64,000 nucleotides of DNA from Eledone cirrhosa (Eukaryota). The position numbers and the translations under genes are program-made. Of the stretch, positions 1 to 64,000 are shown piece after piece. The stretch's first letter is position 1. Each line of letters starts with the position of its first letter. The notes below the pieces were generated by a model. That model was not told the origin of the DNA and made no database searches. It saw nothing but the letters and a program-made list of their open reading frames with translations. The stretch is taken from assembly GCA_964016885.1 (NCBI GenBank), contig OZ024756.1:32488001-32552000 (forward strand). The letters run 5' to 3'.

Positions 1-336
1 TTACAGGATTAGACGCTAAATTACAAACTATTGAAAGCAGGTCTGGTTTGCAGCAGACAGAGAATTGCTTTTCTGTTTTTGCACTGTTTTCTTAAGCTTC
101 CGGCTCTTCAGTGCAGTGAGGCGCGAGACACAACAACAACAACATTAACAAATATAACAACATGGATATAAAGCTAATTTAAACAGACATCGGAATTGCT
201 TATATCAGATTGTGTCTCTCTTTAGGCCCTTCTAATTCTATCTCTCTATCTCTATCGCATACCATATGCACTGTAATACTCACAAGCATGTATATAGAAT
301 ATATAGGTATGCCTGCGGAAATACTTTTTTGTATAC

Positions 337-389
<53 letters not shown>

Positions 390-427
390 AATGTCTGTAT
401 TTGTATATGTAATATATCCATATTCCA

Positions 428-469
<42 letters not shown>

Positions 470-470
470 C

Positions 471-807
<337 letters not shown>

Positions 808-814
808 CATTAGT

Positions 815-928
815 GCTTCGGATTAAATGTTTCGGTTATCTTACCGGCTCTGTGAGTCCCTGAGTTCAAATCTAATCGAGGTCAGCTTCACCATTCATTC
901 TTTTCTGCTCAATAAGTAAACTACCAGC
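815..928 (+). mobile_element. Degenerate SINE family 1 fragment
   Basis: ctgagttcaaatct..cgaggtcagcttcaccattcattc...taccag resembles the better preserved family 1 copies. Confidence 0.55.
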
Positions 929-1274
929 CCAGGGAGAGGGTGGCTGTGGCAGTGTAGCTAAAGAGACAGTCGTGATGTTTCACAATCTCTGATTCGACCG
1001 GCAGATAGTTTCTGTTGGTTTTTAGATTGCTGATACTATCTCCTTCGTCCGATCTGACGATCTGCTCATTTCTCTTTTTTTTTTATTGCAGTATTAAAAA
1101 CAACCAGTGCAATCATAGCTTATTATAGTGGCTATTTATTATTTAATCATACTATATATCATCGTCAGATAATTACAAGTTCTATGATAAGGGATGTAGA
1201 CAATACGTCTTACTCTGGAGACATTTTTCTAGGGTGTCATTATATTTACAAACGTTCTATAAATGTCTAAGGTG

Positions 1275-1560
1275 TTTAGGCTACCGGCGTTTGGCGTACC
1301 GCTGTATAGTTAATGATTTCAATTCCCAGCGGCAGCATTTTGCCCTTGGAAAAGATACTTCATTTAATGTAACTCCAGTTTATACAGCTAACAAAAATAT
1401 GTCGTAGCTGTAATTCAAATAACCAACCTTGTTAACCACACTGCGTCAAGCTGACTCTCATTGAGAATTTTTTTTGATTACATGTGTTTCAAAAGCGTTC
1501 AGTTTCCCGACCATTCTTTTCCGTTGTTCGACAAAACTTAAACACTCTTCGTCTGAAATG
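1275..1560 (+). mobile_element. Degenerate SINE family 2
   Basis: ttcaattcccagcggc..ttgcccttggaaaagatacttcattt..ctccagt..caagctga-tctc is similar to 28725-29030. Confidence 0.5.
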
Positions 1561-2217
1561 AGAAATACGTCCAAAAATACTATTTTATTGCAATGTGGTT
1601 CCATATTTAATACATTCAGTTTATGCATTATCCTGTGGGATCTATGAGCATTGGTTTAAGTACATTTTACTCAGATCCGGGAAATTTCTTTGGAGTTCAT
1701 TTTATTATACTCTCACCGTATTTGGTTCACTATAAAGGCATGCACACATGAAACAGTGGATAATAATATTCAACACAATTTTCACGCAATAAATTGCATT
1801 AAAAACGAAAACCAAAAACCAAATAAAACAATCCATTGCACTTCCTGGAATTATTTATGCCATGGTTTAAATTGTCATGCCCAATTATCTTAATTTTCGG
1901 CGATAGCTGATATCCTAAATCCAGCATGCGTGATATATGATAATCCTGAACATTCGTTTGAAGAAATAGAGCATAAAAAAGAATAAAAATAACAAAGAGA
2001 CTAAGACTGACAGATAATTATAGTGGAAAAAATACAAGGATTTATATATGAAACTTTATAAATTTCAACTTGAACATTCTCAACATGAAAGCTGTCTTTA
2101 TGAATTATCGTTAGCATCAAAACTTCATTGCACACGTGTTAAAATTTATATAGGAATGATTCACAATGTGGAAATATAATAGGTATCAAGAGCCATTATT
2201 GACAGAGCCTCTAATAT

Positions 2218-2430
2218 GGTGGATTATCAGAATCAGGAGAACACTATACCTGCTTTGCGGCATACGGCTATAGCCTTTTGCGTTCGGCGTTCAAATCTCG
2301 CCGAGTTTAACTTTGCCTTCCATCCTAACGAGGTCGATCAAATAAAGTACCAGTAACACACTGAGGTCGATTTAATCGACTTTTACCTTCTGTTTATATC
2401 GCTGGCCTTGTGCTTAAATTAGAAACAGTT
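2218..2430 (+). mobile_element. tRNA-derived SINE family 1
   Basis: B-box-like gttcaaatc, core gccgag-ttaactttgccttccatcct..ggtcgat..aaataaagtaccag, tail gctggccttgtgc..tagaaac. Confidence 0.8.
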
Positions 2431-3054
2431 CTTAACAGAGCATCTACTGGATATCTTGCTCTGCTAGATGTAGCAGCCAAATCAAGCTTTCATCCATCTA
2501 CGTTTTATTCTAATGAGACGAGGGAAACATTGAACAACTAAATTTTTGGATATATTATCACTGAACTAAAATAGCATTGACCTGGTTTAAATGCCTTTGA
2601 TCAGAATTCTGGATTACCGGTGCTGATCAGTGGCTAAAGAGTAAAAATAATAGGAAATACTCATTAGAAAATATACTCCTAGATATATTATGATTGAATA
2701 TACATAAGAAGGGGTTGTTGGAAGCTGGATCAACACTTGATCACAGTTGACCACGTAATTTACAAAGTTTTCTAATTGCCAGTAATATAGAGGTCGTGGA
2801 GTGATGATCCCATTAATTGACTGGTACTCTATTTTGGACGTTGTTTTATGACTAAAGTTACTTCTGCATGATTTAATTACTTTAGTTTCAACATATGATC
2901 TGTTTGTCAAATGACTTGATCAGAGATCAAGTCATAAATATTTCCCAGAACCGTAAAGTGGATTTACTTTATTCAACACTTGAGGGATGATGTACAAACG
3001 TAAGACTAATTAGATTTGAGTTTAGAAAATGTACCTCTGGAAGTAAATTATACA

Positions 3055-3320
3055 GGCGTGAGCATGTCTGTGTGGTTAAGGAGATTGCTTAGCAATCTCA
3101 TAGTTCTGGGTTCGGCACCCCTTTACGGCAGATTGGGAAACTGTCTTCTATATTCACGGGATACTTTATGCTTTATGAGTGGAATAGTGTAGATTGAATC
3201 TACAGATGACCATCATATTTAAATGTTAGATTTGAAACATAAAAGCGCTAAGATGGTTATGCTCAACCAAATCAATATGTACCCCATCATGGCCGAAGTC
3301 TAATGACTGAAAGCTCGTAA
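3055..3320 (+). mobile_element. Degenerate SINE family 3
   Basis: A-box-like tgtgtggttaag, B-box-like gggttcggcacc, tail ccccatcatggccgaagtctaatgactgaaa; related heads at ~17520 and ~38860. Confidence 0.5.
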
Positions 3321-3448
3321 TAGATTTACGAGTAATAAATGCGCCAATTTCGAGTAGTGCTGTGAAGAATTTCATACATTTCTGTCTTGCCTGGCGGCAG
3401 AAAGGGCGTAAGAGTGAACACAGTCTTCTCAGCTTTCAAAGAGCTTAC

Positions 3449-3656
3449 CTTTTTTTACAATTTACAGCACGTATCACATTAGCGTAACTTGATATTAAAA
3501 AAACAAATGTCTTATATTCATCAGAGGCCAAATATTTAGGGGAAATATTATAGTGAAGTTTACTCAACGCCGGTATATCTATAGGTATTCCGTTTATCAA
3601 CTCCCATCTCAAGTGATGAATCTTATATATGTGTCCCCTCTCTAGTGATATATGAT
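3449..3656 (-). CDS. Candidate internal coding exon, YWTD/beta-propeller-like peptide
   Basis: Acceptor ttttatatgttctctgttcttAG, donor AG|GTAAGC; 208 nt open in one frame (HISLERGHIYKI...ISPKYLASDEYKTFVFLISSYANVIRAVNCKK); non-repetitive sequence. Confidence 0.5.
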
Positions 3657-4079
3657 CTAAGAACAGAGAACATATAAAATATATGGCAATCGAGACAGCT
3701 GTAATATTTGACACCAGTTATACTCCAAAGTCTGAGCCCCTCCAAAAAAAAAATAATATTACACTTACAGACTTAAAAAACAAACATTCGTATTAAGATG
3801 AATACAAATATAAACAACATAGAGAAAATATAAAATAATACGAAACATTGCACACATATTACGAAGAGTATTTTCAACACAATCAAAACAGCACGCACAC
3901 AAAAAAATAACAGTGCACATACCAAAGACACACATAGCTATGCTCGATAAATCGGTCTACCACTTTGAAATAAAACTACTGAATATATGTGGTGGTAGGA
4001 GTCATAGTAGTAGTATTAGTAGTCGTGGTGGTAGTAGTAGTGGTAGTAACGGCAATAACAAAATCTAAATTGTATTATA

Positions 4080-4402
4080 GTTGTTTCTAATTTTGGCACA
4101 AGGCCAGCAATTAATCAGTGCATTACTGGTGGTGCATTTTATCGACCTCACAAGGATGAAAGTCAAAGTTAACCTCGGTGGGATTTGAACTCAGAACGTA
4201 AAGGACCATAACTCTATGCTGCAAAGCATGTTGTCCGATGCTCTACCGATTTTGCCATCCTCGTATTATATTGACTTCTGATTTGGGCACAAGGCCAACA
4301 AAGGTTTTGGAGGAAAGTCGATTAAATCGTCCCCAAGTGCATTCATTTTATCGACCCCTTAAAGATGAAAGGCAAAGCTATATTCGGCGGGATTTGAACG
4401 TA
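4080..4402 (-). mobile_element. Two tandem SINE family 1 copies (second truncated)
   Basis: ttggcacaaggcca...ttttatcgacc...aaagttaacctcgg-gggatttgaac occurs twice. Confidence 0.8.
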
Positions 4403-5449
4403 AGGTGATCTCATTACGTGCCATATCTGATCTAAATTGTTTTGTAAATCATTTCAGAGAAGTTGGTCTTCTGTAGGAAACTTTGTGAAAACAATATCTG
4501 TCTTGTAGGTCAATATATTGTATATTATGGTCAAGTTCCACTTATATCCTTTTAGAATTTGTTAACCTTTACTGTTGTCCACGATAGTTTGGGTTTCTCG
4601 ATGGTCTTCAATTTCTCATCATAACAAGATGATGATATCTTGCTTCTGTGATGTGGGATGTAGTGGATACTTATCTATTGCTTCTGTAACCGCGGACGAA
4701 TCGAATGTTCCAATCAACATTGGAGCTACAACCAGTGAGGCGAATGGTAGGGTTGTTGAAGTGACCTCCGCCTTAAATGTAAAGAATGGTATCTAGAGAC
4801 AGGAATCACCATTTTTCTGTCTTCCTTTCCTCTCCTCTTCATCTCCACTTCATCAGCTTTTCAGTAGATGCCTATTAGTAACAGATCGATATCAGATTTG
4901 TTTGCTCCCAGCATATGAGCTAGAAACTCTAGCAAGAGAATTCATGCATTTAGTAATTCATTTGCTTGTGTTCGTGTAAATTAGTGATAGCTCTAAAATT
5001 TAATTTTGTCTGCCTACGGATTTCAGTTTATTTCCCTTTTATTGTATTTTATACTCTGTTTTGTCAGGCAGCTAAAACTTTTGGCGCCAGGAAGAGCATC
5101 AGGTTGTAAAATATTGCCTTAAATATCCCTATGATGAATATGAAGCTTATCACAATGCCCGCAAATACGTCAAGTATGTAATTTTTAGTAATTCGTTTTT
5201 TTTCTACAAATTTCATACTTGACCTAATTATTCGAGATTTAGCATGGAAATTGGCTGTGGAACCTTTGTGATACTCTTTGTTATTTTAAATGTTTCAGTT
5301 CTTGAATGTGGATTGAGAATACATATTGAAATGAATGTCACTACATTAAATACGTTACTAAAAAAAAAAAAAAAAAAAATAGGGAGTTTTATCTCATCCT
5401 GTATTGCAGGTGTTTCATAGATATTTGTATGCAAAATAAAGGCACGATA

Positions 5450-5656
5450 TAAAGGCACAAGCCCAGCAACTTTGGGGGAGGGGAAAGTCGATTAAATTGA
5501 CTCCAGTGCGTGTCTGGTACTTTATTTTATCGACCCTGTAATGATGAAAGGCAAAGTTAACCTCCGCGGGATTTGAACTCAGATCATAAAGGGCCATAAC
5601 TCTATGCTGCACAGCATGGCATCCGACCCTCTACCGGTACTGCAAATCTACCACCT
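5450..5656 (-). mobile_element. SINE family 1
   Basis: Full-length reverse-complement match to family 1. Confidence 0.85.
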
Positions 5657-6751
5657 TTTTTGTATGCAAAATAATATAAAATAATATATCAAATCTCTGA
5701 TGTTGGAGCTTTCACGAGATATCCCTATGATTACAAATCAATAATGATGATGGTGAGGATGATTAATAATGATAATGAGGAGGGTGCTGGTGTTGATGAT
5801 GGTGATGATGATGAAAATAAAAATAATAATGACAATAATGACAATAATGACAATAATGACTTAAATGTTTCCCATCGTAATCTCAAGCTGAGCTTGTAAA
5901 TATTTGAGCATACGCTGGTTTACTGGAAAAACATCAGTGGTTACCTGATAAATTGCTGGCATAATTTAAATAAATAATTATATTAATAATAGTGTAGAAT
6001 TGTCGTCAACAGTATTTGCCTGTTGTTGTGATTGTATGTGGAGGGAATAATAACATCAGGTATAAAAAAAAGTTAAATATATAACTGCAAAGCGTAAATT
6101 AAAAATTGAAAAAACCCTGACGTAAGGTGTAAAGAGCATGTCAGCCTCATTTAACTATTACTAAATGAACGTTAATTTCAGTTGTCAATGCAACAAATTT
6201 GCATGTAGAATGACGTAAATGTGTATTACGTGTCTTACTAGCCTTCTGGAAAAATAGCAAGAAACAAACATATTTGTGATATTTCGTTAAATTTAATTGC
6301 GTAGAGGAGTAATCCTATTATTGGAACTCAACTAAAAACATACAAACAGTGACAATTAGTTTAGCAGCAGCAGGAACAGCCATAATTTCAAAACCTAATA
6401 GTAATTATTTCCCTCTCAGTCACTAAATGTTTCCAAGATAATAATATTTTCGTTAGAAATAATTGGAGGGGAAAATAGCGCAGTGGGAATGGCGCCTAAA
6501 GTCCCTCTTTTACAGGGGTAGCATACTTAATTCTGAGAGTGTAAGAGAGAATGATTAACAAGCACGCTCCCCTCACCATATATATATGTATATGTATGTA
6601 TGTGTTTGTATATATATATATGTAAGGTGAGAGAGAGAGAAAAGAGAGGGAGAAAGAAAGGGAAAGAAAGAGGCAAAGAGAACATAAGAGAAAAATTAAC
6701 CCTCGTACAAGACAGGTATTATATTCATAGAAATATGATATATAACAGTAG

Positions 6752-6955
6752 TTTCCAATTAAGGTACAATACCAGCAATCTTAGAGGTTGGGAAGAATCG
6801 ATTTAATAGAACCTAATTCTTGAATGCTACTTTATTTTACTGATCTCAGAAGTATGGAAAAAGTTACTTTTCTCCGACGAGATTTGTAGTCAGAACGTAA
6901 AGGGTTATAACTAAATGCTGTGTAAACCTTTTATCTGACTCTCTTATGTTTCTTC
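6752..6955 (-). mobile_element. Degenerate SINE family 1
   Basis: tactttatttta...cgacgagatttgtagtcagaacgtaaagggttataact. Confidence 0.5.
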
Positions 6956-6974
6956 GAAACCATCGATCTAGTGA

Positions 6975-7249
6975 CCGGGTTGTATTTAGACATTGAGAGC
7001 CCGGGTGACTTCATATTTGTGGGGGCTCCACATACACAAACAAATTAGAATACATAGGAAATCCCTAATTTTATATATTAAAGGAAGCTTTGTCCAAATA
7101 ATTGGAATTGAAAAGTTATACATAGAGGTATTAAATTAAAAAATTCTAAAACTAAAACCCCAGCTGAGGGCTCAATTAAATTGCTACGGCCGTTGGGAGT
7201 CCGGAGAAATTTTCCTTATTCGACCCCCCCCCTATTAAATCCCGCCCTG
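6975..7249. mobile_element. Probable hAT-type MITE
   Basis: Imperfect 14-bp TIRs (ccgggttgtattta / taaatcccgccctg, 10/14); 8-bp flanking duplication tctagtga/tctattga with one mismatch. Confidence 0.5.
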
Positions 7250-7603
7250 TCTATTGATTAAAAATAAATATATAATACCACATATAATACCCCTCTAACT
7301 AAACCCTACCAAACAAATACCAAAATCCTGTAATCCTACATGTTCCTAAAACATTTTCCAAACATTTAATCTTTATACGTCTACGTAATTGAACCTGGTT
7401 TTATATCATACATATATATTATATATATACGTATTATACACATGTGTGTAAAGGTAGAATATATAAGACGATATCTTAAAGAACATCAACTACAACAATA
7501 ACAATAACAACAACATTAACAAATAGCAGCAATAAAGAGAGCCAAATTTCAAGACAACCATATGTACTTATATAACACACACACACACCACACACACACA
7601 CAC

Positions 7604-7636
<33 letters not shown>

Positions 7637-7678
7637 GATACACATACACACACATCCACATACACACACACACACACA

Positions 7679-7728
<50 letters not shown>

Positions 7729-7732
<4 letters not shown>

Positions 7733-8615
7733 GTGTGTCAGAAAAGTTCCAGGACTGATGTCACAAAAGATTTACTTCAAACCAATATTTCACACATAAG
7801 AGTCTTCTCCTTCAAAGTAATCCCCCTGGAGTCTAATGCACTGTTCCATCCTTTTCTGCTAGGCTTGCATGCACTCCTGGACGGATTCTTCCGGGATCCT
7901 CCGCAGTTCCGTCGTCACGGCCTTTTTTATGTCGTCCACGTCTTCAAAACGGGTCCCCTCCGGGTCGTACTCGAAGATCCATGACTCATCACTGGTGATG
8001 ACTGTCCCTAGCAAGTCTGGTTCGGTTTCAAGACGCTCGAGGATGTCCTGGCACACTTGCATGCGTCGACCCTTCTGGTCATCGTTCAGCAGTTTTGGCA
8101 CCATCTTCGCGCAGACTTTCCGCATGTCCAAATCTTCAGTGAGAATCTTCCAGACGCTGTCCCGATTCATGCCCAGTTCATTTGCCATCAGTCGAACATT
8201 CAGCCGACGATCGCTACGCACCATCTGGCTGACGCGCTCAACGTTGACCTCAGTCCCGGTTGTTGAGGGCCTTCCGCTCCTGGGGTCATCGTGCACCACT
8301 CAAAAACACGTGAGCGTGACATCGTCTCATCTCTATACACTTGCTGCAGCAATCTCAGTGCTTCTGACGGAGGTTTCCCCAACCGTACCAGAAACTTCAA
8401 GTCTGTTCGTTGCTCTGTGCTCATTGCTTGATGACCTGAAACAGAGGACATGTATATACAATTATGAAGAAAAAAGTTTGATCGCTGCAGAGAGCTAAGA
8501 TTACAGTTACTTACTCCAAAGAGATTACTTTGAAGGAGAAAACTCTTAGTGTGAAGTTTGGGTTTGAAATAAATCTTTTGTAACATCAGTTCTGGAACTT
8601 TTCTGACACACCTCC
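7729..8615 (-). mobile_element. Internally deleted mariner (Tc1/mariner) transposon
   Basis: ~94-bp imperfect TIRs (tgaggtgtgtcagaaaagttccag... / ...ctggaacttttctgacacacctcc), TA target duplication, transposase remnants inside. Confidence 0.95.
7859..8425 (-). pseudogene. Mariner transposase pseudogene
   Basis: MSTEQRTDLKFLVRLGK...SRSRVFEW, a frame break, then DDPRSGRPST, KMVPKLL (WVPHEL-like), VITSDESWIFEYDPE fused directly to GTRFEDVDDIK; most of the catalytic domain is missing. Confidence 0.93.
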
Positions 8616-8644
8616 TATATATAATACACACACACACACATGCA

Positions 8645-8695
8645 TTACGCTGGTATTCTAAGGGATATAAGCTTGCAGCATATTCTACCTTTAAA

Positions 8696-8745
<50 letters not shown>

Positions 8746-8804
8746 CACATGCATTTAAAGGTAGAGTATGCTGCAAGCCGATACCCCTTAGAAAACCAGT
8801 GTAA
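8645..8804. repeat. ~56-bp diverged inverted repeat flanking a (TA)n tract
   Basis: ttacgctggtattctaaggg...cttgcagcatattctacctttaaatgcat / atgcatttaaaggtagagtatgctgcaag...cccttagaaaaccagtgtaa. Confidence 0.85.
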
Positions 8805-8823
8805 GACAAAACGAAAGAAGAAA

Positions 8824-8858
<35 letters not shown>

Positions 8859-9125
8859 AAAACAACACCAACAACAGCATCAGAGACAATTTTCGACAAG
8901 ACAGGATACAGTAAATTAGACGCAAAAACACGTATTTCTAAAATTAAAAATAAAACTAATACATAGACAAATAACAAAATAACTGAACTGTTTTAGCGAT
9001 TCCACATTCCACATGCTGGAGTAGTAGAGAAGGGTGATTAGTTTCTCTTGACATGGAAAATGTCAATGTGTACTTTTAGAGATTTTGAAGTTCTTGGAGG
9101 GAAATGTAGACGCTTCAGAATGAAA

Positions 9126-9261
9126 TACTTCTTCGTTCGTACTTCTTCGTTCGTACTTCTTCGTTCGTACTTCTTCGTTCGTACTTCTTCGTTCGTACTT
9201 CTTCGTTCGTACTTCTTCGTTCGTACTTCTTCGTTCGTACTTCTTCGTTCGTACTTCTTCG
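9126..9261. repeat. Perfect 14-bp tandem repeat (TACTTCTTCGTTCG) x ~9.7
   Basis: Read directly from the sequence. Confidence 0.95.
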
Positions 9262-9433
9262 AACAACCGCCATCAAAGAGTCGATAGTGGTGGTGGTGGT
9301 GGTGATGATGAGTGTGGTGATGATGGTGGTGATGATGATGATGATTGTGCTGATAGTGAGGGTGATGATGATGATAGTGATGATGGTGATGGTAATGACG
9401 ATGATAGTGATGATGATGGTGATGGTGGCGGCG

Positions 9434-9633
9434 NNNNNNNNNNNNNNNNNNNNNNNNNNNNNNNNNNNNNNNNNNNNNNNNNNNNNNNNNNNNNNNNNNN
9501 NNNNNNNNNNNNNNNNNNNNNNNNNNNNNNNNNNNNNNNNNNNNNNNNNNNNNNNNNNNNNNNNNNNNNNNNNNNNNNNNNNNNNNNNNNNNNNNNNNNN
9601 NNNNNNNNNNNNNNNNNNNNNNNNNNNNNNNNN
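9434..9633. other. Assembly gap (200 N) flanked by (GAT/GGT/GTT)n repeats
   Basis: N run. Confidence 0.99.
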
Positions 9634-9824
9634 GCTGTTGAGAGTGATGATGTTGTTGAGAGTGGTGGTGTTGTTGTTGTTGTTAAGAGTGTTGTTCTCG
9701 ATCGTGAAGCCATGAACAGATTCAGCTGTTGGCAAGATTTGAAGATGAAAATGTGTGAAACCTGATAACAGTGCAAACTTACTGTACGTTCGCTAAATGC
9801 AGAAGAGAGAAGAGAAGGTGTGTT

Positions 9825-9908
<84 letters not shown>

Positions 9909-9987
9909 TGCGATGGAGTGTTTTCGAAAAAAATAGTACCTTGATGGAAAATTGTATACTATCCTGCCAAAAAAGCAAGCCACACGG

Positions 9988-10026
<39 letters not shown>

Positions 10027-10651
10027 ATATATGTATGTATATATATATATGTATGCATATATGTGTGTATGTATATATATGTGTGTGTGTGTATTTATAT
10101 ATGTATGCATGTACGTGTATATATATATATATGTGTGTATGTGTGTGTGTGTGTGTATGTATATATGTGTGCATGTATATATATATATATATATATATAT
10201 ATTAATATATATATATATATGTGTGTGTATGTGTATATACGCATGCATATAGGTTCTCTTTATTCTATATCTAGAATTTACGCAAATAAAGCATTCCTCT
10301 TTGTACACATATACACATAAGTATATAGATGTTCTAGCACGAAGTCATATGCACTATTTCATTTCAAATGTTTATCTAGCCGCAACAGTCTGGTGATATA
10401 TCCTTATCTATTTACTCTTACGTCTATGTAGCTATTTAGTTTAATGTCTCACATTTGTGAGAAGAGGGCGGGGGTGATGTGCAATCATTATTTCCGTGCT
10501 TAAAGTCTTGATTACGTTTATGCGATTCTCTGTCTTCGTTTCTCCCAATCACTTACAGATTCTGTCATGTCTACCTGTCTCTCTTTGTGTCTGTATCTCT
10601 TTCTATATCTATATCTCTTTCTATCACTCTTTCATTCCTCCCTCTCTGTCA

Positions 10652-10684
<33 letters not shown>

Positions 10685-10705
10685 ATTATATATATATATA
10701 TATAT

Positions 10706-10920
10706 GTCAACATGATAGGATCTGTTATTTTTATCTAAAGACATTTTTTCCAATTACAACCCGCCCGTCCCCTCAATCTACCTTATTACTCATTCTTTCT
10801 TCTGATGAAGGATTAGCGTCCGAAACGTTAAGACCCTCTTCCTGCTATATCAAGCGTTAACCTAATATATCCCTTCCATATACTGTACCGATTGTGTTGT
10901 TATTTCTGTTTACCTTTTAT
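10706..10920 (+). mobile_element. Family B short element with minimal hammerhead motif
   Basis: tctt-CTGATGA(10802)-a-gga-ttagcg-tcc-GAAACGTT-aaga; flanked by (TA)n; copies at 34602-34780(-), 41148-41360(+), fragment 55704-55762. Confidence 0.7.
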
Positions 10921-11850
10921 ATACATATATATATATATATATATATACATATTTATAGGTATAGACCCCGAGTTAATCTGGTGATAACGACAATTAAACA
11001 GGTACTCAATACATATATATGTGTATGTGTCTGTGTACAGTTCAGCAGAGGGAAGGACTCTACCAGTTTTAAATATTGTCAAGACGGATCCTCTCTTTCC
11101 ATGCGGAGTTTTGACCCCATGACCATACTTTTATATTTTGAGCCTATACATAACCACCGAGGCACTCCCATCGTGGATATAGACATCAGTTCCTTTAATC
11201 TTTTAAGAGTGGATGAAATAAGTACAATTAATTACCAGGGGTCAATATAAGTGCCTTTGTTCTCCCTCTTCCCATATATAAATGGCATTGTGGCCATTTT
11301 GAAATGAATATATCATCCCGGAGGAGGAACCGTCTCACTTTGATCTTCATAGCTTTTTTGGTATAGTGGTATTAGTTTCGTAGCGGTTGACTGTTTTACA
11401 AAACGGTAATTGACTTGCATTGGCCTATGAAAGAAGTCATTGGTGAGGATGGTATGGAATTGTACAAATAGAACAGCTTAGCTAATTAATATCTTTCAAA
11501 TAAACTCGGTCCATCTGGTTAACGCGACGGTTGCTGTTATTGTTACTGCTGTCATTATCGTTATTTTTGTGGATGTTTTTGTTGTTTCACCTCCTGTATG
11601 TTCAGATCATGAAGATCGATCGTGTTCGTGCGTGTGAGAGTATGTGTGTGCGTGTATAAATGAATGCATGTGGGGGTGTGCATAAATGTGTGTGTGAATG
11701 TGTGAAAGTATATTATAGAATTAGTCCCTCTTTATATTAGAAGTAACATTTTATTTGTGGGAGATTCGTCTGATGTTTCAGGCAGGACAAAAGACAGATT
11801 GAATAGTGGGACTGCTTCAATGGAATCCTTTATTTCTACCTTCCCAGAAT

Positions 11851-12445
11851 GTGGTGGATTGGTAGTATCGGTAGAGCGTCGGGCACCATGCTTTGCGGCA
11901 TGCAGTTATGGTTGTTTACGTTCTGGGTTCAAATCCCGCCTAGGTTAGCTTAGCCTTTCATCTTTACGGGGTCGATGAAATATTTTTTGTAAAGTACCAG
12001 TAACACACTGGGGTTGATTTAATCAAGTTTCCCCTCATATGTTATTGTTGGCCTTATTCATAAATCAGTAACCAATATTTCAGAAGGCGTTGTAATGGCA
12101 GTATCAGTGGAGGGTCGGACGCCATGCTCTGCAGCATAGAGTTATTGCTCTTTATGGTCTGAGTTCAAATCCCGCCGAGGTTAACTTTGCCTTTCGATGA
12201 AATAAAGCACCAGTAATGCACTGATATAATTGCTGGCCTTGTGCCAAAAGTAGAAATAACTATTACTATTCCAGAAGACGGAGGAATGGAAAACTCGTTG
12301 GTGGGCTGGGCAAATGCTCATCAATATTTATTTCGTCCATTTTCTTGCTACATTCAAATCCTGTCAAGGCCAACTTCATCTTTCATCCTTCAGGAGTCCA
12401 TACAATAATGTACCAGTAAAGTATTGGACTCGATTTAATCAACTC
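11851..12445 (+). mobile_element. Three head-to-tail SINE family 1 copies
   Basis: Repeated tggcagtatc-gtagag..gttcaaatcc..taccagtaa units; third copy degenerate. Confidence 0.8.
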
Positions 12446-13701
12446 TATCTTCCATGCATCATTACTCTCTCTTTCAATGCATATAATCTGTTGCTTCCTC
12501 TGAACTGCGGACGTGCAGATAATTCTTTCTTTGACTTATGTTTGTTGTTTTATCTAGCACCGAATGTATATGACTTAATATATCTTTCATACAGAGATTG
12601 TTCCACATTCATTTTTTTTTGTATCAATTATATAAATATTAGTCGCGCCATCTTTATGTATTTTCTCTGCTGCACCTCATTATTTTCTATTTGTTATTAT
12701 TCACTCCCATGATACCTATTATTATTCAGAGGATTATATTATGCTTTCAATCTCCATATCGTTGGACATATTTTTATTTCCTTTTCTTTTTCATGTTTTA
12801 TATATTATATGTGTTCGTACTTTCCCCTTTCCGTTCATTTTGTCGAAGGTTTAATTACGAAATAGTCTTCTCTCCCAATTACTCCATTTTCCACATGTTA
12901 TGCTTTGTTTCCAGATTAAGACCCCTGGCTCTCACAGTTTTCACTTTGTCATGTGTTTGATTACGAAGTATTTGTAACTTATTTCCTAAGCTTTTTTTGT
13001 TTTTCGAAGTTTTCCCCCTCCTCCATTTTCTCGTGTATTTGATAACGAAATATTTCTCTTTTCCCTCGATGGTCTGTCTGACAATAAATGTGTGGGCGAT
13101 TCCATTTACTCTCCTAGTTTGAGTGATTTAACATGTCTCACAAAGTCTGATCACTTTTTTTTTATATTCACTGGGAACCCCTGTCGTGTGTGCACGCAGC
13201 ATATCTATTCTATCCGTCAAACGTAACTACGACACGGTGGCAAGTGTGCAAATGTACAAAACTTCAATATTTGGTTATGTCTCTCTCTCTCTCTCTACAT
13301 ATATATATATATTCTCTTGGGAAGAGAGGTTAGATTGAGAAGAAGCACAAAGTAGTTCTGCTTTTAATTTACTTTCTAATAATTTATATTATTGTTTCTA
13401 CCATTGTTTATTCATATTATACACAGACGTCGTTACCTGAGTTTCTATTTTATAACATGTCCCTTCCCCAAAGACGAAACATTAGTTTTAGTCATGTCTT
13501 TGTTCATGATTTATAACTGTTTGACGTAGTGTTTTTCGTATGTACTTTTTTATAATTTTAACGTATGCCCAAGCCGATTGCATTGCTTGGCTAATATGTA
13601 ATGACTGGTTCTATTCCAATACAAGGTGGCTTAAAGACTAATATTCTATCACTGCCACATATTCGCCAATTCCTGAGTGGGATCTGTTAGACGGAAATTG
13701 G

Positions 13702-13741
<40 letters not shown>

Positions 13742-14144
13742 TAAAGGTAGGGAAATTAAGAGAGAGAAGACAAAACCACGAACGAAAGCAAAGCAAAACA
13801 AAAAGAAATTATGTGAAATGGAAAATTTCAAAATTTTCTTTTTTTACTAGAATGTAAACTAATCTCAAGTAGACTCATGCTAGCCACACATCAAGGAAAA
13901 GTGAAACGCAATCCGACCAAAGACCCCACCCACAAAACTAAGGCATTAGCAATAAATTAAGTTGAACCGTGTTCTTCAAAACCATATACCAGCCCTCTCC
14001 GCCAAATACAGACACAGACACATTTACACAATCACACACTCACACACACACACACAGACTCAGACTCACTCACACATACATACACACACACAAACATGTA
14101 GACACATAAACACATTCACACACACACACGCACACATTCACACA

Positions 14145-14202
<58 letters not shown>

Positions 14203-14285
14203 AGATGTAAGAGTGTAAATATCAATACCGTGAAGGAATGTACGACGCTGTTGTGTTTCAGTAAATAACTGCCTTGTGGGGGTCC

Positions 14286-14397
<112 letters not shown>

Positions 14398-14704
14398 CTC
14401 AGTGTGTGGATGTTTGGTGAATCTGCTGTATGTGTGTCAAGGCAATTATGTGTAGGAACAACACCGCCATTGCTACCAATCAGTGTATAAATGAACCACA
14501 TGTAAGAACGTTGTACGAGGTCAGGCGAATTAAAACTAATTTATCAATGAATAACATTTACTGTTTCCGCTAAGCTTTTTACATTCTTTGTCCTCCATTA
14601 TCCATCACGTACACACTTACGTACGCGTAAAAACGCTTACATTATACCAATGATAACTACAGAAAAATATTGTGTGTATATGTATGTGTGTATATATATA
14701 TATA

Positions 14705-14901
14705 TATAATATATAAGATCAAAAGATAGTTAAAAGAGTTCCATGTATTTTATTATGCTCATTTCATGGAACTCTTTTCATGGAACTCTTTTAACCATCT
14801 GTTGATCTTATATATTATGTATACTCCAGTCCTACAAACTGTAGAGTGCATCTTATCCGATATCTGCATTGTTTTATTGTACTACAATAAAACTCACCTC
14901 C

Positions 14902-14905
<4 letters not shown>
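14705..14905. mobile_element. Family E fold-back element retaining only the 3' half of the hammerhead
   Basis: Inverted arms atataagatc...aaaagagttccatg / catggaactcttttaaccatc-gttgatcttatat; minus strand has GAAATGAGCATA-ataaaata; same ends as 41898-42061. Confidence 0.65.
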
Positions 14906-14937
<32 letters not shown>

Positions 14938-15318
14938 AATATATGAGAGAGAGAGAGACATATATTCAAAGAGAGATGGGAGAAGATGAGGGGCGAGTTA
15001 AACGACGAGAGTGTGCAGAAAAAGAGTATACAGTGAAGAAAAGAAGCAGTAGAGATGAGAGATCGAGGAAACCAGGACAGGAAGCCTAAACATTGTGTAG
15101 CTGTATGCCTGTACACCAGTCTGTCTATGATTCTATATATTTATACATTTATGTATATATATATATATATATGTCAAAGTCCAGTTTTTTTAAATCTCTC
15201 TCTTTCTCTGCTACCTCGAAAGCAATCATACAATAGACATGTATACGTAAATTCACACACAAACAGATGATTAATTACATTTACAGACACTATTTCAATA
15301 TATATATATACACGCATA

Positions 15319-15671
15319 TGTAGCGAAGATACTGGGTTGTATGAATGTACCAAGGAATACATTGTTTGTGTAGATAATATTTAATTAACAATGGTAGATA
15401 GTATAATTGACATGTCAAAGAAATAGATGATAGAATGAAACAAAGTAGGTCGTTACCGTTTTGATTGCCAGGCAAACGCGGCTGGCACAGGACGCCTGGC
15501 TAAGGCCAGGCGCCGGAAGGCAAAATGAGAGGCTCTTGGCCTGGTGCCGAAAGGGCAATGAGAGAGTGAGAACTTAAAGTTGTTAGTTTTATAGGGTTCT
15601 GACCGGAAGTTACAGAAAGGGTTCTACTTCCCGTCTAGATGTTAATCCAAACAAGGGAGACAACCGCTACA
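15319..15671 (-). mobile_element. Solo LTR (Gypsy-like)
   Basis: TGTAGCG...CGCTACA inverted termini, 4-bp TSD CATA on both sides, minus-strand TATAAAA (~15590) and ATTAAA (~15380). Confidence 0.75.
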
Positions 15672-15881
15672 CATATATATTTGTTGTGTGGCCGAACTCG
15701 AGTTCGGGAACAATTGAAGGTACCCGTTTACGTATGTTGCATTGAAGCGAATAACTATGTATATACTCTCGGAGTTTATTTAATATTACCTATTCAGTAC
15801 GCTGAGATGCAACCGGTCCTAGCAATGATATCTATACTAGTTCCGTCAACTTATTATATATTTATACATACATACATATAT

Positions 15882-16185
15882 ACGTGGAGAAATATATATA
15901 AAGGAGGACAAACCGTTAAAACGTGTTTATTTAAAATAGCACCTACGTACGTTTCGCTCGAAAGGGCTTCTCAAGGGCGTTAACTCCCTTGACCTACTGC
16001 AAAATCAATACATGTTTTGTTACGAAGAATGAACTATGACGTGAACTTATTTCTAAAAACCCATTCCGGGTCATGTAAGGAACGCTTTTTAGTTGTTATG
16101 CCATTGAGAAGCCCTTTCGGGTAGGTGCTATTTTAAATAAACAGGTTTTAACGGTTAGTTTTCCTTTATATATAATTCTCCACGT
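15882..16185. mobile_element. Family C fold-back element with U3:A8 variant hammerhead motif
   Basis: ~95-bp inverted arms; minus strand TTGAGAA-gccctttcgagc-GAAA-CGTACG-TA-ggtgc (15939-15980); + arm lacks the GAAAC segment. Confidence 0.6.
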
Positions 16186-16343
16186 GTATCCGCTCTGCTG
16201 ATTTTCTCGCCCACTAGATATTAACACTTCTAATATTTAAGACTGCAGGCACACGCATTAAGCACCCTTTGCATATGCTATTGGCAAATAACTACATGTA
16301 TCGCCTATTTCTTCTTCTTCTCTCTCTCGATACTTAATTACTC

Positions 16344-16429
<86 letters not shown>

Positions 16430-16547
16430 CAAGGTATACGAAACACCACCAGTTGACTGTTGGAAAACGGGAAATATGCATTCGGCCTTTTCCATCGACC
16501 TTTCATAACACTACTGTATAAATTCTCTCATATACATATATATATAG

Positions 16548-16612
<65 letters not shown>

Positions 16613-17018
16613 CTAATATATACGACGTAGAAACAAGCTGATGAAACCCTTGCTACTACTACACGTTACGTCACTTTTCTACTTTTCAATCTATCTATGT
16701 AGAGAAAATATTCTCACAAACCAACTGTAGTTAATGTCCTCCTTTAATTTGTCATGAAAATCATTGATTATTTTTTTTCTTCAATGTTTTCACCTTAAAT
16801 ATTCAATCCGCTCTTTCAGACATATTGTCTTCACAGTTTAACTGCGATACTTTCGAGATTTCTTGTAACTAAAACAAAGTTTCAACTAATTGATGTGTAA
16901 TTAGATTTTAACAAGACATTATGCCATTTAATAGCTTTCACAGATAATTCTCTAACGGTTACCGTGGTGTTAGTATATTACATTACAAACCACATACCTA
17001 TATATGTATATATTCGTG

Positions 17019-17050
<32 letters not shown>

Positions 17051-17077
17051 ATGCCTGCCTGTAAATTACTCTTTATT

Positions 17078-17132
<55 letters not shown>

Positions 17133-17133
17133 A

Positions 17134-17171
<38 letters not shown>

Positions 17172-17806
17172 AAAGAGAGAAACGTTTTGCATTGAGAACG
17201 TACGTGCAAGTCTAGTTTTATTATGTTGTTCAAACGAAATAAAACTTTCATTATTACAGCTATGTTAGATTTAATTGCAATTATATGTGTGTATATGTGC
17301 ATGTGCAGCCCTGTATGTATGTGTGTGTGTGATTATATGGCAACTACGAATCCCTATATGCAAGCAAAATAGAAAAGGGAGAAAACTCAATTTCACCGAA
17401 CTTTGCGCCTTACACCAATTACGTGTAGAATAATTGGTGAATCACATTAATTGCCGAAAGTAATTTTGCTGTGTGTGCGTGCGTGCGTGTGTGCATGTAT
17501 GTGTGTGTGTGGGGGGGGGGGGAGCACTAGTGGTTAAATCGTTCAATTGGCAACCATGCTGTTAAATGTTCGGTGCTGCTGTGCCGCACGAAGAGTAAGT
17601 GCCTTATAATTTACACAAATTTTTGCTTGACCAAAACCCCATAGACGGGAATTTCAAAAGGTCTTCTATATATCTGCAAAACTGGGGATTGGGTTAAAGA
17701 ATACGAAATATGGACAGTAACATCTAAATCAACTTTTGGTGATCCCTATAATTTCCTTGCTTCTTGGTTCATACGATTTGTTTCAATGTACATTGTGATG
17801 CATATA

Positions 17807-17843
<37 letters not shown>

Positions 17844-17844
17844 C

Positions 17845-17914
<70 letters not shown>

Positions 17915-18091
17915 TGGAGAGGTATTCATACACCATCAGAGACGAGCTTACATGTTGAAGCATGTCTGAGGATCTTTCGATTCCAGAGTTAGGTTCAATC
18001 TGTAATATATCGTTCCTCGAGCTGATCGGCAATGGAACATATGTAATATGTTATGATACAACATTCATTGTTTGTTTCTTTATTCTTACAC

Positions 18092-18130
<39 letters not shown>

Positions 18131-18533
18131 ATATATATATAATATGTGTGTATGTGTGTGTTCGTGCATATCAGTGTGTGTTTAGGTCTCGTATTCTCGC
18201 AGTTCAATAGGAGAGGGATCAATATAATACGCAGTTCAATAGGAGAGGGATCAATATAATATGCAGAAACTTAAATATATATATGTTCTTGGGTCCACAA
18301 GATCAACTAGCGATTTCCCCAGCATGGCCGGGACCCGAGTTCTGAACCAAGTATAAAGGCATATATATATATATATATACACATATATGTATATATAGTC
18401 ATTATTACCATATAGGTCCGACGAGCTTTTGATTGCAGAGTCCGGCTAGATCGATACAGATCGAACCATCAGCTGCTCAGTAGGCAAATGCGCGTTACCA
18501 ACCAATAAACGTAATGAAGGAGTAACCATTCGT

Positions 18534-18857
18534 TCTTCAAATCAGGCCGAAGTTGACTTTGCCTTTTATCCTTACGGGATCGATAAAATAAAGTACCAGT
18601 AATGTACTGGTAATTGCTGGCCTTGTGCCTAAAGTAGAAACAATTATTGTAATATACAAGTGCGGTGAATTGGCAGTATCGGTAGAGGGCCGGACGCCAT
18701 GCTTTGCAGCATAGAGTTACATCGATTTACGTTCAGAGTTCAAATCCCGCCGAGGTTAACTTTTCCTTTCATCCTTACGAGGTCGATAGAATAAAGTACC
18801 AGTAATACACTGGGATAATTGCAGGCCTTGTGCCAAAAGTAGAAACAATTATTGTAA
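18534..18857 (+). mobile_element. Two tandem SINE family 1 copies
   Basis: Partial copy followed by a full copy; both end agtagaaacaattattgtaatataca. Confidence 0.85.
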
Positions 18858-18883
18858 TATACAGATACATATATATATACAAA

Positions 18884-19093
18884 GAACGAGTAGGACCCCG
18901 ACGGCTGAGCTCAAGCCGTTTCGACGGCTAATTCTGGACTAAAAAAAGTTTTTTAGTCCAGAATTAGCCGTCGAAACGGCTTGAGCTCAGCCGTCGGGGT
19001 CCTACTCGTTCCTATTACCCACTCTACTACCCTAAGTATTGAGTACTTTGGTGCGTTATGGTCCATCTGGTTCCTTACGACATTTCCTTCGTT
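18884..19093. mobile_element. Family D near-perfect palindromic element with 3' half of a hammerhead
   Basis: Palindrome 18884-19011 plus unique tail; GAAACGGCT-tgagctc-AGCCGTC; second copy at 39077-39266. Confidence 0.7.
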
Positions 19094-19095
19094 AT

Positions 19096-19181
<86 letters not shown>

Positions 19182-19526
19182 CCAACAAGCCGAAATGCCG
19201 ACATAAGTCCTGGCTATTTATGTACATATACTGATGTCTCTTTGGCTCCACCTTTCTCCACACTTACATACACAAAGACATGTAATAGTTTGTTTTATTT
19301 ATCTATTTGCAAATTTTCAAAATGATTTTGAATGTTATTGAAACATGTATGACATCATAAAACCATGATTTAAGAAAAATAACGGGCTGATTCTTTATGA
19401 TTGTGGCGGTTAAAGTTAACCATAATCGTTATTAAAATTTTAAATTTAATTACAGGATATAATGTTTCATGAGAAAATCATATTTATAACCGACGGGAAT
19501 GAATTTAATAAATAAATAAATGTATG

Positions 19527-19560
<34 letters not shown>

Positions 19561-20306
19561 TGTATGTATGTATGTATGTATCTATGTATGTATGTATGTA
19601 TGTATGTATGTATGTATGTATGTATGTATGTATGCATGCATGCATATTGAAACTCATTTCTGTTCAAAAGCAATGTTTTGGGTTATGAATATTAAATAAC
19701 AATTTAACTCTACTGAATAAAACATAAATATTTATTTATTTGTGAAAAGTTATAATTAAGTGTTATTTCTATTGAATAATTCAATATCTATGATGAGTGT
19801 GAAGGAATATCCATGATGCGAAAATAGGGTGAAGTGCACAATCCATACAACTAATTTAAATATTAAATAATATACAATTCCAAACATTTTCACTATTTTT
19901 TATAAAGTGAAAGTAAAATCTACTTAATATAAAATAATATGCTAATAACGAGGACTATATGAGTACTCAATAGGTTGTAATATATTGTAAATTGTTTCAT
20001 GAGCGTTGAACTAGCTAAACGGGGTTTTCATCACTAGTGAATAAAATGATGGATAAAATGGTGAATACCCATTCAGCAATTTACATTAAAAATCATGGAG
20101 TCTACATTAAAATATCATTTTACCTAGAAATATTTTATAAAGGAAACTGTCTAAATAGTGGATAGCATAATAAATGTTTGGTTGGTAGAGTCCATAACAA
20201 CAATCAAACCCCTTTTGTAGCTCTGAAGAATCCTACGGTTACGTAAGGAAGAAACATTGTAAGCCAATAAAAATCTTTTGATGTTGTAGACGCTCTTGTG
20301 TTCTTT

Positions 20307-20925
<619 letters not shown>

Positions 20926-21178
20926 AGAGAGAGAGCGAGAGTTTTTTCCTTCTCCGTCACTATACTGTAAACTAATGATTGGATTTTTCGTTGGAAATCT
21001 GCAAGAAACGACGCTATTGTACACACAATATTAAATATATAATAAAAGAACAACGAAATACAGACATTTTGGATTAAATTGCGGCAAGTACGAGGAAACC
21101 CAGAATATCTTCAAAATGCAATAAATCATATCAAAATTAATAGATATATATTTACAGTTTGTAGTATATACTGCTTAC

Positions 21179-21239
21179 GTTTAGACAGTGATGGATGAGG
21201 TCCTCTTTCTTTCCTTTCCAAAAACCCTGTAAAATATAC
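21179..21239 (-). CDS. Candidate 61-nt coding exon (VYFTGFLERKERGPHPSLSK)
   Basis: tatttcAG acceptor, C|GTAAGC donor; ends in phase 1, compatible with exon 3449-3656; VYFTG resembles a YWTD motif. Confidence 0.35.
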
Positions 21240-21439
21240 CTGAAATATTTACATCTCATACATACACACACACACATATATAGCTTTCTATGTTAATGTA
21301 TTAAGTATATATATATGTATATGTAAATTAATATATAAATGTATATTATATATATATATATTTAATATTGACACAGAAATATATAGATATATAGATCTCT
21401 CTAAATATATGTCAATATTATATATATATATATATATAT

Positions 21440-21625
21440 AATTGTTTCTTTTTGGCACAAGGCCAGCAGTTATTCCAGTGTATTACTGGTACTTTATTTT
21501 ATCGACCCAGTAAGGATAAAAGGCAAAGTTAACTTCGGCGGAATTTGAACTCAGTCCGTAAAGGGAAGTAACTCTTTGCTGCAAAGCACGGCGTCCGACC
21601 CTCTACCGATACTGCCAATCCACCG
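21440..21625 (-). mobile_element. SINE family 1
   Basis: Full-length reverse-complement copy. Confidence 0.88.
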
Positions 21626-21794
21626 ATAAGTATATATACTATAAATATATATATGAGAGAGGGGAAGAGAGAGAGGAAATCGTGTGTATGGGAGTATGCT
21701 TTGAAAACAAGTTTAGGAAAATGTCTCATGTTTTTATTTTCTATATTTCCATTTTTTTATACTCTCTCATTTGGTGTTATTATTATTATTAAAT

Positions 21795-22288
21795 GGCGGT
21801 GGATTGGCAGTATCGGTAGAGGTTCGAATGCCATGCTTTGACGCATAGAGTTACGGCCCTTGCCATTCTGAGTTCAAATCCCGCCGAGGTTAACTTTGCC
21901 TTTCATCCTTACGGGGTCGATAAAATAAAGTACCAGTAATGTACTGGGTAATTTTCTGGCCTTGTGCCAATAGTAGAAACAATTATTATTATTAAATAAA
22001 GTACCAGTAATGCACTGGGTATTTGCTGGCCTTGTGCCAAAAGTAGAAACAATTATTATTATTAGATAAATAAATAAAGAAAGAAAGAAATCATTATTAT
22101 TATTGGCAGTATCGGTAGAGAGTCGGACCCCATGCTTTGAAGCATAGAGTTACGTCCCTTTATGATCTGAGTTCAAATCTCTCCGAGGTAAACTTTGCCT
22201 TTCATCCTTACGGGGTCGATAAAATAAAGTACCAGTAATAGAGTGGGTAATTGCTGGCCTTGTGCCAAAAGTAGAAACAATTATTATG
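21795..22288 (+). mobile_element. SINE family 1 cluster (full copy, duplicated tail, full copy)
   Basis: ggcggtggattggcagtatcggtagag...gttcaaatcccgccgaggttaactttgcctttcatccttacggggtcgataaaataaagtaccag...agtagaaacaattattatt. Confidence 0.9.
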
Positions 22289-22958
22289 TTTTGCTACTAG
22301 TCTAGGGTCTACTAGTTTAGGGTTTGGCAATTAGTCTCTCTAATCGAAGAGTTAGAACTGACTCACAAGGCCACATTCTAACCATCTTGTTATACAGACA
22401 TATATCATATACATTATTAATGTGTTTGCGTAATTTAACATTTTAAGTTAACTGAAATACAAAATAGAAAGTGGACGTCGTAGTCATTAAATAGGTAAGA
22501 TGCAGCAAACTTTGTGAAATATTGATTTCTACTCTAGACACAAGGCCAGTATTTTAGAAGAGGGAAACTTGATTATATCGACCGCTGTATTTGAGCGGTA
22601 CATCATTTGTTCATCTCCCAGTTTTAAACTCCCAGAAAAACGAGAGATCAAATTTACATAAGCAAAATTTGAACCCAGATAGTAAAGGATAGTGAAAAAT
22701 TGCGAGGAATACCACAGAATGGAACAAACCATAAATGTTTAAAATATACACAATTACATCGCATATAATTATGTGTAACAGAAGGAAAGAGTTATTTAAC
22801 GAGTAAAAGAGAGAGAAGTGGAAGGGGGAGGGAGCTTAATGGCGGTTGTTTCAAATGCTATATATAATAAGACTGTTTTTGCATCTCTGTGTGTCTTGTT
22901 CATTTTTGAACTATATACATACATATCGACACACACACACACACACATATATATATGT

Positions 22959-22997
<39 letters not shown>

Positions 22998-23108
22998 ATG
23001 AGAAAATAAGGGGTTTTTTAATTTAAAAAAAAACAAAAGAAAAATGAGATGTCCTCCACGGGAGAGAGTATAAGGAAAATGAATCGAAAATGCACATGGA
23101 GTCTTGTC

Positions 23109-23285
23109 AAGAATAATTATTTATTTCCTTTATCGGTTTCACATTTCGTATGCGTTTCAAAAGTAAAATTGAGATGAGGGGTTTGTATGGGAGACAAACC
23201 ACAAAACCTCCATCCCAATTTTACTTTCGAAAAGCATAAGAAATGTGAAACCGGTAAACGGTAAAGGAAATAAATAAATATTCTT
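23109..23285. mobile_element. Family F fold-back element with U3:A8 variant hammerhead in both arms
   Basis: Two-arm consensus tttactt-TTGAAAA-gcat-a(a/c)gaa-atgt-GAAA-CCGG-TA-aaggaaa; each arm carries different substitutions. Confidence 0.6.
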
Positions 23286-23342
23286 AAAAACACTTTAGTT
23301 GCATTTTCAATTTCTCTCCCTTATATGTATATATATGTATAC

Positions 23343-23404
<62 letters not shown>

Positions 23405-23837
23405 TAAAGAAAACGAAAAATCAGTGATGCATCTGGACTCAATTTATTGCGTGTTACAATTGTTTCGCAGGCAGGTAGCTTGAGACATAGTCCCTGTAGG
23501 AATCTGGTTGATTTTACGGCTGCAGGTTCCTTCAGACACGGGTATTTCGTTCGGAGCAAATTTTATCACTGGGGTGTTATCATCAAAAAAGACCCTCAAA
23601 AAACCTCTTCCACTCTTGTCATGCTATTGGCTGTTGTTACTCCACGTCATCTTAAGTTCTGGTCAGTATTTACTGCTACACGGGTCATCAGCCATTTTTC
23701 CGTCCGACACACTTCAATGGAGTCATGCTAGGTTCAGTATCACACACCTCTGTTCACAGTCCAGAGGAAGCACACACACACACGAATACACACAGGCATA
23801 TACCCACACAGGCAGACACAAGTATATATATATATAT

Positions 23838-24142
23838 AAAACATGAGAAGAATGAATACTGCGTGGTTGCACATGGGTTACATATGGTAAACATAGTCCT
23901 TCATCAGTGATTTTCCAACCTTCATTGGTATTTCATCGCTTTAAAAAATCATATACCTCCAGTTGGTGCGAGCAATAGCTAAATAAAGCTATTGGGACAA
24001 GTAAATCGCGTAAAGCGAGCGAGACAAGTAAACAAACATAGAAGGATAGGAACGCAAAGATGGGAAAAAACAAGCACATGGGAGTCCGATCAGCTTAAGC
24101 TGTGTGGATTTCATGGGCGAGAGACAACAGACCGTCCGCCGC
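23838..24142. mobile_element. Family H (TA)n-anchored dispersed repeat
   Basis: Begins (TA)n-AAAACATGAGAAG; homologous to 34997-35705 and 36825-36914. Confidence 0.75.
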
Positions 24143-24489
24143 ATATATATATATATATATATATAATTACTTTAGTAGCCTTTAAAATATGACATATAAT
24201 ACATCGTTGTTTGGCAATGTCTCCAATGCTTATCGTTTCAAGTCACACACACACAAACTCAGACATAAGCGCATGCAATTATGTACATGCACATACATGC
24301 AAACAACAAGACATCCATGCACATACAATTACACGCAAACATCAAGACATATATGCACACTTACAGATATATACATAGATATATACACATATATATACAC
24401 AGGAATAAATATCAATCAACGAATGTTATCTCAAAGTTGTGGATTTCTATGTAATCTACTTTGCCAATCATCTATCGTTCTTTCTTCCT

Positions 24490-24770
24490 CCCTCACACCA
24501 TCTTTCACCCACTCTCTCTCCTCTATCCCCCGCTCACTCCATCTTTCACCCACTCTCTCTCCTCTCCCCCCCCCCCACCTCACTCCATCTTTCACCCCCA
24601 CTCTCTCCTCTATCCCCCCCTCACTCCATCTTTCACCCACTCTCTCTCCTCTATCCCCCCTCACTCCATCTTTCACCCACTCTCTCTCCTCTATCCCCCC
24701 TCACTCCATCTTTCACCCACTCTCTCTCCTCTCTTCTTCCCTCACTCCATCTTTCACCCACTCCTTCTCC
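24490..24770. repeat. ~39-bp pyrimidine-rich minisatellite, followed by (CT)/(CA) low complexity to ~25860
   Basis: ctcactccatctttcacccactctctctcctctatcccc repeated about 7 times. Confidence 0.9.
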
Positions 24771-26338
24771 GTATTTCTTATACCTCTGTACCTCTCGTTT
24801 TCACTCATTCTCTTTCTCTATCTATCTCTCCCGACCTTACCCTGTAACACTGTTACTCTCTTTGAATCCACCTCTCTCTCTATCTCTTCCCCCTCCTCTA
24901 TCACATTCCCCCTTTATAACTCCATCCCCCTCTCTTTATGACTCCCTATCTTTCTCCACCTATCTCTTTCCCTCTCTATAACTCCATTTCCCCCCACCCC
25001 CTCTCTCTCCACAACTCCAACTCTCATTTCTCACTTTCACTCTCACTGTCTCACTCACTCCCCCGCTCTTACTCTTCCCCTCTCTTACACTTCCTCTCAC
25101 TTACTCTTCCTTTCTCTTCCTCTTTCTTTTTCTTTCTTTCTCTCTCTTTCTTTCTCTTTCTTTCTCTTTCTTTCACACACTCTCTCTGTCACACTCTCTC
25201 TCACGCTCTCTCTCTCACTGTCTCCCTCAATCCCCCTCTCTTACTCTTCCTCTCTCTTTCTTTCTCTTTCTTCCTCTCTTTCTTTCTATTTCCTTCTCTC
25301 ACATTCCCTTTCTCACACTCTCTCTGTCACAGACTCTCTCTCTCTCACAATCTCTCTCTCTCACTGTCTCTCTCACACACACTCATGCTCTCTCTCTCTC
25401 TCACTATATCTCTCTCTTGCTCGCTCTCCCCCACACACACACTCTCTCTCTTTCTCTCTCTCTCACACTCACTATCTCTCTCTCTCGTGCTCGCTCTCCC
25501 GCACATACACACACACACTCTCTCTCTTTCGCTTTCTCACACACACACTCTCTCTCTTTCTCTTTCTCACACACACACTTTCTCTCTTTCTCTTTCTCTC
25601 ACACACACTCTCTCTCTTTCTCTTTCTCTCTCTCTTTCTCTCTCACACGCTCTCTCTCTTTCTCTCACACACACACTCTCTCTCTTTCTCTTTCTCTCAC
25701 ACACACTCTCTCTCTCTCTCTTTCTCTCTCACACACTCTCTCTCTTTCTCTCTCACACACTCTCTCTCTTTCTCTCACACACACACTCTCTCTCTTTCTC
25801 TCTCACACACACTTTCTCTCTGTCTCTTTCTTTCACACACACACACTCTCTCTCTATCTCTTCTCAAACCATGTATTTAATCATATTTCAGCTTAATACC
25901 TTTTGACGAAAACATGCAAAAGAAAGAAAGAAAACACAATATATACACATTATTTACAAAATATACACACACTTATACACAAAATATATACACATTATAT
26001 ACAAAACATACACACATTATATAAAAAATATATACACATTACACACAAAATATACACACATTATATACAAAAAATATACACATTACACAAAATATATACA
26101 CTTATATACAAAATATATACAAACAGTACACAGAAATATATATAGAAAATATAGACAAACTATATATATGAAATATCTAAAAAAACATGTTCTGGAATCT
26201 TGTTATTAATTCTATGGAATGGTGAACAGTTCTGTCATAGCTTGGCACATGAATTTTATATATTTATATTGTGTATATATGGGTACATCTGGTATAGGTA
26301 TATGTGTCTTTGTTTATCTATCTGTATGTGTGTGTCTG

Positions 26339-26411
<73 letters not shown>

Positions 26412-26554
26412 GTGTGTGTGTGTGTGAGTGTGTCTCTATTTATAAACATATATATCTATCTAATCGTGAGAGTGATGTGTGTGCATACATATATATATAT
26501 ATATACATCTCTCACGTTTAGATAAATATACAAAAGTATATACACATTTCTCAC

Positions 26555-26591
<37 letters not shown>

Positions 26592-26684
26592 ATATATATA
26601 TACATATATATATATATATAATTGTATGTGTGTGTATAAATATATATATATATATATATATATAGTGTGAGATATGTGTGTGTT

Positions 26685-26748
<64 letters not shown>

Positions 26749-26836
26749 GCATATATTTGTGTGTGTGTGTATATAATATATATATATAATGTATATGTGT
26801 GTGTGTATATGATATATATAATGTATATATATATAT

Positions 26837-26900
<64 letters not shown>

Positions 26901-27059
26901 TGTTTGTGTGTGTGTGTTTTATTATTTTTTAATCTTTTCTCTTCACTGCTTCCAATTTTCAGCTAAAGTCTGTTTCAACAATAATAGATTAGAGTATCAA
27001 TGTACTATTGGCACGTTGTTTATCATGCAATGTTGAATAAAATGGCCGCTATATTTTTG

Positions 27060-27760
27060 TTGTTGCTATAGCTAGTCTTGTAGTTGTAACATTAATGCTG
27101 TTGCTGTTATTGTAGGTGTTTGTGTTGCCCTTATTGAAGTTGTTGTTGTTAATCTAGGTGTATGTGTTGTAGTTATTGAACTTGCTGTTATTTTAGGTTT
27201 TTGTGTTGCTGTTTCTATTGAAGTTTCTGTTGTTGTTATTGTAGTTTTTTTTTGTTGCTGTTGTTGAAGTTGTTGTTGTTGTAGGTTTTTGTGTTGCCCT
27301 TATTGAAGTTTCTGTTGTTGTTATTGAAGTTTCTGTTGTTGTTGTTGTTTTAGATTTTTGTGTTGCCCTTATTGAAGTTTCTGTTGTTGTTGTTGTTGTT
27401 ATTGAAGTTTCTGTTGTTGTTGTTGTTATTGAAGTTTCTGTTGTTGTTGTTATTGAAGTTTATATTGTTGTTGTAGATTTTTGTGTTGCCTTTATTGAAG
27501 TTTCTGTTGTTGTTGCTGTTGTTGTTGTTGTTGTTATTGAAATTTCTGTTGTTGTTGTTGTTGTTATTGTAGGTATTTGTGTTGCTGTTATTGAAGTTTA
27601 TGTCGTTGTTGTTGTTATTGTTGTTATTGTTTTTATTTGTGTTGCTCTTATTGAAGTTTCTGTCGTTGTTGTTATTGTAGGTATTTTTGTTGCTGTTATT
27701 GTGGTTGTTGTTGTTTATATTGTTATTGTGGCTGTTCTTCATATTGTCATTAGTTCTTTT
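27060..27760. repeat. (GTT)n-based compound repeat with recurring tattgaagtttctg
   Basis: Read directly. Confidence 0.9.
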
Positions 27761-28359
27761 TCATCTACCTCCTCATCTTTCTACATCCATCTTGTTTTTG
27801 TTATTGTTTTTGTTATTGTTTCTATGTTTCATCTTCTTATACGTCTTAAGATTATATTCATCTTCAAGACCGTCATCATCGCCATGTGTTGTTAACATTA
27901 TTATTATTTAGTGTTGTTGTTGTTGTTGTTGTTAATGTCGTAAGTTTAATCTCTTTGAAAGGTCACGTGGTACAACCATTTTATACGCGTATAGTGGACT
28001 GATCTCTTCATTGCCGTACTGTTATTGCTTTCTGGATTAAAGAATTGCAAACGGTGAAACGTTTGTCCACACATACACATACTCACACGCGCCCACACAC
28101 ACACACACATTCACCTCCATACACATACACACACACACACAGACACATACATATATATATATTCACATACATATATTTAGACATACACACACATGTATAT
28201 ATATATATATATATATATATTTACACACGCATATATATATTTTTACACACACACATATATATATATTTACACACACATATATATACACGCACATACACGC
28301 ATATATATAATACATGCACACACACACATATATATATACACGCACACATAAATATATAC

Positions 28360-28413
<54 letters not shown>

Positions 28414-28499
28414 GTAGGTCCCGGGTTGAGTCGGGGATAACCACAGTAAGTAAGGTACTCAATACATGGCAGAGTAAAGTTTTTTTATTTTATAGAAGG

Positions 28500-28550
28500 A
28501 GCTTCTACAGGACTAGTACTGTTTCATTCAGATAAAATCTTCAGGAAGCT
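28500..28550 (-). ncRNA. Type I hammerhead ribozyme motif (family A)
   Basis: agcttc-CTGAAGA-ttttatctgaat-GAA-ACAG-tactagtc-CTGT-A-gaagct. Confidence 0.65.
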
Positions 28551-28556
28551 TCAGGA

Positions 28557-28607
28557 AGCTTCCTGAAGATTTCATCTGAATGAAACAGTACTAGTCCTGT
28601 AGAAGCT
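28557..28607 (+). ncRNA. Type I hammerhead ribozyme motif (family A)
   Basis: Stem I agcttc/gaagct, CTGAAGA, stem II ttc/gaa with U-U at its base, GAAA, helix III ACAG/CTGT with ACTAGT palindrome in the loop, GUA site at 28599-28601. Confidence 0.7.
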
Positions 28608-28724
28608 CCTTCTATAAAATAAAATAAAAAAAAAAAAATATATATATATATATATATACGGGCCTATATACGTGCGTATATAAATACATATGCTGGTAAA
28701 ACACTCACACATGATTATGAGTTT

Positions 28725-29030
28725 GAAGGTGCGTGGTTTAGAAGTTAGGGTATTCGGTTCAAGCTCGTAAGTTCGATTCTCGGAGGATGACGTTCTCCTG
28801 GAGCAAGAAAATATATTTCACGTTGCTCCAATTGACAAAACCTACAAAATTGACTCCTACGTATCATTCAAATGACAATTTCTGTTACGTATTGCGCCAA
28901 GCTGAATCTCCCTGGGAACAACACTGAGGGTACACGTTTGCGAAATATGAAACTACTGGCACATGTATTTCATTAGTAAGCTATTACGTTGATCAAACAG
29001 CTGGAATACTCCACAGTAGAATCGATAGAG
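28725..29030 (+). mobile_element. Degenerate SINE family 2
   Basis: A-box-like gcgtggtttagaagttaggg, B-box-like gttcgattctcgg, ctggagcaaga..tatttcacgttgctcca. Confidence 0.6.
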
Positions 29031-29147
29031 CGTACACACATACCTATATATGCACAAGTATATATACACGCGCATATGCACAAATGCACACATGCATCGC
29101 GCTCTCATCTGCACAGATATCTTTCTTTCTCATTACACACATATGTG

Positions 29148-29184
<37 letters not shown>

Positions 29185-29503
29185 ATGTATATGTATGTAC
29201 ATGTATATGTATGTATATGCATATGTATGTATATGCATCTGTATGTATATGCATCCATATGTATCTGTATATATATATATATATATATGTATCCATATAT
29301 ATGTATACAGATACATGTATGTATATATACATATATATGTATGTATACATATATGTATGTATACATATATATATATGTAATATATACATACATGTATATA
29401 TACATACATATATATACATATATATGTATACATAGATATACATATATATATATATATATGTACATGTATGCATACATATATATATATATATACATATAGA
29501 TGC

Positions 29504-29555
<52 letters not shown>

Positions 29556-29565
29556 GTATACATAC

Positions 29566-29597
<32 letters not shown>

Positions 29598-29607
29598 GTA
29601 TACATAC

Positions 29608-29645
<38 letters not shown>

Positions 29646-29726
29646 GTATGTATGCATATATATATATATATATATGTATGCATACATATATATATATATA
29701 TACATATATATATAGATGCATATATG

Positions 29727-29769
<43 letters not shown>

Positions 29770-29955
29770 ACATATATATATATATGAATGTATATATATA
29801 TATATATATGAATGTATACATATATATATATGAATGTATACATATATATATGAATGTATACATATATATGAATGCATACATATAAATATGTATATATATG
29901 AATGTATAAATATGTATACGTAAGAATGTATACATATAAAAATGTATATGTATGA

Positions 29956-29989
<34 letters not shown>

Positions 29990-30430
29990 GGTGGAGTTCG
30001 ATATTTGGAGAATGTGACCCAATTCTTTCATTTATCGATCGATGACAGTTAACTTATCGCATTAATGCCTTCGGGGAATGTTATAGTTTTCACTCTTCAC
30101 CATATATATATATTGCCTTCCATAAGGTTCTTTACACAGACACACAGACATAAGCACAGACAGACAGACAGGGAGATATATCGGTAAGGTGACAAATATA
30201 CTGCGTATGAGAGTTTGAATGAATAACGATCTAATAATTTGAAAATTGAAAACACATATATTAACAATTATATGAAGATATATCTTCATTAGATATGTTG
30301 ACGTTTAATGAAACCACCGGTAATATATGAACGTGAGTCAAAGTAGTTATACATATATGAGAAGAATCAAGGAAGAACAACACGTGGAAAACAATATAAT
30401 ACAATGGTGATATATATATTATTTTAGTGT

Positions 30431-30616
30431 ATTGGCACTATCGGTAGATGGTCGGACGCCATGCTTTCACGCATAGAAACTACGGCCCCTTCCATTCTGA
30501 GTTCAAATCCCACCGAGGTCAACTTTGCCTTTCATCCTCACGGGGACGATAAAATAAAGTACCAGTAATGCACTGGGTAATTGCTGGCCTTGTGCCTAAA
30601 GTTGAAACAACTATTA
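30431..30616 (+). mobile_element. SINE family 1
   Basis: Full-length match. Confidence 0.88.
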
Positions 30617-30780
30617 TAGTGTTTACTATCGTTGGAAAAGAGCCTTAACATTTCGGGTGTTAATCCTTCAACTGAAAAGTAGATTGAAAGATATGGGAAA
30701 GTAAAAAAAGAGAAAGAACGGGATTTTTTCACCGAAAAGAAAACAAGTATGTAGTTAGTCAGTATGTAGTTATATATATT

Positions 30781-31232
30781 CTAGGGCGGGAAAAATTCCC
30801 GAGATCCATGGACGAGTTCTCTCCAGCAGTCTCTGTCCCTCATTATCGCTGCCATGTCCTGTGTATCCAAAAGACCAGTGTCTGTCCTTAGGGCATCAAC
30901 ATACGTTAACCTTGGTCTTCCTCTTCCAGTGTGTCCATGTAGGGGCTCCCACAGGAACACTGAATGCAATGTCAACTCTGGATGTCGGTGGGCATGTCCA
31001 GCTAACCCCAGTCTCCTCTATGTCACTTTTGAGCTGACTTTTGGGAGGCTCCCGTACAGCTCTGAGTTTTTCATCCTCAGTGTATACTGATTAATGTTCA
31101 GAGCCATCCTCAGCATTCTCGTGTAGCACCCATCCACCAACTGAGTGAGTTTCTTGGTCAGTGTCCAAGTCTCAGACCCGCACAGCAGCACAGACTCTAC
31201 TACAGCAACGAAGAGGCGGATTTTCAGGCCTT
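30781..31232 (-). mobile_element. 5'-truncated RTE-clade LINE, C-terminal ORF remnant
   Basis: LKIRLFVAVVESVLLCGSETWTLTKK...LVDGCYTRMLRMALNI...*RRLGLAGHAHRHPEL...LWEPLHGHTGRGRPRLTYVDALRTDTG...MRDRDCWR; one in-frame stop. Confidence 0.9.
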
Positions 31233-31252
31233 ATATATATATATAGAGAGAG

Positions 31253-31447
31253 AGAAATGGCTTCTACAGAACTAGAAATGTTTCATTCGGAAGAAATCAT
31301 CAGGAAATCATCCGGCTTCCTGAGTATTTCTCCCGAATGAAACAGTTCTAGTCCTGTATAAGCCATTTCTATATACAATAGTTATACTCTGCTCTGTATT
31401 GAGTACCTTACTTACTGTGGTTACCCCTGATTGAACCCGGGATACAT
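31253..31447. mobile_element. Family A fold-back element with degenerate hammerheads
   Basis: Minus arm CTGATGA...GAAACAT...CTGTAgaagcc; plus arm ggcttc-CTGAGTA...GAAACAG...CTGTA; shared tail tgtattgagtaccttacttactgtggtta. Confidence 0.75.
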
Positions 31448-31466
31448 TTATATATGTGTGTGTATT

Positions 31467-31553
<87 letters not shown>

Positions 31554-32153
31554 ATATATGTGTGTGTGTCTGTTAGCATATGTTTGTATGTATTACATAC
31601 TTAGTTTGTTTAGAAAGTTCAAAAGGGATTCTTTAATTTAATCGATTTAACGATGTTAAACTATATCAAAATTAGATATTATATAGACATGTGATACGTT
31701 GATACGCTTGAGGTTATTCTGACACAGGTGCAAAGTAAAGAAAAACGCAATCGCTAGATATTTAAAAAAACTGTAAAATTTCAATCATAAATATGGTGGG
31801 TGGGATTGAAAATTGTAGCGGGGAAACAGCAGTAATGAATTGCTACTGTCAAAGATAACATTTATGTACGTTTATCTGGCATTCTATGAAATTGTAATTC
31901 ATAGATGAGTTTTTTGGGGGGTTGGGGGTGGGGGTGGCTACACCTTAATGATAGGGACCTCGGTCCTATCATCAATAATGAGAGGGGGAAATGCATTACA
32001 AAGTACTTAGGAATATGTATTGATCTGTGTTACATAGTGTTCAATGGGACGGGAATAAATCATTAATGATAGGAAATCATAGAAAGAAATTTAGACCTGA
32101 TATTGAGATAAATATCAGATTGCATCGTGAAATCTAATCTGTGTTTTTATGAA

Positions 32154-32172
32154 TGTATAATCGAAAAGAAAC

Positions 32173-32208
<36 letters not shown>

Positions 32209-32227
32209 GTTTCTTTTCGATTATACA
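32154..32227. repeat. Perfect palindrome: 20-bp unique arms around (TA)17
   Basis: tgtataatcgaaaagaaacg-(TA)n-cgtttcttttcgattataca. Confidence 0.92.
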
Positions 32228-32377
32228 CTGCCGACAGCTATATCTGATTTGCTAAGCTGTCTGAACGTATTGTTATTACTCTGGGGTTCTTTTCCCCATC
32301 TGAGTGCTAAAGCTACAGACCGATTCTGCATTCGTTAGCTTGGCCGTGTTCTAAAGCTTCGTTAATGCTGTACTAAA

Positions 32378-32428
<51 letters not shown>

Positions 32429-33982
32429 TACATACATATATATATATATATATATACACTTACATATATATATATATATATACTTATATACGCGCGCACA
32501 TATAGATGTGGTTAACGACTCTTTCATACATGCGCAACGAATTTCCTGTTTTGAATTTTCTCTTAGAATCATCTCAAATTTTCTTAAGGAGTTCGTTTGG
32601 AACAACAAAGTTTCAAGTTTCATAACTTTGTCACGGTTTCTAGACCCTCACCGTGCCATCTTCGTGGGTTTGCGGGGTTTTTTTTTTTTCACAGCTTCTT
32701 TCATTGGAGGCATATGCATCTCATGCTGTTCTTGCTTTGCCAATATTGTATTGTTTTTCTTACGGATTTTGTCACGTCACAAAATACATGATTTAATACT
32801 ATGCTACATATCTTTCTTATATTAAAATACAGATAATTGAATATAAAATTGTTATCAATTACATTCTTTTCATTTTTCTATTTTAGGTGAGTACTCATTA
32901 TTTGATACAGCGTTTGTTGTGAGTATGTGGCATTTGTTTCACCTTTTTTCGTTTATGTTACAATTCTGACATACATTTGTATTGATAAACTATATGTTTA
33001 AAAAATCCCGGATAATAGATTGAGACGCTCTTTTGTTTTTGAACAATTGATATATTTGTATATATGAAAAATCGTTATATATATATTATGTATTGGGATA
33101 TTTGAAATTGCAACCGAATGGTCATGCTCTTTTCCGAGCAGGCCCTGGATTTGAATTGAAACTAGTGACAATTGTTTGAAAGGCTTGTATCTACATTGCT
33201 ATATCAGAATAAACATCGGATTGTCTTGCTTTCCTTCTTTACGTGTCCATTATGAGTCGATCAACGGGGGGAGAGTATTTGGTCACGATGTGGGCACTAC
33301 TTTTTTAGCCGACTTCCGTTTATCGATTCAGAGAGAGAGAGAAAGGGAGAGAGAAATAGAGGGATAAAAAAGGGCGCCATCAACCTACATTGGTTGACTG
33401 ATAATTCCTTGATCGATCGCTAAGGGAAGAAGCGGCCAATGATAGCCACGGGGTATCGTGGGGATTTGAACTCAGAATGCAGAGAACCAGAATGAATACC
33501 GAAAAAAATTCCTCTCTTACGCTCTAATGAACCTGGCATTTCACAGCCTAATGTGAGCGTGAGAACTCATAATATAAACGTAGTTGAAAATCTAAGTATC
33601 ATGAAGATATCAGTGTTGTACTATCAGAAGGGACAGCCGTCATTTTGAGATCAATATATTTATATATATTTCCAACACAAACGATGTTGTAAAGCGCAGA
33701 TGCTAGAATTGTCTGCTCAGTTTCATAAACTACATTCTGTCGTGAAAATAATTACTTCAGTTCCAGACGGACTAATAAAAAAACAAAAACATTATCACAC
33801 CCGCCATTTAACAGTCACACCTGCACGCATATTAACAATGTATGTATGTATGTATGCATTCATACATACATATAAGTATATGTAACTGCACGTTACATTC
33901 CCTGTATAATATATATATATATATATATCTGTGTGTGTGTGTGTGTGCAATATTTATACATATATGCATCTATACACGCACA

Positions 33983-34043
<61 letters not shown>

Positions 34044-34057
34044 GCGTGTATGTGTGT

Positions 34058-34112
<55 letters not shown>

Positions 34113-34480
34113 ATGTAGTTACTCGAAGGCTTGTGAATATTGTAGAAAAACAGTATTTTAGAAGTCTACAGCAACGCAAGTAGAACATTAAATATTAAAA
34201 CAATGACAACAAAGGTGTTGGAATGTTGCATTGGAGATATTTAATTAGTCTTTAGTATATTTCGGAAGAAAATTTCTCTTATCAAAAGAAAACGTTTGGT
34301 AACTATATCAAAGGAGAAAAAAAAATTTGCTTTGTTATGATGAACTGTTTAACAATAGACGGAGTTAGACGATCAGGTGATAAAGAGGAATACGATTGTT
34401 ATATTCTTAGTATTAGCTGCGGCTATATCTCTAAGCGGATGTTTAAAGAATGTGATGCATGTTGACGATAAGTGACAGTG

Positions 34481-34591
<111 letters not shown>

Positions 34592-34601
34592 GTAAAGGGT
34601 A

Positions 34602-34780
34602 GACAGAAATAAACAAAACAATCGGTACAGTATGCGGTAGGAATATATTAGGTTAACGCTTGAAATAGCAGAAAGAGGGTCTTAACTTTTCGGATGATAG
34701 TCCTTCAACAGAAGGAATAATGAGAAATTAGAAAGATTGAAGAGACGGGTAGGTTCGAATAGGAAAAAATATTTTAGAGA
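34602..34780 (-). mobile_element. Family B element with degenerate hammerhead
   Basis: Reverse complement reads CTGTTGAAGGACTATCATCCGAAAAGTTAAGACCCTC. Confidence 0.7.
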
Positions 34781-34949
34781 AAAATACCAGGTCCATTCAT
34801 GTTGCCTTCATTTGGTACTCTGCCCAAAAGGCAAGTTTGGTATACTGTTAGGAGTCTTCATCACGAGTTGAACAACCATTCGGATGAAACACGTGTCCTC
34901 AATTATGGTTTGTTAATTTGTTGTGAAACTCTCTCTCTCTGTATGCATA

Positions 34950-34996
<47 letters not shown>

Positions 34997-35003
<7 letters not shown>

Positions 35004-35705
35004 GAGAAGAAAGAAGAATACTGTGTGGTTGCACATGGGTTACATATGATAAAAATAGTCCTTCGTCAGTGATTTTCCAACCATCATCGCATTAAAAATC
35101 AGATACCTCAGGTTGGTGCGAGCAATAAGTAAAAAAATTTATTGGGACCAGAATTCGCGTAAAACGAGGGGGACAAGTAAACAACATAGAAGGATAAAAG
35201 CAAACCGAAGATAGGAAAATAAACAAGCAACATGGTTGTCCGGTCAGCATAAACTGGGTGGGTTTCATGAGCAGGAGAGGTACAGACCCTCCGATGTGTG
35301 TGAGATGTAAGCAAGAAGAGACCCACTACAAGCCAAACGGGAGGAAATGAGAAGGGGAGAAACAGAGAGTGAGTGAGTGGAAGTGTGAGGAAGAGGTCAG
35401 TCGAGAGAAAGTGTAACTGACAGAGGGGGCGAAAGAAGGTGAGAGAAACAGAGAGAGCGGGGAAGCAGTAAGAGAGAAACAGACAAACGCAGCCGAGGTA
35501 AATATATATAAAAAACATGAGAAGAAAGAAGAATACTGCGTGGTTGCGCATGGGTTACATATGATAAAAATAGTCCTTCGTCAGTGATTTTCTACCCATC
35601 ATTGGTATTTCATCGCATTAAAAATCAGATATCTCAGGTTGGTGCGAGCAATAACTAAAAAAAGTTATTGGGACTAGTGATTCGCGTAAAGCGAGGGGGA
35701 CAAAT
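34997..35705. mobile_element. Family H element with tandem ~190-bp terminal repeat
   Basis: 34997-35180 is repeated at 35511-35705; starts at (TA)n. Confidence 0.75.
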
Positions 35706-35995
35706 AAATATGCTCACTCGCATTAAAACATCAATCATATTGATTTTCAGATGTATAACATTTTATATCAACTCGTTGTCATTATATTTATCACAGTGAA
35801 GTGCATCAGAAAGTTCACGTAACCAACGCTGCGGGTCATACATTATATATCTCCTTTCAATTAAAACAAAATTCTGAATGTAAAAGAAACTAAAGTAAAT
35901 ACATTCTCGTTCTTTCAGATATGTCATATACATGCACAAAACACATACATAGCTAGATATTCATACGCATATATATATATATATGTGTATGTGTA

Positions 35996-36036
<41 letters not shown>

Positions 36037-36057
36037 TTTACACACATACATGTGTAT

Positions 36058-36089
<32 letters not shown>

Positions 36090-36107
36090 TTTACACACAT
36101 ACATGTG

Positions 36108-36151
<44 letters not shown>

Positions 36152-36402
36152 TTTATGTTTCCACTACTCATATTTAAGAAATTCTTTTACCAAACAATAC
36201 GAATTTGTTTTAGCTCATATTGGAAATATCCAAAATAAATAACAGCGAGAATAAAACATTTTCCACAAGAAAACAACGTACCCCCTCATCTCCAAATAAA
36301 ACTCACGACCTTATAATATTTAGTACAACACCCAATATAATTACCGTCCTCGTAAGTATAGTAACATAACTAGTAAGCCACACATCTTAATTGTATTTAG
36401 TA

Positions 36403-36432
36403 CTAGCAGAATCGCGCGGCATTGCTCGGGAT
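36403..36432 (-). mobile_element. Helitron-like 3' terminus
   Basis: Minus strand CCCGAGCAATGCCGCGCG imperfect GC-rich hairpin, then attctgCTAG followed by T; upstream extent undetermined. Confidence 0.5.
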
Positions 36433-36765
36433 TTGCTCTAGGGTTCTTTTATAATTGATATATATTTATCCTTATCGAGTCTCGTGAAATAAATACGTTT
36501 GTTTCTTTTTTGTTATTGTGTATGCAAAAATATCTGTACACGAATATATGATTATATATATATATGTCATTCATATATATTTTTATTTGTCTGACCCGAA
36601 TTTTCTTGGCTGTGCGAATGATTGTTTAAGCATCGTCTCAGTGTGTTGGTATTAAGCGTTAGTTATAGCTCTGGTTCATCCAAACTATTGAGCACTTTGC
36701 CACACATTTCGAAGATTGTGTTTCGTTATTTCGTGGTCCGAGGTTCCGATTCTCGATAATTTATT

Positions 36766-36826
<61 letters not shown>

Positions 36827-36907
36827 CATGAGAAGAAAGAAGAATACTGCGTGGTTTGCACACGGGTTACATATGATAAAAATAGTCCTTCGTCAGTGAT
36901 TTTCCAA

Positions 36908-36946
<39 letters not shown>

Positions 36947-37943
36947 TTATATAAATTTATATCTTAAAATAACAGATTAAAGTTTAAGCAAAGAATCGCT
37001 GCTTTCACCCTTAACGGGATTTACTATCTTTTGCATCATAGAACCAAATGTCTCCGTCGAGTTTGTTATCAAAAGAGCTTGCAATAGAATTCCCGCCTTC
37101 TAATATGAAGGATACTGTTTGATGTGTGCAGCTGTGCTCTGTTCTTCACTATCCGTAGATTTAGATTCGCGTATCTCTAATGTAAAAAAAGAAAAAATGA
37201 TATATATTCTATCTATTTGTATCTGTCCTCTATAAACAAAGGGAACCCCAAAATAAATAACACATGGAAATGTCAACGTTCCGTGAGGACGGAGACCAGC
37301 AGGTTTGAATTAGATGTAGGTTAAATTACATTTTCTATTTTCTTTAACGCTACATATGGTTTCTGACTGATTACTAATGTACAATATAACAGTCATACGA
37401 TACTTCGTTTTCTATTAAATGGAGAGGTTCGTCGTGATGAAACCGAACGAAGTGAGTCAGGCCTGGGACTTTCACATACCACAGTGTTATGTGTGCTATA
37501 CACATACACACACACGTACATATATATACACACACAGCGACAAACACTCAAATACATATTCATTAGAACTTTAACAACTTTTGAAATACATATGTATCTA
37601 TTTATTCCTCCATCTATCTATATGTCTATATATAAATATATATATATAATGTATATGTATGTATAGAGAGTGAGATATATTAGAAACTTTAGGCTATATA
37701 ATTGCTGTTATAGTTTTATATATTGACTTGGCTAGGTTTTTACAAGAGTCTTACTTTCAAGTCACTAATGGATATTAGACATACCGGAAATGTTGTCTCG
37801 AATGAAAAAAAGTTCTTTCGACTGTAAAATGTCTATTTAAACTATATGTTTAGCCTTAGAGGCATCACCGTTTTACATAGTATGCAATACCGTGTCAATA
37901 CGAACTTTGAATCTATTTTATATATATATACATATATATATAT

Positions 37944-38064
37944 ACATAAATATATATATATATATGGGGGGGGGGGGTGTATATTTATATATTTATGCGT
38001 GATTATATATATATGTGTGAGTATATATTTATATATTTATATGTGAGTATATATTTATATGTGA

Positions 38065-38160
<96 letters not shown>

Positions 38161-38175
38161 GTGTGTGTGTATATA

Positions 38176-38209
<34 letters not shown>

Positions 38210-38236
38210 CATATAGATATATATATATATACACAC

Positions 38237-38275
<39 letters not shown>

Positions 38276-38369
38276 CTCACATATAAATATATAAATATAT
38301 ACTCACACATATATATATAATCACGCATAAATATATAAATATACACCCCCCCCCATATATATATACATT

Positions 38370-38372
<3 letters not shown>
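37944..38372. repeat. Inverted duplication of a microsatellite-derived segment
   Basis: G-run-gtgtatatttatatatttatgcgtgatta...gtgtgagt is mirrored as actcacac...taatcacgcataaatatataaatatacac-C-run. Confidence 0.88.
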
Positions 38373-38418
<46 letters not shown>

Positions 38419-38992
38419 ATACATACATACATGTGTGTGTGTATGTTTTAGGATAAATGATGAATTGTCAATTTTATTTTTCTGAGTCAAATCATAGTAT
38501 CAATGTCTAATGTGATGCATTGTGGTTTGTATTTCAGATAGTTATTAAGTAATTAGTATAAGGATATATATATGAGTTAGGTAAGGGATGTAAATTATAA
38601 CTACATTGTTATTTTACCTGGGGCGTGTTTACTCGAAAAAATATTTCAATTTTTCTTACAGAATAAAATAATGTTACTCGATATCTTTTTAAAGTTATTT
38701 TCTGCTGACGTCATTGCACAAACGTTTTCTTTTTAAATTAATTGTAAATGTGCTAATGTCTTACGGCAGAAATCTTGCTTCGGATGTCTAGGTGCATAAA
38801 GTCAATGATCTAATGATGTTTCAGTTCATAAATTTCAGTAGACATACATATTTTGGGGCTGACATGGCTGTGTGGTTAAAGAGGTCGCTTCGTAAATATA
38901 AATTTTTGGTTTCATTTCTGTGTTTGTGTAGGTGTATGTAGATATATATATATGTATACATATTTCAATATAAATATGTATACATCTATGTA

Positions 38993-39076
<84 letters not shown>

Positions 39077-39079
<3 letters not shown>

Positions 39080-39266
39080 CGAAGGAAGAGTGGTAGGGAA
39101 CCAGATGGACCATAACGCACCAGAGTACTCAATACTTAGGGTAGTAGAGGGGGTAATAGGAAAAAGTTTGACCTAAACCTCAAGCCGTTTCGACGGCTAT
39201 TTCTGGACTCCAGAAATAGCCGTCGAAACGGCTTGAGCTCTGCCGTCTGGGTCAAACTTTTTCCTA
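39077..39266. mobile_element. Family D palindromic element, second copy in opposite orientation
   Basis: Palindrome centred near 39208 (ctgga-c-tccag); tail homologous to 19012-19093. Confidence 0.75.
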
Positions 39267-40029
39267 TATATATATATATGTATATATGTTTGTATAGGCG
39301 GCTAATTGGCAGAGTCATTAGAATAAAGAATGCTTTATGGTATTCCTTTCGGTTTTCTGCTCTCTGAGTTCAAACCTGAGGAGATTAACTTTGCATTTCT
39401 TCCTTTCGAGATCGATAAAAAAGTACCAGTCAAGTACAGGGAAATCATTATATAGTTACATCAACAGCAGTAACAACAGCGGTAATAACATCAACAACAG
39501 TATAATGTGTTTCTATTTGATCGGTGTAATTTTGGCTCAGTTCTAGCCAGCCGTGAAACATCGATAGGGAGAGTGTGAGAGATGGAGGCGATGACAGTGG
39601 GAGTTCGTCTCCTCTGTGCTCGGACCTGGTATCCAACAAATTGTAAAAATCTTTACAAGATGCGCAGTTAAAATAACTACGTCTATTATACTATCTAGAT
39701 AGAGCGTGTTCCATATAGCTTCATTATTCTGTGTTACTGATAATAGTTTCTCCACTTTCAGAGAACTTTTCCCGGCAACACACCACATCACCTAACACGC
39801 CATCATATATCAATCTGTTTATCAGCAACATTTCTATCCTTTTCACATCTACTAGAAATTTACTCGCTTCTACCCCGTTTCTTCTTTCCATTTTATTTCC
39901 CCACTCTGTACTCCACACCTTCCTTCTCACTTTCTTCACCATTGTCTCTTTCGTTATCAATTTCGTTGTTCTCATTATCGCTGGCGTTTTTCTCCTTCAT
40001 TATCATACCTGTGAGTATATATATATAGA

Positions 40030-40410
40030 TGTAGTGACCTACATTCCGCGGGCTCACATACATTCTCTGTGCGTGATTTGGCTCAGTTCAGCCAATCAGC
40101 GCCAGTAGAAGAGGATGTATCCCTACGCGCCCTGAGGAAGAAATTCCCCGCGAAGATTTGAAGAATCTCTCTCTTGTACCAGAAACTTCGAGCCATCAAC
40201 ACGCATAATGTAGCAGTGAGATATTGCACCCCTAGCCCCGCCGGCTTAACGGCGCAATGGCACATTCCCTTTTGTAACCTCTTTTTATCTGTAACTTCAA
40301 CCATATAAATAAACAAACATTTCATCTCTAATTACTGCGGTTGAAGTCGTTATTATGTTACTGGTGTCTCAATAACAACTTTAATCCATGCTGCTGGAAT
40401 TGGCGACCTG
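40030..40410 (+). mobile_element. Possible LTR plus primer-binding-site remnant
   Basis: TGTAGTGA...TCAATAACA(40377), AATAAA at 40308, TGGCGACC at 40401; no TSD or coding remnant seen. Confidence 0.4.
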
Positions 40411-41147
40411 ACGAAAGGAATATTGTAAATAGATGGTAAATAGACCGAGGGACCTTCCCTCACGTCTATGTCAACAAGATAATCCAACGAGGATACTACC
40501 ACTTACCACACTGGCAACTAACGACCAGTGATTCTACCACCCTGCTAAAGTGGCGATAGCATCTATAACCCATAACTGCTAAATATATAACTCACTCCGA
40601 TATATATATATAATATATGTGTGTGTGAATGTATGTATACATATTAGGTATGTCGCAAGAAAATGAATAATTGTCCTTCATACATATATTACCTAAATAC
40701 ATACGTGTATATTTCAGTCTGTTTGTTAGAATGTGAATGTGTGTATAAATTGTAAATTTATCCTAAGAAAATGAATAATCATTTTTATATACATTTTAGC
40801 TAAATAAATGTGTCTATACTTAGAGCCATGTTTTTAGTGTAATAGTGTGTGTTTATTCATGTGTATTTGTAATAGCTGCTTGCGGGTGTTTGTGAGTGTG
40901 TATATATATATATGTGTGTGTTTGTGAGTGTGTATGTATGTGTGTGTGTTTGTGAGTGTGTATGTATGTGTGTGGGGTAGTGTATACATTGTAGCTCTAT
41001 CGCAAAAAAATAAATAATAATTTTTTTATATACATGCATATCCTAAATACATATATGTATATTTTGAGCCACGTTTTTAGTGTGATATTGTCACTTTTTT
41101 ATGTATTTTGTGATACCTCCGCCAACAGCAACAGTTTTCCAAGAGAT

Positions 41148-41360
41148 ATCAACATGAATGGACATGTTATTTTTATCTAAAGACATTTTTTTTCCAATTC
41201 CAGCCCGTCCGTCCCCTCAATCTATCTTATTTCTCATTCTTTCTTCTGATAAAAGACTAGCGTCCGAAGCGTTAAAACCCTCTTTCTGCTATTTCAAGCA
41301 TTAACCTAATATATTCTTTCCATATTCTGTACCGATTCTGTTGTTATTTCTGTTTACCTT
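41148..41360 (+). mobile_element. Family B element with degenerate hammerhead
   Basis: CTGATAAAAGACTAGCGTCCGAAGCGTTAAAACCCTC; colinear with 10706-10920. Confidence 0.75.
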
Positions 41361-41460
41361 ATATATAAAATATATATTTATGTATATATATATATATATA
41401 TATTCTATATGTCTCTCCGCCACTCCCCTACACACCCTTGGAACTCTCTTCCCACACACT

Positions 41461-41498
41461 TTTCATCTGAAGAAGGGCTTATGCTCGAAACGTCGTTC
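41461..41498 (+). ncRNA. Minimal hammerhead-like core in a ~115-bp insert between (TA)n tracts
   Basis: CTGAAGA-a-gggc-ttat-gctc-GAAACGTC; stem I poorly formed. Confidence 0.5.
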
Positions 41499-41513
41499 CC
41501 CACCACCACCCCA

Positions 41514-41552
<39 letters not shown>

Positions 41553-41831
41553 ATTTGCTTTGCAAGATTTCTCATCTGAAAGAGTGTGTTGAAACAGATA
41601 TTGTTATACTTTGGGAAGGTCATGCTGCCGATAAAATCACACGCACCAGTTGGCTTTCACTTCAATTTATTATAGATTTCCAGTTGCCTGGTTGGTTAGT
41701 TGGTTCGATAACCGATTAGTTGTCTATATATTCTCGAAGATCTTTCGTCACACATTCTGTTACCTCCTCAGTCACTTGTGTGTAATATATATATATATAC
41801 ATATAATGTGTGTAATGTATGTATATTTGCA

Positions 41832-41904
<73 letters not shown>

Positions 41905-41934
41905 AGATCGAAAGATGGTTAAACGAGTTCCAAG

Positions 41935-42005
41935 TATTTTATTATGCGCATTTCAAAAACAAATATCATCATGGGATGATATCTGCGTTCTCATCAGATA
42001 AAATA
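41935..42005 (-). ncRNA. Type I hammerhead ribozyme motif (family E, within element 41898-42061)
   Basis: tattttat-CTGATGA-gaacgcagatatcatc-ccat-gatgatatttgttttt-GAA-ATGCGCAT-A-ataaaata: 8-bp stem I, 15/16-bp stem II, palindromic helix III, AUA site. Confidence 0.8.
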
Positions 42006-42082
42006 GTGAAGTTTTAAATCAACATATGCTTTATTGTGCTACAATAAAACTCACCTCCTACATATATATATATATATATATA

Positions 42083-42158
<76 letters not shown>

Positions 42159-42464
42159 ACCTAAATACATATGTGCATATTTCGATCCATGTTTGTTAGT
42201 GTAATTGTAAGTATCTGTTGGATGCTCAGTCACGTGTCTATATGTGTGTATGTATGAATGTATGTATGTGATGGTGTGCAGATATGTCATGGTTAATAGA
42301 TGAGGTGTTATTCACACAGTGCCATACTATAAAGACGCTACCTATGTCTTGGAGGCATTTGGTAAATCTCAATGTTTATTTAGGCTTCAATTTCATATTC
42401 TGCACACAGTAAAGAAAAGCTGACTGTGAATACACCTGCCAACTGTTTAAAGTGTGTTAAATAC

Positions 42465-43500
42465 CTGTTGCTGCTGGTAGAAATGGTGGTGGTAGCGTCA
42501 CTGTTGCTGGTGGTGGTGGTGGTGGTAGCGCCGCTGTTGCTGCTGGCGTTGCTGTTGTTGCTGGTGGTGGCGCTGCTGTTATTGCTGGTGGCGGCGTTGC
42601 TGTTGTTGCTGGTGGTGGTGGTGGTAGCGCCGCTGTTGTTGCTGGTGGTGGTGAAGGCGTTGTTGTTGTTGTTGTTGTTGTGTCTGTTGTTGCTGGTGGA
42701 GGCGGTGAAGTCGGAAGTGGTGTTGTGGCAGCTTGATGCTTGTGGTGGTGGAGGCGGGAGGGTTACTGCTAGTGGCGGCTATATTACTGCTGTTTGTGGT
42801 GGTTGTGTTGGTGGAGGTGGTGAAGGTGTTGCTGCTGTGGTGGTGGTGGTGGTGGTGGTGGTAGTGGTGATGATGGTGGTTGTGTGGCGGCGGAGAAGGT
42901 GGCGTTTCTGTTGTGGTAGTGGTGGTGGTGGTGGTGGTGGTGGTGGTGACGTTGCTGTTATTGCTAGTGGTGGCGGTGTTGCTGTTGATGCTGATGTTGG
43001 TGGTGGTGTTGTTGCTGTTTTTGTTGGTGGTGGTGGTTGGGTTGATTTTAGTGCTGGTAGTTGTGGCTGTTGTCATGGTTCTGGTGGTGGTGTGGGCTTT
43101 GGTAGTGGTGGTAGTATGCTTTCTAATGTTGTTGGAGGAGGAGGTGTTGTTTCTGTTAGTGGGAGTAGCAGATTTCATGGCGGTGTTGTTGTTGTTGCTG
43201 CTAGTGGTGGTGGTGCCGTTGTTGTTGTTGCTGCTGCTGCTAGTGGTCGTGTCGTTGTTGTTGTTGTTGCTGCTAGTGGTGGTGTCGTTGTTGTTGTTGT
43301 TGTTGTTGCTGCTAGTTGTGGTGTCGTTGTTGTTGTTGTTGCTGCTAGTGGTGGTGTCGTTCTTGTTGTTGTTGTTGTTGCTGCTAGTTGTGGTGTCGTT
43401 GTTGTTGTTGTTGCTGCTAGTGGTGGTGTCGTTGTTGTTGTTGTTGTTGTTGCTGCTAGTTGTGGTGTCGTTGTTGTTGTTGTTGTTGCTATTGCCGCCA
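42465..43500. repeat. (GTT/GGT/GCT)n compound repeat ending in ~33-36-bp units gctgctagt(g/t)gtggtgtc(gtt)n
   Basis: Read directly. Confidence 0.9.
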
Positions 43501-43654
43501 TTATCCGTTTTTTTTTTTTTTTGTTATTGTTTTATTTCCTTTTCTTCATGGCAGTGATATTTTTAGAGATTCAAGTCTGTTATAATCTTTCACCAAAGTT
43601 GGAACTGGCAGACGACCACAGACTAATTCTAAGGAATTCGTAGCACAGAATCTT

Positions 43655-44200
43655 TCGTAAAATATATCTGCGGGGGTTTTCACCCAAAATATATCTGCAG
43701 GATTTTCACTCAAATTATATATGCGGGATTTTCACCTAAAATATAACTGCGGGACTTTCAGATAAATTATATCTGCGGGATTTTGATTCAAAATATATCT
43801 GCGTGGGTTTCAGATAAAATATATCTGCGGGATTTTCTCCCAAAATATATCTGCAGGATTTTCACTCAAATTATATATGCGGGCTTTTGACCCAAAATAT
43901 AACTGCGGGGCTTTCAGATAAAATATATCTGCGGGATTTTCTCCCAAAATATATATACGTGGTTTTCAACCAAAATATATCTGCGGGGCTTTCAGATAAA
44001 ATATATCTGCAGAGCTTTCATCCAAAATATATCTGCGGAACTTTCACCCAAGATATATATGCAAGGTTTCCGCCCAAAATATATATGCGGGATTTTCACT
44101 CAAATTGTATATGCGGAATTTTCACCCAAATATATCTGCGAGGTCTCACCCAAGGTATACCAGCACATCTCACCGAAAGTATATCTGTAGTGGTTTTCAA
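43655..44200. repeat. ~26-bp minisatellite aaaatatatctgcgggattttcaccc, about 20 diverged units
   Basis: Read directly. Confidence 0.9.
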
Positions 44201-44579
44201 GTATAGGAAATAAAAATAGCGAACAGAAAGCTTGTGAGATTCTTTTTTGCCTCTAAATATATATCTATTCAATATTTATTTAATATATACATCCACGTAT
44301 ATACCAGTTGATTGGATTAACGGAAATTAACGTTCAAGTGTTTGAACATTACACAAATACTTGTAACATTAGCATTGTTCTTAGTTAGGGGAATTTCCCG
44401 TGACATATTGTGAGTGAAGTATTGGCCTTTTGAATATCCTTGAAAATTAAGTTAAGTGTCCTTGTGTAAGTCAAAGCATTACTGACTAGCATGTCGATTT
44501 AAAGAGCAGCCTGCTCCCTGGTTTAAACGAGTGAAACATTCATCGCTATAGTCAATAATGGTCTAAGAAGAACAGCTAT

Positions 44580-45170
44580 AACATCTACAACATTAACAAT
44601 CACAACAAGCACAGCAATTAACAGCAACCACAACACCTACAATCACAACGACAACAACAACAACAACAACAACATTAACAGCAACAATATCTAGAAAATC
44701 AACAATCGCCACAACGCCAGCAAGAACAACAACAATAGCAACAGCAACAACAACAACACCAACAGTGACATCAAACACAGCCACAACAGTAACAACAGCA
44801 ACAGCATTAAGATAAACATCATCGACATCATCAACACTGACAACAAAAACAAACACAACACAAACATTTACATCATCATCATCATCATCATCAACAACAT
44901 CAACACCAACAGTCACAAGAAAATATCCACAACAGTAACAACAACAGCAGCAGCAACATCATTAACAGTTACAACAATAAGAGGCATACCAACAGCACCA
45001 ATATCAGCAACAAGAATAGCAACAGTCACAAAGGTCACAACAGCCACAGATACAAAGGCCACAACAAAAATCAAAGCAACAGCAACAACAACAGCAGCAA
45101 CATCAGCAGTAATATCAAAAGCAACAGCCACAACAACAATAGCAGCAATAGCAGCTGTAACGAAAACAAA
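44580..45170. repeat. Degenerate (AAC/AGC)n low-complexity tract
   Basis: Read directly. Confidence 0.85.
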
Positions 45171-45820
45171 AACTCCACCTTGCTTGTTCGCCTGAAGACC
45201 TTATACGTTATTGGGCGGAAGAAAATATTCTTAGACTGTTAGCATGCATCTAGAAATGTAGATAGCAATGTGTAAACTGTGAGTAAACTTATGCAGTGTT
45301 TTTAGATGAGGAAAGGAATACCGTCATGCTGGAATTGAAAATGTGATAATATATTCATTGGTTCATTACCATTCCTTGTGCTAACTTTTACCAACATTGC
45401 ATATACAATTAACTACACTCCACTACACTACACACCACACCATTCCACTCCATATATACTTCCACAAGCTACATACTATCAAACACTCCACCGCTACCAA
45501 GACATATCGCTTTCACAGCAATATGGAAACCAGGTAATCTCATTCTAACGTGAAGTTTCGGCGAGAGTTTAAATTGCTATCAGCATCTTTAGTTAGTGAT
45601 TCTCAGAAATTTCCCTATGTTCCACCATTTTCCTGTTCTCACTGTACACACACACACACACACATACACACACACATGCACACACACATGCACACACACT
45701 CTCACACACCCACACCATTTCCTGCTCTCACTGTACACACACATATAGATCCAGACATACATACACACACGTACACCTGTCAATCTAATTAGTTATTTCT
45801 CTGTTTCTCTACGTACCTCA

Positions 45821-45874
<54 letters not shown>

Positions 45875-46118
45875 GTGTACATGTGTATATATGGGTGTAC
45901 ATGTGTATATATATTATATATATGTATATTTGTGTTTGTATATATACGTATAAGTCTGTGTGTGCATATATATGCATATGTCTCTGTGTGCATATATATA
46001 GATGGTTATATATACGTGTGTGAGTGTTCCTGAATGTGTTTATATGTGTGTAAATATATGTATGTCTGTGTGTGTATATGCATATATGTACGTATGCATC
46101 TCACTCTCTCTCACTCTG

Positions 46119-46153
<35 letters not shown>

Positions 46154-47428
46154 ATGTAGTCATATTATATTTCAGTTCAGTCAACTGTCAGTGTTTCCAC
46201 TGATTTCATACATGTTCTCTACAAAATAATGTAAGAATATTGAATTTCACCCCCCCCCCCTCTCTCTCTCTCAATGTTTCCCCTCTATCTCTCTTTCCCT
46301 TCCTCTCTCGGTCACTGTTTGCCTCTCTTTCTCAATACACCTTTGTCTCTCTCTCTCTGTGCCTCTCTCCCTCTAAGCCTATCTAAGTTTGCATCTTACT
46401 ATCTCTCCACCTGTCTCTGTTTGTCTCCCCCTCTCTCTAATTGCTTCTCTCTGATTGTTCCTCTTTTTCCTTCTCTCTACCCTCTCTTACTCGTTCTCTC
46501 TCCCTCTGCCATATCTTACTCGCTCTCATTCCCTCTACCCTCTCTTACTCGCTCTCTCTCTCCCTCTGCCATATCTTACTCGCTCTCTCTCCCTCTGCCA
46601 TATCTTACTCGCTCTGCCATATCTTACTCGCTCTCTCTCCCTCTACCCTCTCTTTCTGCACTCTCCATCTTCCCCCTCTTTCTTTCCCTCTGCCATCTCT
46701 ACCTCTCCCTCTGCCCTCTCTACCTCTCCCTCTGCCTTCTCTTTCTCTCTACCTCTTTCACTCTCCCTCATTACCTTCACCTGCTATTCTTACCAAATTC
46801 CGTCCGTCCGTCCCTCCCCCAATTCCACCAGCTCCTCAATCTATTTATCAACTGATGTGTCTCCCAATTATTGCAACTTCTTGTACGTACAAATTAACAA
46901 CTATTCCACCTCATACCTTCAGACAGTCTTTCTCTCTCTCTTCATTTTCTATAACAGTTGGAGATGTCTCTATAGTATGTATATGTTCTGCTCTTCCAAT
47001 TATCTAGCTCGGATAAGTTCTCACCTTCACTCATGTTGTATTCCAATCAACTGCTAATTAATACAGATAACACGCACTCACTGTCTCTCCCACCCGTACA
47101 CGCACATTTACGTAAATATGCACACACATACATGCACACACATACATACACACACACATATATACATATGCACACATACATGCATAGAACCACATAAGAA
47201 CACAATGGTAATTCAACTTACTCTCAACATCTCAGTGATATGGTCGCTTACTCTCTCTCAAGCACACACACACATACACACACACATGCACAAACACTGG
47301 CACACACACACATACACACAGACATGCACAAACACTGGCACACACACACCTGATCCACATGCACACACACATGCTCTCACGCATACACAACAAGAATTCA
47401 ATTTATACTCAACCACTCAGTGACATGG

Positions 47429-47486
<58 letters not shown>

Positions 47487-49410
47487 ACACACACACATAT
47501 TATGCCACACTCACTTTCCCACACTCACTCATATACACACCCATTGATTCTCACACACACATACACACACTCATACGCACCTACGTCAATACACTTTCCC
47601 TACAACCATACAACTGCTTAGTTACACATACCGTCACTCAGTGACATGGTACCCCACCACACACATACACACACGCACATTGTTTCCCACACACATACAC
47701 ACCTATCCCGATACACTTCCTCACACATCCATTCAATTACTCATTCACTCATAGACACACACTAACGTATATACGCCCACTGTAAATCTATTTCTCACTT
47801 TCTAATAATTTCTTCTGTCTTTAGAGCTATCTTTATTAATAAACGTCTCGAATTGCCGCCGATATATCTTAAACATACATATAGGCGATAATCTACTGCT
47901 TCCAAGTTATTCTACAACGTAAATTGCAGCAACAAATCTTTCCTTTTTTCCCGCTCTTCCTCCCTACAATATTGTCTTCATCTGACGCTCTTGGTCTCTG
48001 TCTGTTGTGTCTGACTGTTTCGTTCTCAAGCATATCTCTCAGAAATTTTCCAAATGAAATGGCCAGTAACAAACACCTCTGAACCAACGGCAAAATTGAA
48101 CTCATTAGCCAAACACCTATACGTTAGACTGCCAAAGACTACCTGCAAACAAGCAGAAGCCCATCTGTCCAGCCAACTGATAAAGAGATATAAATCAAAT
48201 GTATAGGTCATATGTTAAGAAAAAAATAGATGAGGATTTTTTACAATCCAATACTCGAACTCAAACTACGGGGATAGAAGTCTGCTGTACAGACAATATG
48301 GCCTACCAACAATCACAACAAGTTAGAGCGATGATAAAATCAACTAGCATTGCATGGATCTATGTCGATGATTCTCAAAGGAAAGGCGCGTAATCCCCCG
48401 GGAAGTACTTCCAAATCCTAGTTGAAGAATTTTAGGGAGGAATTGTGGAGAATTGTTAGCGAGGACAACAATCGAAACCAGGAAAGAATACTACACATTG
48501 TATATAAATCAAATGGTATACCAATATACTCTTGCATAAGAACAATAACAAGTTATCATTTCACAAAAGCTGTGGCTTCAGAATTAATTCTGTTTGGAAC
48601 TATACAGTCTTAATATTGTACTTGAAAGAAGTATTACTAGATGTCAATTCAAAATGGCAGGGTAGGAAACCTAGAATTGAAAAAAGAAGAATGTTACATG
48701 AGTTTCTTGTAATCAATAGACAATAAATTAGTGTTTAAAAGCTTGCTGAAATTGACATAGTTGCATGTTAAATATTACTAGATGGCAATAAAAAAGAAAA
48801 AAAGGGAACGTTAGTAAACTTGGATTTGAAGCAGGAAGAATGATACAAGGGGCGCTGATAATTACTGGGGCCTACATTTATTTAGGTTTGAAAATCTTGC
48901 TCATGTTACAATGTTCTTGTAAAAAAAAAAGAAAAGAAAAAAAAAAGATGCCAATTTAGAGTTGGGAAGGAATTAAGGGAGCATAGGATTGAAAGCAAAG
49001 GAATGTGACTCGGGTCTCAGAATCTTTGATCTAAATGAAAATAAGCTCATGTGAGAAGGCACGTTGAAAAACTACTTTAGAAAGCCTATGATCTACGAGA
49101 AAACTAAACAAACCATGACGATGATGATCATTATTTTATTATCCGTGTGTTTACCTTGGTATACGAAGATTGGTTAGCTGACAGACATTGAAGTAGAAGA
49201 AAAAATAAAATTACAGAGAGATGTAGGGAAGTGTTAGCTAAAGTAGAGTTCATAGCAAAAGTTTTTTTTTTTTCTTGCTATGTTTCTGCAGATAAAAATA
49301 ACAGAATGATAGCTTTCTTATCATTAATCAACTCGGCTTGGCCTTTTGCAAATACTTATATATATATGTATATATATATATACACACACCCATACATACT
49401 TACATACATA

Positions 49411-49570
<160 letters not shown>

Positions 49571-49832
49571 GTATCTCTATACAGAATGAGAGAGAGAAAA
49601 AGTGAAGAACGGGAGAGAAGGGAGAGAGAAAGAGTGACCAGCTTTCTACATCTGTGTGCTAGACTTGAGATAGGAAAGGATTAACCGTTATTCAAATTAG
49701 TCCAATACAGTCTTAGTCATGAGTACCGTGATACAGTTCGGTTCTATAGATTTATAACCCCCCACCCCCCACAGACACACATAATATATATATGAATATA
49801 TATATATATATATATATATAAATATATATATA

Positions 49833-49896
<64 letters not shown>

Positions 49897-49954
49897 CATA
49901 TATTTCTTTTGCTAAAACATATATCTTGTAGTTTATCAACAAAAAGTTGCTGCG

Positions 49955-49989
<35 letters not shown>

Positions 49990-50629
49990 TAACCCTTAAA
50001 AAAGTATATTCTTATAACAGACAAATTTCTCTTCATTATCGCTAAAACACATTTTCCTGATTTTTTTCCGTTTACAAATGTTTCCCTTATATTCTTCTTG
50101 ATGATTTTCTTTACCTGACTTCAGGAATCTCCGTGTGTTTGCGTTTATTATTACTCATATATATTATTCATATTTTTTATCAATGTGTTGTTTTGTTTTT
50201 TTTAATTCATTCTCATAAAACTAATAATGTTTTATCTTTTTTCATGAATGAAGAAGAAAAAAATGATAAGGTTTACTTTACAACTAACATATTTACACGT
50301 CTGTGTATGTTATAATTCGCATTATCTATGTTAATATTAATGTGCTGGTGATTTAAATTTAAATAATTATCAGACATAATATTCGAAAAGCGGTTAAATG
50401 TAGATGAAAGAAGAAAAAAAGAAAAAAAAGATGGCGTTATAGACAGATCCAGCAAGAATTTAGAACTTGAATCTGTGTTATGTTACAACAGCTGCATGTA
50501 TTTTGCTGAAATATTTTTGGGTATTTTATTTATCTTGAGTTCCTCCTTTCGAAATACTGTCTAGTTGCCGGACTGTCTGCTGTCTGTGAGAGTATATATA
50601 TATATATATATATATATAGCCTGTGTGAA

Positions 50630-50683
<54 letters not shown>

Positions 50684-50805
50684 TATATGTATGTATGTGT
50701 GTAAACCTTCAATTTTTCTCAAACCTTTATAGTAATCGTTGTTATTCACGAGTGACCTCGACAAATATGTAATTTCAGTCACAAAAACACACACACACAC
50801 ACACA

Positions 50806-50842
<37 letters not shown>

Positions 50843-51155
50843 TAGAGAGAGAGAGAGAGAGAATTAAATATTACATAGATATTAAAGAGAGATACAGAGA
50901 GCACACTCTCTCTATATATATATTTATATATTCTAGAATAGAAACCACTAAACATATTATTTAGATGAGGGAGAGAGAGAGGTGGGGAGAAAATGGCTGA
51001 TACAGAGGGACAGACGGTTATATATATATAAGCAGACGGCCAAAGGAAGATCTAGAATCTGAAAGAAAGAAACTTTGACAGAGATATGTACGAACAGAAA
51101 CACAGAGAGGGCGAGAGCAAGTGTGTAAGCGAGAGATAGAGAGGGCAAGAGATAG

Positions 51156-51187
<32 letters not shown>

Positions 51188-52141
51188 CAAGACATAGAGA
51201 GCAATAGATAGAGCAATAAATAGAGAGATAAAGAGCAAGAGATAGAGAGAGTGTGTGTCTGTGAGAGTCAAATGCAACAGGCCTTAGTAAGTATAACATT
51301 ATGAATGTATGTCACAATTAACGTAGTATTTCCGTCCAATTTTCATTGGCCATAAAACGCCATTAGAGTGAAAAATCATCTTTAACGGATATGTCAGTAG
51401 TAGTAGCAGCAGCAGCAGCAGCAGTAGTAGTGGTAGTAGTAGTAGTGGAAGTAGTAGCAGCAGCAGCAGCAAAGGCATTGTCATAGATAATACAGGGAAA
51501 TATGCATGGGCAATGGAAATGTGGAGAACTAGAAAAGAAATAAAAACTACACCAGTAAAAACATGCCTTTTATTGTAAGAAGTAATAGTAGCATTAGTAA
51601 TAGTAGTAATAGTAGTAGTAGTAGTAGTAGCATTAGTAGTAGTAGTAGCATTAGTAGTAGTATTGCTATTGTTAGACACACATGGTAGTAGTGACTATAT
51701 AAACGATTTGCTTTGTATATTAATTTTTAGGTGAAAAAAAACTGAAACAAAAAATGGACGAGGTGAATGTTAAGGGGTTGGGGGTGGAGTATGATGGAAT
51801 ATGTTTCAACAGTTTGACCTTTAGAACATGTCTGCAACATTAAGAATTCTTTCTCCCCAATTTTCTCTCCTATTGCTCTCCTAATTCCTCTCCTCTCACA
51901 ACGCGCCAATCTCCGCCATTGCGACTGCTTCATCTCATTTGCATTCTATCTCACTTTACTCACCCCCCCCCCCACACACATCTACAGTAACCCATATACA
52001 TACACGAAGAGACAATAATACATATGTGTGTGTATATATATATATATATGTGTGTGTTTGTGGGTATGTCATGCATCTCTCTGTCTCACTCTCTCTCTAT
52101 ATATATATATGTTTATATGCATGTATTTATATATTTGTGTG

Positions 52142-52173
<32 letters not shown>

Positions 52174-52198
52174 CATATATATACATATATATATATAT

Positions 52199-52236
<38 letters not shown>

Positions 52237-52246
52237 TTATATATAA

Positions 52247-52279
<33 letters not shown>

Positions 52280-52287
52280 CATATTTA

Positions 52288-52351
<64 letters not shown>

Positions 52352-52702
52352 TATATATATATATACATATTTATATATATATATATATATACATATTTAT
52401 ATATATATATACATATTTATATATATATATATACATATTTATATATATATATATATATATATACATATTTATATATATATATATATATATATACATATTT
52501 ATATATATATACATATTTATATATATATATATATATATATACATATTTATATATATATATATATATATACATATTTATATATATATACATATTTATATAT
52601 ATATATATATATATATATTTATACATATATATATATATATATATATACATATAAAATAAAGTTAAATAAAAGTCAAATGATTAAAATTTAGCTTCGTTTA
52701 TT

Positions 52703-52757
52703 ACTGCTATATATATTTCAGTGACAGCCATCTTTGGCTGTGACCTCTTCAGGCAGT
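52703..52757 (-). ncRNA. Type I hammerhead ribozyme motif (family G, mirror copy)
   Basis: Reverse complement of 52986-53040. Confidence 0.75.
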
Positions 52758-52985
52758 TTGAATTAGTATGGTATAGACAAGTACATATGTTATTTAGGTG
52801 TATGATATTGTCAATACTCTGATATGCCCAGTTCCTTGCTGGGTTGTTAATTCACTGGGGAACTGGAGTCATGACTCCAGTTCCCCAGTGAATTAACAAC
52901 CCAGCAAGGAACTGGGCATATCAGAGTATTGACAATATCATACACCTAAATAACATATGTACTTGTCTATACCATACTAATTCAA

Positions 52986-53040
52986 ACTGCCTGAAGAGGT
53001 CACAGCCAAAGATGGCTGTCACTGAAATATATATAGCAGT
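52986..53040 (+). ncRNA. Type I hammerhead ribozyme motif (family G)
   Basis: actgc-CTGAAGA-ggtcacagcca-aaga-tggctgtcact-GAA-ATATATAT-A-gcagt: 5-bp stem I, 10/11-bp stem II, palindromic helix III, AUA site. Confidence 0.78.
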
Positions 53041-53212
53041 AATAAACGAAGCTAAATTTTAATCATTTGACTTTTATTTAACTTTATTTTACACTACTCC
53101 GGAGTAACCAAACCAACCTGCGCACTTCGTCGAGTGCTCCAGCCTGCATACTGAGGTGTTGGTATACAACCAACATAAACTCAAAATATATATACATATA
53201 TATATATATACA

Positions 53213-53257
<45 letters not shown>

Positions 53258-53272
53258 TTATATATATATACA

Positions 53273-53357
<85 letters not shown>

Positions 53358-53422
53358 TTATATATATATATATATACATATTTATATATATATACATATT
53401 TATATATATATATATACATATT

Positions 53423-53476
<54 letters not shown>

Positions 53477-53482
53477 CATATT

Positions 53483-53517
<35 letters not shown>

Positions 53518-53564
53518 ATATACATATTTATATATATATATATATACATATTTATATATATACA

Positions 53565-53616
<52 letters not shown>

Positions 53617-53867
53617 CATATTTATATATATACCACTCTCCGAACGACAGTAGCTATAACCCGAAAAGAAGAAAAGATCAACATCATGGGTAACCACTGA
53701 GACGCAGGCTTTATATCGGAGTTATCTCAGTTTCCTGAGTTGTCTTCTCCTAGAAGACACCCTGACAACGGCTAGGTGTCCTTCATTCCAAGTGGTTTAA
53801 CCGGGCGGTACATGTGTATATACATATTTACACACTTTCGGATGGCCGATGACTCTTTTGAGTTTTG

Positions 53868-53945
<78 letters not shown>

Positions 53946-53988
53946 GCACACGCGCACACGCACACACGCACACACGCACAAACACACA

Positions 53989-54056
<68 letters not shown>

Positions 54057-54925
54057 CAGAGCGAGAGATTAAGAGGCGGTTAAATATGTCACTATGGAAT
54101 ACTATGCTACATAATTTGACGAGCAGGCTATTCAGTTAATTGCATGAGATGCTACATTGGTTGTAGGAAACGGCATCCCTCTGTATCCTCTAGGGTCATA
54201 TTTTAACGGAGGTATCGGACATGGAAAGCCAGTTAATACCAATTAATGTATCTAGTACATTTGATTAAGTTATTACACAACGCTTAATAAATGCAAAATG
54301 CATAATAAATTTACGCTTAACGCAGGAAAGAATATTCTAGCTTTAAATGATGGAATCTCTTAACAACGATAAGCTATAGTAATTTCTTTTAACACACTAA
54401 CTTGCTTCTTACTAGCAAATTTTGTGAATAATATGAAAATGTAACCTTCTATATTGACGCGTGAAATTGGTTGGGAGAAAAAAAAATGAGGATTATACAT
54501 ACACACATACATACAAGGCTACCTTCACAAATGTATACATACCTACATGCATGCATGCATGCATACACTTAAATATGCATATTTTCTTTATATTTGCTCC
54601 TGCTTTGTATTATATATGATATATATCCCCATTATATGTGGCATACGTATATATCATGTGATACACGTTTGTATTATAAAAAAATATATGTTTCTTTTAT
54701 ATATGTATGCTTATATATGTGATATGTATGCTTGTTTATGTGATATATATCTAAATGGTATTATCCCTATCCATATGAAAGCTATATATATTAAAGGGTA
54801 AGGCAGATATGTGGTGAGAAAGAGGACGTATCGGTAATGAGCTATGCCGATTATCTATATTGAAAGTTATTGATTTCTCTGGGACTACATTTTCAGTTTG
54901 TATTTTATCCCATCATCATCTCTCA

Positions 54926-55166
<241 letters not shown>

Positions 55167-55211
55167 GTGTATATATAATATCTCTCTCTCTATATATATA
55201 TATATGTGTGA

Positions 55212-55244
<33 letters not shown>

Positions 55245-55762
55245 CGATCGCCTTTCGTCATATTGGACTGAGGAAGCATTGTTTCCGTTTGTCTTTCCAA
55301 TTGCTAATACTATCTATCGGGCGCAACTCCAGATAGAAGGAGCAACGTGAAATAAAGTGTCTTTCTCAAGGACATAACGCATCGTCTAATTGCGAATCCA
55401 ATTCACTAACCAGTCCCTCTCTGTGTATGTGCACGCAACACTCACAACACACACACGCACCACATAGACACACAGCAGCAGGAAAAGTTATAGGTTAGAT
55501 TTTCGAAGATAAGATGATTTAACACACAAAAGGATGATTCATTTCCTATTGAGGTGTCTCTCTTAATGTAGTGAAATCGTAATAAATTCTATTGCACAGA
55601 TAACAAAATTCACATTCAAGTATAGAAGAAGCAATACCATCATCTTTTTCGCTTTCTGTCTCCGTATATCTACATAAATGTGTGCATACATACATACATA
55701 TAAAACCTAATATATAGCTTCCATATACTGTACCGATTGTGATGTTATTTCTCTTTACCTTT

Positions 55763-55821
<59 letters not shown>

Positions 55822-56014
55822 GGGGTAACAAATAATAGTTAAATGCAGTTCACTTAGGTAAAGTCCAGTTATGGTATTCCAGGTAGTGGATGATATTAAC
55901 GCTTGGCTTGGTTTGACTCAACAAGGCGTTTTCATAGTGATGTTGCGGGTATGCCGTAATTCCTATGTTGTAAACACATTTTTGTAAAGCAAACCATGTC
56001 AACCTTCTTTCCTG

Positions 56015-56149
<135 letters not shown>

Positions 56150-58104
56150 TAGATAGATAGATACACACACATATGCACATATGTATGCATATACATATAT
56201 ATATAGAGAGAGAGACATGCATATACACACATCTCTCTCTCTCACCCTCTTTCTATCTCTCCTCTCTCTCCCTCTCTCTGTATATATATATATAAACAAG
56301 GAGTGTAAGTCCACAGGTTAAACTTACACGTTCTCAAATCTATCTATACACATATAGAGAAAAAGGGTTCTATATGCGTATGAAATGTATATACATTTGT
56401 TGAGGAATCGTATACATCACACATGTGTTGCATAAATGCAGTCTTTACAGTATAAAAACGTTTTTCTCCTCTCCCGAATACAATCTTATACGTAATTTTT
56501 TTTCCTACAAAATACCATCGCTCAAATTAAACGAAAGAAAACAAACAAAAAAACTACAAATACAAGGAAAAATAATAACAATAACTCCTTCTATTTTATA
56601 TATATTTGCTCCGTCCATTAGGCGAGATAAAATAAGAATAAAAACTTAATTTCGTGCAACAATTGTATAAGGAATATAAAAAGGCAAACACAGAAAAAGC
56701 CAATGTAATAAATGTCGCAGCGTGTATAAAAGCGAAATTAAAGCAATTACCTCGAGTTGACCTACATATCTTTAATAGATAAATAGGATACGAGTCTGAC
56801 TTCTCTTTTCAATTTTTATGTTTTTTTTTTTTTAGTATCCAGTCTGTTACGTTTCTACAATTGCATATCTCTGTATGGGTGTGTGTGTGTGTGTGTTTAT
56901 ATATACATAGATACACACACATACATGTACATCCACACACAATATATATATATGGATATATGTATATATATATTTGGATATATAGATATATATATATATA
57001 TATTTCGTTTCTGAATTTGTTTAGCAAGATTCTTATTGGCAACATGACCCTCCCAAAGTATAACAATATATATATATATACATATATATATTGTAATAAT
57101 AATAATAATAATAAATTTGAAGACTAAAATCCAAAGAGGGCTCGATAAGGATAAATATATATCAAATATATAAGAACCGTAGAGCAAATATTTATTCAAA
57201 TATATATATATATATATATTTGGATATATGTATGAATATATGTCTATATGCATGTATGTATATATGCATGTATGTATATATGTATGCATGTATGTATATA
57301 TATATATGTATATATGCATGTATGTATATGTATATAGGTATGTATGTATATATGCTTGTATGTATATGTATATAGGCATGTACGTATATATATATAAGCA
57401 TGTATGTATATATATATATGTGTGTATATATACGCATGTATGTATGTATATATATATAGGTATGTAGGTAGGTATGCATGTGCTTATCTGTATTCATGCG
57501 CGTGTGTGTGTTTGTATTAATATATGAGTGTGTAAAAAGAAGGGGATGATAAAAAATGACAACAAATAGTGGCATACGTTCCATTTGTTATGCTGTGTCT
57601 GATTATATGCGTGTGTGTATGTTTGTGTGAATGTATGTGTAATTGTGTGAATGTATCTCTGTGAGAGTTCATTTTTTAAAGTCTGTATCTCTGTGTTTGC
57701 GTGTTTATTTTTATATACACATGCATATAAAAGTATGCGCATGCACATATACGTCAGCGTGTTGCAAAAAGAAGAGAACATTCTAGTAGGGAGAAAATTA
57801 CAGTGAGAAAAACGCAGTCCTAGATGCACAATTAGTCTTGAAAATGGCATCGTACATTGATATGTTATCAGCTTCATTTAACGTTTCCCTACTGTATATT
57901 TCCAGTATGGTTCTGGTAACATAGTTTCCACAAAAGCAATCAATTTGTTTTGTTGTTTCTGTATTTTTTTTTTTTTTTTTTTTTTTGTATATTATATGCT
58001 ACGTTTTTAAAAATAATGGAGTCAGTAACAACATGACCTTACCGTTGTTCACACTAAAACTGTGAATACTCTTTTTACCCCCTCTCCTTCGTCTATACTG
58101 GTGA

Positions 58105-58160
<56 letters not shown>

Positions 58161-58306
58161 ATGTATTGAGACACACACACATGCTCAATTACGCATGCAC
58201 ATTCATATATACGTACATATGTATGCATATATACACACACATATATATATATACATACACATATTCACTCACATACACACACATGCATATATACACATAT
58301 TTACAG

Positions 58307-58340
<34 letters not shown>

Positions 58341-58673
58341 TTACAGATATATATATATATACACATATTTACAGATATATATATACACACATACACACAT
58401 ACACATACACACACATATATATATATATATGTGCATACACATACATGTCTACTCACGTGTGTGTATGTGTGGTATGTCATGCGCTTCTTCAATTTAAATG
58501 TGAAATAAAATTTATAAACGACCTTTTAATTCGCCATACACTTTCATTTCTAGTGACACTGGCAACATCTTTACGTAGCTCTGTGACATATTAGAATATA
58601 ATCTAAATCTAATAAACATTACTCGGTGTTATCTTTGCAGAGGAACGACTCATTGCATAATGTAATACTACAT

Positions 58674-59040
58674 AGTCTTCTATTACTATTTAGTTGTTAT
58701 CAATCATTAGACTGAGGCCATGCTGGGGTATCATGCTTAAGGATTTTAGTCTTCTAATATTTGGCTGTTATCAATCATTAGACTGAGGCCATGCTGGGGT
58801 ATCATGCTCAAGGATTTTAGTCTTCTAATATTTGGCTGTTATCAATCATTAGACTGAGGCCATGCTGGGTTATCATGCTCAAGGATTTTAGTCTTCTAAT
58901 ATTTGGCTGTTATCAATCATTAGTATGAGGCCATGCTGGGGTATCATGCTCAAGGATTTTAGTCTTCTAACATTTAGCTGTTATCCGTCATTAGACTGGG
59001 GCCATGCTGGGGTATCATACTCAAGGATTTAAGTCTTCTA
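58674..59040. repeat. 71-bp tandem repeat x5, resuming at ~59437-59605
   Basis: gttatcaatcattagactgaggccatgctgggg at 58696, 58767, 58838 and onward. Confidence 0.92.
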
Positions 59041-59042
59041 TT

Positions 59043-60142
59043 AATTGTTTCTACATTTGGCAGAAAGTCACCAATTATCCCAGTATATTATTGGTACTTT
59101 ATTTTATTGGCAGTATTTGAAGTCAGAACATAAAGCGCCATAACTCTATGCTGCAAACACTGCCAATCGACCGCAGTTATAATAATTGTTTATACTTTTG
59201 GCACAAGGCCAGCAATTACCCAGCACTTATAATAGTAATAATTGTGTCTACTATTGGCACAAGCCCAGCAAATAACCAGTACATTACTGGTACTTTATTT
59301 TATCGAACCCGTAAGGATGAAAGGCAAAGTTAACCTCGGCGGGATTTGAAATCAGAATAATAATAATAATCATGTTTCTGCTTTTGGCGGAAGGCCAGCA
59401 ATTACGCCAGTGTATTACTGGTACTTTAATTTTTCTATTAGTCTTTTGCTGTTATCAGCCATTAGACTGGGGCCATGCTGGGATATAATGTAATACTGGA
59501 TAGTCTTCTGTTAATCTTTAGCTGTTATCAGCCATTAAACTAAGGCCATGCTGGGGCATCATATTCCAGGATACAATCTTCTATGAATCTTTTGCTGTTA
59601 TCAGTCTTTAGATTTCCTATCATAAAATATAATAAGAAGCATAATAATAATAATAATAATAATAATTGTTTCTACTCTTGGTACAAGGCCAGCAATAATC
59701 CCAGTGTATTACTGCTACTTTATTCTATCGACCCCGTAAGGATGAAAGGCAAAGTTAACCTCGGCGGGATTTGAACTCAGAATGGCAGGGCCGTAACTCA
59801 ATGCGTCACGGCATAGCGTCCGACCCTCTACCGATACTACCAATCTACCGCGTCTACTTTTAGCACAATTAGCCCAGTGCATTACTGCTACTTTATTTTA
59901 TCAACCCCGTAAGGATGAAAGGCAAAGTTAACCTGCCAATAATAATGTTTCCTTATATAGGCACAAGGCCAGCAATTTTGGGGGAGGGGAACGTCGATTA
60001 AATGGACCCAGTAAGTTACTGGTACTGTATTTTATGGACCCCGTAAGGACGAAAGGCAAAATTAACCTGGCGGGATTTGAGCTCAGAACATAAAGGGCCA
60101 TAACACGATACTACAAAGCATGGCCTCTGACGCTCTACCGAT
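59043..60142 (-). mobile_element. Cluster of full and partial SINE family 1 copies
   Basis: Repeated ggcacaaggccagcaa..ttactggtacttt..aggatgaaaggcaaagttaacc; full copies at ~59663-59850 and ~59945-60142. Confidence 0.85.
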
Positions 60143-60511
60143 AATAACAAAAATGATAATATAAAAACAAGCGAAGCATGGGCACTTTTTAACAATAACA
60201 GTTGAAGAGAGTAAATATTTCCAAATAAAAACTTAAACACAAAACGATTCATAAAACCCAATATTTGATTTTATTGAGATTTCCATATTCATCGCTAAGC
60301 ACTCTCCATCATATTCTCTCTAATTATGTATTACTCTCATTCATGTCGTTGTTATATTGTCGTATACATTTTATATATAATTTATCATCATTTGTTATCT
60401 GTCTTCTGTGTTTTAACTTCACTTAAGACCATGTTACTTATTCTTTGAGTCACTTCTTTGTTAATTGGAAAAATGAAAATGAAATGAAAAAAATATTTTA
60501 AAATATATACT

Positions 60512-60653
<142 letters not shown>

Positions 60654-60846
60654 GTATATAGGCGTATATATATGTATGTGTATACATATGTAAATATATA
60701 TACATATGTATATGAAAATATAAATGTATATATGTATGTAAATGTATATATCTATGTATGTGTATGTAAATATATATATATATATATATATGTATTTATA
60801 TATCTATGTATATATATGTAAATATATATATATATATATATATATG

Positions 60847-60905
<59 letters not shown>

Positions 60906-60962
60906 GTATGTATATGTAAATATATATGTATATGTTTATATATATATATATATATATATGTG

Positions 60963-61013
<51 letters not shown>

Positions 61014-61490
61014 ACATTTTATTTTTCGTTTTTCTTTCTATTTTACATTTTTCGACCTTAAAGCTTTTAGTAAGATATACATCGATAATTTTGTTATGGT
61101 CGTTGTTTTTCGTTTCGTTGTTGTTGCTCTTGTAGGTGTTGTCATTGTTGTGGTTACTGTTTTTGTTGTGTGCTGACATTTAAGAAGTTGTGCTCGTATT
61201 TTTTTATCCATTAAAAGTCTACACAATGTAAATATCTGTAAAAAAATTCAAATTAATTGATTTACCTAAGACCAGAATAAAAACAGGAATTAAAAATAAA
61301 CAATCAAATGAATAATGATATAAAGTTTTTGTTATCGTGTGCATATATATCTCTCTCTCTATATATATATATATATGTGTGTGTGCGCGCGCGTGGGTGT
61401 GTGTGTGTGTATTTGTACATATTAATACATATATATGTGTATATATGTATATATAAATATGAATATATATATGTGTATATGTGGATATAT

Positions 61491-61544
<54 letters not shown>

Positions 61545-61553
61545 GTGTGTGTG

Positions 61554-61591
<38 letters not shown>

Positions 61592-61633
61592 TTTGTATTT
61601 GATAAATTGATAAAATAACTAAACAAATAGTGG

Positions 61634-61677
<44 letters not shown>

Positions 61678-61826
61678 GCCCTGCCACCCTTGCTCTCATA
61701 TATATACGTATGTTTATATATATATATATATATTCAGATATATATATATGTATGTATATATATATATGTATGTATATATATATATATATATGTATGTATA
61801 TATATATATGTATATATATATATATG

Positions 61827-61911
<85 letters not shown>

Positions 61912-62026
61912 GTATGTTTGTATATATATATATGTATATTTGTATATATATATATGTATGTTTGTATATATATATATGTATGTTTGTACATATATATATA
62001 TGTATGTATATATATATATATGTATG

Positions 62027-62057
<31 letters not shown>

Positions 62058-62461
62058 GTATGTATATATATATGTGTATGTTTGTATATATATATGTATA
62101 TATATATATATATATATGTATGTTTGTATATATATATATATATATATATGCAGGCATACATATATGCCTGTATTACATACTTATATGTACATTGGCATAC
62201 ACATATATATATATCCGTAGAAAATTAATTCGCTGCCATACCTTCCTCGTCTATTTTCTTCAATAAAGCTCCAATCGACTTAGACAAGGGTTCCCTTGGT
62301 ACATTGTTTTAATGTCTCACAGTTTTTTTTACTTCTTCCACTAAATAAACAAAGACCTAAGTTTGACTACTTACTTGCGAACTGTTCTTTAGACACATAC
62401 AACTCTCAGTCGATATTTCTAATTAAATACTATCGGTGAAGTACGTTCTCTCTCTCTCTCT

Positions 62462-62492
<31 letters not shown>

Positions 62493-62574
62493 GTTAGTCG
62501 CATTATTTAGAAACCTGTTTATTTGCTATTTCATACTATCATTTTTGTTTGCAAGATTTAACTATTTTGGCTTT

Positions 62575-62632
<58 letters not shown>

Positions 62633-63670
62633 TTGAATATTTCTCTCTTTTTCTATCATATCTATTTTCTTTATCTTTCTTCATCTTTCTTCATCTTTCT
62701 TTTTCTCACTTTCTCTGTGTCTCTTTCTCTTCCTCACCCTCTCTATTTTATTTTAAAAATCTCTTTGAAGCTGTATTATTCTGGAATTTCTCTTCCCAGC
62801 GTGCTAGCTAAAACAATGTTTTGACTTCCGTTTATCGATAATATTACTCTTTGTATTTTTGTTTCTGATTTACTTTTGTATTTGTGTTATTGTTTTGGTT
62901 TAATGCTGTTAATGAAAACAGGATTGTAGTATCCCGTCTCGTGCGCTGTTTAGTAGTAAATGTAATTTAACGATTAAGTAAAAGTATCACGTATCTCCAG
63001 ACAACTTTACGACACTAAAATATATATAAAAAAATAATTGAATGAAAACTGAAATGCAATTAGGCTTTGCAGGATTACGTGCATCTCAGAGATGTAATTA
63101 AATATTGAATCTTATAGAGCAAAATGAAGGACACCACTTATCTCTGATTCAGATTATAATCTACACACACCTCAATGCGCATATAGTAGCGTGAATAAAG
63201 TTCATTCACAATATATATACTGGAGCATATGTAAATCTATCTCCATATGTAACCGAAATATAGCCTTCATTTTTCAATCACTATTTAGCATATCCTTCCA
63301 ACTTTATGATCATCAACTTAACATGATTTAGATACCTTGTTAAAAACACACTTCAACAGAAATATTTCCGGCATTTGTTTTTCGCATCTCTGAGTTCAAA
63401 TACCGGCAGTGCCCATGTTTGAGAGAGAGTCTTGCTCACGTCAAGTGGCAAATTATCAAACTCATTAGATGTTTGGCTTTATTGTCTTAAAATCTCTTAC
63501 TGATCACTGCCCGAAGTTCACATCCTGCAAATATCAATTGTGGCTTACATCCTTACAGGATTGATAAATAAGTACCACTCCATTTGAGTGGTAGTGGCTT
63601 TAAAGTGTTGTGCAGCATGCTTTGTGGTATATTATCTAGTTGTGTGAGTCATGAATATCTTATATCTATA

Positions 63671-63778
<108 letters not shown>

Positions 63779-63825
63779 ACAGTCGTACTAAGAGTGGGAA
63801 ATGAAATTTCGCTTCATTTTTTTCC

Positions 63826-63863
<38 letters not shown>

Positions 63864-64000
63864 TCTTAGATATTATAAGAAGAGTTAAGCGAAAATATGT
63901 ATGCTGCTCGGGATTGGAGTAATTACCAAGCATCAGAAACACTCCGCCCCCTGTATAACCCCATTCAATGTTTAGTTTGGCTTGAACCAAATTTAGCAAC

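What the first reader, a model, noticed from the sequence alone, without database searches (positions are those of the whole stretch)
41935..42005. Best-formed hammerhead: long stem II and palindromic helix III
Perfect 8-bp stem I, canonical CUGAUGA and GAAA, 16-position stem II with one mismatch, ATGCGCAT palindrome and AUA site, on the same strand as the candidate host gene. The unusually long stem II may replace loop-loop tertiary contacts.
Basis: partly seen in the sequence, partly recalled or inferred. Interest (0 to 1): 0.75.

Follow-up and report, generated by a model that had tools for sequence, protein, structure and literature searches.

The report
Penelope retrotransposon hammerhead with fixed mismatch
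This is a real self-cutting-RNA motif, but it is one leftover scrap of a jumping gene copied about 17,000 times in this genome; it likely cuts slowly and only in pairs, and its one unusual trait is an unpaired cytosine kept in a long stem by some 110,000 related motifs.

Summary
The described hammerhead is there as written (minus strand, 41935-42005; predicted cut after 41943). It is not a host-gene ribozyme: it lies in a ~165-base truncated end repeat of a young Hydra-type Penelope-like retrotransposon inserted in (TA)n. 16,889 exact copies of its 3' half exist; intact parents carry an 800-residue telomerase-like reverse transcriptase between two such hammerheads. Palindromic helix III and dimer cleavage are known for Penelope hammerheads. 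The long stem II is real: it covaries across sister families (about 112,600 motifs genome-wide). But its length varies (about 7-15 pairs), while an unpaired C at position 4 is nearly fixed (94%; closed to C-G in 0.4%), so the mismatch, not the length, looks selected. Inserted copies almost never end or begin at the cut site, so insertion likely uses uncut RNA; the ribozyme is likely slow and partner- or protein-gated, and this lone copy likely silent. No host gene was found; cleavage and expression are untested. The scan already noted the same mismatch family on other DNA of this genome (e1-8670794). New variant of a known kind.

The parts
41898..42062 (-). Whole remnant: 5'-truncated pseudo-LTR end of a Hydra-type Penelope-like element plus an inverted tail piece, between two (TA)n runs
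   Evidence: blastn to the full element L064 at 90-97% identity; alignments to L005, L027, L064; flanks seen
41935..42005 (-). Type I minimal hammerhead motif
41998..42005 (-). Stem I, 5' strand (pairs with 41935-41942, 8 bp)
41991..41997 (-). Core CUGAUGA (C3-A9)
   Evidence: the only recurrent core variant in laid reads is at N7, 41993
41955..41990 (-). Stem II: 15 pairs over 16 positions, G.U at its base, C.U mismatch at position 4 (41987 opposite 41958), 4-nt loop 41971-41974
41952..41954 (-). Core G12 A13 A14
41944..41951 (-). Helix III palindrome AUGCGCAU (A15.1 to U16.1), predicted dimer helix
   Evidence: self-duplex -10.5 kcal/mol; monomer helix costs +3.5 kcal/mol, pairing probability 0.001
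41942..41943 (-). Predicted cleavage site, 3' of A17 (41943)
   Evidence: inferred from the hammerhead numbering; not assayed
41898..41934 (-). Sequence after the cut site up to the family's short 3' end, running into (TA)n
   Evidence: 44 of 72 distinct family copies end 30-54 nt after the cut site
42006..42028 (-). Upstream pseudo-LTR piece; 39 nt present in parent copies are missing just 5' of stem I
   Evidence: alignments to L027 and L064; reads with the missing letters (table 5c)
42027..42062 (+). Inverted piece of the family's long 'tail' end (second 3' end, about 130 nt after the cut site)
   Evidence: 20 of 72 copies end 125-144 nt after the cut site

Best explanation
The motif is the hammerhead carried in the end repeat of a young Hydra-type Penelope-like retrotransposon, and this copy is a short truncated remnant that is likely silent. 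In the parent element (shown: hammerhead, about 210 nt, 800-codon reverse transcriptase/endonuclease frame, about 1.2 kb, second hammerhead, 3,864 nt apart) two same-family hammerheads would pair through their 8-nt palindromes to build helix III and cut after AUA (inferred). Cutting is likely slow or gated: the monomer cannot form helix III, the base of stem II is G.U or A-U, and stem II is interrupted by a fixed C.Y mismatch three pairs from the core (shown as sequence; its role as brake or protein docking site is inferred). This fits insertion from uncut RNA: reverse transcription would start about 45 or 130 nt downstream of the cut site and read through the hammerhead (ends shown; mechanism inferred by analogy with the anole element). 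The window copy has no same-family partner on its strand in the window and no reading frame.
For: 16,889 exact copies of the 29-nt 3' part, 8,497 forward and 8,392 reverse, control 0; 10,342 of a 36-mer. Full tandem units in L064, L066, L068; six intact frames 98.8-99.6% identical; model pLDDT 77.9, top three fold matches are telomerase reverse transcriptase, E 5e-8 to 3e-7. Hydra motifs DKT, CxCx5C, CxxC, CxH and (TA)n targets seen. Selection on the RNA fold: 7 of 7 recurrent stem II variants keep pairing against 2 of 7 rare ones in 44 family rows; across 27 clusters positions 2, 3, 5-9 pair in 22-26 of 25-27 with several Watson-Crick types, position 4 is C.C 20, C.U 4; genome-wide 112,637 motifs with C at position 4 against 7,357 without (controls 185, 636), and 491 with C-G closure. 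Helix III centres vary but stay self-complementary, 9 of 27 only through U.G pairs. Uncut template: 182 copies depart from the family within 9 nt after the cut site, mostly by small indels, against 16,889 that read through; 5' junctions at the cut site 158 against 140 in a control window 17 nt away. Literature: Penelope hammerheads slow and dimer-dependent (PMC4209133); anole element's hammerhead cuts only with its protein and uncut RNA is the insertion substrate (PMC11167929).
Against: No cleavage or expression data. Rfam finds no hammerhead. Pfam, NCBIfam and PDB sequence searches do not name the parent protein (only 2 of 16 aligned relatives hit reverse-transcriptase models); the endonuclease is read by eye. 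Inside the family no two-sided change was seen. A monomer helix III of 2 bp plus tetraloop is like axolotl Amex2, which cuts weakly alone (22% in 1 h, PMC7229834), so strict dimer dependence is not certain. 21 of 24 close pairs among the first 100 listed places are inverted, not tandem, so cis partners are rare. The absence of cut-site ends is also what a non-cutting motif would give. Cluster sample is non-random and its members are related.
Confidence: 0.78

Rival explanations
1. The fold is kept mainly as a binding platform for the element's own protein (recognising the C.Y mismatch in the long stem II) and cutting is minor or absent.
For: Mismatch nearly fixed; no genomic trace of cut ends; hammerhead mutants do not affect insertion in vitro for the anole element (PMC11167929).
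Against: The catalytic core and the NUH site are kept across all sister families, with variation at N7 only, and palindromy covaries, which a mere protein site would not need.
Confidence: 0.12
2. One reading: the long stem II substitutes for loop-loop contacts and makes an efficient ribozyme.
For: Stem II is real, covaries, and is the longest in my sample (15 pairs); published Penelope hammerheads show at most about 8 pairs. The mismatch sits where a canonical 4-bp stem II ends and could dock on stem I.
Against: Length varies from about 7 to 15 pairs among sister families; no invariant partner base in stem I; an efficient ribozyme would cut the template that insertion needs uncut.
Confidence: 0.07
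3. This particular copy has been co-opted to cut a host transcript on the minus strand.
For: The copy keeps a complete motif and stems I and II are predicted to form in local context (P 0.41-0.43 and 0.99).
Against: It is an ordinary member of a young family, identical over the 71 nt to other copies; no host exon found; the only other same-strand hammerhead of this design in the window has a different palindrome (heteroduplex +1.7 kcal/mol).
Confidence: 0.03

Closest known systems
Hydra-clade Penelope-like elements and their hammerheads (Craig et al. 2021, PMC8557442; section 11, passages, and supplement parts 2-3 read)
   Same: C-terminal-endonuclease layout, DKT, CxCx5C linker, CxxC and CxH, (TA)n targets, hammerhead near the 3' end, relaxed 10.1:11.1 pair (G.U or U.U in several rows). 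An Octopus bimaculoides family, Hydra-1_Obim, is listed and its protein is similar by eye.
   Different: In the 26 Hydra rows of File S2 stem II is 3-7 bp without a fixed C.Y mismatch and all have A15.1-C15.2...G16.2-U16.1 (GUH sites); here stem II has 15 pairs, the site is AUA, the unit is 3.9 kb (theirs generally under 3 kb). Hydra-1_Obim's hammerhead is a different sequence.
Minimal and palindromic hammerheads of metazoan Penelope-like elements (Cervera and de la Pena 2014, PMC4209133; parts 1-2 of 4 and supplement file 2 parts 1-2 read)
   Same: Type I, in pseudo-LTRs, palindromic helix III, larger than usual helix II, mostly solo truncated copies and close inverted pairs. AU...AU palindromes (Aedes, Drosophila) and an AUA site with A10.1-U11.1 (D. 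willistoni) occur among their 56 rows.
   Different: Their consensus has an extra nucleotide before a G10.1-C11.1 pair and helix II up to about 8 bp; 2 of 56 rows have a position-4 mismatch (C.A in S. purpuratus 1, U.U in C. sinensis 2), none C.C or C.U.
Poseidon element PAc of Anolis (Frangieh et al. 2024, PMC11167929; parts 1-2 of 4 read)
   Same: Two 3' ends downstream of the hammerhead (tail), insertion from uncut RNA, no ends at the cut site.
   Different: PAc's reading frame starts inside the hammerhead and the tail is 30-40 nt; here the frame starts about 210 nt after the cut site and the tail is about 85-90 nt. Different clade.
Metazoan non-LTR retrozymes, e.g. axolotl Amex1/Amex2 (Cervera and de la Pena 2020, PMC7229834; passages read)
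   Same: Type I hammerheads in over 100,000 copies (126,247 in axolotl), weak helix III, better as dimers.
   Different: Those are non-coding 150-450-bp tandem repeats with loop-loop contacts; this family is an autonomous coding element and its dispersed remnants.

Membership tests
Type I hammerhead ribozyme | Core CUGANGA, GAAA and NUH site in order | tested here: met
Type I hammerhead ribozyme | Stems I and II with comparative support | tested here: met
Type I hammerhead ribozyme | Stable helix III in the monomer | tested here: not met
   2 bp, +3.5 kcal/mol, P 0.001; 8 bp only as a dimer
Type I hammerhead ribozyme | Canonical G10.1-C11.1 pair | tested here: not met
   G.U here, A-U in 27 of 44 family rows; also relaxed in published Hydra rows
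Type I hammerhead ribozyme | Match to an Rfam hammerhead model | tested here: not met
   0 matches at gathering threshold; E-value mode not run
Type I hammerhead ribozyme | Self-cleavage 3' of H17 | not testable with these tools
   needs an assay
Penelope-like element hammerheads | Located in the repeat flanking an RT/endonuclease frame, same strand | tested here: met
   L064, L066, L068; sister hammerheads beside a related frame in 2 of 30 loci with 1.5-kb flanks
Penelope-like element hammerheads | Palindromic helix III | tested here: met
   free pairs complementary in 26 of 27 and 25 of 27 clusters (part of the sample was drawn with a pattern favouring RYRY)
Penelope-like element hammerheads | Extra nucleotide between A9 and 10.1 (2014 consensus) | tested here: not met
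   register without an extra base fits the covariation
Hydra-clade Penelope-like elements | Telomerase-like reverse transcriptase | tested here: met
   fold search top hits TERT
Hydra-clade Penelope-like elements | C-terminal GIY-YIG endonuclease without CCHH | tested here: inconclusive
   C-terminal beta-hairpin/helix domain and motifs by eye; no profile hit; domain not fold-searched alone
Hydra-clade Penelope-like elements | DKT motif, CxCx5C linker, CxxC and CxH motifs | tested here: met
   read in the L064 frame against the definition
Hydra-clade Penelope-like elements | N-terminal RWK motif | tested here: inconclusive
   RWT or RWI at that place
Hydra-clade Penelope-like elements | Insertion into (TA)n | tested here: met
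   66 of 72 copies reach (TA)n within 260 nt; window copy
Hydra-clade Penelope-like elements | Phylogenetic placement with published Hydra proteins | not tested
   published sequences were only compared by eye
Non-LTR retrozymes | Non-coding tandem repeat of 150-450 bp | tested here: not met
   single remnant; parent unit 3,864 nt with a reading frame
Domesticated intronic hammerheads | Single conserved copy within a host gene | tested here: not met
   16,889 copies; no host exon found; orthology not testable

The most novel reading that the evidence does not exclude
A distinct, protein-gated hammerhead class: about 110,000 motifs from many Penelope families keep a C.Y mismatch in a long stem II that serves as the switch or docking site by which the element's reverse transcriptase controls cutting, while family-specific palindromes act as a pairing code so that each family cuts only its own RNA and lone copies leave host transcripts alone.
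Probability: 0.25. Interest if true: 0.72.

Novelty: new variant of a known kind. Interest (0 to 1): 0.4.

Why it matters
What the hammerhead does in Penelope-like elements is still open in the papers read. This genome offers a young family with intact copies, about 110,000 related motifs with natural covariation, one fixed non-canonical position to mutate, and genome-wide evidence that insertion uses uncut RNA. That makes the gating question directly testable. The window copy itself is an ordinary remnant.

Tried and rejected
Rfam at gathering threshold: nothing. The repeat finder was swamped by microsatellites. Pfam, NCBIfam, PDB sequence searches on the parent protein: no naming hit; 11 of 15 homologues carry PF26215, a model not reported by the local Pfam scan of six of them. 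Host gene: 133 of 134 frames of 62+ residues on both strands and 106 shorter minus-strand frames plus the 314-codon Asn/Thr frame at 42582-43523 gave only mariner transposase hints and a weak ZW10_C hit on the plus strand; the real ZW10 exons are on another contig. Short or unrecognised exons are not excluded. Sequencing runs: no RNA holder listed, no evidence either way. Metagenome scan with a tight pattern: 0 matches. Decay of the 3' arm of stem II was considered and rejected: it is the family's usual sequence. Editing as source of the G/A differences: changes run both ways, not followed. Genomic footprint of cleavage: looked for at both ends, not found. Lunse et al. 2017 (RNA Biol 14:1499) is not held; I saw only its title and the summary in PMC6765202, and it may already show this variant.

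Full report
Observation. Stem II has 12 Watson-Crick pairs, three G.U pairs (positions 1, 5, 8) and C.U at position 4; the base pair next to the core is G.U rather than G-C. The fold has z -2.7 (2 of 200 shuffles as good); a descriptor hits 3 times in the window and 0 times in 200 Markov simulations. Rfam reports nothing at gathering threshold.

What it belongs to. The genome is 3.0 Gb and rich in (TA)n; I infer an octopus-type genome, no call names it. A DNA search with 41900-42060 returned dispersed copies at 85-100% identity. Exact patterns count 10,342 copies of a 36-mer and 16,889 of a 29-mer, evenly on both strands, controls 0. Loci L031 and L032 showed broken reverse-transcriptase frames upstream; a protein search gave 43,061 candidates, 150 scored, several with open frames of about 820 codons. 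Of ten loci fetched for long frames, L064, L066 and L068 hold the full unit: hammerhead, tail, an 800-codon frame starting about 210 nt after the cut site, about 1.2 kb of untranslated DNA, a second hammerhead, then (TA)n; in L064 the hammerheads are 3,864 nt apart. Six intact frames are 98.8-99.6% identical (L069 left out because an indel broke the ungapped comparison). They carry a different stem II variant from the window copy, whose variant I saw beside broken frames (L031, L032), so it is probably from an older subfamily. Sequence profiles do not name the protein, but its model (pLDDT 77.9) matches telomerase reverse transcriptase best, and it has the DKT, CxCx5C, CxxC and CxH motifs and (TA)n preference that define the Hydra clade in PMC8557442; RWK is RWT or RWI. 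The window copy is about 165 bases: an inverted tail piece (42027-42062), a short upstream piece with a 39-nt deletion, the hammerhead, and 45 nt to the short end. No part of the reading frame is in the window (tblastn empty). Contigs of two other coded organisms hold the family (14 and 33 contigs).

Is the long stem real? Among 44 distinct family rows, 7 of 7 recurrent variant types at paired positions keep pairing, all one-sided G.U exchanges, against 2 of 7 rare types; the only recurrent core change in laid reads is at N7. A looser pattern revealed sister families: 59,067 matches against 16 control. With position 4 fixed to C there are 112,637 matches (control 185), with any other base 7,357 (control 636), many of them by eye point mutants or shifted registers. 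Closure to C-G occurs in 491, scattered over families plus a local satellite. From the window and 123 non-randomly chosen loci I took 99 distinct motifs and 27 clusters at 80% (19 at 70%): positions 2, 3 and 5-9 pair in 22-26 of 25-27 clusters with two to four Watson-Crick types each, while position 4 is C.C in 20, C.U in 4 and paired in 2; shifted registers pair less (36 and 22 of 54 against 51 of 54). The clusters are related, so these are not independent events. Stem II inserts are 20-37 nt with about 7-15 pairs; this family is the longest. No invariant partner base shows in stem I. So the conserved feature is the mismatch three pairs from the core, not the length.

Helix III. The four free central bases vary (ATAT 11, ATGT 7, GCGC 2, GTGC 2, five others once) yet the two free pairs are complementary in 26 and 25 of 27 clusters, nine clusters relying on U.G, which argues for RNA pairing (30 loci came from a pattern that favoured this, but the unconstrained listing shows the same centres by eye). 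Closing helix III in the monomer costs 3.5 kcal/mol (P 0.001); the self-duplex gives -10.5, and a duplex with the sister palindrome AUAUAUAU +1.7. The only other same-strand motif of this design in the window (52703-52757) has that sister palindrome.

Footprints of cutting. Of 72 distinct copies, 44 end 30-54 nt and 20 end 125-144 nt after the cut site, 8 elsewhere, none closer (sample biased to copies with downstream sequence). Genome-wide and without that bias, 182 copies leave the family sequence within 9 nt after the cut site, mostly by small indels in the 100 listed, against 16,889 that read through. 5' junctions at the cut site number 158, some being a 3-nt slip, against 140 in a control window. 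Insertions therefore come from RNA uncut at this hammerhead, as found in vitro for the anole element, whose hammerhead cut only with its protein (PMC11167929). Of 24 neighbouring pairs within 8 kb among the first 100 listed places, 21 are inverted outward, 2 inward, 1 tandem.

Mechanism. Shown: origin, unit structure, two ends, conservation pattern. Inferred: in tandem transcripts two hammerheads pair by their palindromes and cut after AUA, probably slowly or with help from the element's protein, with the mismatch as brake or docking site; reverse transcription starts downstream on uncut RNA. A lone remnant such as this one would rarely find a partner and is likely silent. No host gene was found and no RNA run was listed.

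Comparison. Hammerheads in Penelope repeats, palindromic helix III, dimer cleavage, inverted pairs and solo copies are in PMC4209133; Hydra hammerheads, including an octopus family, in PMC8557442. AU-type palindromes, an AUA site and relaxed 10.1:11.1 pairs appear in those tables. A 15-pair stem II and a fixed C.Y mismatch do not appear in the 26 Hydra rows or the 56 metazoan rows (two rows have other position-4 mismatches; figures were readable only as scrambled text, and one supplementary file was not searchable). Searches found no paper describing it, but Lunse et al. 2017 could not be read. Copy number is not a record (126,247 in axolotl, PMC7229834). An earlier scan note, e1-8670794, seen after my own counts, reports the same family with about 100,000 copies and proposes the mismatch as a brake; I reuse that wording and it is not independent support. 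Verdict: real, explained, a new variant of a known kind; interest 0.4.

Noticed in passing
window 52703-52757 (-) and 52986-53040 (+): Inverted outward pair of a sister hammerhead (26-nt stem II, C.C mismatch at position 4, AUAUAUAU palindrome) in a palindromic insertion beside (TA)n.
   Followed up: partly
window 14696-14906: Second remnant of the same family: inverted short end fused to a tail-ended arm, lacking the hammerhead core.
   Followed up: partly
window 10798-10833 (+) and 41467-41495 (+): Small hammerhead-like motifs of the classic minimal type (short stem II, extra base after the core, ACGT at helix III); weak stem I.
   Followed up: no
window 7862-8754 (-): Broken mariner/Tc1-like transposase (weak HTH_32 and HTH_48 hits).
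   Followed up: no
   Followed up: partly
window 9434-9633: Run of 200 N.
   Followed up: no
L031:4172-4214, L073, L024, L071: Another abundant hammerhead family with 4-bp stem II, U.U at its base and ACUAGU palindrome, often in inverted pairs.
   Followed up: no
L032:2382-2470: At an inversion junction the reverse strand of the hammerhead supplies an in-frame ATG (inside the palindrome) fused to a 5'-truncated reading frame.
   Followed up: no
G000:C2:36051810-36246120: Local tandem satellite rich in CTGAAGAG and GAAAT words that matches the hammerhead patterns without the stems.
   Followed up: no
L033:1016-4416: Two tandem pieces of a different non-LTR retrotransposon with long reverse-transcriptase frames next to family copies.
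   Followed up: no
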